Assembly: GCA_951406725.2 (NCBI GenBank)
Contig: OX597816.1
Coordinates: 57,102,001 to 57,166,000 of the forward strand
DNA length: 64,000 bases
Source: Octopus vulgaris
Lineage: Eukaryota
Direction: 5' to 3'
Made by a program: the position numbers and the translations under genes. How positions within the stretch are numbered: position 1 is the stretch's first letter; the number at the start of each line of letters is the position of its first letter. Positions 1-64,000 of this stretch are shown piece after piece. The notes under the pieces are model-generated. The model did no database searches. It was not told the DNA's origin and worked only from the letters and a program-made list of their open reading frames with translations.

Positions 1-27
1 TATAAACACACGCACAGACACATATAT

Positions 28-290
28 TCTTTTATTTGGTTCAGTCATTTGACTGCGACCATGCTGGAGCACTGCCTTTAGTCGAATGAATCAACCCCAT
101 GACTTATTATCTGTATGCCTAGTACTTATACTATCAATCTCTTTTGCCGAACCGCTAGGTAACGGTGACGTAAACACACCAACATCGGTTGTCAAGCGAG
201 GGAGCGGGGACAAACACAGACACACAAATATATATGTGTGTGTATGTGTGTGTGTATGTTGTGTGTGTGTGTGTGTGTATATATGTATGT

Positions 291-357
<67 letters not shown>

Positions 358-582
358 GTATGTATGTATATCTATACTAGTATTATAAGCCGATTTCATT
401 CGGGTGTACTCGGACCACATTTTAAAGATGAGGAATTTTGCCCTAGAGGCCACGCATTTCAATTGAGCAAAGTTCCCCACCAATTTTAACAAAGGTGTGC
501 AAATTTTCATGTCAATCCGACCACATTTACTAACACTTTTGCCTGCACAACTGTTTGTGAAGCAACGTCTGCCCTTTTCACA

Positions 583-650
<68 letters not shown>

Positions 651-690
651 CAACGGGCTTCTTTCAGTCCGTCTACCAAATCCACTCACA
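28..690 (-). mobile_element. Abundant tRNA-derived SINE (family 1) with internal (CA)n/(TA)n tract, 5' truncated
   Basis: Reverse complement matches the full copy at 24445-24846 (gtgagtggatttggtagacggaaactgaaagaagcccg ... gtgctccagcatggtcgcagtcaaatgactgaa); extra sequence sits in its microsatellite. Confidence 0.8.
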
Positions 691-691
691 A

Positions 692-1030
692 AGGAGGGGA
701 GGAGGATAGAGGAGAATGATGGGAGGAGGGGAGGAGGATAGAGGAGAATGATGGGAGGAAGAGGAGGAGGGGAGGGGGAGGAGAGAAGGATAGAGGAGGT
801 TATAGGGGGAGGGGAGAATAGAGGAGGAGGGGAGGAGGAGGAGAGAAGGATAGAGGAGGAGGTTATAGGGGGAGGGGAGGATAGAGGAGGAGGAGGGGAG
901 GAGGAGGATGGGAGGAGGAGGAGGAGGATGGGAGGAGGAGGAAGAGGATGGGAGGAGGAGGAGGATAGGAGGAGGAAGATAAGAGGATGGAGGAGGAGGA
1001 TGGGAGGAGGAGGATAGGAGGAGGAGGAGG
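692..1030. repeat. (GGA)n purine-rich low-complexity tract
   Basis: Degenerate ggagga/ggatag repeats; explains the Pro/Ser/Gly ORFs. Confidence 0.9.
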
Positions 1031-1898
1031 ACATGAAATGAGTGTAGATGTGAATGAGCGAATGCGTATGAAAATGTGAAAGAGAGTTTGTCGTTTACCA
1101 AAATGTGCGGAAGTGAACAAATCAATGATTAAAAAATGTAAATGATGGGGGAGAAAGTATGATGAAAAGAGTAGCAACGATAATAGGAGAAAGAGAGAGA
1201 GAGGAGGAGGGAGGGAGTAAATGAGCTGTAGTGATTATGAGGGCAACTTCGTTTGTGTTTATAAAAGTGAGTTTGGGAGAATATTTTTGAGTGAATGCGG
1301 GAATAAGCGAACGTAGAAATGAGTGAGTGTCGGCTATAGAATGAACGCTAGTGCAATCGAAAGGTGGAGAAAAAAAATATAGAATAACAATGGCAAATAG
1401 ATTCCAATTAAATCTCACTTGGTTATCTGTCTGGCAGTAAGTAAAAACCAAATCATAAACTCTATATTTCTAGCATCTAACACCCACCAGAATTTCAAAT
1501 CTGGCCTCGAAGCTTCACCATTCCAGTCTCGCAGCAACCACTCCTTTTTTTGTTAGATCCGATAACATTTAACGTGTTTCGCACATTTTCCTGTTCCGCT
1601 TCAAGAATCGGATCGAGTTTGGAAAAAAAAACAAAATTCAAATAAAACTAGAAGTATTCTGTTACAAATTGGCATTTAAAGTGATTTATTTGTTTTGTTG
1701 CACCGCTTTTGCTTTAAAAGTAAACCATCCGGTCTATCTTGGTTCCTTATTAAAAATCCAATTTATAATAAATATCAATTTCTTATAATAGGCTGCGTCT
1801 ACAATGACCATAATAACAATAATAATAATGATGATGATTTCATTTATCTTCCACATAGGCGATAATAATAATGATAATAATGATGATAATAATAATAA

Positions 1899-1976
<78 letters not shown>

Positions 1977-1984
1977 GACAAAGA

Positions 1985-2790
1985 AAAATCCCAGCAATGG
2001 TTGAGAAGCTCAGGACTCAAAGCAGAAACAGAGGGATTTTTAATTGCAGCACAAGACCAAAGCCTCCCCACCAGAAATTACCAAAAACATGTAATGAAAA
2101 GAAATATTACAAGTAACTGCAGAATATGTGGAGATGGACAAGAAACAATAAATCATATTATCTCTAGCTGCCCAGTCCTGGCTAAGAAGGAATATATTCA
2201 CAGACATGACAGAGTTGGAACTTACATACATTGGAAGCTATGCCAACATTATGGAATAACAACAGAAAAAGATGGTATAGGCACACACCAGAAAAGGTCA
2301 CAGAAAACGAGAAAGCAACCATACTCTGGGATATGCCGATACACACAGATAGAGAAATTAAGGCCAACAGACCAGATATAGTTGTCAGAGACCATGAAGA
2401 AAAAAATGCTTTCTAATTGATGTATCAGTACCGGCAGATGACAACGTGTCTCTAAAAGAAATGGAGAAACTCTCAAAATACAAAGACCTGGAAATAGAGG
2501 TAACTAGAATGTGGAATCTGAAAACAGAAACAATTCCTATCATAGTAGGTGCATTAGGCATGATAAAAAAATATTCAGACAAATACATAACAAAAACACC
2601 AGGACTTACAAACACATATAACATACAGAAAATTGCACTACTAGGCACTGCACACATCCTACGCAGAACACTTTCCATACAATAACCATCAGAGCATCAC
2701 AACAAATCACAGCACATACCCAAGGCACACAGAGCTGCGCTCGGTAGTGAAGTGAAAGCACGCTAAAAAAATAAAAATAAAACTACTGAA
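1985..2790 (+). mobile_element. R4/Dong-like RLE non-LTR retrotransposon 3' fragment (pseudogene) inserted in (TAA)n
   Basis: CCHC knuckle CRICGDGQETINHIISSC...HRHD and RLE motif RPDIVV..LIDVSVPAD..KEMEKLSKY, split by frameshifts; 3' UTR ends in (TAA)n and (TAA)n lies upstream. Confidence 0.9.
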
Positions 2791-2809
2791 TAATAATAAT
2801 AGTGACTAG

Positions 2810-3230
2810 CAAAATCCCTCGGATTTTCCCAATCCAAACAGATCAGGTGCTAGAGCATAACAGACCGGACCTAATGCTAGGGGAAAAAAGTGCACCACAT
2901 GTGCTATATAGTTGATGTTGCATGTCTCTTTGACCTACGAATAGTCAAGAAGGAAGGCGAAAAATTAGATAAATACAATCCTCTTAAGTACGAAATAGCC
3001 CGGCAATGGAAAATGAAGAAGGTGAAGATGGTGCCACTTAATGTTATGTCCTTGGAGACAATATCAGAAGGTATCAAGAGGTATATAAAGGAAAATAGAA
3101 TGAGCGCCCAGTAGAACTGTTACAAAAGTTTTGCCTCCTTAGCACGGCCAGAATAATCAGGAAAGTATGAGATAGCTGAAAAGAATGGATAGCATGGTAC
3201 CGTAGGCTGCAGGTAGTAAGTCTGCTACGC
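2810..3230 (+). mobile_element. Second R4/Dong-like RLE fragment
   Basis: HNRPDL..CYIVDVACLFD..KEGEKLDKY, a degenerate RLE domain. Confidence 0.75.
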
Positions 3231-4081
3231 ATGCAAGACTACAGGAGCTCCAATGGACAATTTCAAAGAAATGATGAAGGTAAGACAGACACAGAAAAAA
3301 GTTGGCTCTGGATGACTAAAAGTGATTTAAAACAGAAAACGGAGGCTCTAATATGTGCTGCCCAAGAGCAAGCATTAAGAACCAATTACATCAAATATAA
3401 AATAGACATCACATCAGAAAATGATAAGTGCAGAATTTGTGAAAAAGATAGTGAACCCGTATGGTATATTACCAGTCAATATATGCCACTAACCCAGAAA
3501 GAATATAAGAGACGTCATGGCAATATAGCAAGGATTGTCCATTGGACACTTTGCAACAAGTATGGACTTGACAGAGCAAAACAGCGGTAGGAACATAAAC
3601 CTGAAGGCATCATCGAAAATGATAATGCAAAGATCGTATGGGATTTTATGATTCAGTGCGACCATGAGATAGAGAATAGGAAGACAGACATAGTCTTAAT
3701 TGAAAAAGAAAGCAAACAATCCTGGATCATAGATATAACATGCCCAGCTGACAACATGGTATGCGATAAAGAAGAAAGAAAAGTTGACAGATATGACAGG
3801 TTAGCTTGGGAAGTTAAGCAGTTGTGGTCGATGAAAAAGGTAGCAGTAGTACCAAAAATTGTCGGGGCCCTGGGAACAGTGAGAAAAAATCTCGAGAAGT
3901 ACGTGGAACAAATAAGGGCTGCAATAACGGTGGAGCACTTGCAGAAAACAGCACTGTTTGGAACCGTTCAAATACTCCGGAAGGTGCTCGAAAAATAAGG
4001 GGTGTTACCTTAGTTCACTGGTAGTAAACAATTGACACTGTAGTACATTTCCAGTGTTAGTAGCTGTACAAAGGCAATAAT

Positions 4082-4085
<4 letters not shown>
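3231..4085 (+). mobile_element. Third R4/Dong-like 3' fragment
   Basis: TEALICAAQEQALRTN, CRICEK..., WDFMIQCDHEIENRKTDIV, IIDITCPAD, VGALG; in-frame stop; ends in (TAA)n. Confidence 0.88.
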
Positions 4086-4140
<55 letters not shown>

Positions 4141-4146
4141 TAATAA

Positions 4147-4177
<31 letters not shown>

Positions 4178-4184
4178 AATAACC

Positions 4185-4698
4185 TAACCTGACTAGAAGT
4201 GCTTTCATGTACATTGTTTTGTCTTGGTATAAAAGATAGGCCACAGCAAATACTCTGCTCAATAACACAAATTTACTTGTCAGTTGCTTGACATTAACCA
4301 GTTGAGCATGTCCCTTGGTGGTTGATGATATGTGCGTCTCTGATCACGAGCAGAAGTAATGGGTGGGGATATCATGGCTATGTGTTGAGGGGAATTCTTT
4401 GGAGTTTGGATAATTCACCTCTGAAGACATGGTTGTTTCGTTCAACATCCTTAAACAACCCATATTCAGGGACCTTTTGAGCAGGATGGGCTACTCAACC
4501 TGAAGAAAATGCTAACTGGTCCCCACCTGTTAGGTCGTGCGCTATTTCTTTTGATATGAGATCATTATGTTGTGCGCATATGATAGCGACGCATGAACCT
4601 GGTATATCCTTATCAAAAGGGTAGTCATGATGGGTAAACTGGGCTTCGTATATTTTACCCCAATGTCACTTTGATGGCATGTACTGCTCTCGCACTCA

Positions 4699-4700
<2 letters not shown>
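4185..4700 (+). mobile_element. (TAA)n-embedded non-coding interspersed repeat (probably R4/Dong-related 3' UTR or non-autonomous partner)
   Basis: Flanked by (TAA)n on both sides; homologous copies at 54078-54428 (-) and 63813-63930 (+), also next to (TAA)n. Confidence 0.6.
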
Positions 4701-4780
<80 letters not shown>

Positions 4781-5394
4781 TTTCATTTATTTGCCACAAG
4801 GGCGAAGGATGAGGGGAACAATACAGAGGCAGACATAAAGTGTTGGGGTTTACATATAATAATGTTTCCTTCTAACTGAAACCCCTTTCTTGAAAAGCCA
4901 GAATTCTCTTTACTTTCTCAGGGTTCCGTTCTGTCTAACAGTGTTTGGTTAATATCCTGATAATGAAGTCTGTCTTTCACCATGCTACAAAAGAAAAGAA
5001 AAAAACAATATTAAAGTTTAGGAAGAAAACGGATTTTTTTCTTCTCTTTTTCGTTTGTTCTGTTTAAGTTTCCAACTCAACATCTGTGCCTTAAGCTAGG
5101 CAATGTTTTTAAGTCGTTCTTTTATAGAGCTATTTTAGGAAACTGGTAAACGGATCCTTAACATGCTGTTTCTTCTTCATGGGGTTGAAGGCCACGTGGT
5201 CAGATTTATCGCTGCTAAATTGGATGGCACGGTGTGGAGCGAGCTTCTGTCTAAATAACGATATGTGTGTGGTGCGTGTGTACGTACGTATGCGTGTATG
5301 TACGTTTATACATACACGCAAACATGTATATACCATATATATATATATACATATACTATATGTGTGTATATGGGTATACATATGTATGTATATG

Positions 5395-5518
<124 letters not shown>

Positions 5519-5734
5519 CATGTATATATTACGATATACGTAATATATACATGTATATATTTTCTTAGAAGTGTTGAGGTGTATTGAAATACAGATATGG
5601 AAATATTTTTACTCTCAAACGCAGAATAATAACGCTGAATTGCATAAATAGGAGAGAACATCTTTATATGGCCGCTAACAAATTTTTCTGCAATATAAGG
5701 ATATATATGTGTGGTGGGGTGTATGTATGTATGT

Positions 5735-5950
5735 ATGTGTATACGTTTGTGTGTCTGTGTTTGTCCCCACCACCGTTACTTGACATCCGATGCTGGCGTG
5801 TTTACGTCCCCGTAATTTAGCGGTTTGGCAAAAGACACCGATAGAATAAGTACTATTGCTTACAAAGAATAAATCCTGGGGTCGATTTGCTCGACTAAAA
5901 GCAGTGCTCCAGCATGGTCGCAGTCAAATGACTGAGACAAGTAAAAATAA
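5735..5950 (+). mobile_element. SINE family 1, 3' half
   Basis: gtttacgtccccgtaatttagcggttt...ggggtcgatttgctcgactaaa...ctccagcatggtcgcagtc. Confidence 0.8.
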
Positions 5951-6104
5951 ATTTTTTAATGTATATATGTCTCTGCATGTGTATGCCTGAGTGTATTACA
6001 TATATGTTTGTGTGTAGTACACTCACACATAGATGTATGCATATGTGTACCATAAGTCATTTTGTCCCGCGCCCTCTTTCTCTTTCTCCCCTCTCTCTCT
6101 CCCT

Positions 6105-6147
<43 letters not shown>

Positions 6148-8467
6148 ACAGCGCAACCTCGAGATTTAAGTATTTAGATTTGTCTTTTAAACCTTACAAT
6201 AGCATCTACTTCTATCACTGCACATGACATTCACATCAGAAATGAACGTCTGATTCGTATTTATATATTTATGTGTACAGACCTTTCCTTCCACTTCAAA
6301 CTCCAAACCGAGTTACTCACACCAATTTGGTAAAATTTTACACTTAATCCACCTCCAGAATCGAGTTTTTGCCTTTTTAATTTAATCGTAAATGTTTTGT
6401 TAGGGGAGAAAGGGTAACATAGCCGATTCATTTTTGGGGGGTCCGTGACGTTGGTTGGAGAATGAGAAAAAATTATCTTCAGACTAAAGAAGACCTGGCA
6501 TAAAGTACAGTGGAGTGGACTCCATTAGAAGCATCAATGGGTCACGTGGTGGTGGTGGTGTTAAACAGAGCAATAAGTTTACAATGAATGATCGATGTGG
6601 TATTGATCAGAGCGACAAATTTAGTCTACCAACCAAGAACTATTTGGTGGTATACACCAGGGCAACGCATTGAATCTACCGCTCTAGGCATCATCATGGA
6701 GTGTATTGTGTCAGGGCCATTAAGGGCTATTGATATGTTGTATTCGTAAGAATTTACACTAAAAGCCTGTGATGCACCATTCTGCAACAGACGCCTCTCA
6801 GTTTCAACTGATTAGGCAGGAGTAGCGAAAAATGGAAATAACGTGCCGCCTTATCTGGGATTCAAACCCTACCGTTAGGATCGTAAGTCCAACCAGCCTT
6901 TCTAGACTACACGCCTTTACACCATTCTAGGGGTCTGTGTTAAAATACCCAAAACCGGTTGACAGCGAGATACATTTAAATCTACCACCCAGTTTTCTAC
7001 GACTACATTATCGAATGTGACGGAGATGTGCTTTCCAAACAAGTGTTTTCATCTCAGACTGTATGTTGGAACTAAAACGATTGCAGCGATGAAGACAGAA
7101 GTTTGCCATTCAGCAACATACAAAGATCGTTAACTTCACTTCAACGTTTACATTTTATTATATTCTTTCTGTTATGGACGCAAAGCCTGAAATTAAGGGG
7201 ACGAGGGCTAATCAAGTACATCGATTCCAGTGTTTGACGGGGACTTATTTTATTGAGCCCCACCCCCGAAAAGATGAAAGGCAAAAACAACCTAGGCAGT
7301 AATTTGTACTCAGAACGTGTTGTAATCTTTATGTCGGCCTGTTATAACGCCTACTCCGGTACAGCTGTATAGTTAGTCAAGTAAAGACCGCGACAATCTA
7401 TGACCGTCGACTTAGTACTCTCTCTTTATACTGACACTGAATGACAGTATTTATAACGACCCTCACATACCACTTGTCATGTAGAAGGGGTGTACCATTA
7501 TTATTATTATTATCTCCAAAACAGAACATAAAGATGGACAAAATACAGCTAAGTATTTTGTCCGACGTGCTAACGATTCTGCAAGCTCGCTGCCTTTTTT
7601 TCGTTTGTAATATGGTGTCAAAATTTTCTTCTCTCGAAACTGCCACTTCGCCACTGACAAACGTGTGCTGCATGAATGTTTGACTGCTATTTTTAACGGG
7701 TCACATTACCTATTATAAACTTGCCCTTTTGTTATTGAGGGTTTAGTTTGATTTTGTATATTTATTAGTAGTTTTATGGGTGTTTGGTGTTATTTCTTAC
7801 AATGTTTGTGTTCTTCTCGGGATGGTCAAAACTCGATATTCTTTTACAGCCGAAAGAAAATCCGCGACAATTAAAAGCTTCCCATCTAAATAAAACAACA
7901 TTAAATAAATTAACAGGAACTCGTCGAGGAATATAGACCATTTCTTGATATTCTAAACTCTAAACGAAAGCATTATGGCTTTTTAAAACTCTTTCGAATA
8001 AACATTTTAAAAAAACAACATGGAAGCCAAGTTTATTACAGTGACATCTGTTTAAGTGGAACCAGTCTAAATAGAGGCACCCACACTGGGATACTGATAT
8101 AACGAAAGAGCAACGATGGAATTTCGGTGAAATACGGTTATCATGGCTGACAGAGATATCTTTGAGTCAAAGAAAGTAGATTGATTCCCATCTCGTAACC
8201 ATCTTGATTTTATTTCCTTAAAATTCGTAAATCATTTTACTTTAGTTAGTTGTTTCGGTCATTACACTGAGGCCATGCTGGGGCACCACCATAAAGAATT
8301 TAGTCGATAAAATTGACCTCAATCTCGGAATTATTCCTTAATCTCTCGATCTCCTTTTTGCCGAACCGCTAGGTATGTGACGAAAGCAATCCAACACCGG
8401 TTATCGAGCGATGAAAAACAAACGCGCGCACACATGCATACATATAACATCTATCTATCTATCTATC

Positions 8468-8525
<58 letters not shown>

Positions 8526-8530
<5 letters not shown>

Positions 8531-8700
8531 TAATCCAAACATGAAAACACAAAGTGAAAACACAACAACGCGAGGACGTGGAAAAAATATAGTATTATTG
8601 GACGCTCAGGAAGGAAGGGAAGAAGGAGGGTTTAACGTTTCGGGCGGAACTCTTCGTCAGAAACATAGGAAAAGGAAAGATCCAGAGAAGGGAAGACGGC
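8526..8700 (-). mobile_element. Penelope-like pLTR fragment, family A, with decayed hammerhead (8630-8664)
   Basis: Near-identical to 38074-38275 and 39353-39567; abuts (TA)n; minus strand reads gttt CTGACGA a gagttccgccc GAAA cg TT aaac. Confidence 0.7.
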
Positions 8701-10420
8701 ATCATCAGCATATAGCATCTCCTTGGTCAGGACGCTTCTGATTTTGGTCTTGGCACGCAGACGCGAGAGATTGAACAGTTTCCCGTCACTTCTACTGTGC
8801 AGAAACACTCCATCATCTGATGTCTCAAAGGCATGTGACAGCAGCAGCGAGAAGATGCCAAATAATGTAGGAGCAAGGACACAACCTTGTTTTTCCCCGT
8901 TTTTTATTTGGAAGGCGGCTGATGTTGAACCATTGTGCTGTATGGTGCTTTGCATATCATCATGGAAAGAATTGATGATCCTCAGCAGTTTTGGTGGACA
9001 TCCGATTTTTTGGAGCAGGATGAATAGGCCTTTTCTACTTACCAAGTCAAAGGCCTTTGTCCGATCAATGAAGGCCATATATAATGGCATTTTCTGCTCT
9101 CTGGACTTCTCCTGAAGTTAGCGTATGGAGAATATAATGTCAATAGTTGATCTGCTTCTTCTAAAGCCACACTGCGATTCTGGATAAATTCGAAAAGCAA
9201 GCAGTTGTAGCCTGGTTAGGATAACGCGAGCAAAGGTCTTTCAAAAAGCGCTTAGAAGAGATATTCCACGGTAATTGTTACAATCACTACGTTCACCTTT
9301 ATTTTTGTAAAGCGTAATGATGTTAGCATCCCGCATATCCTGAGGGACTGTACCCTCTTCCCAGCACTGACACAGAAGCTCATGAAGGTGCCGAAGCAGG
9401 ATGGTGTTTTTGCTGGTTTTGATTATCTCTAAGGGGATGCCGTCTTTTCCCGGAGCCCTGTTACTTGCTAGGGAGTCAATAACCTTGGTGAGCTCTGCTA
9501 TAGATTGTCAAGTTCGCACTGTCAAGTTCGCACATGACTGACAAGATCTTGACACCCTCGATTGTAGCCTCCTACCGTGGTCTCCCGTGAGTAGAGATCC
9601 TGGTTGTACTCCACCCATCTATCCATTTGCTTGCTTTGGTCCTTGATGAGATCTCCAGTAGTTGATTTCAGAGGGGCTGATTTGGTTGCGAATGGACCGA
9701 GGGCCTTCTTCAAACCAGCATACATCCCACGGGTGTCGCCGCTGCCAGCAGCTGACTGGATACTCTGACAGATTTCCTGCCAATACCTATTTGCACAGCG
9801 TCTGACAGTCAGTTGGGTTTTATTTCTTGCCTTTCTGAGTTCGAGTGACTTTGTAGAAGAATCACTCTTTTATTGCATCAGAGCTGCACGTTTTGCTTCA
9901 ATAATTGTTTCCAGCTCTGAGAGCCCAGCACTGAGCCATTCTGTGTTTTGCCTTTCTCTCATGCCGAAAGTATCTATTGATGTAGTATACAAAGCTTCCC
10001 TGTTATAATTCCACCTACGTTCAGCAGATGAGGTTGGGCAGCTACTGAGGGCCACCTTGATAGAAACAGCAAAACATTTTCGCAGTGTAGGGTCCGAGGT
10101 TCTGGCAGTGTTAATGCGTGGTCGGCCCATTTTCTTGGAGTGATGGACTTTTTAGGCAGAATCTTCACCCTGCTTCTTATTAGTGAATGATCTGTGTCAC
10201 AATCCGCGCTGTGGTAACACGGGTCAGTTGAACAGATTTCAAAAAGGATCTTCGTGTAATTATGAGATCCAGCTGATGCCAGTGGTGAGATTTTGGGTGT
10301 TTCTAAGATGCCTTGTGGGATGTCTTGTTGGCAAAGAATGTGTTAGTGATGCACAGGTTATGGTATGTGCAAAATTCAAGTAGTCTCTGACCATTGTCAT
10401 TCATGTTGCCAATACCAAAA
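8700..10420 (-). mobile_element. RTE/BovB-like LINE fragment (end of APE plus RT, pseudogene)
   Basis: AFIDRTKAFDLVSR, QGCVLAPTLF, DGKLFNLSRLRAKTK, MLYADDA; MYAGLKKALGP...PLKSTTG; many frameshifts. Confidence 0.92.
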
Positions 10421-10587
10421 TACATACATATATATATGATTGATTTGTTTCAGTTCCTGTCTACGAAATCCATATATATATGTATACACACACACACACA
10501 CGCACACACACACACAAAGATAAATTTATAGATACAACTGAGTGGGCAAACAAAAATATGAGACTGTGTAGTGCGTTTTTATATTTT

Positions 10588-10895
10588 GATAAGCCTGGTA
10601 CTTATTCTATCAGTTTCTTCTTGTGAAACCAGTAAGTTATGGGGATGTAAATAAACGAACACCAGTTGTGAAGCAGTGATGAGGGATAAACACAAAGACA
10701 CACACATAGACTTACATATATACATACATATACATACAATTGATTTCTTTCAGTTTCTGTCTACAAAATCCACTGACAAGGCTTTGGTTGGTCTGAGGCT
10801 ATAGCAGAAGACACATGCCAAGTTACCACACAGTGGGACTGAACTGGGGACCATGTGTTTTGGAACCAAGTTTGTTACCACACAGCCACACCTGC
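10588..10895 (-). mobile_element. SINE family 1
   Basis: cagtgggactgaactggggaccatgtg (B-box region, reverse) and tttcagtttctgtctacaaaatccact. Confidence 0.8.
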
Positions 10896-11064
10896 ACTTA
10901 TGTATGTGTGTGTGTGAGTGTGTGTGTGTGTGTAATGGGTGTGTGTGTATGTGTGTATATATGTATGCATGTATATATGTGTATATATATGTGCACATAT
11001 TACATGTACATCTATATATATACACATCTAGACATACATGTATACATATACATGTATAATACAT

Positions 11065-11140
<76 letters not shown>

Positions 11141-11143
<3 letters not shown>

Positions 11144-11831
11144 AATAATGAGGGAGATAAATTAATATTAATTTTAATATCAATTTAAGACCAGTAGTCC
11201 AGCATACAAAAAATCTGAGAAGTCAGAGAAAATTCTAATATATGTGTATATTGGCAGGGCTAACTGCTAGGGAGTCGGCCGTATGCTAGAAATAGACCAT
11301 CAACGATCAAACTACAAGGAAATTCTCTAGAGGAAAAATACTGTGAACACCAGAACCAACTTTGGCGGGCATGACAGATGAAAATTTATATAAAAAACAG
11401 AATTAAATGCATACCTCGGTTTCAGCCTTAACAAGAGAATTACTTACGTAATTCAAATGTCCGTGCTTCTTCAGTGTATCCGTTCATTGTAATGTAAACG
11501 GTGAAACTAACCCCAGCTTTCGTGCCAGTACAGACACGTGTGTAGTTTCACTGATTACACTAGTGATAAAATTTCAAATGTCTTGGTTCTGGCGCGCTAG
11601 TAAATTTCTGGGGCAACGGGCTGCAGTAAATAATTCACTGCGGTTGGCGCTTAGTACTAGAGAACGTATTTATTTCAATATTTAAATAATGAGGGAGATA
11701 AATTAATATTAATTTTAATATCAATTTAAGACCAGTAGTCCAGCATACAAAAAATCTGAGAAAGAGAATTTCCTTGTAGTTTGATCGTTGATGGTCTATT
11801 TCTAGCATACGGCCGACTCCCTAGCAGTTAG

Positions 11832-11835
<4 letters not shown>
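11141..11835 (-). mobile_element. Penelope/retrozyme-like element: 541-bp unit, partial tandem repeat and inverted end, within (TA)n
   Basis: 81-bp direct repeat 11141-11221 = 11682-11762; 73-bp inverted repeat 11256-11328 / 11763-11835; (TA)n on both sides; internal hammerhead. Confidence 0.8.
11406..11480 (-). ncRNA. Type I hammerhead ribozyme motif
   Basis: Minus strand: gataca CTGAAGA agc...gaattac GTAA gtaattc...gct GAAA cc ga gg TA tgcatt; full core, GNRA-capped helix II extension, one mismatch in helix I. Confidence 0.7.
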
Positions 11836-11903
<68 letters not shown>

Positions 11904-12119
11904 ATATACATACAATAGAGAGATGTTTTTGTTTTACTTTTAACACGTAATACTGAAACAGTGGAGAAGATATGATATTGTTGTGGGCTCGCCCTAGGCA
12001 AGAAGTTAAAGTTTTTTTGCCCATGACACTACATGGACCTTAAGTAAGGCATGTGTAAAATTTGAATACATACATACATACATACATACATACATACATA
12101 CATACATACATACATACAT

Positions 12120-12575
12120 ACTGTTACGAACGAAAAAATTATATGCATATAATTTCTCATTCGTACGACGTGAATTAGAACACCGTTCTCTGGTTTTGCA
12201 AACGAAGACGAAAAAGATTAACTCTTTGGTCACGTGACAATTTAAAGCGTAGGCGGTTTGATTTTGGCGCACTTTTACGGTGTAGGCGAAATGTAAAAAT
12301 CACAATTGCACACGTAGCGAGTTAAGTCTGGTTGGATGACGATGTACAACGCGATGAAAGTCGATGTAAGCGGTTCTTTTTATGTAGTAGCCGGTGCCAT
12401 GCGGTCGATGCTTTGAACTGGTTGGGAAAATAGTGAACTTGGCAACGTAAAGAAGGTGTAATGGTACCGTGAATTCGGAAGGAACGAGAGTCCAGTCTAA
12501 AAATAAAGGATAGAAGATAAATCATTAGACTGGTGAATAAAAGAAGAGCTAACCGAAAGAAGTCTGAGGTAAATG
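12120..12575. promoter_or_regulatory. CpG-enriched non-repetitive segment, possible promoter or first exon
   Basis: Many CpGs relative to flanks; palindromic E-box GTCACGTGAC at 12229-12238; TTTTGGCGC (E2F-like) at 12262-12270; donor-like gag|gtaaat near 12568. Confidence 0.35.
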
Positions 12576-13141
12576 AAAGAACTCTCTAAAATCTCTCTAA
12601 AGAACTGTTTATTTATTCCATAAATGTTATTGGCCTCTTAAATTTCTTGTATTAAAACCAGAAATTAAACCGCGGAAAAACTGAGAAATAAGACAGAAAA
12701 TAAACTTAAGCGGGCCAAACTGTTAAAGAATTCAAAACATAATTTGGTAGATAATGTTATTCAGATATTCGTGTACGTAGGTTGCTGAATTGTGGGCCTC
12801 GATTCCTCGTCAGCACGACTCGGGTTTTCCGCGGTTTAATTTGGAGTTTTAACTCCTATTTCTAACGGATATGGCGCATGATTGCTCTGATGCTTGACGC
12901 TAATTTTAAGATTTTATAGCTATTTAACGTTATTCGATACCTGTTAACCGTCTGTGTTATTGTTGCTGATACTATTGATTACTTATATTTACCGTATGAA
13001 TATTCAAGTTTGAATGTTTTATTCATATATATATATATGGGGGCTTAGTTCACAGGTGAGCTAAATGGTTAGGTAAGTGCTGTAACGGATTACTGGAGTT
13101 ATAGAGCCATTGCAGATTTCCGATGCAGCGGATATATAATT

Positions 13142-13247
13142 GTTAAAAAGGACGTCAAACATTAAGGCAAGGCAATTTCTTCCTATAATAATATTGTATA
13201 TGACTTGAGATATTTGCCTTGCCTTAATGTCTGACGTCCTGTCTAAC
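13142..13247. repeat. 34-bp inverted repeat (hairpin) abutting (TA)n
   Basis: gttaaaaaggacgtcaaacattaaggcaaggcaa / ttgccttgccttaatgtctgacgtcctgtctaac. Confidence 0.85.
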
Positions 13248-13370
13248 TAATATATATATATATATATATAAGTTCAGCAAAAATTTAGATTCAAATGAAT
13301 ATGGTACTTAAGTTAGATGCACCAGAATTTTGTATGGTGTTATCCATAAAAATTTGTGGGGTGATTATAA

Positions 13371-13527
13371 TCAAAATAAGCAACAAGGATGACTCCGGTA
13401 ATTTGATACAATCGTTTCGTACTACATCATTTTATTAAATGTTGTAATACTTACAACATTTAATAAAATGATGTAGTACGAAACGATTGTACCAAATTAC
13501 CGGAGTCATCCTTGTTGCTTATTTTGA
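13371..13527. repeat. Near-perfect 157-bp palindrome ending a (TA)n-flanked element (13271-13530)
   Basis: 77-bp arms, 3-nt loop (tac), one mismatch. Confidence 0.92.
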
Positions 13528-13577
<50 letters not shown>

Positions 13578-14185
13578 AAGAGGAAAAACAAAAAATACTG
13601 ACTCGGAAGTAACTGAGAATAATTTAGAAAGGTTTTGACCAGTATTGGCCCAGGCCATGTCTAATTTAATAGCACCACCTGGCTAAAAATAGGACCCTAG
13701 GGGGGTCCTTTGCCCGAAAAGTGGAAGTAGGCTACGGATCCCCAATTCCAGCCCTCATTGTGAATTTGGATACTAGTAACATATCAATTGGAGCACTCAC
13801 ACACCGTACCTGTTAGTTTAAATCATCAGTATCTTAAACCCTTCCTATTACATATATATATATACATAGTATATATAGATCACAGTATGTATGTAAGTAT
13901 AATGCCTAACGCATACATTTCCACAATTCTCAACCGATTTTCAAACTTTACACACACATTACTTGTGTCCCAAGGACGGTCATGCATTATAACACTTCCC
14001 CAGAGCCCCAGGGTAAATAGACGCACATGGACATAGCTTTTTGTGTGTAAAGTCTTCCATACCTTTTTAATCCAAACATATAATATATTTGACATGGGCG
14101 ATTCTTTCTTGTCTTGGGATTCACGGTCAAATGGCTGGGTGGAATTGTGCGAAAAATTACACAGATGATGCTGGGATTTGTATTC

Positions 14186-14370
14186 ATTTCATAGTTCCCA
14201 TGGTTACCGAGATAATCTACTATAATGATACTCTTGTATTTATGAATGAGAAAGTGATAGGTGACTCAGGAAGGAAGGGGTGATGTCATTTTTTTCATAG
14301 CTCCCATGTTTACAGAGATTGTCTACTATAATAATACTCTTGTGTTTATGAATAATAAAGGAAGGAGTGA
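14186..14370 (+). repeat. Diverged tandem duplication of roughly 105 bp
   Basis: ttcatagttcccatggttaccgagataatctactataatgatactcttgt recurs as ttcatagctcccatgtttacagagattgtctactataataatactcttgt. Confidence 0.7.
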
Positions 14371-14689
14371 TAGATGAATAAGGAAGGAATGGGTGATGTC
14401 ATACTTGGTAATGGGATGTTGAAAATTGTACGCTGAAAAAATAAATCAAACAGCGTTTCAACTCTGTGTGAATATATGTGTGTGTTCGGGATTTTCAAAA
14501 TGAAAAATCGACCGTTAATTTGTACATTACAAATGCAATCTGTGAGTGGAACAGTCAAAATATGCGAGACTTTTCTCAAGTTACAAATGTGAATTTGTAA
14601 CTACATCCCAAAGATGGAGCCTTGGATCTAGGCTAGAAATCGGCTCTTGCTCTATTGGCAAGAAATCTTAAAATAAAACTTAATAAGAC

Positions 14690-14995
14690 GCAGGCGAGAC
14701 TGTGTAGTAGGAAGCTTGCTTCCCAACCACATTGCTCCGGGTTCAGTCCCACTACGTGGCACCTTAGGCAAGTGTCTTCTACTGTAGCCTCGAGCAGACC
14801 AAAGCCTTGGGAGTAGATTTGATAGACGGAAACTGAAAGAAGCCCGTCGAATATATGTGTTTGTGTGTTTGTGTGTGTGTGTGTATGTGTGTGTAAAAGA
14901 GACCGATAGAATAAGTCCTGACGTCGATTTGTTCGACTAAAAGCAGTGCTCCATCGTGGCCGCAGTCAAATGACTGAAACAAGTAAACGAATAAC
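14690..14995 (+). mobile_element. SINE family 1 (internally deleted)
   Basis: Head ctgtgtagtaggaagcttgcttcccaaccac..gggttcagtcccact; tail ctccatcgtggccgcagtcaaatgactgaaacaag. Confidence 0.85.
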
Positions 14996-15429
14996 ATACG
15001 TACATACATATGATAGCTAATTATGATGTAAGACAATGTTTGTTGATGTACTCATAAGTAAATGATGTTGATGCGGTGCGTCTAACCCTTTCAGACGACA
15101 TGTCTGTCTGGCAAATGAAGAATTGCAACACTGACCCAGACTGGCATCACGTACAGTGAGACACACCGACATACACACGCATACAGACAGACTTGGCAGA
15201 GCTACACATGTATTCCTAGTCAAGACTTTACACCAATGATTATCAAGAATATGACATCTGCTGGTGTAGTTGGGTGTGGCAAGAAATGAACGAAGAAAAA
15301 CGCTCTTTGGTGCAAAAGTCTCAAAAATTATTCATAAGCATTAGTATTAATATTTTCTCATAATATTTCGTATACTTATCCTGCATTACATCATTTCCCT
15401 CATTTATGAACACGGATATTTATTAAAAA

Positions 15430-15670
15430 AAAATTACTATTTTTAAATCTCACAAGAGATATTCAGCCACAGTACTTTGGAGTAAAGATTTTATGCCAAC
15501 ATAACATCTCCAGCTGGCTATACGACACGATGTATGTCTTTGTTCGAAAACATAAGGACACAGATCGTGCCATATAGCCAGCTGGAGACGATGTCCCCTG
15601 GGGCTAAATTACAGCAACATTCGTCCTAAACCAGGACGGCCATGTTATGTTGGCAAATAATCTTTACTGC
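15430..15670. mobile_element. Fold-back element, family F (copy of the core of 33699-34499)
   Basis: Same palindrome centre tgtctttgttcgaaaacataaggaca and arms ccagctggagacgatgtc..ctggggctaaattacagc; left arm partly deleted. Confidence 0.8.
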
Positions 15671-15729
15671 ACGGATATTGATATTTACCACGATAATTTC
15701 GGTTCCCAACTGAAAGAAGTAGACTGAAT

Positions 15730-16620
15730 GATGTATCGTTAGCGTGCCGGATGAAATGCTTAGCGACATTTTCCCGGCACTTTACGTTCCGAGTTCATTA
15801 TTTCGGGGTCGAAGAGTAGCAGCTGGACAATGAGGATGATGTGATCGCATAAACTCCTTCCCCTAAAATTGAATGTCATCCATCAACGTTTAGTAAATAC
15901 AAAATTCCGCCGAGGTCGATTTCGCTCTTCAATCCTTTCGGGGTCGATAAAATAAGTACCAGTTGAACACTGGGGTCGATGTAATCAACTCATCCCCTCC
16001 CTCAAAACTGCCCTTGTGGAAAAATTTTATACCGTTATTTAGTAAATACAAGGCGGTAAACTGACAGAATCGTTAGCACACCGGGCGAAATGTTTAGCGG
16101 TATTTCGTCCGTTCTGAGTTCAAATTCAGCCGTGGTCGACTTTGCTTTTCACCCTTTCAAGATCGATTAAATAAGTACCAGTTACGCACTAGGGTCGATG
16201 TAATCAGTTTAATCTCCTCCCCCAAATTGCCCGAGTGACAAAATTTGAAAGCATCGAGGGGTGGAGACCACGTTACTGTATTTCTTCCGACTTCTTTACG
16301 CGCCAAGATCAAATCCTGCCGAGACCAACTTTATCTTTTATGCTACTGAAGTGTTGCTAAAATAAGCATTAGTCAAGCAGTCTCCTCAAAATGACGGGCC
16401 GAAATTTTGTGCCGAAATCAGAAACAACTCGTAGTAATACTAATCCACCCATGGATTAACAAAATCGATTAACCGTCAGCCAATATGCTAAGCTGTGTTT
16501 GCTTGCGCCTCATTACGTTCTGAAGTGAAATGCTGCAGATGTCAGGTTTGCCTCTCATCCTTCTGAATTTCATTAAACGAAGAATCTGTAATGAGACTGA
16601 TATAATCGACTCACCCCACC
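15730..16620 (+). mobile_element. Cluster of about 5 decayed copies of tRNA-related SINE family 3
   Basis: Repeated gaatcgttagcac..aaatgcttagcgg..gttctgagttcaaatt..gaggtcgactttgc..ggggtcgataaaataagtaccag; other copies near 7190-7315, 7520-7592, 30100-30290, 41340-41450, 51120-51240 and 59815-59965. Confidence 0.75.
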
Positions 16621-16674
16621 CTCATACATAACTGTCTGCGTAGTACGATTTAGTAAAACAATGACATCCTTTCT

Positions 16675-16750
<76 letters not shown>

Positions 16751-17019
16751 CGCTTTGACAGATTGTGTAGAAGCTCATCGAATGAATTGTATTTATAATT
16801 CTAAGGCCCAACCTTGTCAAACCATGAGTTACCCCGAGAGAGAGAGAGAGAGAGAGAGGAAGAGAGTACAAGTGTCTGTGCAATATTCAGTTATATATAC
16901 GTTAATTTGAATGTCATCGTCACAACTGACGGAGGAGCCATCACATACAAACTAGTTTTCCTCCATTGTATCACCCCTAAATTTATAGTCTATTCCTTTT
17001 TGTCTGGGATGACGGAAAA

Positions 17020-17270
17020 TTTCTCAGGGGTGGTTATTATAAAAACAGTGAGGTGTTTAGGGGCAGTTATTTTTTTAAAAAAAAGGTGTTTAAGGGCAGT
17101 TGTCACGTAAACGAAGTGTTTATGGATAGTTATAATTAAAAACGGGGAGCTGTTTAGGGGTAGCTGTATTAAAAGCGAGGTGTTTAGGGTCAGTTATTAT
17201 AAAAACTCAGTGGTCTTTAGGGGCAGTTATCACAAAAACAGAACAGTATTTAAGGGTAGTTATCATAAGT
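17020..17270. repeat. Degenerate minisatellite with a unit of about 33-36 bp
   Basis: Recurring ggtgtttaggggcagttattataaaaac. Confidence 0.75.
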
Positions 17271-17551
17271 TAAAAAAACATTTCCCCAGAGAATACTAAT
17301 TTTACATTTGATTTGAAAAAGCAAATTCCGGACGAGATTTATAGACAGTGAAAGATCTCCATGAAATGATTTTCACACGATTTTGATAAATAGACACCAT
17401 TTCTTGTTTTGTGTAGAGAGCATTTCTTGTCTTATGTATAGACTATTTCTTCATTTGCATAACCTTTAATTCTCTCGTACAGACAAGTCTCTCATATAGG
17501 TACGGTTTCTTGTCTAAAACCAATTCTCGTCTTATATAGACGCTAATTCTT

Positions 17552-17775
17552 GGGAACCCTTTGAACGGCAGATCGAGAAAATAATTTTTTGTAACTAAAC
17601 ACTTTAAAACTTCGGACACTGGTAAAATGTGTCATATAAAACATCTTTTACTCTTATTGCTGTTGAGAAAAGTTTGTATTTTCAAAGTTATTTCGTGTTG
17701 AAGTTGTCGTATTTCGGTAATTTCAACCAATCAATGACGTGTATTCAGCTGAATAAAATTACTGCTGTTGTTTGT
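17552..17775 (+). mobile_element. Single arm related to the MITE at 21262-21894
   Basis: ctttgaacggcaga..gtaactaaacactttaaaacttc..actggtaaaatgtgtc matches that MITE's left arm. Confidence 0.65.
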
Positions 17776-19274
17776 CAACAACAACTCCCGGCGGTGTACA
17801 CGCATCTATATGACACGGACTAAGCAGTGGTTTCTGTCCGTCTTGCTCCAGGATTTTGACCACTTGCTACGTATAGTGGCAAGTTAGAAACACTCGATGA
17901 GAAAGATACACACTTCTAAATGAATGTTGATCCACTACCTGGGTCCTTGTGATAACTAGGACTAATGATTGAAAAGAGTGGGAGAGACGAGGTCGTAGAC
18001 TGTAAGGAGTAATACATCAAAATAAACGAAGACAGAAAATAAACAAAACTATGGTGTATATGTGAGTGAGAGAGAGAGAGAGAGCGAGAGGTGTGAAAGA
18101 GATAGTAAGAGAGAGGCAAACGGACATATTACGGAAATAGTCAGATTACGATAAAATGGCGCGAGAAATCCGGATGCAGAAAAGACTGTGGTTCGTTAGT
18201 TGAGGCTGAGATAACTAACTGTTCGTTTGTTTAACAAATTGAGATTTTTATGGTAATAAAACAAATGAGTCTTCAATAGAGACGAACTGCGAAAAGACGT
18301 TATTTTCTCTCTCTCATTTTCTTAAACAGATACACGCATACACACACACACACTTACACATACACACAGACTTACACAAGCACACTCTTATTGACACGGC
18401 AATGTCGAACTTGAGTTCTTTTTCCAGTCATATTTAAGGACATCATAGTCCACGTGATTAGAGAATTGCTGCTTGCCAAGATGGATCCTGGTGTCGAAGG
18501 TTTAAAGGGGTTTGCGGGAGGAGGGAGAAGAATTTTTCCAAGTACCGTATGACATTATGGGATCTTTTTCGTATAACTCTGTGCGTGCGTATGCACGCGT
18601 GTATGCATGCCTGTATGTATGTACATACTTACGTATGTACGTATGTAATATCTTACATGAATATGTAAACTTAGACACAGCAGAAGGTTACTCTCTCGTG
18701 AAAGCTAACGCTTCTGGTTTCTGATTTCCTACTTACCAGTTAAACAAATTTAACACTTTCCAAATGACACTTGGCTCACACGATTGATCATCATTATAAT
18801 ATTCGATGGGTTGCAACTGTCCACAGTCGGACCGCCCTTCCTCTGCTTATTCTTTCTAAGTCATGAGTAGTCTTCTAAGAAATCTCCAATAGACAGCAGG
18901 CTTTCAGTTGCCGGATATCCCGTTGGTCAGTAAAATACCGCCATTGAAATACATTCTTCGGATATGTGGTCACACGCAAAGTATTGTATAGACAGGAGTA
19001 GTTGTGATCTTCTGGTGACCCACCACGCTGTGTTCGTCGTTAAAGTGGTATTGATGTCTCAGAAGTGCATAGGAAATATCTAAAATTGGATTCTTATCAG
19101 ATACAGTTGTACATTTAGCGCAAAATATGGTGATAACCAGCAGCGATTTGGTTACTATTTCTAGCAAAATGAGTAATCCCATAAGAACTCCGTCGACGTT
19201 TACTGTAGAGATCCGGAATACAATAAAACAATCAAATTTTAAAACGATAATTATTTGTTCACTCAAGTTCTTTT

Positions 19275-19392
<118 letters not shown>

Positions 19393-19642
19393 ATACTGTT
19401 GCTGCTGGTACTAGACAATGGCAATTCACATTCATTTTGGGTGAGTCTTATCATAGTCACTCATAACAATTATGTACGTGACACTTGTCAGATGTCGACT
19501 GTGTGTGTATGTGCATGTATGTATGTAGAGACATACACAAGTTCCCTTCCGATTTCAAATACTATATATATACATCATATATAATGTAGAGACACACACA
19601 CACACATATATAATGCGTATATATATATTATGCATGGATGTG

Positions 19643-19676
<34 letters not shown>

Positions 19677-19897
19677 CATATATGTATGTACATATATGTA
19701 TGTACATAGATATATAAATAGAAGAACCACTTCAGATCTACCCTTCTATAATGTATATACATTATATATGATGTATATATATAGTATATATGTATGGATG
19801 GATGCATGGTATGGATCTATGGTATGTATGTATGTATGCCTGTATATATGTGTGTGTGTACATGTGTATACACATAATTGTGATACGGTTTCACAAT

Positions 19898-20035
19898 AGA
19901 AAATGTCCTTGGCATCAACTGAAAAGGAGTCATGGAGAAAGATGGCTGTCCCACCTTTAGTTCGGTCTGTGCGATCTGCACGGATGATGGGGAAATCTTC
20001 TATTTCCACCTCGGCATCTATATAGGTGAGTTTCA
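19898..20035 (-). pseudogene. LINE APE endonuclease fragment
   Basis: IDAEVEIEDFPIIRADRTDRTKGGTAIFLHDS is an APE motif of CR1/L2-type elements. Confidence 0.7.
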
Positions 20036-20104
20036 ATAAGGATAAAGAAAGTGGTGCTGTGTGCCGTTTCATACATTGTATATATATATATACATATATA
20101 TATC

Positions 20105-20348
20105 TGTAAATGTAATATGTGACAATTATTCGGTAGCCATGATAAAACACCGAGTTTCGGATGCCGAGGTGGAAATCCACGCCGCCATCTCTTCAGTTAT
20201 CCGGCCAAAGGAAAAGCTTTCCATCTCATATTAGGATTTTTCCGATGGTCGGATAACTGAAGAGATGGCGGCGTGGATTTCCACCTCGGCATCCGAAACT
20301 TGGAGTTTTATCATGGCTACCGAATAATTGTCACATATTACAATTACA
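20105..20348. mobile_element. Penelope-like fold-back (family C) with a hammerhead in each arm, between (TA)n tracts
   Basis: Arms of about 102 bp with a 40-bp spacer; plus arm 20252-20312 reads gataa CTGAAGA gatg..gtgg attt ccac..catcc GAAA ct tgg ag TT ttatc; mirror copy at 20141-20201. Confidence 0.85.
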
Positions 20349-20366
20349 TATATATATATATATATT

Positions 20367-20744
20367 GTGGAGGCGCAATGGCCAGTGGTTAGGGCAGCAG
20401 ACTCGCGGTCGTAGGATCGCAGTTTCGATTCCCAGCCCGGGCGTTGTTAGTATTTATTGAGCGAAAACACCTAAAGCTCAACGAGGCTCTGGCAGGGTGT
20501 TGTGGCGAATTCTGCTGTACTCTTTCACCACAACTTTTTCTCACTCTTTCTTCCTGTTCTTGTATCTGTATTTCAAAGGGCCAGCCTTGTCACACTCTGT
20601 GTCACGTTGAATCCCCCTGAGAACAACATGAAGGGTACACGAGTCTGTGAAGTGCTCAGCTACTTGAACGTTAATTTCACGAGCAGGCTGTTCCGTTGAT
20701 CGAATCAACTGGAACTCTCGTCGTCGCAACCGACGGAGTGCCAC
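20367..20744 (+). mobile_element. tRNA-derived SINE family 2
   Basis: A box tggccagtgg and B box gtttcgattcc; related copies at 25270-25935, 29128-29450 (-) and 58932-59180. Confidence 0.85.
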
Positions 20745-21261
20745 TATATATTATATGATTTACCCATAGTTACAGTTTTTATTCTTATCTTCCAGAATTC
20801 AAGAACAAGAATAGCTTCCTTTACGTGTATATATCTGTCTGTCTGTCTACCCTTCTCTCATCTCTTTCATTCTTTCCCTTTCTTTCTCTCTCTCGTCTCT
20901 TTCCCTCTCTTCCTTCCACCCCTCTTTCTGCTCCCTCTCCCTCTTCCTCCTCCTCTTCCTCCTTCTGCTGCTCTTCCCCTTCTAAATCTCTCTTGATTTA
21001 CTCTCCTCAGTTCCAGCGACTTTCTCAGCACACCCATCCTCCGTCACTTTTCCCCACCCTTTCTTCCTTTCTTACCCTTTCTCCCTCTCTCGCCCTATCA
21101 CCTTCCTCTCCACCTCATTACCGCTACCATTGTTATCCTATATCAAGCTCCAACCACACTTCACTCCCCTTCTTATACACCGAGTATCTCTCAACATCAT
21201 TCCTCAAACTAATTCCTCTAAATTCAACTTACTCCCTGATACAATAATGCTTTAAGGTAGG

Positions 21262-21894
21262 GGATCCTTTCCTTTTGAACGGTAGATATCAACACAATTT
21301 CTAGTTAACTAAACACTTTTAAACTTCATATACTGGTAGAATGTGTTTATAAAACATCATTTCCTCTTGGTTTTATTGAGAAAATTCTATAGTTTGTAAG
21401 ATATTTCGTCTGAAAATCCGAGCATGTCGGCAATTTTAACCAATCGATTACCTCCATTCAACTAAAATCATTTGCTGCGTCTAAAACTGAGACAACATCC
21501 TGTAACTAACTCTAAACCTCCCCCCTAACCCTAATTTTTTTTTCTTAATTGTTAAATTAAATTAATTCCATTGCTTTAGTTTTTTTACACGCGTAACAAT
21601 TAAATTAATTTAACAATTAAGAAAAAAAAAATTAGGGTTAGGGTTAGGGGGGAGGTTTAGGGTTAGTTACAGGATGTTGTCTCAGTTTTAGACGCAGCAA
21701 ATGATTTTAGCTCAATAGAGGCCATAGGATTGGTTAAAATTCGAAAAATTAAACTACGTTAAACTTACAAATTACAATTTTCTCAAGAAAGCCAAGAGAA
21801 AAAAATGTTTTATTTTGACACATTCTACCAGTATACGAAGTTTTAAAGTGTTTAGTTAACTAGAAATTGTCTGCCGTTCAAAAGGAAAAGATCC
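21262..21894. mobile_element. Fully palindromic MITE with GG termini and 8-bp TSD (possibly Merlin-like)
   Basis: TIR ggatcctttccttttgaacgg / ccgttcaaaaggaaaagatcc; arms of about 300 bp; TSD aaggtagg/aaggcagg; internal ctaaccctaa / ttagggttagggttaggg. Confidence 0.85.
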
Positions 21895-21899
21895 AAGGC

Positions 21900-22215
21900 A
21901 GGTTTCGAAGAGGTCGCCCGCATAAGCTCTCGGCCATGTTTTATGAGTTCGTTGAGGGCGGCATGGCGTGGAAGGCGGCCAACTTTACAAATGCAGAATG
22001 ATGGATGGAGGCTGAAAGGATCCACACTAGATCCGCAGTGGCATTTGTGAGACTCACCAAACTGGAGGTCAAGCCCGAGGGAAACGCCGATGCGCGACTG
22101 TTGCTATCAAGTTGGGTGACAGTCACGAGTGTTGGCACCGCGGAGAGCCAAGCATAGCCGTGGGGCTCGAACGCTGAGCGGATACATACCAGGTGACGCT
22201 GGTCAGGTCGGCGCA
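21900..22215 (-). pseudogene. CRE-clade non-LTR retrotransposon fragment (Zn knuckle before the RLE domain)
   Basis: AWLSAVPT..TQLDSNS, then after a frameshift RIGVSLGL..HKCHCGSSVDPFSLHPSFC..GRLPRHAALNELIK. Confidence 0.72.
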
Positions 22216-22429
22216 ATAACTCGTAATTAACTACTAATTTGTACACTCACATGACACTGCTTGCTTTCCTCTTTCTCTCTCACTCTCTCTTTTTTTCTCT
22301 CTATCTAGCCCTCCCTTCCCCTCCCTCCCACCTTCTCTCACTCTCTTCCCCTCTCTTTCCGCTTCTCTTCCTCCTCCTCCCATCTCTTTCTCCATTTATC
22401 TCTTCCATTTTCCTTATTTCCACAACTTT

Positions 22430-22815
22430 TACAATACTAAAACACATCCCAACACTACAACAACAACAACACCCAAGGACACTACAATAGCACTCCAAGA
22501 TACTGCCCAATACTTTGTGCGCGCGCACACACCACAACACTTCTGAAACACTCCATAACACTACTATCCGACCCTAGAATATAGTAGCAACACTCCACAA
22601 AACTATCCCAACACTTCATATGACCTACTACCACATTCCAAAACACTACCACAACACTGCAGAAAAACTACTATCACTGCACTGCACGACACGGCCATAG
22701 CACTTCACAAGACTACCGCAACACTCGAGGACACTATCACAACACAGCAACACAGCAAAACACTCCACAACACTCCTAGAACACTCGCAGAACACTAATA
22801 CTACAGTTCAGAACA
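22430..22815. repeat. Degenerate ~11-bp (caacactccac-like) repeat
   Basis: Recurring aacact/acactac motifs. Confidence 0.65.
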
Positions 22816-24144
22816 TGATTACAGTGCCATTAAAAAAAAACATACGTATTCTTCGGTCCAAACACATCCACAACACCCTAAAACTCAGACAAAACTATAT
22901 TCAGTTGTCAACGTTTTATAAGGTAAATCTTTGGTCAAATCAGCGTTCTAGCTGTGACCACTGTTCCGTTTTTCTGCTAATTTATATTCACAACTGAATA
23001 TTTAAGAAAGTTTCCTTCCGATTTCAAATGCTAGAGTGGAGTTAGAGAAACACTTAGCTGTTATTTCCAGTATATCTAGCTACCATCTACAGATTAAAAG
23101 CAGAAGAACAGCAGATGTCATGAAAAGAGTAGATTCATCTTGTCTACACCTGTTGCTGTTAACACCAGATGTAAAGGCATACATACTAATTAATGAATAA
23201 GACTCGTTTCTTAGACTCTTACAGCAGACAAATACTTTTCAAGTGTTACACATTTCGGAATGGAAGGCTAGATCTGAAGTGGCTCTTCTATTTTTCTATG
23301 TGCGATAGAATCGTCTAATCTTGGGTGATGAGGGGTTAAATACCACACACATTGAAGCAGATGGGACACAGAAAAATATTCTTCATGGCTGTTTGTTTTA
23401 GAAGTCGGCTTTGTGTCGTCTCTTGTTCAATTCTATTGCGCAGCACCTCAAGCAAGAATTTTTACTGTATCCCCGGTTAGACCAATGCCTTGAGTCAATT
23501 TGGAAAGCGGACACTGTGTGGAGGCTCATCTTAGACAGATAGAGGTATGTGCCCTGGTGTTTGTTTAAGGACCCTTTAGCGGTTTTTTACAAAGGAGATC
23601 GATTAAATAAATACCAAACTTAAAATGATTAGTAGGGCCGATTTGTTCGACTAAATCCTTGTAGGAGGTACACCAGCATGATCGCATTCCAGTGAATGGA
23701 ACAATTAAAAGGTAACGAAACGAACACCGTTCTACCGTCATTCTGTTCCCCATACAAGAAGTAGAGAGTTTATGTTCTGACTAAACTCAGCTGAAGGTCT
23801 CTTCTAACTTGTATTAAAGAAAGAGATGTGTGAGGACTACACGAGAGCCACACACCAATGATCGTGAAAATTAATGTTTTTTTTTTTTTTTGGTGGGGCT
23901 TTGTTTTGCCTTGTTTTCCAGGATTTCGACAAGGCGAAACGAACTGTGGATCTTTCGAATCGTTCCGTTGAATTCTGTCGAAGTAGCCATTTTAAAACTC
24001 AACCATCACTCTTCTTCGATTGAAGCAACCCTGTAGAATAGAGATCAGTTAATACGAAAACTACTGATTTTTTTTTTAAGAATAAAATATTTTGAATGAC
24101 ACAATGGACTACAATAACTGTTATAATTTAATCATCCATCATCC

Positions 24145-24184
24145 GATATGATATTTCGGAATAAAAATTCCTTCTTCAGATATC
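24145..24184 (-). ncRNA. Minimal type I hammerhead ribozyme (family D, copy 1)
   Basis: Minus strand: gatat CTGAAGA a ggaat tttt attcc GAAA ta TC atatc; all core bases intact, helices I and II perfectly paired, palindromic AUAU helix III. Confidence 0.8.
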
Positions 24185-24444
24185 CCTAGGAGTTGATGGA
24201 GCGGCTGCTATAATCGGTTTTCCAACGGCTTTTCTGGAGTTTTTTTCCGGAAGCGTCTCAGCAGTGGTCTCATGAAGTTCCTTCCGGAATTCCTCATGAG
24301 AAGTGCGTGAGGTCAGCCATGTCCCAATCTCGTGTGTGCTGGTACATCCGTGGCGCTGCTTCTAAGTTATATGTTATACGTGCAGTTTCCCTTTTCTCCC
24401 CTTTTTTTTTGTTATAAACAATACATGAGAATGTATTGGGGGGG

Positions 24445-24846
24445 CGTAGCTGTATGGTAAGAAGCTTGCTTTCCAATCACATGGTTCCTGGTTCAGTCCC
24501 ACTGCGTGGCACCTTGGGAAAGTGTCTGCTGCTACAGCCTCGGGCCGACCAAAGCCTTGTGAGTGGATTTGATAGACGGAAACTGAAAGAAGCCCGACAC
24601 ATACACACACATATATATATGTGTGTGTGTGTTTGTGTCGGTGTTTGTCCCCACCACAAATCGCTTGACAACCGATGTTGGTGTGTTTACGTCTCGGTAA
24701 CTTATCGGTTCGCCAAAGAGACCGTTTAAATAAGTACTAGGTTCGCAAAGAATAAGTCCTGGAGGGTCGATTTGTTCGACTAAAGGCGGTGCTCCAGCAT
24801 GGCCGTAGTCAAAACGACTGAAACAAGTAAAAGAATAAAAGAATAA
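24445..24846 (+). mobile_element. SINE family 1, full length
   Basis: tRNA-like head (ctgtatggtaag / ggttcagtccc), central CA/TG tract, LINE-like tail ending aaagaataaaagaata. Confidence 0.88.
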
Positions 24847-25269
24847 TTGGAAGAGAAAAAAAATTCAAGGAACATTCTGTGTACAATATAAGTACACACA
24901 CACACATTCACACACACGCACACATTCACACACACACACACACACACGTTTGGAATAATAACAAGTACACGTGAATTTCCAAAAATATATCATTTAATGG
25001 TTGTTTAGATCTAGAAAGACTTTTTTTTTCTTCTTAATCTAATTTATAACTAAAAATAGATTCTGGAAACTTTCCGTTTAATATTAGAGGCGGCTATTTT
25101 AATTGTAGACTGCTACGTTTTTTTTCCTGTTTCTTTTTTCATTCTTCCCGTAAAGAATTGTGTAAACATTAGTTTACCTGTTATATCAAATTACACGGGA
25201 AAACTTAGTGAAAAATCTTGCGCTACTACGACGATACATACTTTCTCTCGAAGCACATCTCATTTGAAG

Positions 25270-25935
25270 TCGTGTGGCTTGATGGTTAAGGATATTCGAC
25301 TCACGATCGTAAGGTCGCGAGCTTGATTCCCGGCGGCGCGTTGTGTCCTTGAGCAAGACACTTTATTTCACTTTTCTCCACTCTATTCAGCTGGCAAAAA
25401 TGAATAGTATCTGTATTTCAAAAGGCCAGCCTTGTCCCATTCTGGTTCACGCTGTATTTCCCTGAGAACTCATCATCATCATTGTTCGACCGTGGTCGAG
25501 ACAATGGAATTTACCATGCTACGCCAGACTTCACGGTCCATCATGGCATTACGGAGCTCCTGTTGCTGGATGCCTGTATCCCTGGAGATTACATCAGGGT
25601 AGGAGAGTGTGCGCCCTCTGGTATTGCGAGTAGATGGCTTCCAGAGGAGAAGAGTAGAAATTGCCTCGTTTTCAGCTCTACAACAATGTCCAGCAAACTG
25701 GACTCTCCTACCTTTCACAAGAGATGACACAGGTGGTAGTTTCCCATATATTTGCATTTTGGTTGGATGACGCTTCCACGAGAGATTTTGAGCTCTCATA
25801 AGGAGGCGAGTGTAGGTTCCATCCGACCGCGGCAAGGGGTACGCGTGCCGGTGGGATGCTCGTTCATTTCATGAGCAGGCTGTTCCGTTGATCGAATCAA
25901 CTTGAACACTCACCGTCGTAAACGACGGAGAACCA
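25270..25935 (+). mobile_element. SINE family 2 interrupted by a LINE
   Basis: Head gtggcttgatggttaagg..gcttgattccc; body resumes at about 25835 after the insertion. Confidence 0.75.
25469..25830 (-). mobile_element. RTE-like LINE 3' end with (GAT)n tail
   Basis: DGTYTRLLMRAQNLSWKRH..RRVQFAGHC..LLLWKP..AMMDREVWR, followed by stop and (gat)n. Confidence 0.85.
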
Positions 25936-26110
25936 GTTATATTTAATTTATAGTTTCAGTTAGACCATTCTTTTAACTATGTCAATGTTTCAACTTATCC
26001 ATTGTTTCAAAACTCTACAGTTTTTATATTACAGCTATCGTACATACTCACCCATCGAACGGCCCTGTACCTCCCACAGCCCCGTACCTCCTCCTTACAA
26101 ATTATATTAA

Positions 26111-26635
26111 CCCATTAACTACCAAATTATTTTATTCATATTTTTTGGCTTTGCCAGATGTCTTAGGTGTTAAAATAATATATAGTATTTAAATTTTCTT
26201 CATATGTGAATTATTTTGGAAATTAGAAATTTTTCAGAAAGTCCCAAATAGGGATCGCTGAAAAGCAAGCATATTTATCCTTTTCTATTCAATTGCAATA
26301 ATAAATATTTTTGTTGTTTTTTTTTTTTCTTTGGAAACTATAGTATCAAGTGGGAATGTGTCTGAAATATCAATGAATGATGTGGATGGGAAAGGCAAAA
26401 CAAAAACGTTTACAAAACAGCCAATATTTTTGTGGTCCAAAAATTGCGATTTATGCCATAAAATATTGTCTAGAATTATCCAGAGCTAATAATGACAGAC
26501 TTTAATTACTATATATTGTTAAACACATCCATGCAAATGCAATGTATATAAACGATTCACTTTAAATACTACGAACAACCGGCAGTGAGACTGTTTTTAG
26601 CAGATCCCCAAATGGGGTTCATGGCAGGAAATGGG
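26111..26635. mobile_element. piggyBac-like MITE
   Basis: TTAA|CCCATTAACTACCA ... TGGCAGGAAATGGG|TTAA; subterminal inverted motif cccaaatagggatcgctgaaaa / tttttagcagatccccaaatggg. Confidence 0.78.
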
Positions 26636-28884
26636 TTAAATTCAAGGCTTTGACAATAAAGAAACATTTGGAGTTATTGCCTTCAATTCAAGGGTTTTTT
26701 AGACAAAAGTGTGATATTAGGACCCGGTTTCAATGTCTAGCAATAAAGAAATCGCTGTAAGAGATACCATAGTTCTTCAAAAAAGACAATATTATAAAAC
26801 CTGATATCATCTTTTTTATTTTTTTATCTTTGAAGTCAGCGTCAAATAAATTTATAGGATTATCAGTAATTCTTTACCTTGGCCGTCTGTCTTTCTGTAA
26901 CGTATCTGAAATTCTCATCTCTCTCTCCCTTCCTCCCTCCCTCCTTCGGTAGTTATATCTAATATAATTTTCCGGTGGATTGTTACCAAATACAGAATCA
27001 TAAAGCCTTGAAATTGAATATTTTTGTGCCTATCAAAGGTATCTTTTAACCACTCTGTTTCCATCCCTAAACATACTGTTAATGACTTTTGCATTGAATT
27101 AGTACCACCGAGGCTGCATTGATCTCAGACTAACAAGAACACTATTTGATGAATGTTTTAATAGAAATCATCCTTCAGATAAATCTTGCGGTAGATTAGC
27201 AGAAGGTTGGGGAGTCACTCACCTGGTTGATTTCAGGAAATCTGATATCGCCGGAAGTACGAAGTAATAGGAGTTTAACAGATAAAAGAAAGATGCAGAC
27301 AACTTTGTATGTTTTATTCCATTATGAATAATTCGGAGCTAAATGCTGTTGTTGATACTGTAGGGGTCACACTGTTCATCCCTCCGGTGTTAAATGAACT
27401 CTCAGAGATACTCGTACGAGATACGAAGAGTACTACAGCGCCGTGTATTTAAGGCAGACCCAAGTACCTTCTGCTTGCTGAGTGTGGTTTTCATCTTGGA
27501 AGTTCACAAGCTCAACACTGTGGTTCAGTTCTACGCCAAAATTGGTATCTCTGGCGAGTATGCTCACTAGAGGGCGCTTTAAATCGTTGTTTCCGGCAGA
27601 ATCGAGTGTCGCATCCGGCAATACGAAAACGAAATTAAGCTCCTAAGAAGAAGAGTGCACTCTTCCAATCACGTCGTCTAATGGCTAAAATTACGTAACT
27701 TTAAGTACTTCAAACTTTGAAGCACTTAAGAAATTTCTCTAGAAAAACAGGTAATTTGGTTTTCGTTAATAGCATGTGAAACTAAATTAAAGCTTCATGT
27801 TTTTAAAAAATTCATCCTGTGAAAATCTGAAATACTTCAAGTGATTGAAAACAAGATACAAGACTGATAGTGTAAGACTGTATGTGACTTAAGGAAAACA
27901 CATAAATCTGGGGGTAGATTTGTTCGATTAAAACCCTTCAAGGTGCTCCAGCATAGCTGTGATCCACTGATTGAAGTATGTAAGGTATGTAAGGTTATTG
28001 AAGAGAAGGGGCTCATTGTACAGAGAATGGATGCAACACTGTCTGAGGTGGGGGCGGGGTTACAGTGGCATCAAAATGTGGTCCTTTAATACAGAAATAG
28101 TCTTTTAATTATGATAGTGATTGATGTTGTTTAGCCCAGGGTCGATCCTTATTGAGCAATATGATCAAAGACGTTACACTGCTGACCATCTTTTAATTAT
28201 TGTGCCTCCAGGAATACATTATCCAATGCGTCATTCTCATTTTATGATAGCAGGGTGTTATTTGAGTGAAATTTGGTCGCTATATCTAGCAGGTTTAATG
28301 TGTGGAAGTGGGCTTCTATGGGTCTGCTTGCATCTTGTGATTATGAGGATTATGTGTTCTTTGATATTTGCTTTTGTTGGAATAACCCTTTAACAAGCCC
28401 TTATTTAATATTCCCTGGTCATGATTGAGCGTCTTTCATCATGAAAGACGCGCCAACCATGCCCATCTTCACTTTGTCCCTGAGTATAATGTATTTAGAA
28501 TAACCTTATTTAGTGCGTTGCTTTCAATGTATTTCAGTTTTACGATGTGTGATTTGACGAAGATGTGGCTGCTATTTCTAGCAAGTTAAGAGCCCACAGT
28601 GGTTCCTTCATTTATATCTTTATGTCGTTATTTAATGTAAATTTAACCCCAGACAGAACAGGCAGAACCATCCAGGGATCTTCTACACACTCAGTCGATA
28701 AGCTAGAACTAATAGTCAAATCAACGTCAAATTACTCCCTACTCACTGAATGCAGAAAATATCATTTGATATTACATATTTGGAAATTAGATGGAAAGGC
28801 CACGGCTGAAACGTCGTTAGGACAACAGAATGTCGAATGGGAAAACAATGCGGGAATCAACATAAAAATGTGGAAAAATAGAAA

Positions 28885-29057
28885 TTTTAATAAATCTCAG
28901 AGCGAGTTATAAACAGTAGCTACAACACAACGTGACGTACATTTGCCATTTAAATATGGTTAACCCCTAAGGGTGCATGCTACTGTAGTTTGTAGCCCCA
29001 GGAGGACACCTCCTCCAGCTGGCCATAGACACACTTTAAATGGCAAATGTACGTCAG
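28885..29057 (-). mobile_element. Family F element with short inverted end
   Basis: Aligns with 43458-43607 (aataaatctc..taaacagta..acaacgt..atatgg..ctgtag..tagccccaggag..ctccagctggc); 22-bp IR tgacgtacatttgccatttaaa / tttaaatggcaaatgtacgtca. Confidence 0.75.
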
Positions 29058-29127
29058 AAATTTTAATGTTTTGCCGTAAACTGTTGTTGTTGCAGTTGCT
29101 GCTTGTTTGTTTGTTTGTTGAGAGAAG

Positions 29128-29450
29128 CTGTCTTCGTCCCAGAGCTAGTGGGAGAGGTCCGAAACGTGGTCCTTTGCTATTCGTAAGACCGGCAGAAGAG
29201 AGCATCGACGGATGGATCAATGCGCATCCAGGCTCAGCGGTTGCGTAGGAAGTCGGGGACAAGAAAGAGTGAGAGAAATTTGGGGCGAAAGAGTACAACA
29301 GAGGTCGCCACCACCACCCCCTGCCGGAGCGTCGTGGAGCTTTAGGTGTTTTCGCTCAATAAACACACACAATGCCCAGTCTGGGAATCGAAACCGCGAT
29401 CCTCCGACCGTGAGTCCTGTGCCCTAACCAATGGGCCATTGCGCCTCTAC
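29128..29450 (-). mobile_element. SINE family 2
   Basis: ctgggaatcgaaac..gccctaaccaatgggccattgcgcctc is the reverse complement of the tRNA head. Confidence 0.82.
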
Positions 29451-30944
29451 TTGTTGTTGCTGCTGCTATTTGGCCCTAGTTGAGTTCAGCTGGAGTAGGC
29501 GTTATGTTCAAGGGTATTCCAGCCATGAACATCCCGTCGCATAAGTGAATCTAGAACTACATTATCTAATGTATCCTTCCTGTTTTGAGACAGTGGGATT
29601 TTAAGTAGAATTGGCTGCTATTTCTTTGAGGTCTAAGGACTACATTCAGTAACACACCCAATCCCCACCCTCCACTTCCTTGTTAATACTGTTAGTTTAT
29701 GTCATGAAGGGTAGGTGCGGTCAATCAGTACACGACCACCACCCCCAGCACTACCACCACCACCACCACCACTATAATTTAACTCCCCGTGATCTTCTGT
29801 GAATAATTACTGTACTTTCGGGACCCATTTCCTGGTCCCTTTAACTTCAACACTGGTTCAGTCTCTGCTCTCTTACTCCCACAACCATCATCAGCACCAT
29901 CCCTCCAAATGAGCAACCCTCTTTTCTTTCACACATGGCTAGCTTGCACTATATCATGTCTTTGTGTTGTGACTAACAACCATATAATCACACTCGCTTA
30001 ACACTACTGCTTCTCTCTTAACATCGAGCGCTACTGCTTCAATATTATTTCTTTACAGCATCGTTTTATTTCGAAGTACACACACGCATTATGAAGCGAC
30101 GAACAGACAGAATCGTCAGCGCATCACACAAAATGCTTGGCAGAAGATCTTCCGGTTTTGTTTGAATCTAAATTCCGACGATGTCAGTTTTTCCTTTTGA
30201 TCCTTTTTGGGTTCGACTAAATGAAGTTGTTGTCAAGTACCGGAGTCAATGTAATCCACTTGACCCCTTCTCCCCTCCAAAATTGCTATACTTCAACCCT
30301 GCAATAGATGGACGTCTTGTCGAAAAGAAAGTTGTGATTTCGGTCACTTAGTTGCCATGGAAACCGGGTAGCCGGCTCATTGAAATCTAGGAGACACACG
30401 CATTAAACATTCACTAGTGAGAAAGCCTAGATGATTTAAAGGGACGAGAAGACTCTATCGATCTTTAATAATAATATATATAAATACAGTGGAACCTCGT
30501 TTACGGTATCTCTAGTAACGAACACGCAATTGGGCGACAGTTGGTACCCATGCTGATGGATTGCTAATGATCTGGTGGAGTTTTAAGTCAGTTCACCTTT
30601 AATACTGTATCATTCAGTTTATGTGAATGATGTAAGATTTATTTAATGATTCGTTATTTTTCCTTTTCTATAAATTTTTATATCTAAAAAGAAGGAAACA
30701 CTCCCATCATATTGCTTTCATTTGCTCCACTCTCGAAAATCCCTATGTGAGGGTCATAGATAAGGTTTTTGTATGGGATTAAGGTACAAGTGTGTCTGTG
30801 TGATTCATGCAGGCTTCCCAATTGCATGACCCCGGGCTCAGTTTCACTGCACGTGACCGAGTCCATTGGGCCAACAAAAATTATGTGAGTGGATTTGGTG
30901 GACGGAAACTGAGAGAACACATGCATACACCCATGCATACGAAC

Positions 30945-30998
<54 letters not shown>

Positions 30999-31171
30999 TT
31001 AGTATTAACTGTCGGAAAGAGCACTCAGTACCATGGTATAGATTTATACTATCATAATTTATTCTGCTCGAATCAGCCTCTTGCTACTCTGAGATTCACC
31101 AGTAAGCACACAGGATCTTCCAGCAAATTGTGACTGGAAAAATGGATGGGATTTACACGTACATGTATACG

Positions 31172-31253
<82 letters not shown>

Positions 31254-31257
<4 letters not shown>

Positions 31258-31350
31258 AAATAATGACAATTATTCAGTTGCCATAATAAAACTCCGAGTT
31301 AGGGACGTCGGGGCGGAAATCTGCACCGGCATTTCGTCAGTTATTAAGAC
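31254..31350 (-). mobile_element. Family C Penelope-like fragment with decayed hammerhead
   Basis: Homologous to 20105-20201; minus strand ataa CTGACGA ... aactcggagttttat with GAAA mutated; abuts (TA)n. Confidence 0.7.
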
Positions 31351-31849
31351 AAAACAAAAATGCTATGAAAAAGACAGACATACATGTAAATATGTCCTTA
31401 GGTATAAGGATAAATTGAAGCAATCACTAAAGTCTCTAGAGTTTGATTTGACCATCTTGGGAAAGTCATTGCCTAGATCGATCTACATGGCGTCAAATGT
31501 GTCATGATGCTTCAAAACAATTTGAGTTGAAGAAGAACATAGAATTATACCCTGCAACCAACAGACACATTTGCTCAATCCCAGGCAACAATCAAATCAG
31601 TGTCCCCAGTGTGACGTCATAGCAAAATCCATCCTTGGACTCAAATCACGCATCCATCGTTAATAGAATCAGCCTCTTTTATTCTTTTCTTTTTAAAAGT
31701 TCTCTTTTTCCCACTTTTTTTTATCTTTATATCTTCAAAAACTCATACATCGAAATCGACATTATATATAAACTTTGCCCCTTTCAGGTAAAACGCACCT
31801 CCTTCTGTATGAAACTGGAATTTTACACTTTCGTGGTAATCCCAGAAAG

Positions 31850-32190
31850 TATGTTGGAACATCATTGAAAAGAATATAGTACAGGAACGAGTGCTAAAAT
31901 ACGGTCCTGTTTGGTTCAAGAACAGAAATACCTCTGAACATTCACTACTTAGATATCACTGTTGCTATCCTTCCTTTATGTAGGAATACTATTACCCTTA
32001 TTTTATCAGGAAAACTAACTTTTGACAAAAATTCTCCACAACGCCTCACGATTCACTGTATCAAAGGCTTTGGTCAGATCGACAAAGACCATGTACAAGT
32101 ATTTTATTCACGTGCTTTCTCTTGAACTTGTCGGAGGGAAAAAATCATGTCAGCTGTGCTTCTCCCAGCCCGATTCCACATTGGAATTCA
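31850..32190 (-). pseudogene. RTE RT fragment, old
   Basis: Minus strand LYMVFVDLTKAFDTVNREALWRI followed by a decayed QGCVLAP-like motif. Confidence 0.7.
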
Positions 32191-32199
32191 GGATATGTG

Positions 32200-32610
32200 C
32201 TTCTCTTTACTCTTTACTCTTTTATTTGTTTCAGTCATTTGACTGCGGCTATGCTGGAGCACCACCTTTAGTCGAGCAAATCGACCCTCTAGGACTTATT
32301 CTTTGTAAGCCCAGGACTTATTTTATCGGTCTCTTTTGCCCAACAGCTAAGTGACGGGGACGTAAACACACCAGCATCGGTTGTCAAGCAATGCTAGGGG
32401 GACAAACACACACACACACACACATACACATATATATATATACATATATACGGCAGGCTTCTTTCAGTTTCCGTCTACCAAATCCACTCACAAGGCATTG
32501 GTCGGCCCGGGGCTATAGCAGAAGACACTTGCCCAAGATGCCACGCAGTGGGACTGAACCCGGAACCATGTGGTTGGTAAGCAAGCTACTTACCACACAG
32601 CCACTCCTGC
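32200..32610 (-). mobile_element. SINE family 1, full length
   Basis: Reverse complement of the 24445-24846 consensus. Confidence 0.9.
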
Positions 32611-33255
32611 GCCACTCCTGCTGTTTATTATATTTTTATTGATGTGGTTAAAGATCATCCTCGCAAACATTTTCCCAGCTATGCACAAGCTTATTCCCCA
32701 GTGATTATCATATATTGTTTCCCCTTATTGTATATGTTTTATGTGTGTATGTACGTAAGTTTGTAAATTTGTATCTGTAAGTGTATGCGTGTATCTTTGT
32801 CTTGACATCCCGTGACAATTGTAAACGAGCCTCATCGTCATATAGCAATGCCTTTCCGATCTTCCGTGATAAACATGTCTGGCAATGAGGAAATATTACC
32901 TTGGTTGGAAATAGGTAAGGGTTGTCACCAGGAAAGACTTCCTGTCGTGGAAAATCTACCGCGGTGAATTCCATGTAAGTAATGCCATCATAGAAAAAGT
33001 GGTAAGGGGAGGGGCTAATGGATATTGCTACTGTTTCAGAGTTGTCTTAATAGTTTGTCGTATATTTTTTTTAAAAGTAGTAACTTGCCAATGATGGAGA
33101 GATAGATATAGAGGGAGAGACAGGCAGACAGATAGATGGATAGACTGAGTGACAGAGAGGCAGAAAGTCAGTGACAGAAAGAGACAGAGACAGACAGATA
33201 GACATAGGCAGAGAGAGAGAGAGAGAGAAATAGAGACAAAGGGAGGTAGAGAGAA

Positions 33256-33328
<73 letters not shown>

Positions 33329-33333
33329 AATAG

Positions 33334-33368
<35 letters not shown>

Positions 33369-33698
33369 AATAGACAGACAAATAGGGACAACTAGAGAGA
33401 GAGAGAGAGAGAGAGAAAGAAATAGACAGAGAAATAGATATTGAGAGAGAAATAGATATAGAGAGGTGAAATAAAGCAAGCAATATAACACAAACGTAAT
33501 AATAGGTATTGAGTTGCAATGTTCTCTTATATTGGAGATGACGGGTCAAGGGTCAGCTGTTTCTGAGTGAAGATGTAAAGCAATCCGGGCTGGTCCGAGG
33601 AGGTTTCAGGTTATTCACGCTTGGTTTACCATTCAGGACAAACGTATGTAATATATACACCCGTCACTATAAATGCACGTCGGTGTGTATAAATGGTG

Positions 33699-33819
33699 TG
33701 TTGCCTCTGGCGCGTTGAAGTTCATTTGAGTCAAAAGGAATTTGTTGGAAGGAGAACTCCTTGTCTTTAAAAAGGAGGTGAAAATTAATATCCATTTCGC
33801 CGAAAATTATTTTTTTAAA

Positions 33820-33862
<43 letters not shown>

Positions 33863-34499
33863 GTTTGTCGGCAACTTCTTGCTGAACAACCACACACATG
33901 ATTTGTTTATAGTGATGGAGGGAGGGAGTGAGCTTATGTGAACATAAACCTTTGATGTAAAGATTGTTTGCCAACATAACATGGCAGTCCTGGTTTAGGA
34001 CGAATATTGCTGTAATTTAGCCCCAGGAGACATCGTCTCCAGCTGGCTATACGACACGATCTATGTCTTTTGTTCGAAAATATAAGGACACAGATCGTGT
34101 CGTATAGCTAGCTGGAGACGATGTCTCATGGGGGCTAAATTACAGCAACATTCGTCCTAAATCAGGACTGCCATGTTATGTTGGCAAACAATATTTACTC
34201 CAAAGTACTGTTGTGAAATTTTAAAATAGTAATTTTCTAACAAACGTTTGATCACTATAAACAAATCGTCTGTGTGATCGTTCGGCAAAAATTGCCGAAC
34301 CCTCATATGCCGCCAAACGATGGGAGAGTCCTGATTGTGAACGTGCGCATACACATACACACATACACACGCATTGTTTTAAAAAAATTAATAATTTTCG
34401 GGAAAATGGATATTAATTTTCACCTACTTTCTAAAGACAATAAGTTCTTCCGACAAATTCCTTTTGACTCAAATGAACTTCAACGCGCTAGAGGCAACA
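33699..34499. mobile_element. ~800-bp nested palindrome (fold-back/MITE-like) with family F core
   Basis: Outer arms tgttgcctctggcgcgttgaagttcatttgagtcaaaagg / ccttttgactcaaatgaacttcaacgcgctagaggcaaca; middle arms; inner palindrome 33963-34192; no clear TSD. Confidence 0.85.
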
Positions 34500-34739
34500 G
34501 CCGAAAGCGAACCTTAGAGTTGACTGTCATTTCCTGTATAACAACTATACCATGGATGCACTCTAATCAATGTATTGAGTTCTACATTGGATAATGATGT
34601 ACAGATATCCGGATATGTTTTGGTGTCTTCATAAATAGTCAAGTCAAAGAAGACGTTGGCGGTCATTACATATCTTGTGTATTTTTGATAAGATTTAAGA
34701 GGGCCTTATAAGTGTTGTAATTTAATCATCCATCATCCG

Positions 34740-34777
34740 ATATGATATTTCGGAATAAAAATTCCTTCTTCAGATAT
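34740..34777 (-). ncRNA. Minimal type I hammerhead ribozyme (family D, copy 2)
   Basis: 34718-34777 is identical to 24124-24183. Confidence 0.8.
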
Positions 34778-35059
34778 GGACGTGGAGTGCATGTAGAGAA
34801 GTCTTTTTATTCTTGTTGCCAAACCTCCTTCAACACCTTTATATTTGTTGTACCATCAAAAACATTCCCCAAGAGTTTTCTCAACTTTCAGTTCTTCGAT
34901 TAGAATTTTTTTTTTTTTACTAATTCGTTGATAACAAATATACAGGTGGGCTGAGAAAAATAACATGGCCTGCGTTACCAACAAAATGAAAAGCAGATAG
35001 GATAAACTGGTCCAAGTAGGATTCCAATCCCCGAATCAAAATCATTGCGTGACCTGGGC

Positions 35060-35770
35060 ATCGACATGAGTAATGAGGCATCTTTCCGGGTGCACCTTAT
35101 CATGTCGGCAATAAAACACAGACGTCTGGCCGGGTGGATCCTTCGAACTTTCAAAACAAGAGAAAAGGAAACCCTGATGATCCTTTAGAGGACTTTCCTT
35201 CTCAGCTGTTTGGATTACTGCTCTCAACTGTGGTCACCAAACTGTAAAATTAACGACGGAACTCGAGGCGATCCAGCGAAGCTACACATGGAAGATCGAT
35301 ACAATGCAAAATATCAGGTACTGGGAGACTGATAGAGTTAAGATTCTAGTCTCTGGAGCAAAAGTGGGAAGGATTTGCAATAACATACCTCTGGAAAATC
35401 TTAGAAAAACTTGTACCGAACTTTGGCCTTGTCAGTTACATAAACAGCAGGTCGGGGCGCCACTGCAAGGTACCAAAAGCCCCAACATTGCCACCAGGAT
35501 ACAAAACTAGATGCTGCAACAGTTTGGGCGTCAATGGCCCACAGCTCTTCAATATCTTCCCACAAAACCTGAGAGACCTGCTAGGCGTAGATGTAGACTT
35601 TTTCAAGACAAAACTAGATCTTTCTGTCAAGAGTTCTGGATGAAACACAGATGCATACATAATCGTCAAACTCCCTCATCCACCATATCAGAGGTGGTTT
35701 AGTGAAAGTGTAGCAAAGTAGACGGCAGTGCTCCAGCATGGTCGCAATCCTTGTACTGAAACTTAGAGAA
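35060..35770 (+). mobile_element. CR1/L2-type LINE 3' fragment with 3' tail
   Basis: LAGWILRTFKTR..LDYCSQLWSP..LEAIQR..GPQLFNI; tail gcagtgctccagcatggtcgcaatc. Confidence 0.85.
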
Positions 35771-36301
35771 AAAACACTTCTCTCAGTTGAGAGCACTGAA
35801 TAAAATTTTATGAAAGCTTCCCTGGTTTCCCCGATTTCTAATACAGCTCAGTCTTTCTAATGTCTGGCATTTCATGAAAGATAATGGAATATTCCAAACA
35901 CTTTTTCACATCATTTGTTATGTCTATGTACATCTGACTTTTCAGTTTTCCTCCTCGCCAAGGAAACACGTTATAAGTTCCAAAAACGATAACTCGGTTA
36001 ACACAGAAGCTTCACCTTAGTTACTGCGGTTCCCCGCATGAATTCATTGTGTTATAGTTTGTTGGGGTGGGCAATAAACGATCGAGTTTCGATAATAATT
36101 GTCAAGTACTCTCAGTTCTGCTCTACTTGTTTCTTATAGTATTTAGTTAATTTAACAAGGACGCTTTGTGCTTTGCACTCACCCTATGGTCCACCCACTT
36201 CACCGTAGCCTTATCACAACAAGCTCTTCTGCTTTGTAAACAGGTTTCGCTTTTTGCCAGTTTTCAAAATTAAAATGTTGTTATTGCATAAACTCTTCAC
36301 A

Positions 36302-36731
36302 CATTGATAACACGAAGACTGTCGCAGCATCTAGTTTTGTATCCTGGTGGCAATGTTGGGGCTTTTGGTACCTTGCAGTGGCGCCCCGACCTGCTGTTTA
36401 TGTAACTGACAAGGCCAAAGTTCGGTACAAGTTTTTCCAGATGTATGTTATTGCAAATCCTTCCCACTTTTGCTCCAGAGACTAGAATCTTAACTCTATC
36501 AGTCTCCCAGTATCTGATATTTTGCATTGTATCGATCTTCCGTGTGTAGCTTCGCTGGATCGCCTCGAGTTCCGTCGTTAATTTTACACTGTTTGGTGAC
36601 CACAGTTGGGAGCAGTAATCCAAACAGCTGAGAAGGAAAGTCCTCCAAAGGATCATCAGGGTTTCTTTTTCTCTTGTTTTGAAAGTTCGAAGGATCCACC
36701 CGGCCAGACGTCTGTGTTTTATTGCCGACAT
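36302..36731 (-). mobile_element. Inverted duplicate of the CR1/L2 fragment at 35102-35536
   Basis: ORF 36297-36776 carries the same motifs and the same lesions as the plus copy. Confidence 0.88.
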
Positions 36732-38073
36732 AAGAGAAAGATAAAATCTAAACAATTCACTCTTCAAAAGTTTCAAACTAAATTTCTCGCCTAATTAATT
36801 TTTGAATTAAAATTAAACCATAATTGGTTGATTTATTCTGGTTCCATTGATATTATCCGGAAGAAGTAGCAGAGCCAGTGGAATTACGTGAATCACATTC
36901 ATTTAATCATGATTTCCGTCACTTGAAATATTTTGAGATCCGGAAGTGCTAAACATCGTAGAGACTCCTAGATTTTAAAAGGTCGTTGTGACATCCTGAT
37001 TGTAACTCTCAACAAAGCCGCTTTTGATAGTAGTTTATTTAGAAATGTCTGTAGGTTACCGTTACATTACTTTGATTCATTCTTTATCCAAGTATTTTTC
37101 AAATAGGAAGAAACTCAGAGTTTGCTGTAGTTTTTCAATCACTGATGTGAAACTCAGTCTAAGCAACCTGGACACCCGTAAAGTGTCTATTTGTTGGCGA
37201 TGTTCTCAACATTTGATACCGTGAGGAGATTTACGGTACAGAAGTTGAATTTCGTGTCTGGCTAAAACCGCAACCGGGAGTGCCTCACGTATGCTTATTG
37301 GTTGATCTTGTCATAAATAGATTCCATAGCGAGTGTGTTGGAATATCCATTGCCAGAAGTTGTACAAAATATGACATCAAATACAAAATATAGATATGAT
37401 TGCAAAACTCTGGATTTTCAATATAGATCGAAAACGAGGTTTGGGTGTATCGGAGGAGCTGACTGGGGGAGGGGGAGATATCAGTGTTGGATGAATTCCT
37501 TCAGAAAGAAAGAATAACAAAGACAAATTTAAGACGTTATATCAAACAAAGAATTTTTGTTGACTATCGTTTGGGTAATTAATATGTCATCATTAACTAG
37601 TAATTAATATGGCATAATAATTAATTTGGTAATCTCTTTGTTTTCAAAGTCCAAAGTTCTTGTTTCTCCAAAATTTTCTCGAATGTTTGTCCCGTATTTG
37701 AGAGGTCAGTTTCCCCACCAAACCCCGATCCATATAGCCATTGCTGTATATGTATGTATTAATATTTTGCTTAGGCATGGCAATATTAATAACTTGGTGT
37801 TCGAACTCAACTCAATATACATGCGCTTGATAGTAAAGTGTTCGGTACAGAGCGTAATAAGAAATTATATAGATGCCAAGAGAACAGGAAATTATGCCAT
37901 GAACTTCAACAGCTTACAGTTTTTTTTCTGCTTGGAGATGATGCACAAACACTCAACTCTGAGTACAATGAATCTGATAACAGAAAAAGCTGTTGCTAAT
38001 GAAGTTTTTTGTGTAACTTCCTCTTCATTGTCATTTAAATCATTTCATACATACATACATATATATAAATATA

Positions 38074-38275
38074 AAGTTAATCCAAACATGAAAGCACACA
38101 AAAACACAACAACGCGAGGACGTGGAACAAATATAGTATTATTGGACGCTCAGGAAAGAAGGAGGGTTTAACGTTTCGAGCGGAGCTCTTCGTCAGAAAC
38201 ATAGGAGAAGGAAATATCCAGAGAAGGGAAGACAGAGGAAAAAAATCGCCAACGGTACACACGCGGTCACATTTT
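38074..38275 (-). mobile_element. Penelope-like family A with intact minimal hammerhead (38166-38200)
   Basis: gttt CTGACGA a gagc tcc gctc GAAA cg TT aaac; palindromic ACGU helix III. Confidence 0.8.
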
Positions 38276-38304
38276 GAAATATACATACATATATATATAT
38301 TTTT

Positions 38305-38640
38305 ATCTAGTTTCAGCTCACGAGTTGTGACCATGCTGGGGCACTGCCATTTGGTGTTGCTACATAATTTTACTTCACGAATGCCTTTTAGGAGTTTGAT
38401 GCAGCTGCCCTCATCTGCACCTCCTGCCGTGAAGTTGGTTCATCTGGGACACCTGACAGGAAGAGGTCTAGCCTTATTTTGAAGACACCTACATCCACCC
38501 CATTCAGGTCTCTCAGGACCTTCGGGAGGATATTGAAGAGCTGTGGACCTTTGAAGCCCAGGCTATTGTAGTATCTTGTCCTACATCTTGATGGCAAATT
38601 TGGAGTCCTTGGCACAATGCAGTGGCGCCCAGTTCTAGTA
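38305..38640 (-). mobile_element. CR1/L2-type LINE 3' end
   Basis: NSLGFKGPQLFNILPKVLRDL..FKIRLDLFLSGVPDEP; tail gtttcagctcacgagttgtgaccatgctggggcactgcc. Confidence 0.85.
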
Positions 38641-38658
38641 TTTGTGTAACTCTAGATA

Positions 38659-38954
38659 AGATTAAAAAATCCAAGGCAGTGAATAGTTTTCAGAACATTT
38701 ATAAAGAGAAGGTCTTACAGTTGCTTCCGGGATGTGTTTTATATCCCTTCATCAGCGACGGTGCGAGAAAATGTTTAAGTAATGGTTATTATAGAGAAGA
38801 TATGAAATACAGATTGAAGTGGAGGAATGAGAACAGACGTGAGATATGTAAGGATATTGCATCTGGAGTTCCAGTGTTTAAACAGAATGGTATATATGTT
38901 TCCTGTGCTTTGTATGTTCTGAAAACTATTCACAGCCTTAGATTGTTTTAATCT
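38659..38954. mobile_element. Fold-back element with ~48-bp arms and a decayed hammerhead (38712-38759, minus)
   Basis: IR around gtgaatagttttcagaacat / atgttctgaaaactattcac; minus strand gtcg CTGATGA a gggat..atccc g GAAG caactg TA agac; abuts (TA)n. Confidence 0.7.
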
Positions 38955-38964
38955 CATTCTGGTA

Positions 38965-39010
<46 letters not shown>

Positions 39011-39019
<9 letters not shown>

Positions 39020-39308
39020 GAAATGAGGTACTCAGAAATTCGGATGGTTTTATATTTACAGATATTTATTTGTATATTACATGTTTTCAAATCGAACTGT
39101 GCTTCCATAGAGTTTCCAACTATCAAATCCACTCTCGAGGTATTGGTCAGCCCGAGTCAGTTCGATTTGAAAACCCCACTAGAATGGGAGAAAGCGCTAA
39201 TATTTGATCTATAAAAATATAGGATGTATAAAAACATGTAATATACAAATAAATATCTGTAAATATAAAACCATCCGAATTTCTGAGTACCTCATTTCTT
39301 CTAATATA
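39011..39308. mobile_element. Fold-back element between (TA)n tracts with a captured SINE fragment
   Basis: Essentially perfect arms of about 77 bp (attagaagaaatgaggtactcag / ctgagtacctcatttcttctaat); inner 16-bp IR. Confidence 0.85.
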
Positions 39309-39352
39309 AAATACCTGTAATCATCTCAAAACCTTCCAATATATATATATAT

Positions 39353-39567
39353 AGTTGATCCAAACATGAAAGCACAAAGAGAAAACACAACAACGCGGGG
39401 ACGTGGAACAAATATAGTATTATTGGACGCTCAAGAAGGAAGGGAAGAAGGAAGGTTTTACGTTTCGAGCGGAGCTCTTCGCTTCGTCAGAAACACAGGA
39501 AAAGGAAAGATCCAGAGAAGGGAAGATGGAGAAAAAAAAATCGCCAACGGTACACACGCGGTCACAT
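39353..39567 (-). mobile_element. Penelope-like family A with hammerhead (39455-39494) carrying a 5-nt duplication
   Basis: Homologous to 38074-38275; cleavage triplet GUA; abuts (TA)n. Confidence 0.78.
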
Positions 39568-40142
39568 GCTAATACACGACCCACGTTCTCACATTTTCTT
39601 TACTAACAGTTATATCACCTTCCTTCTTGTTCTTTCCTTAATCGCGGCACTACTGTTTGTGACACACTTTGCCTATAACTTCTTCACCTGGAGCAGACAC
39701 ACATTGAAGAACACTTTATGCTATGGAATGTTGGCAATGGATGACCTCCAGTCGTCGTTTGAGGTGATGCTGCTTTGGTTAATGTTATTTAAATTTTTAC
39801 CTATGAAATTGCGCCTGTGTCAATAAAACTGTCTTTGTTTTTGTAGTTCCGAAGCATTTCGAGGTATTTTCTCGACAAGCATCTTTGTATGAAGTCCCTC
39901 CGCCCGGTCCAGTGTGCAAAGGCTGTCGACACTAAACCAGTGGAATGCGCTGATTCCACAATAAGCGAAATATAGCAATAACAGATGATGCTCCTTTTGT
40001 TTAACCTCAAAAAAGAAAAGAAAGCAGATGAGGAAACTGAAACCAGTGGAGTTAATATGGAATAGAAGATGAAAGAATAAATTTAAAAAAAAACACATAA
40101 AAAATACAAAAGTATAACAAATGAATTATCCTGATGTATGTA

Positions 40143-40515
40143 CAGGCATGGCTGTGTGGTTAAGAAGCCCGCTTGCAGCCACGTGCCTTCAGGTTCGCTC
40201 CCAGTGCAGAGCATAAGTCTCTTCTATAATAGCCCCAGGCTGACCAATACCTCGAGAATGCATTTGATAGTTGGAAACTCTATGGAAGCACAGTATATAT
40301 ATAATGTGTGGTGGGGTGTATGTGTATTTGTGCAAGAGTGCGTCTTTGTCGTTGACCCACTCCGCCGCGTAATTTGGAGGTTTTGTATAAGGATATAGAT
40401 AGAATAAATACCAGACTCTAAAATATGTTTGGGGGTCGATTCGTTCGACCTAAACCTTTCAAGGCTGTACCCCAGTATGGCCGCATGCCAATGTGACAGA
40501 AACAAGTAAAGGAGA
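40143..40515 (+). mobile_element. Old SINE family 1 copy
   Basis: caggcatggctgtgtggttaagaag head; ggggtcgattcgttcgac..cagtatggccgca tail. Confidence 0.75.
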
Positions 40516-41032
40516 AAAACAAGATTAAAAATTAAAAAAAAAAACAGATAAAAAAAGATGGTAGATCCGCGACCAGAGCTCAAATGGGTTATCCTGTAAA
40601 CACTGGATTATCCTCAGTGTTCGCACGAAGCTATGTTGTCCTGTTGCATCACACTTGCTATTCCCCTCCTCCATACACAACCAGGCAGCCTTCTCCCTCA
40701 CTAAAAATAAATCTGCGACTAGAAATGTGGTTCTGTACAAGAGTCTACCCAACGGTACCCCTAAAATAACTCCGTGGGTGGAGAGATGTTAACAGTGAAA
40801 ATAATAAGATTAAATTATGTGGATGCGTTTTATAAACTGGTTAAAAGTCCTTCCACTAAATGAATGGCGGCGTCTGTTTGGTAAACATGTCTTATCGTTT
40901 TTCAAATCAAACCGGAAAAACATCAGTATATAAATAAAATTGTATTATATACACATGTTTTTGCACGTATACACCCATAGTTATATACACAGACGTACTC
41001 ACACATGCACACGTGTGTGTGTGTGGGTATGT

Positions 41033-41096
<64 letters not shown>

Positions 41097-41812
41097 GTAT
41101 GTATATATATATATACAGAGAGAGAAATAGAAAGGCTTGTATATAGACATATATATATATATATAATATATAGATATATATACACAGATACATGTGTGTA
41201 TAGACTTATAATCATGCGTTCATGATTACGTGCATACATACATATACATAGACACATAGACAGACATAGATGCATACATACATACATGATATCATGCATC
41301 ATGAAAAACTCATTTCACCATTGATATTCGTTTCTACTATAGGCACAAGGCCTGTAGGGGAGAGGGCTCGTCGATTTAATCAACCCCACTGCTTATTTTA
41401 TCGGCCCCGAAAGACGACCTTGGCGGAATTTGAACTGGGAATGTAAAGCTAGAGAACACAAAATTTATATTCACTTTTCAATATTTCTTAAAAGTTCCAT
41501 TTGTCAAGAACTTTCGTAGCTCTCTTGCGACCCAGTCATTGACAATAAAATTTTGTCCACGACCAACTTGTAGAAGCGCCGAAGTGTGACATAACCTTTT
41601 CACACTTCACAAAACACTTCGTAAAAGTATACTAAACTGGCTAAAATTGAATGTGCCATGATGTTGTGGTTTACATTCATAAACGCAAACACACACCCCA
41701 ACCACATGGTTCCGGGTTCAGTCCCACTGCGTGGCAAATTTTCTTCTATAGCCTCCATCCGACCAAAGACTTGTGAGTGGATTTGGTAGACGGAAACTGA
41801 AAGAAACCCGTC

Positions 41813-41845
<33 letters not shown>

Positions 41846-41846
<1 letters not shown>

Positions 41847-42220
41847 TAGCAGTATCGCCCGGCGTTGCTCAGGTTTGTAAGGGAAATAACTATAAAGCAT
41901 TTTTAGAGAGTTATAGCTAAAAAATAGCAAAAAAATGGAAAAAAATGATGGTAAATTTTTTTTGAGATTAAAAAAAGGTGGAGTTGCGTCCCCTAGACAG
42001 TTTGTGGTTCCTGTTTCTGATTCTCGACCCCATGTCGAATTTATCGATTTTTTTCAGAACTGGGGAAACTTTTCAAAATTTTCGCTGCGTTAGTTTTGAA
42101 TTATGACATTGGGCTATGTGTGTGTCAAGTTTCATCAGAATCGGTTGAAAGCCGTGGTCAGGGTGAGGGTACAAGCAAACAGACACACAGAAACACGCAC
42201 AGACAAACTGCCGTTTATAT

Positions 42221-42223
<3 letters not shown>
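41846..42223 (-). mobile_element. Non-autonomous Helitron (Lep1-like architecture)
   Basis: Minus strand starts A|TCTATATAAA and ends with imperfect hairpin cctgagcaacgccggg then CTAG|T; no TSD; lies in (TA)n. Confidence 0.8.
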
Positions 42224-42275
<52 letters not shown>

Positions 42276-42278
<3 letters not shown>

Positions 42279-42440
42279 AGAAATCACAAAAGAAGAAGAC
42301 AGGTGGTGTAGACAACAAACAGATGTATTAGTATAACGCTCGGGAAGTGAAAAAGTCTTTAACGTTTCGAGCCTACACTCTTCCACAGAAAGGAACACAG
42401 AAAAAAAACAAGGAGAGAATATAAAGAAGAGAAAATAGAG
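42276..42440 (-). mobile_element. Penelope-like family B with variant hammerhead (42357-42392)
   Basis: cttt CTGTGGA a gagt gtag gctc GAAA cg TT aaag; related to family A; abuts (TA)n. Confidence 0.7.
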
Positions 42441-42644
42441 AAAATATATATATATGTATACATTTGTGTGTGTGCCTGTGTTTGACCCCCCTCCCCGCCC
42501 CATCTCTTGACAACTTGGTGGTTCGACAAAAGACACCGATAGAATAAGTACTGTACTTACAAAGAATAAGTCCTTGTCTCGCATTGTTCGATTAAAAGGA
42601 GTGCTCCAGCATAGCCGCAGTCAAATGATTGAAACCAAATAAAA

Positions 42645-42698
<54 letters not shown>

Positions 42699-42953
42699 TG
42701 TTGTGTCTGGGGAGAGTCATTCCATTTCCACTTATTCCTTATTTTTATTTTCCTAAAATTTTCGTTGCATCTTGCAACCTTTTCAATAGTCTTGACTCTG
42801 TCCGTTATTTACACTGCGTTCCCTTTTGTTTGTTTGTGCACATGTGTGTGGGTCAGTGTGTGTGTGTATGTGTGCCTATACATGCATATACAACAGAATA
42901 TGCTTCAACACACGAACTCATATAAAGAATCTTGCAAACCAAATCCAAAAACG

Positions 42954-43021
<68 letters not shown>

Positions 43022-43158
43022 GTACAGGACGTCAATAACGGTGCAAATAACATGAAACACGTAAACAACGAGCAAAAAAATGAAAAACAGGCCAAGTAAA
43101 CACAGAGAAAGGACCCTTCATTAGTTGCCGGCTGTCTATCTACTCATTGCGAGCATTC

Positions 43159-43196
<38 letters not shown>

Positions 43197-43379
43197 GTAT
43201 GTATTTTTATGTAGCGGGTTGAGTCAAAAGATATATTTTCAAATTTTCACTGACAATTTTTGGCAGTTTGTCTCACCGTGCTATGTCATTAATTTGATAC
43301 AACTTAGTGTCCAGTCATTGCCAAATTGTTTCTTCCTTAATTTCATATGTAATATATAAACATTTGCTCTTTTCAGTTC

Positions 43380-44232
43380 TATATTTAAGAGATGAGGAAT
43401 TATGTACATTATTTACATTATTTACATTTGACAGATAGTTTTCCTCATTTTGCAAGCAATAATAAATCTCTGAACGAGATGTAAACAGTAACTGCTCGAC
43501 AACGTAAAGTATACTAGCCATCTCAATATGGCTAACCACTAAGGGTGGGTGTTACTGTAGCTTTTAGCCCCAGGAGATCATCGTCTCCGGCTGGCTTTAG
43601 GCACACTTTCTGTGCCCTTATGGTATTTGCAAAAGGAGGTCATCCCTCTCTCGTAAACCTAAGTGATGCGCACGGACTGTGCGTAAACCTAAGTGATACG
43701 CACAGACAGGCAAATACCCAGAAACTGCAGTCCGTGCGTATCACTTAGGTTTACAAGAGAGGAATGACCTCCCTTTGCAAATACCATAAGGGCACAGAAA
43801 GTGTGCCTAAAGCCAGCTGGAGACGATGATCTCCTGGGGCTAAAAACTACAGTAATACCCACCCTTTGTGGTTAGCCATATTGAGATGGCTAGTATACTT
43901 TACGTTTCCTCATTTTGTTTGTTGTTAACACAACATTTCGGCTGATATACCCTCCAGCCTTCATCAGGGTCTTGGAGAAATTTCGAACCTAGGTTCTCGA
44001 TCCTAAGGTATTTTTCGATGTTATTTTTATTATTATTATTCAGGTCACTGCCTGGGGCTAGTAGCCCGCGCTCTATAATAATTAAAATAACATCGAAAAA
44101 TACCTAAGGAATGAGAACCCAGGTTCGAAATTTCCCCAAGACACCTAATGAAGGCTGGAGGGTATATCAGCCGAAACGTTGAGTTAACAACAAACAAGAT
44201 GAGGACAAATATCCACCAAATGTAAATAATTT
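43380..44232. mobile_element. Head-to-head dimer of tRNA-headed hammerhead element (family E) with nested insertion
   Basis: Arms 43907-44040 / 44075-44230; hammerheads at 43927-43971 (-) and 44140-44185 (+); left end continues at 43380-43452. Confidence 0.82.
43453..43904. mobile_element. Family F fold-back inserted into family E with a 13-bp TSD
   Basis: TSD tttcctcattttg at 43440-43452 and 43905-43917; inverted arms of about 180 bp starting at 43501. Confidence 0.85.
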
Positions 44233-44329
44233 GTTAACAGGGGTGTTGTGCATCTATGCGTGTATATCTGCAAGTATTTGGAGTCAGTGTATGTGCAGAT
44301 CCGTCTATTTTGTTTTATGTATGGAAGTT

Positions 44330-44404
<75 letters not shown>

Positions 44405-44560
44405 GCATGTCGAGACATGTGCAAATGTATTTTTATATGCTAAACTTTTGGAAAGCTTTAAATATTTGTGACATTTCCATTGAATGCTTGTGTCTGTCGT
44501 CATCTAATTAGCTTTTTCGTCTCTGGTTTTGAGAACCCGAATTACTCAAGACTGAGAAAT

Positions 44561-44608
<48 letters not shown>

Positions 44609-44795
44609 GGCGTGTGTGCATGCGTGTGCATATTTGTGATACACTGTCCTGCTGACAGCTTCTTATAAATTCTGGGACACCTGCATGTATTAGTGCGTGT
44701 ATGTGTGTATGGAAATGTGTGTGTCTATAAGTATATACATATATTTATGCATACATATACATACATGAATGTGTGCGTGTGTATATATATGTATG

Positions 44796-44826
<31 letters not shown>

Positions 44827-45314
44827 ATGTGTATATGTATGTTCATGCTTCCTAGCTGACATAGTCTTTTCCTTTGACAAAACCTTACGTTACCCACCTC
44901 CCATACTTCACTATTTCAAGTCACCCCTTCCCTACTCCTCCATCTACCCTTTACTCCCTATTATCCACCCTTCACGACCCACCAACCACCATCTCCGAAT
45001 TTTCCCTTCTCTAAACCCCCATCCACCCGGCCCCGGCTATATTTGCAACAGCTTATTTCTACCCCTGCCACCCTTCCAATAAAGATGGCTGTGCTGTGTA
45101 CAGATGACTTGCAGGTGCTGCTGTGAATGAGGAGGAGGAGGAGGGGGGGAAACGTTGGAGTTGGTGGGTGGCTTGAGATTCTGTGGAATGGTCCCTGGAG
45201 TGATGGATATTTCACTACCACCACCCTCCCTCCTTCAACAGATTGGCAATCTTGTAGAAAGAACAATGAACGAAACTGTGCTATACACCCTCTCCTCTTT
45301 CCACGGACTTTCTC

Positions 45315-45380
<66 letters not shown>

Positions 45381-46329
45381 AATATATATACACATACTCA
45401 CATATATATAAATATATATACACACACACATACATAAATGCATACATACACACATAGACAAACTTACCTGCTTGGCTATACTTGTGTGTATGTGTGTGTC
45501 TGTAACAAGTAATGTGTGTGTGTGTGTGTGGTGGGGTGTATGCATTCTTAGATTCCTGTGATGCAAAAGTATTTGAAACTATTTTCGAATGATACCAATG
45601 AGAAGTAAAGATAACTATAAACATTGCTTTAAGTCTTGAATACAACTCAAAGATGTTTCGTATTCTTCCTCATCCGGAAATATAATCGGTCTATGAAGAC
45701 TGGAGACGGGGCTGGAAGTGTTTTCATTGAGGTAGGTGGCAATGTGTACGGAAATAGTCTTGGAATCACAACATTCTTCTCAGCCCAAACAAACAGACAA
45801 AAGGAGAGGAAGAGAACCTACAGACAAATCTAATCTTAACGAGGAATGTAACAAAGGAAGCTGAAGCGTTTGTTTGTTCTTTAGATTGCTTCAGCTATCA
45901 GAAGGCCCTACTGGAGCACTCTCCAGATTGGTGTAGTTGTTTGTCGTAAACTATAGATACAGCTTCAACATGTCGACAACCAATGAACGAAGATTTGTTG
46001 ATATTACAAGATTTTAGAAACTCTAAGTGATATGAAATAATTCTTTAATTCTTTTGAGGGACGCTGGAACTCGAAGCAGAAAGCTATAAATAGTAGCGTG
46101 TTGCATGTTGGCATTTCAAGTTCCTTCGATAGAATAAAAGTCGAAGGCTGATTGTGGGATTCGAACCTATATTTCCTTTAGACATAACAGACCATTGCAC
46201 CAAAGCAACCCCTCAATTTTTTTCCATCCATTTACGAGCTTTGTACTTACCAACGGGAATCGTCTGTTCTTTGTCATAGCAATTTAGAAACAATTTAGAG
46301 TGCTTGAAACTTATCAACATTGAACTGCA

Positions 46330-48300
46330 TGTTATTTTCAATTATATATATATAGCATGAAAGTCATTTTGCAGTTTTACGATGTCATGGGGTTCCTCGG
46401 CCGTCTGTGGTACTTTTGTATCATCAATACAGCTGGTGAGAGTGGCTGGCTGTACGACTGACTGCACATCTAAGAGAGCCATTACAAACAGCATTGATTC
46501 CAGTACAGTTCCATGTGGAACTCCGCTGCGGGTTGATGTCTCCCCTGAGAGAACACCTTTGGCTGCAACTTTAAAAAGTCGTGCGGCCATTCTTGCAGTT
46601 TTCCAGTCATACCAAAGTCGCGTAGCTTGCGACATGTCATCCCATGATCAATTTTGTCAAAAGCCTTAGCAAAGCCGCGATATATATCACACACACATTT
46701 CATTGGTTGAGCTGTTGTTTCGGTATCCAATCATAATGCAGTAGTGGCTGTGTGAGGCAGTTCCTCCGTGGGGCGGAAACCATGTTGTGTGTTTGTGAAC
46801 AAGTTATTCTCTTCCAGGAACGTGATCAATCTCCTTCAGACAATGTGTTCAATGCTCTTACTAATATGTGAAGTCAGAGAGATAGGCCCATAATTTTTAT
46901 GGACAGGGTATATGATAGCTCTTTTAACAGTCTGGGAAGTTTTCCATAAGCAAGGAAACTCTGGAAAAGGATCTGCAGTAGTTTCGCTAGAGTTTTCGTT
47001 CATGTTTTTAGGAGGACAGACGGAAAACCATCCGGGCCCGTTGCTGAGTTTGAGCTCATCTCATCAATGGCCGATATCACATCTTCCTCTTTTACGTCGA
47101 TGTAATCAATGGTTGCCTTTTTCCTATGTAGGTCTGCAGTATTGAAGAGCTCTTTAGGATCTCCAATCTGCCAGTTTCCCAGTAAAAATGTGATGACACA
47201 CTGGAGTTACTTATTTATTACTTCACTTATGCTCTTGGGGTTTGCAGTTAGCGAGCCGTCTTCTCCAAGCAGAAGCCCTCCCTATCTTGTAGTGCACTGA
47301 GGCAGACTCTTTCGGGCCATTTGATGGTGGGGAAGATGAAGTCAGCCATCAGAAGTATATTAACACTTTGATCTAGTTTTGTTAGTACTTCTTTCATCAT
47401 TGTAAAGCTTTCCTCAAATCTATCATCATGATTTGTGGCATCAGGTGGGCGATACAGTGTACATATTACCACATGCTGTTGCATTAAACGCACTGAGTTT
47501 GTCACAGACCGACTTTGAGTGTGACAACAAGGTTTGTGGTGTTACATTTTCACGAATGTACAATGCAACTCCACCGTCACTTCCTTCTCGTTTGTCTGCA
47601 TGGAACACAGCATACATTGGTCTGTGTATCTCTGCGTCATTTATATCTGCAGAGAGAGAGGGGGGGTGTCCCAGTATGTGCAATGCATATCGCTTGATTA
47701 CATACATAAAGATCCCTGAGGTATGTAACTTTTTAATAGCTGTTGCTAGGAGACCTCTAATATTTATCAAAAAAATTGGTGTGATTGCCGGCTTTGCGGC
47801 AATCACGACCATCCTGGGTCTGTTATTTGTGACGGTCTTGTATGTGGGTGGGTGTAGCTTAGTTATAGTTGTGACCATGCCAGCTGCGGCACAATTTTTT
47901 GTGTCACACCTAAAACATTTAGTTGCTCGATAGTTACATCTTTCACTGCACCTGCATACTTTCTTTGTTGCAGGCCTGTAGTGTGATAAGACTTCCTCAG
48001 GGCAAGGTTTTGTCCTATCTCGTTGGAGGTGTGTTTGGTCATGTGTACCATCCAGCCTGAGCTTTGGATGTGCAAAGCGGCAGTTCGTTCCCATCTTACC
48101 ATACCAGCAGATTCCTTTAGCATGGAATTTACAAATGGTACGTGCTTAATGTAATGTCTTGTTTCCATTTCTCTTCTTTTTTGTTTCTTTTCTTGATACT
48201 TGTTGGATAATGGCCTCTCTTTCAACGATCTTCACAACTCCTTTTCTTTTTCCATTGTTTTGGGAGGTGGTGTTGGTGCTGCTTTTCTTGCAGGTTTTTG
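46330..48300 (-). mobile_element. Decayed CR1/L2-type LINE (ORF1 CCCH region, APE, RT)
   Basis: CKFHAKGICWYGKMGTNCRFAHP; FLINIRGL, ADKREGSDGGVALYI, LYRPPD, LLMADF; KAFDKIDHG, SGVPHGTVL, CIDDTK. Confidence 0.85.
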
Positions 48301-48554
48301 TGTTTCATTTTCAGTTCTTCCATCTCTATGAACTTCATGATGTATGTATGTATCTATGAATGAATGCATGCATGTATGTATGTGTGTACACATAAGAAAA
48401 GTAGATGACAAAGGAATAAATGATAATTGTATGAACTTCATTAGCTAACAGCTGTTTCCACTATAAGGTGCTCTGGGCTCATGGTTGAGTATCTGAGTAA
48501 CATTTGATATAAATATTTATCTAAGTCACCATGATTGACCGCTAGCTCCGTAAG

Positions 48555-48720
48555 TTTTCTTATTCTCTCTCTGTTTATTTCCCTGTGTTCCTTTCTGTTG
48601 AAGAGCGGAAGCTCGAAACGTAAAAGACTTTCTCACCTTCCCGAGCGTCAAACCAATACACCTGTTTGTTGTTTATACACCTATCTTCGTCTTTTGTTTT
48701 TCTATAAATTTCAACTATAT
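48555..48720 (+). mobile_element. Penelope-like family B with variant hammerhead (48591-48626)
   Basis: cttt CTGTTGA a gagc GGAA gctc GAAA cg TA aaag; ends tttcaac + (TA)n. Confidence 0.78.
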
Positions 48721-48740
48721 ATATATATATATATAAAATA

Positions 48741-48822
48741 CATTAGTCCCTCGACTATCGCGGTGTTACGTTAAAAACCCTAACCCCTCGCGATAGGTAA
48801 ACCGCGATATGGCAAGGGGTTA

Positions 48823-48825
<3 letters not shown>
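48741..48825. mobile_element. pogo/Tigger-like MITE (short)
   Basis: TA|cattagtccctcgactatcgcgg ... ccgcgatatggcaaggggttactg|TA. Confidence 0.75.
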
Positions 48826-48893
<68 letters not shown>

Positions 48894-49427
48894 CGACAGA
48901 CTTCTTCCAGTTTCCGTCTACCAAATCCACTCACAAGGCTTTAGTCTCCCCGAATCTATAGTAGGGGAACTGAACTCGGAATTATGTACTTTGGGAAGCT
49001 AGTGTCTTACCACAGAGCCACGCCTGTGTCTATCTTTGTTTATAATTTCGTTCTTTTATTCTAACAGCTTTACCAAAGACACCGCTCCAACATGTATATT
49101 GTGATTTATACATATGTTAGTGGTGGTCGGGGGACGGGTGTGTTATCCTCCCTCGGGCCCCTCACCAAATGTAATTCTATATATTATTGACTAGACGTTG
49201 CACCAGTTATAGTTATTTTTTATTTATTTTGGAAATCTCATAAAACATATCTTCAGGGCCAGTCTGCACTTTATGTGGAGATGTCTCTAAATAAATAAAT
49301 ACCCCACGTTCTGACACTTGGGTTAGATCTCCCTATCTCTTACATTGAAGTTCACTGATTCATAGACATACAGTCTAGGGATATGAGATATTGTGCGTAT
49401 AATGTGTGTGTGTGTGTGTGTACGTGT

Positions 49428-49476
<49 letters not shown>

Positions 49477-49500
49477 CATACATACATACATACATACATA

Positions 49501-50379
49501 CAGAGTGCGAAGGGTAAATTGTCGCACTTTATATTTTTAATTTCGCTCATGTGCATCGTTTGTTTTGATATTGCCGACTACACAGTATTGTAGGGTCAGT
49601 TGGGCACCGTCTGTGACAAGATCAGCACCATGTCGCAATTAGCTCTGCCAGAAATTTGGAAACGACATGCTGTACTGCTTGGCATTCGCACCGGAAGCTC
49701 CAATACGAACATATGGTAAACACACAGAACAACCGTTGGCTTGCCATGTCCCCAAAACCTATACCGAGAGTGATAAAAATCAAACATCCAGTTATCATCA
49801 TGGTGTTTGGAGTGATCACTAGTGATGGCGACGTTATGCCTCTATTCATCTTCCCAGACGGCCTCAGACTCAACACGGAGGCCTACATCGAGTGCCTGGA
49901 GGAAGTAGTGCTGCCCTGAGTCAAGAGGGTGGTTGCTGGAAGACCCTATCTCGTGCAACAGGACTCAGCACCATGCCACACAAGCAGGAAACCCACTCAT
50001 GGATGTTAGACAATTTCTGCGACCACATCACATCTAACATCTGGCCACCTAAACCCCTTGATTATTACGTGTGGCCGCAGTTGAGCGACAAAACTCCCAT
50101 GTAACAAAACTCCCATGTAACACCAAAGATGAACTGAAGGCAAGGATTATGGTAGCGTTCGCCAACTTAAACAAGGAGACCGCCCAGAAGAGTTGCAGGA
50201 GATTCCGAAGTCGTCTGGAGGCCGTGGTTGAAGTCAATGGCGATTTTATTGAATAAATTTACTCTTTAGTATTTCAAGATATGTTAATGCAATTTTGGTA
50301 AATATATCTGTTAAAATGAAATATCAGTGTTATTTTCATATTTGCGTAATTTAGACGACAGTTTATTCACCGCACCCTG
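49501..50379 (+). mobile_element. Tc1/mariner transposon (maT/DD37D-like), internally deleted pseudogene
   Basis: TA TSD; TIR cagagtgcga / cgcaccctg; KHPVIIMVFGVI, QQDSAPCH, WPP..PLDYYVW, FRSRLEAVVEVNGDFIE. Confidence 0.9.
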
Positions 50380-50387
50380 TATATGCA

Positions 50388-50420
<33 letters not shown>

Positions 50421-51499
50421 TGTCACAGACCTTTACCAGCGGCAGGGTTTTAACAAGTGACGCGGCGCTACGTTGGAGACACCAACGTAGCCTCGCACCA
50501 AAACGAGGGAAACTCTAGAAAAGAGCGAAATATTAATTAGTGGTTGATTAATGTTTAATTAATAATTCTGTCAATTATTTGAAATATAATTTTTTTTTAA
50601 AGATTATTAAGAAAATTGTTTAGAACAGGTCCAGCAAGTCCGTCAGAATGCTGTCACCCTATCAGGTGGCAGTTATATAATTAACATAATGATAAGTTAA
50701 TTATATATTATTACCTTATCATCGCCAATTTCCCCTTTCTACTTCTGCAAATTAACAGAGACCAACAGACAGACACAGCATCGGTCATATTTTGTCATTC
50801 TACCAAATTATTGGCAGCCACATTACAGGCTTCTGCGCTAGTGGTGTTGTGGCTGTTACTGCTATGATTTTTGGTGATGCTGCTGATGCTGTTTAGCCCT
50901 AGGCGGCCTTATGATCACCCACAGGGATCTAGTCATGAACACCTCTGTTTTTTAATGTTCTGGCAAAGTGCATTTAGAACTACATAATCCAAGATAACTT
51001 CTCGTCCTCTTTAGTAGAGTGTACTTTGGGGGAGTTGGCTGCTATTTCTCTCATATCAAGTAGCCACGAAGAGACTTCCTCCTTTGATTATCAAAGTAGA
51101 ATATATTCGGTATCAGTGAAGATGGTGAATTGGCAAAGTTGTTAGTGCTTCTCTCTTGTTCCGATTCTCTGTTATCTGAGTTCAAGCCCTGCAGAGGTCA
51201 ACTTCGCTTTTCATCGTTTCGGGGTCAATAAATAAAATACGAATGCAGACAGTGGATTGGCGGAAATGTTTAAGGAGGGGAAGACTGTCCTGGCTCTTAA
51301 GGTTCGAAAACAACATTTGCCACGAATTGTATTGACTCAAGTTAGGAACAACAGCAACGAGAAGAACAAATTTAACACAGTCGAGGGCATTCGGACGTGA
51401 TAAGAGCTTTCGTGCGGAGATATGGCTTTACACGTATATTTTTTCTCAACGCTGCATCGTGCGATATTATATATACTTATGGATGTACGTATGTATGTA

Positions 51500-52335
51500 T
51501 GAATGTCATTATTCAATTTTATTTCAAGATTTCTTGCTAATAGAGAAAAAGGAAGTTTCTAACACAGATTCAAGGTTCCTTCATTGGAATTTCAACATCA
51601 ACAACAGGGTATGTATGTATGTATGTATGTATGTATGTATGTATGTATGTATGTATGTATGTATGTATGTATGTATGTATGTATGCATGCATGCATGTAT
51701 GTAAGTAGGTACAGATTTGTATGTATGTATGTGCAGATTTGTATGTATGTATTCTCATGCATATAGTTGCTTATCTAGACATGATCATATATATTTAAAT
51801 GATAAACTTCTGGAAAGTTTTACAGATTTTTACAGTTCCAGTGATGGATTGGCTCTGTAGTCTTCGAATTGGTTTTCTCCTTCCTGCTTTTGAGAAGCCT
51901 AATTTCTCAAGATTAGTATTTAGGCAGTGTGTTACATATCTCAGGGCCCCAATAATAACAGGTATAAACCTGAACTTGTAATCTGGATAGAGTAACTTCA
52001 GATTTCCCAGTAGTTCAACATAGGTGTTCTTTTATCCACTGATCTTCAGCTTTATGCTAACATCCGTTGAGCAGCTAATTTCCACAACTGTGCACAGTTT
52101 CTCCTCTCTATCCCAAATCATTATATTAGGTCTGTTGTGCTTACACTTTATCAAGGTCTTCACTGGTACTATTTCCTTTTTATGAGTGGTTATGGCTTAT
52201 ACCATACGGTTGATACTTATTTCTTTATCCTCGGGGTTATCCTTTCGACGGACGGACTTCGTTATACAGTGTCCTAACTACAACATCATTCCTCATCGGT
52301 AGATAATTACCGCGATGACATTTTCGGACAATTGC
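51500..52335 (-). mobile_element. RLE (R4-like) retrotransposon 3' fragment associated with (TACA)n
   Basis: Minus strand HNRPNIMIWDREEKLCTVVEISCSTD; 3' UTR homologues at 55920-56125 and 14590-14680. Confidence 0.72.
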
Positions 52336-52654
52336 TTATGTATGTATGTACGTGCGTACGTATATATATGTGTGTGTACGTACATGTGCATGCATATATG
52401 TGTGTGTGTGTGTGTATGTTTATTTTAAGTTATAATACATTAAACTGAAGGATTCTTCGATAATTTTGCAGAGTATAAAATTATTGTTCTTTAACAAGAA
52501 TAGCATTGACAGCGACTTCCAAATTTTGGCAAACTAAACAATCATCGGACAGTCCGGTGATGGCTAAATGGGACGAAATTTGATAGTTACTGGTAGTACC
52601 ATTCTTGTTAAAGAATGATATATATATAGATAGATATACACAAAAACACATACG

Positions 52655-52753
<99 letters not shown>

Positions 52754-52799
52754 AAGTTGGGTACAAAAATTCAGGGTGAATACTTGATAATTGTAAGCA

Positions 52800-52979
52800 C
52801 CTGTATATACCATTTAGTGGTGTAGGTGATAGAGTATATTAATCAAAATAAAATCATGATGCCAAGGATTCAGCGGTACATATGTTTCGGGCCTTTCTTA
52901 GACGGTTTTATAAAGAAGGCCATAGACACACATTATGCATTGTTATAAAACCGTCTAATAAAGGCCCGAAATGTATGTA
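52800..52979 (-). mobile_element. Penelope-like fragment with inverted end and hammerhead 3' half
   Basis: 37-bp IR 52877-52913 / 52943-52979; minus strand ggccc GAAA catatg TA ccgc. Confidence 0.6.
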
Positions 52980-53157
52980 TGTATGTATGTATGTATGTAT
53001 GTATGTATGTATGTATGTATGTATGTATGTATGTATGTATGTATGTAGTTGTATGTATGTATGTATGTAGTTGTATGTATGTAGTTGTATGTATGTAGTT
53101 GTATGTATGTATGTATGTCGTTGTATGTATGTATGTATGTCGTTGTATGTATGTATA

Positions 53158-53423
<266 letters not shown>

Positions 53424-54077
53424 ACCTATACCTTAAGTGTAAAGTGAAGACAGTAAGAGACTAGCAAAGCAAATTACAAATGACTAACAGAAAAAGTATT
53501 GCTCTTTATTTCCCAAGAAAAATGTTAAACTTTAAGATTTTGCCACAGAGGTCTATGATTTGGCTGTTGTTTCTAGCGGGTCAAGTTACTATGTCAAAGT
53601 TCCCTTCTTGATTTGTTATTCTCAAATTGAAGAAATCTTTTTGCTCGACAATTGAAATAAACGTCTACCATGTCACGTGTTCTGGTCAGATGTTACTGAT
53701 GACGTACTTTGGTTACTATGGTTTCTATTGTTTAATGTCACCGAGATTACTGGTATCATTGACTAACAACACAATACATGGTATTATTATTGTTGTTGTT
53801 GTTATTGTTGTTCTTTGTTATTAATTTCTGAAAATGAAAGCCGACAACAATACTTGCAGTTCGTTCTTACACAATCAACGCCACACAATGAAAATATGCT
53901 TTACAATGGTCGCAGGAATTCGTGTTGTAGTTGCTGCAGCTGGTGTTGTTGTTGTTGCTGGTGGTGGTGGTGGTGGTGGTGGTGGTAGGGAGTACATATC
54001 TACAGCTGTTGATGATTGTGTTGATGATGGTAGTGATGGCAGTGATGGTGATGGTGGCGTTGGTGCGGTGGGGCCTA

Positions 54078-54426
54078 GTTAGAACATTCTTCAGGTTGAG
54101 TAGCCCCCATCCCGCTCAAAAGGTCCCTGAACAAGGTTTGTGTAAGGATGTTGAACGAAACACCCAGGTTTCCAAAAGTGAATTATCCAAACCCCAAATA
54201 ATTCCTCTCAACACATGGCTATGATGCTCCCCCACTACTTCTGCTCGTGATCAGTAAGTAAGGGACATGCCCAACTGGTTATGGTCAAACAACTGACAAG
54301 CAGATTGAGAAGAATATTTTCTGTAGCCCTTCTTTTACACCAAGACAAAACAATGCACAGGATAACACTTCCAATCAGTTGAGATCAAAAGCCATGAGAG
54401 CCACTGTCTGGTATTGCATCAGGGTA

Positions 54427-54428
<2 letters not shown>
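54078..54428 (-). mobile_element. Copy of the (TAA)n-associated repeat at 4185-4700
   Basis: caggttgagtagccc..aaaaggtccctgaa..cttctgctcgtgatcag; abuts (TTA)n. Confidence 0.7.
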
Positions 54429-54489
<61 letters not shown>

Positions 54490-55189
54490 GTTGTTGTTGT
54501 TGTTGTTGTTATTACACTTCCGTTATTTCTGGACTTTCTAGTTTTTGTCGTCATAATCGTCATCGTATTCGTCATCATGATTATCATCATCATCATCAAC
54601 AACAACAATAATAACGTCGATGTCGTTATCATTGCAATCATCGTTACTCTACGCTTGCATTTCTTTTTCTTTATTATTTTGTTCTCTTGAAACCTATTTG
54701 GGAAAGACACAGATATGATGCTCGTCTGTTTCTATGAGATCCAGAGACAAACAGACAGACGGAATAAAGGGATACTTTTTATACGTCGTCCTGCTCTTCC
54801 TCCGCCCTCTTCTTCCTCACTGTGACGATTCCAACCTGGACATGTTACAGCTATACGTCCCACCCATCCTCATTAGGGACACTGAGTGACGAGGTTCTTA
54901 ATCTCTACCAGTCACTTGTAACTGACAAACTAGCTGCTTCTCAGAATCATGACAATGGGTGCAGGGAAGGGGGAGGTTATGGGGATGGGATTATAGTGTC
55001 CGGTTGATCCACCACCACCCAACCATTGTGGATTATCATTTAACCCGTAAAAACAGACTGGCTTTTGGATTTTTGAAAGTGTCCTCACACAAACCACTCG
55101 GTCGTGTGGGTCCTGATTATGGTGCCAAGTGAAATAAGCATTGGAGGTGCTTTGCTCCACGCAGAAACGGCAGGAATTACTCAAACGTA

Positions 55190-55397
55190 CAGTAATCCGT
55201 CGACTATCGCGGGTAATACGTTCCAAAACCTCCCACAGAAATAATTAAAATCTAGAAAAAAATATAAATGCCTATCGACCGCAGAAACCCGCGATGTACT
55301 GAAGAGTCCACGATATAAATTTACGTACATTAGCCAGAAAAATCCGCGATGTACTGAGTGCGTGATACGTGAACCGCGATATGGCGAGGGATAACTG
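55190..55397. mobile_element. pogo/Tigger-like MITE
   Basis: TA|cagtaatccgtcgactatcgcgg ... ccgcgatatggcgagggataactg|TA; same family as 48741-48825. Confidence 0.82.
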
Positions 55398-55414
55398 TAT
55401 TCCAAAATCTTCTC

Positions 55415-55557
55415 TAATTCCATCGCAATATCGAAAATCCTTCTGTATCATAAGCAGCTCACTCAGAGCCACAAAGGTTTCGCCCCTCACCCTGTGCACT
55501 TCGCCCCAGTGGAACAGCGAGGACAGAATTAAGATTTGTTTGCGAAAGGGTTCCACC
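55415..55557 (-). ncRNA. Candidate aged HDV-like ribozyme
   Basis: P1 GGTGGAAC/GTTCCACT with G.U first pair; L3 TCCTCG; GG after P1; P2 taattc/gaatta preceded by CGAT; P3 imperfect. Confidence 0.42.
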
Positions 55558-56213
55558 TGCGGTCTGTTGTCAGCCACAATCACCTTCATTTGGCTTTAGC
55601 TGCCGTGCCTATCACCCTGGGGGTTTTCTTCAGCACCCTGGGTACCAGACCTATCTTCTGCAGGAAGTTTTCTCGGACCTTTTCTTGGTCAGATTTTTAT
55701 GTAACACTCTAACCTATTAATTAAACATCCTTACTAGAAAGGCACAGTTTTAAGGCACTGAATTCCTACACACAAACACATATACATATACACAAACACA
55801 TATACATACATACAAACATAGATACACACACATATACATACACACATACACAGATACATACACGAAACACAGATACATACACGAAACACAGATACATACA
55901 TATATACATGTGTGTGTGTGAAAAATCTGTAGAACTTTCCCGAAGTTTATCATTTAAATATCTATAAGCATGTCTAGATATGCAACTATATGCATGAGAC
56001 TACATATATAAAGCAATACATGCATACAAAAATACCTATTGTTGATGTTGAAATTCCTTGGATCTAGGTTAGAAACCGGCTCTTTCTCTATTGATAAGAA
56101 ATTTTGAAATAAAACTGAACTATATCATACATACATGTGTGTGTGTGAGTGTATGTGCATATATATGTGTGTGTGTGTGTGTATGTATTTATATATGTAT
56201 GTAGAAACATATA

Positions 56214-57039
56214 CAGCGTCGGTGTGTAAATTGTCGCCATTTTATATTTATAATTTTGCGCATGTGCTTTGTTTGTTTTTTAATTCTATCGACTACACAG
56301 TATAGCATGGTCAGTTGGGCACCGTTTGTGACCAAAACAGCACAATGGCGCAATTTGCTCTGCCAGAAAATTTCGAAACGACATCTTGTACTGCTTAGAA
56401 TTCGGGCCGGAAACTCCAATACGAACAATTCAGAGTGTTTGAGTGTCCATCCGAGAACAGTGCAATCTGAGGGCATGTACCGGAAGTGATAAAAATCAAG
56501 CATCCAATCAACATCATGGTGTTTAGAGTGATCACTAGTGATAGCAACGTTATGCATTCATTCATCTTACCACATGACCTCAGACTCAACATGGAGGCTT
56601 ACATCGAGTGCCTGGAGGAGGTAGCGTTGCCCTGGGTGAAAAGGGGTGGGTGCTGGAAGACCCATGTCTGGCAACAGGACTCTGCGCCATGCCGTACAGA
56701 CAGGAGGACCCACTCATGGCTGTCAGAAAATTTCTGTGTTGGGCCGCATTTGAGCGAGAGACCAACAAAATTCCTTGTAACGCCAAAGATGAACTGAAGG
56801 CAAGGATTATGGCAGCATTCACCGACTTAAACAAGGAGATCGTCCAGAAGTGTTTCAGGAGATTCCGAAGTTGTCTGGAGGCCGTTGTTGAAGCCAATGG
56901 CGATTTTATTGAATAAATTTACTCTTTAGTATTGCAAGATATTTTGATGTAATTTTGGTAAATACAACCGTTAGAATGAGATGTCAGTGCTATTTTCATT
57001 TTTGCGTAATTTAGACGACAATTTATTCGCCGCACCCTA
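56214..57039 (+). mobile_element. Second maT-like Tc1/mariner deleted copy
   Basis: Collinear with 49501-50379; KHPINIMVF, WQQDSAPC, EAVVEANGDFIE; TA flanks. Confidence 0.9.
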
Positions 57040-57054
57040 TATATAAAGACTTAT

Positions 57055-57282
57055 ACTCTTTCTCTTTACTCTTTTACTTGTTTCAGTCATTTGACTGCTG
57101 CCATGCTGGAGCACCGCCTTTAATCGAGCAAATCAAACCCTGGACTTATTCTTTTGTAAGCCCAGTACTTATTCTATCGGTCTCTTTTGCCGAACCGCTA
57201 AGGAACGGGGACATAAACACACCAGCATCGGTTGTCAAGCAATGCTAGGGGGACAAACACAGATACACAAACACACACACGC

Positions 57283-57315
<33 letters not shown>

Positions 57316-57470
57316 TACGACAGGCTTCTTTCAGTTACCGTCTACCAAATCCACTCACAAGGCTTTGGTCGGTCCGAGGCTATAATAGAAGACACTTGCC
57401 CAAGGTGCCACGCAGTGGGACAGAACCCGGAACCATGTGGTTGGTAAACAAGCTACTTACCACACAGCCA
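57055..57470 (-). mobile_element. SINE family 1, full length
   Basis: Nearly collinear with 32200-32610. Confidence 0.9.
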
Positions 57471-57788
57471 TACTTACATACATACTTATATGCATACATA
57501 TATACATACGAGCAAGCATATTATGCATACATACATACATACATACATACATACATACATACATACATACATACATGCAGTGTAGGGAAAGAGGATGTAA
57601 GATAGAAGGCGGAACACGTCCACGTCGTAATATTTTGTCAACAGCTAAGAATTGATATGAAATACTAGCAGCAGCAATAACATTAGTTGTAGTACATAAG
57701 AACAATACATATGTTTGTGCGTATATGTGTGTGTATGTGTGCATGGCTCCTGGTTGTCTGTATGTGTGTATATACATACGTGTGTGTA

Positions 57789-57839
<51 letters not shown>

Positions 57840-58156
57840 GCAAGGTTCCCTAATTGGATGGTACATGTCAGCAATGTGGCAACACCTTTGTGTTTTCTGT
57901 CATTTCTGTGAAAATTACTTCATATCTATGATTAGTGCTACATAATGACGTGTGTGTGTGTGTGCGTGCGTGTGTGTGTGTGTGTGTGGGTGCGTTGAGT
58001 CATTATTGTTTGTGGCAGGAAACAACGTTCCGTTTGGCGAAACTAACAAATCGGATAAGAAGGCTTAGGAGAAGAATTATCACCAAACATATGTTTTAAA
58101 TGATAGGAAAGCGCACAGCAGAAACCTTACACACACGCACACACACTCACTCACAA

Positions 58157-58204
<48 letters not shown>

Positions 58205-58931
58205 CCACAGACTCTCATACACACACACAACCGTACACTGACACACGCACAAGTGACGGTTAAAAAGAGATATACCTTGCCCCCAAGTTGTTTCGGGTTC
58301 GATCTTACTGTGCAGCACCTTGGCCCATCGTTGTTTAACAGCATTATAGGTCCTTAATGCCCTATATTAGCACCCCCTACAATCATAACCACGCCTACAT
58401 AGATTTGGTTATGACCCTTAGAACCGTCCGACCCTGTGCAAATGGCCGATGTATCGAAGGCCTAAGACGGCACTGCCCTGGGACAAGTATCTTCTACAAG
58501 TTGCAGTCTCGGAGCGATCAAAGTGAAACCTTTGTTGACAAACTCTCGAAGCGAGTCGAGAAGAGAGTTCTTGTTATGAAGGTCGATTTAATGATTTATG
58601 GTTTAACATCGCCAAAAGCTGGTTCTTGGCACCTTTAGCTGGGCCCATTAAGTTGCAAATATTAAACACGGAGCCACCCCAAACACAAACATCCTGAAAA
58701 AGATCCGAAAGCATAGCTCTTCCTCCTATGAGTCAACTATTAATCATTTGCGCTTTTCCTGTGCATTACTTGTCATACACAGGGCATATTTTCTTGGCGT
58801 CTATGCATCATAAATGATAGACATTCCTAATTTTTCAACCACCAGAGTAACTTGAAACTTACGATTGTAAAACTTCATATTACTCAGAACGGATGAAAGA
58901 AGGACTAATGTATCTCTATAAATATATGCAT

Positions 58932-59180
58932 GTGGAGGTGCGTGGCTTAGTGGTTAGGGTGTCAGCATCATGATCGTAAGATTGTGGTTTCGATTCCTGG
59001 ACTGGGCGACGCGTTGTGTTCTTGAGCAAAACACTTCATTTCACGTTGCTCCAGTCCACTCAGCTGGCAAAAATGAGTAACGCTGCGATGGACTGGCATC
59101 CCGTCCAGCTGGAGAACATATACACCACTGAAACCGGGAAACCGAGCCCATGAGCTTGGCTAGGTTTTAAAAGGGTGCAA
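58932..59180 (+). mobile_element. tRNA-derived SINE (family 2-related head)
   Basis: A box tggcttagtgg; B box gtttcgattcc. Confidence 0.8.
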
Positions 59181-60096
59181 GTAAGTATGCATGTAGTGTG
59201 TAGTCTGTGATGCACAGGGTTACAAGCATAAATGTTTAGGAGAAATTTATGAAAATGCTTTGGATAGTTAAAGGGTTAAAAAAGATTACAACTTAACAAA
59301 AAGTAATATATGCAGAGAAAAGATCAAAGTCAGATTCTTGTTCGTTTACTGAAGATAAAAAAGGTTGAGGTATTGCCGTGTGGTTAGAAAGTTGGCAACC
59401 GCGTGAATCGGGGTTCGATCTCTCAGTATGGTTCTTTGTGTAATTGTTTCTTGCCATAACCTCGGATTAACCAAAGTATTGTGGATGGAATTTGGTTAAT
59501 AGAAACTGTGGAAGTCGAACGTAAATATCATTGCTGTTCTTGGGTGTTACATTTAATTTATCACTCACTTTAATGTCATAATGTGACCTTTTAGTGTGAC
59601 CTCAGTCTGAAATATTCGGCCCAGGAGTCTGGAGTAAGGATAACTTCTTCGCCCTGCCTCCCACCCAGAACCCAAAGACCACGAACGCTACTTTTTGTTC
59701 TGTGATTAAGCGATAACCCAACTGTCTTTAATACCAAGAGATATTAAAACAAGAGAATTCGGCAAATGAGAAAAAAATATCGCGAAATATTTCTCTTACA
59801 ATAAATGTTACTGGACAGTAGACTGGTGGTGTCGCTAGAGCTTTCGGACAAAACACTCTGAAGTATTTCTTCCGGCTCTTTACATCGCGAGTTCAAATTC
59901 TGTGCAGGTCAACTTCACTTGTCATCCCTCAGTGGTCGATAAAATAAATAAACAGTCAAATACTGAGAATGTGTTAATCTCAAACACCTTTCTTCAAATC
60001 TCTGAGCGTGTGCCTATCTCAGAAAGAACTAGTTTTTGTAATGTTATAGTTGCTGTTGTTGTTGGTGTTGATGATGATTGTGGTGGTCGTGGTGGT

Positions 60097-61316
60097 GGCA
60101 ATTCTGTATTCTTGAGTGTTGTTCCGACAATTCTGTATTCTGGAGTAACTTTCTGGCAATTCTGTATTCTGGAGTGGTGTTCCGGTAATTCTGTTTTCTG
60201 GAGTGGTGTTCCGGCAATTCTGTATTCTGGAGTGGTTTTTTGACAATTCTGTATTCTGGAGTAATATTCTGGCAATTCTGTATTCTGGAGTGGTGTTCAG
60301 GCAATTTTGTATTCTGGAGTAATATTCTGGCAATTCTGTATTCTGGAGCGGTGTTCTGGCAATTCTGTATTCTGGAGTGGTGTTCCGGCAATTCTGTATT
60401 CTGGAGTAATGTTCTGGCAATTCTGTATTCTGGAGTGCTGTTCTGGCAATTCTGTATTCTGGAGTAATGTTCTGGCAATTCTGTATTCTGGAGTAATGTT
60501 CTGGCAATTCTGTATTCTGGAGTGGTGTTCAGGCAATTCTGCATTCTAGAGTGGTGTTCAGGCAATTCTGTATTCTAGAGTGGTGTTCTGGCAATTCTGT
60601 ATTCTGGAGTGGTGTTCTGGCAATTCTGTATTCTGGAGTAATGTTCTGGCAATTCTGTATTCTGGAGTAATATTCTGGCAATTCTGTATTCTAGAGTGGT
60701 GTTCAGGCAATTCTGTATTCTGGAGTAATATTCTGGCAATTCTGTATTCTGGAGTGGTGTTCCGGTAATTCTGTTTTCTGGAGTTATGTTCTGGCAATTC
60801 TGTATTCTGGAGTGTTGTTCTGGCAATTCTGTATTCTGGGGTAATGTACTGGCAATTCTGTATTCTAGAGTGGTGTTCCGGCAATTCTGTATTCTGGAGT
60901 AATGTTCTAGCAATTCTGTATTCTGGAGTGGTGTTCTGGCAATTCTGTATTCTGGAATAATATTCTGGCAATTCTGTATTCTGGAGTGGTGTTCTGGCAA
61001 TTCTGCATTCTGGAGTGTTGTTCTGGCAATTCTGTATTCTGGAGTGGTGTTCCGGCAATTCTGTATTCTGGAGTGCTGTTCTGGCAATTCTGTATTCTGG
61101 AGTAATGTTCTGGCAATTCTGTATTCTGGAGTAATATTCTGGCAATTCTGTATTCTGGAGTAATATTCTGGCAATTCTGTATTCTAGAGTGGTGTTCTGG
61201 CAATTCTGTGTTCTGCAGTAATATTCTGGCAATTCTGTATTCTAGAGTGGTGTTCAGGCAATTCTGTATTCTGGAGTAATATTCTGGCAATTCTGCATTC
61301 TAGAGTGGTGTTCTGG
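60097..61316. repeat. 29-bp minisatellite, about 42 units
   Basis: Unit ggcaattctgtattctggagt(g/a)(g/a)t(g/a)ttct; the 29-aa periodicity in the ORFs equals 3 units. Confidence 0.95.
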
Positions 61317-62344
61317 TGTTCTACTTTCTAATGTAACAGGGACGTGTCATCACATTGATTAAAAATGAAATAAATATATATACTTCGACGGAGACAAACT
61401 AAAGTACCAGTTATATGCTGGATGCCACTCAAAGAACGAAAGTCATGTGTTCATCATCGTCATCATCAACATCCTCATCTTGTCCAATATGTCCTTCCCT
61501 TTTTTTAAGACGGTAGTGTCTGATATGAGAAATTTGACAGCTACTTTTAGCAGGTCAAGTACTTGTATAAGAGGTCCCACCGTTTTGTTGTTGTTGTTGT
61601 TTGCAACTTCCCCGTCAACATCCTCGTTGCCATAGTAACTATCATTATTACTGTTGTTGCTGTCGTCGTTTTAATCACTATTACCATGGTAACCATTATA
61701 AGTCAGTAAGACTTGTGACTAAGTTGTTGCTGTTATTGCTTTTGTTGTTCTTGTGGTGGTGGCGGAGGCGGCAGCGGCGCCACAGTGGTCGTCGTCGTTG
61801 TTGTTTATAATCATTAATGACTCTCGTAATCATCCCCTCGCGAACAACTTGTCTAAGTCCATCGTGTAATTCTCGACTGTGTAATTAGCACCACCACAAC
61901 CACCCCCACACACACATAATTCCCAGCAATTAAATCCGGCGCCACAATAGGAGTGAAGCAAAATAAAATAGAATAAAAACTGGCGGTGATTATGTTTAAG
62001 ATTTCCTGACATCGCGGTTAGGTGGGTGTTCAGATGAATCGGTTCGAATTTAGAGAAAAACTGAAACAATTCGAGCAATATCAAATCGTCAAGCGAGTGC
62101 CACCATGAGGCAGAGGCCCACTGGGCAGATGTCCAGCGAGGGACAGGAGGAACGAGTCTAAAAGGGGCCGTTGTTAATGTGTGTTGTGTATGAAGAAGCT
62201 TCATTGCAGGGTTTCACCTTCGAGGGCCTATAATCCTGTTAAAACGGCACTAGTCTAGTCTTGTCTTATAAAATGTACATCATATATTTGCTGATGATTT
62301 TTAACATAAGTTAATTTACTAAGAAACATGATGATGATGATGAT

Positions 62345-62800
62345 GATTCTTTTATTAGCCACAAGGGCTCACGTACAAAACATTAATTGACATACAACAA
62401 CACAGACAAAAACAGGACGATACAATGGGTTTTCAGCATGTATACAATGTAATAACAATAAAAATTGAACAAATTAAAACTCCCAATAGGGGAGGCGCTT
62501 TAAAGTCCTCGTGGAAAACCCCACAAAGGCCACGGGTGCCTGAACAACAGGGCAAGAGCCCTTCTCGTTTTTTTTTTTTACAGGTGCACGCTCAGAATTG
62601 GTCCTTTCACACTGGCCATTCTTCCAATATTCACCTACCTTTCAACAAACTTGCTAGAAGGCAACACTTCCCTTTCCACTCTCAAATTAATTTTCAAGTG
62701 AAACTTGGAAAAGTTGATGGGGGCTTGGCCAAAGAGGAAAGTGTCTGTCTTAAGCCCTTTCAAACGGGTCCACCATACTACCTCTTTTGCTACAGCCACT
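62345..62800 (-). mobile_element. L1/Tx1-like LINE 3' end next to (TCA)n
   Basis: Minus strand VWWTRLKGLKT..FHLK..VERE; 3' end cttgtggctaataaaagaatc; similar ends at about 4780-4805 and 1835-1860. Confidence 0.5.
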
Positions 62801-62814
62801 AGACAAGTAAGAAT

Positions 62815-63255
62815 TGCCTGCTCCTCCCGACAGAACGATCCAGGTTAATCGACCAGACATAATTATTAAAAACGGAGAAGAAAATACTTGTACACTAATA
62901 GATGTAGGTGTTCCCACTGATAAAAAGTACATCTGTAAAGAAATTTGACAAACTAAGTGAATATAAGGAGCTGCAAATTGAAATACAAATGATGTGGCTT
63001 CTTAAAGCTAGATTTGTTCCAGTTATTGTAGTTGCCCTTGATATGATAAAAAAAAAAGGGATGTCAGAAACATCTGGAAATAGGAGAAAAACCTATCTGT
63101 TTAAATGTCTGTGTTGTATTAAATGAAGATATTTCTCTACTTCCCCTCCTCAAGCTTTGTCATACTGTAACATCTCTTATCCTTCACTCGCCCCAGGACA
63201 CTGGGTGTGTCTCGGCAACTGACTGTAACAAACATGCAGATTAAAAGTAAAAATG
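62815..63255 (+). mobile_element. R4/Dong-like RLE fragment
   Basis: DRTIQVNRPDIIIK..LIDVGVPTD..KLSEYKELQIEIQMMW..VPVIVVALDMIKK. Confidence 0.8.
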
Positions 63256-63259
63256 ATAA

Positions 63260-63399
63260 TACATTATTTACATTTGACTGTTATTGTCCTCATCTTGTTT
63301 GTTCTTAACTCAACGTTTCGGCTGATATACCTTCAAGCTTTCACCAGGTATCTTGGAGAAATTTAGAACCTGGGTGCTCATTCTTAAGGCATTTTTCGA

Positions 63400-63485
<86 letters not shown>

Positions 63486-63574
63486 TCACTGCCTGGAATC
63501 GAACTCAGAATCTTGGGGTTAGTAACCCGCGCTCTTAACTCCAAGATTCCGAGTTCGATTCCAGGCAGTGCCCC

Positions 63575-63606
<32 letters not shown>

Positions 63607-63778
63607 TCGAAAAATACCTTAGGGGTGAGAACCCCGGCTCGAAATTTTCCCCAAGACACCAAATAAAGGCTGGAGGGTATATCAGCCGAAATGTTGTGTT
63701 AACAACAAACAAGATGAGGACAAATATCCGTCAAATGTAAATAATGTATGGTACATAATTCCTCCTCTCTTAAATATA
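63260..63778. mobile_element. Head-to-head dimer of tRNA-headed hammerhead element (family E)
   Basis: Whole region is an inverted repeat; tRNA-like centre 63484-63575 (B box gagttcgattcc); (AAT)n; hammerheads at 63307-63352 (-) and 63655-63700 (+). Confidence 0.85.
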
Positions 63779-64000
63779 AAATTGTATTAATAATAATAAT
63801 AATAATAGTAATACCTGATGCAATACCAGCCACTGGCTCCCATAGTTTCTGATCTTAATTGATATAAAAGATAAAATATTCTGCTCAGTACCATAGATTT
63901 TCTTGCCAGTTGCTTGACCCTAACTGTTCGAATGGGACCTCTTATACAAGTGCTTGACCTGCTAAAAGTAGCTGTCAAATTTCTCATTTCAGACACTACC

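Follow-up and report, generated by a model that had tools for sequence, protein, structure and literature searches.

A 63-base hammerhead patch in Octopus vulgaris, probably copied from a nearby truncated Penelope-like element

Minimal hammerheads of Penelope-like retrotransposon (PLE) pLTRs, as described by Cervera and De la Pena (2014, PMC4209133), have the same core boxes as the locus presented here, an extra base 5' of stem II, a G-C closing pair, a helix I of 4-5 bp and a palindromic 15.2-16.2 stretch, and are, likewise, mostly single motifs of truncated elements. Helix II has 5 bp here against the 7-8 bp given there for Schistosoma, and, unlike the hammerheads in that description, our direct copies flank no ORF and one of them is a 63-nt patch. 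Inverted hammerhead pairs 100-700 bp apart, as reported in the same source, were seen at other places in this genome. EN+ Penelope/Poseidon-type elements, such as PAc, are described (PMC11167929, PMC8557442) with an RT plus a GIY-YIG at the C-terminal end, followed by a hammerhead repeat, as well as with variable 5' truncation and inverted arrangements; the same order is found here in a longer family member, L021, a broken copy in which only the C-terminal part of RT and the endonuclease are seen. Class 2 templated sequence insertions are characterised by microhomology, small deletion and lack of TSD and poly(A) (as outlined in PMC5110952), and polymerase theta inserts are described as deriving from break-flanking DNA (PMC4032859). 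A literature search combining hammerhead ribozymes, octopus and Penelope returned PMC8557442 only, and this PLE family may be among those given in the supplements of PMC4209133 and PMC8557442.

Analysis of the window (the whole stretch of 64,000 nucleotides) confirmed the first-pass annotation in that 24124-24183 equals 34718-34777 at 60/60 positions, that the match continues at 68/70 over 24114-24183 (copy 1) and 34708-34777, and that copy 1 and copy 2 both lie on the minus strand with no flank in common, the latter being evident from window comparison. The two mismatches (24118/34712 and 24123/34717) are located at one end, outside the 60-nt perfect tract. Across the 2.8-Gb genome, the exact 51-mer occurs nowhere other than at these 2 places (control 0), and therefore the pairing is more than chance; the genome-wide count did not reveal hundreds of identical dispersed copies. 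Within a large PLE family (1150 candidates at first look) the copies are mutual best matches, with 97% identity against at most 95% for the remaining 42 of 44 matches, 40 of the 1150 candidates having been scored. Their preservation had been regarded as exceptional for this window, which did not hold: other short local repeats match equally well, namely 39096-39152/40238-40294 (96%) and 61512-61579/63933-64000 (97%). The first of these pairs is ribozyme-free and has the same mutual-best-match pattern, and we counted it in favour of local copying.

Both copies retain, as annotated, an intact core with CUGAAGA, helix II GGAAU/AUUCC and GAAA, together with one extra A and the palindromic AUAU. 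In copy 1, read on the minus strand, CUGAAGA occupies 24179-24173, helix II 24171-24158 and GAAA 24157-24154. C17 is at 24150 and, in copy 2, at 34744, and cuts are therefore predicted just before 24149 and 34743. This anatomy agrees with a minimal PLE hammerhead, i.e. CUGANGA and GAAA on either side of a helix II that pairs in both copies (pair probabilities 0.88-0.98) and an NUH cut site, with sequence and predicted folding giving a short helix I and the palindromic 15.2-16.2 instead of helix III. Helix I was predicted with 5 bp in copy 1 and with 4 bp plus a flank extension in copy 2. The intactness of the core is not unusual, since CTGA.GA and GAAA are intact in 19 of 28 family copies, picked by upstream similarity. 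Rfam returned 0 hammerhead matches at gathering threshold in the window and no hammerhead family around either copy at E up to 10; snoRNA and cis-regulatory matches (E 0.28-9.5, far under gathering scores) were taken as chance. The putative hammerhead identity is thus based on motif anatomy and PLE context, with Rfam covariance models unmatched.

Copy 1 is the hammerhead that a truncated PLE carries in its end repeat. The likely donor is a 5'-truncated EN+ copy of ~370 bp on the minus strand (24069..24435, boundaries approximate), composed of the last ~20 nt of the ORF region and the pLTR/3' region. Family loci match 24069/24101-24435 at 80-90%, and 24069-24435 is collinear with L021:1246-1634, where RT and GIY-YIG lie upstream of the same hammerhead (GIY-YIG frame, E 7.8e-6, above cut-off; RVT_1 frame, E 5.4e-5, below cut-off). 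Via L021, the hammerhead repeat is hence positioned downstream of a PLE RT-GIY-YIG ORF. The earlier description of a micro-element in unrelated flanks is consequently correct for copy 2 only, as the flanks of copy 1 are the remainder of the PLE copy. Searching the window by tblastn with both L021 frames gave no match at E 0.01, i.e. no PLE coding sequence between the copies, and these are therefore not the pLTR pair of a single element; a full-length PLE with a pLTR on either side was rejected, there being no RT-EN ORF between the direct repeats.

Copy 1 differs from the family majority at 4 of 70 sites. Alignment revealed a three-base variant shared by both copies (24138..24144, minus strand; sites 24144, 24141 and 24140, corresponding to 34738, 34735 and 34734 in copy 2), which makes a family 7-mer identical to the 7-mer next to it and likely originated in one slippage event in copy 1, preceding the copying. 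Genome-wide, the family majority 18-mer occurs exactly at 383 places and the variant 18-mer at 3, and the chance of a second variant carrier within 10.6 kb is ~1.5e-5. A variant found at only 3 places and common to both copies points at copy 1 as a local donor. Copy 1 also looks older, because its upstream PLE part (at most 89% identical to any of 40 other matches) differs from the majority at 20/252 sites, exceeding half of the 6.5% distance to a relative, organism E. The donor role of copy 1, suggested by this genome rather than by its orthologue in relatives, remains indirect, as do the direction of copying and the date of the variant.

The orthologous loci in relatives, which the annotation had proposed to inspect, proved informative. 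In organism E the site of copy 2 is empty: contig X15 record 1 (one contig, one run) links 34711 to 34805 via 30 letters, 28 of them aligning by hand to 34776-34803. Compared with this allele, copy 2 has gained 63 bases (34713..34775, minus strand, containing the hammerhead core) and lost 1, with neither poly(A) nor TSD, the absence of the latter having been noted before. The left junction has 5 nt of microhomology (34708..34712) common to the empty site and donor 24114-24118, of which 34712 has since changed in copy 2; the right junction has 2 nt (AT, 34776..34777), common to the empty site and donor 24182-24183. The insertion is present in closer relatives with 2.3% flank divergence and therefore arose between about 2.3% and 6.5% pairwise divergence. 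One private change per copy since copying amounts to 2.9%, which falls within this bracket. In X4 the insert is identical over 35 nt and the flank differs at 7/298 sites (Fisher p = 1.0).

Purifying selection, offered earlier to explain the identity, is not needed, as at most 2 mismatches in 70 would be expected with a probability of 0.16-0.77 across the permitted age range; counted against neutrality, the 60-nt perfect run has a probability of only 0.03-0.04 should the insertion date back to the split from organism E. At the family level, variation is lower in the 30-nt core (50/847) than in the upstream region (615/7122; p = 0.006), which was also counted against a neutral local copy and is tempered by the lack of difference for singleton changes (p = 0.14) and for the 12 catalytic bases (p = 1.0).

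We consider it probable that copy 2 is a 63-base insert copied from copy 1, 10.6 kb off, by microhomology-primed synthesis during germline break repair, followed by neutral drift. The left broken end would have paired with the donor over 5 nt, been lengthened along the donor's minus strand through the hammerhead and released, whereupon the extended strand would have rejoined the right end via 2 nt with loss of 1 base. The template would have been DNA rather than RNA, and polymerase theta end joining or replication template switch are candidate pathways. The patch contains neither an intron nor a tail by which the two kinds of template could be told apart. An existing empty site, an intact donor, the junction microhomologies by hand alignment and the micro-deletion without TSD or poly(A) are in concordance with a class 2 templated insertion. 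Counted against local copying, a donor distance of 10.6 kb is far for theta inserts.

The same donor could, with a distinctly lower probability, have served through RNA. A PLE or LINE RT acting nearby would have reverse-transcribed its minus-strand transcript into the broken or nicked site at 34.7 kb and stalled at the helix I hairpin, and base-pairing with the ribozyme 3' arm may have kept the RNA at the right broken end. The primed template would be the PLE sense strand. As described for the lizard PLE PAc (PMC11167929), the insert begins in AC-rich sequence on the 3' side of the hammerhead and lies at an AT-rich target, and class 2 insertions have been proposed to use RNA (PMC5110952). The ends of copy 2 coincide with those of some ordinary copies (3/28 at the 5' end and 2/28 at the 3' end), and hence fit reverse transcription too. 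Moreover, in the predicted fold the host flank at 34778..34789 (minus strand) adds 11 pairs to helix I of copy 2, and its duplex with the 3' arm (-11.6 kcal/mol) is in the top 1.2% of 15,500 window 16-mers, i.e. beats 98.8% of them, in a post hoc test; 10 of the 11 pairs, paired by hand, already exist with the E allele. However, retrotransposition usually scatters copies and would have to act in cis to land 10.6 kb away, none of 28 other copies (0 of 28) spans <100 nt, and PAc is reported to initiate with no homology to the DNA that is cut (PMC11167929), as opposed to the 5-nt homology here. An independent, very short PLE insertion later matched to copy 1 by ectopic gene conversion, one of the earlier suggestions, is conceivable and rather improbable: it accounts for the local sharing of the rare variant and for two mismatches beyond one end of the perfect tract, but it requires two events on just 70 nt of homology and an insert shorter than any other among the 28, the variant is already in organism B, whose X4 record 9 gives a match over 34624-34742, and direct local copying is more economical. 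As for a young non-autonomous micro-element, it was rejected: the exact form exists at 2 places, copy 1 sits in an older PLE copy, the insertion is found in organisms diverged by 2.3%, and none of 28 other top matches is so short. An assembly artefact or a chance meeting of two young dispersed copies is largely refuted and has hardly any probability left, even in a family of this size. The closer relatives carry the insertion, its left junction is bridged by contigs of X4 and X6 (31 letters into the insert) and its right one is covered by an X7 contig with 30 insert-side letters, one below the bridging rule; two sites differ between the copies, whose exact shared sequence is nowhere else.

It is very improbable that the copies are a selected pair acting as a long-range dimeric hammerhead that excises ~10.6 kb of minus-strand RNA, as the annotation had envisaged. 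Both cores are intact on the same strand with palindromic AUAU, the host flank lengthens helix I of copy 2, which was counted in favour, and minimal PLE hammerheads are described as weakly active in dimeric form and inactive as monomers (PMC4209133). However, the identity is compatible with drift, intact boxes are common, in vitro dimer activity was low (PMC4209133), the AUAU duplex by itself is predicted to be unstable (+1.6 kcal/mol), and co-folding of both segments did not yield a swapped helix III. Furthermore, the PAc ribozyme is reported to have depended on its protein, and RNA-seq to have shown no cut ends (PMC11167929). The host flank leaves one observation that the simple local-copy model does not explain, namely that organism E has another base at 4 of the 12 positions to the right of the junction, all 4 within 34780-34787 (P 0.004 at 6%, post hoc); assessed by hand, two of these changes improve the longer helix I, one weakens it and one is neutral. 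A 9-mer right of the junction recurs at 8574, 38118 and 39399, about chance for a 64-kb window, and is hence no ground for claiming a second template. With 1 candidate in the DNA search, the left flank is single-copy, and the genome search with the copy 2 flank found only itself (9/9 candidates scored). A motif resemblance of this flank to a decayed hAT transposase was not confirmed; Pfam gave 0 families for 2/2 short flank frames. No host-gene domain above cut-off was detected in 96 window frames (at least 72 aa, low-complexity and simple-repeat frames removed), a set which short exons would escape; Pfam matched 3 of the 96, two of them RT-related and one below cut-off. Very improbable, too, is the combined scenario, whereby the repair accident placed a full core where the flank happens to rebuild and lengthen helix I, on the strand of its parent and 10.6 kb upstream of it, and the pair was then kept as a dimeric ribozyme excising or circularising a 10.6-kb host RNA.

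It is therefore likely that the match is a neutral scar left by repair and that the two copies do not work as a pair of ribozymes. As such, it provides a clean, dated example in which the donor, the empty site and the junctions of a short germline templated insertion can all be seen, and warns that near-identical ribozyme pairs in repeat-rich genomes can stem from local repair copying without selection. Its importance would be greater if the template were RNA held by the broken end, i.e. repair in cis from an RNA template in the germline of an invertebrate, or if the two copies truly cleave as a dimer over 10.6 kb, in which case a new RNA-processing switch would have arisen in one step.

The phrase 'dimeric hammerhead' was absent from the 10 papers listed on dimeric or long-range hammerheads, circular RNA and introns. 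Animal non-LTR retrozymes, as presented in bioRxiv 10.64898/2026.07.22.740005, have the same PLE-pLTR-derived hammerhead; unlike them, our locus has no tandem array, no repeated unit between the ribozymes and no multi-copy short form. Non-LTR retrozymes were thus rejected, the copies being 10.6 kb apart with unrelated sequence and no tandem short units. Templated insertions, as described for class 2 (PMC5110952), germline microhomology-mediated (PMC8421209) and theta (PMC4032859) events, share with copy 2 the short patch, intact donor, microhomology, micro-deletion and absence of TSD and poly(A). The donor at 10.6 kb in cis is beyond the range of flank-templated theta inserts and nearer than the 'distant' class 2 donors of these accounts, and the patch at copy 2 happens to carry a complete hammerhead core. 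It is common to related organisms instead of being seen as a polymorphism.

The two minus-strand stretches, copy 1 (24114-24183) and copy 2 (34708-34777), were confirmed by direct comparison as identical over 60 nt, as described in the first-pass annotation, and as matching at 68 of 70 positions across the longer stretch. The window sits at C3:57,102,001-57,166,000 in a genome of 2.8 Gb and 227 contigs. By motif anatomy, each copy is a type I minimal hammerhead on the minus strand, with short helix I, CUGAAGA, one extra A, a 5-bp helix II, GAAA and a palindromic AUAU replacing helix III; the C17 position is 24150 in copy 1 and 34744 in copy 2. Folding supported helix II (pair probabilities 0.88-0.98) better than helix I (0.39-0.77), and an Rfam search recognised the hammerhead motif of neither copy.

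Genome search with the copy-2 region as query gave 1150 first-look candidates, the best 40 of which were scored, with 44 matches on many contigs. The flanks had been called unrelated, which required correction for copy 1, since family sequence runs on through both of its sides (about 24069-24435). Longer family members extend more than 1.1 kb upstream, and at one locus of the same genome, L021, frames just upstream of the same hammerhead matched GIY-YIG above cut-off (E 7.8e-6) and RVT_1 below it (E 5.4e-5), an arrangement that is, judging by these frames, that of an endonuclease-bearing Penelope-like element (PLE) with the ribozyme in its end repeat (pLTR). Copy 1 is truncated close to the ORF end, and neither RT nor endonuclease sequence of the PLE family was found between the copies.

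One 18-mer of the majority sequence (the most frequent base among family copies) occurs exactly at 383 places in the genome, and the exact 30-nt core at 21. Variation was assessed in 29 family copies picked on upstream similarity, which are the best-scoring ones and hence lean young; they diverged from the majority in 8.6% of upstream and 7.9% of 70-mer cells, copy 1 differing at 20/252 and 4/70 positions, respectively. The intact core had been considered exceptional, which it is not: of these best-scoring, young-leaning copies (L059, with an inverted hammerhead, being left out), 19 of 28 retain all ten box bases. Five family copies (L007, L013, L018, L025 and L026) carry a second hammerhead arm nearby, inverted or in tandem, and the inversion joint of L025 falls exactly where the catalytic box begins.

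The two copies share three departures from the majority, which make one 7-mer repeat its neighbour, probably through a single slippage. The variant 18-mer occurs at three places genome-wide, namely copy 1, copy 2 and a site on contig C4 (126917898-126917915; loci L022/L089). Other changes of this third carrier differ from those of the two copies, and it may belong to a small subfamily or reflect slippage that recurred. The computed chance of a second variant carrier within 10.6 kb is about 1.5e-5, and the donor of copy 2 is, on sequence grounds, taken to be local. Among the best 40 matches scored, the nearest upstream paralogue of copy 1 is only 89% alike, and copy 1 would therefore be older than the split from organism E; for this reason, and as the longer piece, it is the likelier donor. 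Each copy has acquired one private change since copying.

To compare orthologues, contigs from sequencing runs of four relatives were aligned to 34400-34960. One contig of run X15 (organism E) covers 34404-34711 and picks up again at 34805; of the 30 intervening letters, 28 could be aligned manually to 34776-34803, with 5 differences. Thus, the window has 64 bases where organism E, in this one contig of one run, has 2; taking the first of these as donor homology, copy 2 comprises 63 new bases with 1 lost. In this single-contig empty site, the left and right junctions share 5 and 2 nt with the donor, respectively; the insertion carries no poly(A), and the lack of a target-site duplication proposed earlier was upheld. 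The left junction is present in X4 (organism B) and X6 (organism C), with 7 other differing letters over 34410-34742 and 8 over 34400-34742, respectively; the seven listed differing sites are the same in both, which are therefore not independent. X7 (organism D) covers the right side from 34748, reaching 30 letters into the matching stretch. With the insertion in the relatives' contigs and the empty site in organism E, the insertion is therefore older than a 2.3% split (7/298) and younger than a 6.5% split (20/308), and the suggestion of a very young element has to be abandoned.

Most likely, the left broken end would have primed on the donor minus strand via the 5-nt homology, synthesis would have proceeded across the hammerhead until the strand was released, and the released end would have been joined to the right end through 2 nt. 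Inserts attributed to polymerase theta are described as derived from DNA near the break, at least in the accessible text of PMC4032859, and 10.6 kb is therefore long for that route. A real rival is an RNA template from copy 1: the copied strand is the sense strand of the element, the insert starts AC-rich at an AT-rich target, as described for PAc (PMC11167929), and some ordinary family copies end in the same zones as copy 2 (3/28 and 2/28), but none of the 28 spans less than 100 nt. Purifying selection, which had been put forward for the match, is not needed: at pairwise divergences of 2.3%, 4%, 5.9% and 6.5%, the probability of at most 2 mismatches in 70 is 0.77, 0.47, 0.21 and 0.16, and that of a perfect run of at least 60 is 0.30, 0.12, 0.04 and 0.03, while the X4 insert (0/35 differences) is not different from its flank (p = 1.0). 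Selection on the core could be argued from its variability in the family, lower than that of the upstream region with all changes counted (p = 0.006) and than that of the 3' part for singletons (p = 0.01); however, core and upstream singletons did not differ (p = 0.14), nor did the 12 catalytic bases (p = 1.0), a pattern that would be more in keeping with constraint acting on active masters than with constraint on dead copies. Furthermore, a ribozyme-free inverted pair (39096-39152/40238-40294; 57 nt, 96%), mutual best hits in a dispersed family (best 40 of 138 scored), is probably another short local copy; as it shows the same best-hit pattern, such copies are not peculiar to hammerheads.

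Folding predicts an 11-pair extension of helix I by the host flank of copy 2, and the duplex of this flank with the 3' arm ranks, post hoc, in the top 1.2% of 15,500 window 16-mers. By hand alignment, 10 of these 11 pairs are present in the E allele as well, so that most of the fit is older than the insertion, provided that E is close to the ancestral state. The pairing may be coincidental; alternatively, it may have served to retain a single-stranded donor at the right broken end. Beside the right junction, 4 of 12 bases are not those of E (P 0.004 at 6%, post hoc); the pairing is improved by two of these differences, weakened by one and unaffected by one. Broken frames surround copy 2 on the minus strand (34500-34900) and resemble the catalytic region of a hAT transposase, a reading left unconfirmed by searches of Pfam and the genome.

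Other repeats were also recorded in the window. Just left of copy 2 and beside microsatellites, a MITE-like structure consists of an inverted repeat (33699-33797/34404-34499, 91%) enclosing a palindromic repeat (about 33957-34202). At 20088-20365, a fold-back repeat (89%) bears outward-pointing hammerhead-like motifs at 20196 (-) and 20257 (+) and resembles a pLTR, inverted head to head, of a different PLE family. Four more CTGANGA...GAAA motifs, each with a short helix II, lie on the minus strand at 8660, 38196, 39490 and 43967 and probably belong to other PLE families; three of them fall in one repeat family beside (TA)n with 86-91% identity. Reverse-transcriptase-related fragments lie at 8635-9117 (-) and 1977-2378 (+) (RVT_1 E 9e-10, zf-RVT E 3e-6). 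An inverted 424-nt pair (35102-35523/36318-36731; 95.5%, separated by about 800 nt) looks like part of a retroelement folded back on itself. Another inverted pair, of 97 nt and 94%, lies 2.4 kb apart at 61484-61579/63933-64000 (continuing to L091:530), and a 29-nt minisatellite of about 40 copies occupies 60089-61329.

A putative dimeric hammerhead formed by both copies across 10.6 kb is unsupported: the AUAU duplex was computed to be unstable alone, and a co-fold of both copies' segments did not yield the swapped helix. Minimal PLE hammerheads are reported, in the available part of PMC4209133, to cleave weakly as dimers and not as monomers, and the portion available of PMC11167929 describes a protein requirement for the PAc ribozyme and no cut ends in RNA-seq. 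The feature is real, and is accounted for by a PLE pLTR hammerhead together with a short templated insertion, both already known. With RT and GIY-YIG frames followed by a hammerhead, L021 resembles the endonuclease-bearing PLEs with a ribozyme in the pLTR outlined in PMC4209133 and PMC8557442, and copy 2 matches class 2 templated insertions and germline microhomology-mediated insertions, as far as these are characterised in the accessible text of PMC5110952 and PMC8421209, respectively.

Follow-up and report, generated by a model that had tools for sequence, protein, structure and literature searches.

Retrozymes and Penelope-like elements

Animal non-LTR retrozymes are non-coding tandem repeats of about 350 nt. 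They carry one type I hammerhead per monomer, have a short palindromic helix III and a highly paired monomer, and reach thousands of copies (PMC7229834; bioRxiv 10.64898/2026.07.22.740005). Mussel retrozymes of 350-390 nt occur as circles (Cervera and de la Pena, 2020, PMC7229834). In vitro cleavage was found in one of nine predicted Xenopus retrozyme dimers, and animal retrozymes were argued to be non-autonomous Penelope-like elements (PLEs) (Li et al., 2026, bioRxiv 10.64898/2026.07.22.740005). PLEs are recognised by copies in partial tandem, by an accompanying inverted copy and by a tail of 30-40 bp on one side (Craig et al., PMC8557442). PLE hammerheads show U3-A8 cores and a palindromic helix III, act as dimers with low in vitro activity, and occur in pairs, on opposite strands, 100-700 bp from each other (Cervera and de la Pena, PMC4209133). 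A PLE protein nicks and extends both DNA strands. The tail of Poseidon_Ac is bounded by two internal reverse transcriptase (RT) start sites, and a protein-binding motif has been proposed within a stretch of 172 nt that surrounds the hammerhead and continues beyond it on the 3' side. The RNA 3' of the hammerhead is needed, while hammerhead cleavage is dispensable in vitro (Frangieh et al., PMC11167929).

The retrozyme traits listed first are common to a family of Octopus vulgaris that carries a motif termed F, and this family is very probably a PLE-type non-LTR retrozyme. Compared with the animal retrozymes as described in the two reports, it consists mostly of dispersed truncated fold-backs with PLE ends, has many variant hammerhead cores (U3-A8, C4), and holds a conserved downstream domain and a putative promoter box. 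Tandem and inverted truncated copies as well as AT-rich and (TA)n targets are shared with the PLEs of the cited accounts (PMC11167929; PMC8557442; PMC4209133). A hammerhead, a structured region and two ends separated by a tail are shared with the pLTR/tail of Poseidon_Ac, as far as it is described. The F family has no ORF, whereas the Poseidon_Ac region is coding, and its tail measures about 45-55 nt against the published 30-40 bp. No sequence similarity of the F family to any PLE was found.

Motif F is a genuine structured RNA domain, apparently undescribed, and does not stand in for a hammerhead. A literature search that did not extend to Repbase and subscription journals yielded no paper with the F core motif and none combining retrozymes with Tx1; supplements and Repbase could hold families with the motif. 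Hammerheads and retrozymes are absent from the main text of a 2026 octopus repeat annotation (PMC13282606).

Monomer and subfamilies

Motif F is part of a larger monomer of 350-400 nt. The order within the monomer is an ATCAGT box, an ATCG start (subfamilies 1, 2 and 6), a hammerhead, domain F, end A, a tail and end B. Head-to-tail monomers measure 351-357 nt in subfamilies 1 and 2, about 401 nt in subfamily 3 and 362 nt in subfamily 5, in agreement with the non-coding head-to-tail monomers of about 150-400 nt that define non-LTR retrozymes. By-eye translation from the hammerhead onward met stops and revealed no relic ORF. Tandem monomers are usually accompanied by an inverted 5'-truncated copy. 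Subfamily 4 was recognised from locus L128 and subfamily 5 from locus L159, the copies of the latter being 96-98% identical. A sixth subfamily and a variant of the internal loop were located beside a LINE. In circular folds of six monomers the hammerhead (sense) strand was lower in energy in all six, and the sequence just after one cut site paired with the sequence just before the next. The F monomer is present as contigs in four sequencing runs guessed to be RNA, which are silent on level, ends, strand and circles.

Over the 2.8-Gb assembly, 4,800 exact matches to a strict F core pattern and 6,925 to a widened pattern were counted, with none for the reversed-pattern control. A metagenome scan for F gave 12 matches, all GC-rich and without the fold, and a viral scan gave a single chance match.

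Copies in the window

The window is the analysed stretch of 64,000 nt of O. vulgaris DNA. A preliminary description placed four copies of motif F in it, and these are found at the places given, with the hairpin variants quoted there. The window copies hold truncated forms of the monomer. Matches of the covariance model lie at 43459-43629, 43778-43949, 28887-29057, 33906-34240 and 15440-15710.

The insertion at 43453..43904 (subfamily 1) is composed of two 5'-truncated monomer ends, head to head. The 13-bp target-site duplication reported for it is confirmed: TTTCCTCATTTTG occurs on the left (43440..43452, plus strand) and on the right (43905..43917, plus strand). The left arm (43453..43685, sense on minus) begins with a remnant of the hammerhead cleavage site, includes domain F and reaches end B. 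Only this arm has the PLE-type tail between ends A and B (43453..43500, minus), which contains the last hairpin (43466-43480) and the 3' strand of a 7-bp long helix (43486-43492); the 5' strand of this helix lies at 43551..43557 (minus). The F core hairpin of the left arm (43566..43596, minus) shows one internal-loop change. The right arm (43706..43904, sense on plus) terminates at end A. Its plus strand holds a hairpin upstream of the F core (43791..43807), the F core hairpin itself (43811..43841), with covarying stems of 4 and 5 bp and a 4x3 internal loop AGCU/UGG, and two hairpins inside the long helix (43859..43892).

The copy of subfamily 2 (28887..29057, minus) comprises an arm to end B and a short inverted piece to end A, and subfamily 3 is represented by a fold-back at 33963..34227. 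Truncation removed the hammerhead from both. Another copy of subfamily 3, with an internal deletion in the left arm, was delimited by eye and with the covariance model (15421..15669); a 10-bp direct repeat, read by eye, flanks it at 15411-15420 and 15670-15679.

The F copy at 43453..43904 lies within the left arm of another, unrelated hammerhead fold-back (window 43405-44235), and its 13-bp duplication belongs to that host arm. The host fold-back has hammerhead cores at 43936-43967 (minus) and 44145-44176 (plus) and a relative at 63284-63729. Further hammerhead-core families outside F occur in the window at 8638-8660, 38174-38196, 39463-39490, 20155-20298, 24154-24179 and 34748-34773.

The hammerhead of the family

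A full minimal type I hammerhead, with core and three helices as in non-LTR retrozymes, was found upstream of 66 of 263 distinct F cores in a search window of 60-95 nt from the core. The remaining cores without a hammerhead are mostly truncated. In 64 of the 66 copies the distance between hammerhead and core is 77-81 nt. Positions 3/8 are C-G in 48, U-A in 12, U-G in 4 and C-A in 2 copies, so that 64 of 66 retain the pair. At position 4, 38 copies have U and 27 have C. A perfect palindrome forms helix III in 46 hammerheads but not in the other 20, and helix I shows double changes at four of six pairs. The hammerhead of subfamily 5 combines U3-A8 with the palindrome. Rfam gives the hammerhead of the family no score.

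Motif F had been suspected to occupy the place of a hammerhead, a suggestion that is refuted by the family's own hammerhead at its constant distance upstream. The suggestion arose because truncation has removed the hammerhead from the window copies, with one exception. The 3' half of the minimal type I hammerhead is preserved at 43709..43738 (plus), inside the coordinates for which a replacement had been claimed. It consists of part of helix II, GAAA, the palindromic helix III and a helix I strand, with a predicted cut after 43732; the 5' core of this copy was removed by truncation.

Fold and covariation of domain F

Twenty-three copies, chosen as complete representatives of five subfamilies, were aligned (alignment A2). 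A seven-helix model of F pairs 90.3% of the cells, compared with 33-47% in slid controls. Twelve of 36 pairs change on both sides, a value reached by 3 of 500 shuffles; the copies are related, so that the covariation reflects a handful of independent events and carries no significance test. The proposed structured RNA with covarying stems is thus borne out across five subfamilies. Three hairpins had been described as surviving sequence change, and their stems do covary. The proposed correspondence of CCAC/GTGG with ACCC/GGGT, however, slides in register and concerns the weakest helix (78% paired).

The internal loop of the core hairpin reads AGCU on one side and UGG on the other, each in 156 of 165 cores. 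The closing pairs exchange (C-G/U-A 134/26; G-C/A-U 132/28) in these 165 cores, which were selected by a pattern that required the stems. A loop variant with UUCU or AUCU occurs at four loci. AGCU is not strictly required, since this variant keeps normal insertion ends. The altered-loop F variant (L289, L291, L292, L295, L382, L385) was found solely beside the LINE.

CAGY pairs with a downstream RCTG strand in the tail, forming the long helix, in which three of seven pairs covary and which RNAalifold predicts unaided. It competes with a pseudoknot between GCTG and CAGY that the preliminary description had considered. The pseudoknot shows no double change in alignment A1 and one, in a single sequence, in alignment A2, and of its four pairs, two are broken in two of three subfamily-5 rows; it is not supported. 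Folding z-scores of domain F are modest and strand-neutral (sense -0.8 to -4.2, antisense -1.8 to -3.3).

Comparison with Rfam, a check named in the preliminary description, gave no match for F. In the window, only sub-threshold look-alikes of microRNA-type hairpins were seen among the matches listed (150 of 184), and a dimer of the monomer had no match at E up to 10. The covariance models of HDV, twister, twister-sister, pistol, hatchet and hairpin ribozymes matched neither the dimer (E<=10) nor the window, among the same listed matches. Inspection by eye likewise gave no fit to the consensus of these six ribozymes (HDV, twister, twister-sister, pistol, hatchet, hairpin) or of SECIS, SRP and the tRNA A-box.

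Insertion anatomy

Arms of the family end at two sites. Site A lies 75-100 nt and site B 125-165 nt from the start of the F core, so that the ends are about 45-55 nt apart. Of 270 arm ends, 108 fall at A and 124 at B, 28 read through and 10 are of other kinds. Among 85 fold-backs, 75 combine one end A with one end B, one is AA, one is BB and eight have an unclassed end, in a set biased by two search queries that themselves had the A+B layout. The same layout was seen by eye in 22 of 23 loci whose query match covers the B arm alone and in 11 of 14 loci chosen by pattern.

Fold-back insertions are flanked by target-site duplications of 12-13 bp. Twenty-four of the 85 fold-backs sit in microsatellites. 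At 47 of the 61 other insertion sites, duplications of at least 8 bp were found, with a mode of 13-14 when one mismatch was allowed. Partial tandems with an inverted 5'-truncated copy, a PLE trait, are represented by the 85 fold-backs; two alternative ends and a one-sided tail, another such trait, are likewise present, with a tail that exceeds the published 30-40 bp. The retrotransposition suspected earlier is therefore upheld and is of the PLE type, as judged by tandems, inverted truncated copies, duplications of 12-13 bp and two 3' ends.

A putative promoter box and snRNA genes

The proximal sequence element of snRNA genes is placed about 60 bp upstream of the start (PMC4494074). In O. vulgaris, the box RTCAGT occurs at -57 to -59 in all 19 distinct U1 upstream sequences and at -57 to -60 in 14 of 17 U2 upstreams, one of the 14 being a one-base variant. 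The three U2 upstreams without it have a LINE tail or another repeat upstream. None of 20 U6 loci has the box. The U6 genes of a tandem cluster (L363-L367) carry a TATA-like box and lack the ATCAGT box of U1 and U2, and most other U6 matches resemble retrocopies sharing a 3' tail.

The same box at the same distance is found in the F monomer, at -56 to -61 from ATCG in most read-through monomers of subfamilies 1 and 2. ATCAGT is kept in subfamilies 3 and 4, and subfamily 5 has a variant; subfamilies 3-5 are without ATCG. The box overlaps a predicted hairpin. Box, spacing and a leader captured by a LINE (see below) suggest that it is a U1/U2-type promoter element. Inspection by eye for an snRNA 3' box after end B gave no consistent occurrence.

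Newt satellite 2 has an snRNA promoter (Coats et al., 1994, as cited in PMC2220036). It would thus share with the F family the combination of a tandemly repeated hammerhead and an snRNA-type promoter inside the repeat. It belongs to another phylum, and its sequence is unrelated as far as tested. The F family gives a concrete, putative promoter for an invertebrate retrozyme.

A LINE at the predicted start of F and the start of U2

Three loci run past end B and then into a LINE of about 5.5 kb. It encodes a CCHC ORF1 and an ORF2 with AP endonuclease, RT and zf-RVT domains. F resumes after the LINE, with a duplication of 14-17 bp of F's own sequence. A query with the LINE 3' end gave 41 matches, of which the best 30, query locus included, were inspected. 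Nineteen of these 30 are followed by F at the target site, five by the beginning of U2 snRNA (Rfam confirmed two of them as U2), three by an F-type duplication and another LINE head, and three by other sequence. On the 5' side, a full-length LINE head stands right after the F upstream region and the duplication in 10 of 20 loci. The target shared by F and U2 is ATCG-N5-YGG.

All three full-length LINEs in U2 genes have an extra F-type leader of 14 nt, starting at ATCG, after the U2 duplication (L375 4270-4295, L376, L377 2095-2120). This leader would record where the source transcript began. The three insertions are on two chromosomes and have two promoter types. They may descend from one source copy.

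Tx1-clade elements target transposons, satellites and snRNA (PMC4494074). The AP endonuclease and RT in ORF2, the CCHC ORF1 and the target specificity point to a Tx1-clade membership of the LINE. A homologue search with its protein returned no clade names, the closest named homologue being from Argonauta. The domain set, with zf-RVT in ORF2, is common to Keno (U2), Tx1L (Tx1D) and Tx1-Mar as described in PMC4494074 and PMC4640811, and target-specific Tx1-clade LINEs likewise keep to one target, in a repeat or an snRNA gene, and insert in tandem. The LINE differs from Keno, Tx1L and Tx1-Mar in that its main target is a retrozyme and its U2 flank starts from nucleotide 1. U2 downstream of Utopia starts at nucleotide 39, and the 3' flank is stated to equal that of Keno (PMC4640811). 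The U2 site of the LINE is therefore different from that of Utopia and Keno.

The best-matching LINE copies are 95-98% identical. Copies at L274, L275, L276 and L375-L394 sit at the ATCG of F monomers and U2 genes, are often in tandem and represent at least two related families.

Proposed role of domain F

A borrowed Penelope-like reverse transcriptase-endonuclease probably binds to domain F, which would determine where copying starts. This assignment is made by analogy: recruitment of a partner RT is likely because F occupies the interval of the protein-binding and priming region of Poseidon_Ac (PMC11167929). In the proposed cycle, Pol II would start at ATCG, about 57-60 nt downstream of the U1/U2-type box, and read into the next monomer. 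Two hammerheads would pair via the palindromic helix III and excise a unit-length RNA, whose two ends would pair with each other and favour circles. The partner protein would bind F, make nicks in the two strands of AT-rich DNA at a distance of 12-13 bp, and prime two cDNAs, one starting at A and one at B. The two cDNAs would then join head to head to form the fold-back. The LINE at the ATCG site would likely be transcribed from the promoter of its host. Several observations count against parts of this scheme. The finding of no own-end F among 50 GIY-YIG loci, the loop variant and the modest z-scores speak against the recruitment of RT by F, and C4 in 27 of 66 and an imperfect palindrome in 20 of 66 hammerheads speak against the proposed explanation. 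Further points against it are that eight of nine predicted Xenopus dimers stayed uncleaved in vitro, that the covariation comes from about five related subfamilies, that the A-B distance exceeds the published tail, that the box overlaps a predicted hairpin and that subfamilies 3-5 are without ATCG.

The preliminary description regarded F as a candidate structured RNA or ribozyme. A covarying structured RNA is what was found, but the ribozyme argument, drawn from the hammerhead position, fails. A new small ribozyme beside the hammerhead, cutting or ligating RNA near ends A and B, would fit the covarying multi-helix fold, the conservation of the internal loop and the lack of an Rfam match, and the C4 hammerhead cores of some subfamilies may be weak. 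Such an activity is very improbable, given that a covarying hammerhead is already present at a fixed distance, that internal RT initiation explains two ends and a tail without RNA cleavage (PMC11167929), that the ribozyme-like pseudoknot is unsupported, and that the loop differs in one mobile variant. F may instead be scaffolding for a compact, stable circular RNA or for host-protein binding, with local sequence setting the RT starts. The entire monomer is highly paired and covarying beyond F, strong self-pairing is predicted for retrozyme circles (PMC7229834), and an internal-loop variant exists, all of which suits a scaffold. This explanation is nevertheless unlikely: unpaired loop bases are kept in 156 of 165 cores while the flanking pairs exchange, and the long helix brackets end A and takes in the tail.

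Long inverted arms and, in subfamilies 1-4, a CAGCTG palindrome in the core would fit a DNA element, either MITE-like fold-backs of a DNA transposon or a transcription-factor site. The arms, however, are unequal, and their 5' truncation points differ from locus to locus; tandems are present and the duplications vary in length. Moreover, G-U pairs suit one strand, the sense-strand circular folds are lower in energy in six of six monomers, and subfamilies 5 and 6 keep the pairing without CAGCTG; a DNA element is hardly to be expected. The LINE joined to F in 19 of the 30 best copies could make F a SINE-like passenger of an L1/Tx1-type LINE. Yet the F monomer is split by the LINE, with 14-17 bp of F sequence duplicated, and F copies have no LINE 3' tail, are inserted in AT-rich DNA instead of at ATCG and end at A or B. 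No F insertion at ATCG with a LINE tail was found among the 85 fold-backs, and a passenger status is extremely improbable.

The putative recruitment of a PLE reverse transcriptase by F bears on a wider question. PLE reverse transcriptases are the sister group of telomerase, and their RNA recognition and internal start could be approached through this family, in which a covarying domain of small size occurs together with two start sites that have been mapped and with a rule of one end of each kind per insertion. A parasitism of three tiers would result: a PLE, a retrozyme with an snRNA-type promoter, and a LINE at the start site of retrozyme and U2.

Search for the autonomous partner

Fifty GIY-YIG loci, chosen from 6,136 candidates and belonging to a small number of related families, were searched for F with blastn, nhmmer and two covariance models, and none has F at the own end of the element. 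Two of them, L234 and L159, contain F copies that look incidental. The starts of the published octopus Naiad consensus sequences contained no core F motif, in a text whose line breaks may hide a match.

Other PLEs were noted in the same genome. An autonomous family at L234 has a hammerhead-like core (4307-4345) with C4, a variant common to many F copies. A young family (L228:1245-3587 and further genome matches) shows many intact frames of 781 aa with RT and GIY-YIG domains. Its 3' region is without domain F and bears CCAAT/CRE-like repeats and a U3-A8 hammerhead about 75 nt from the end.
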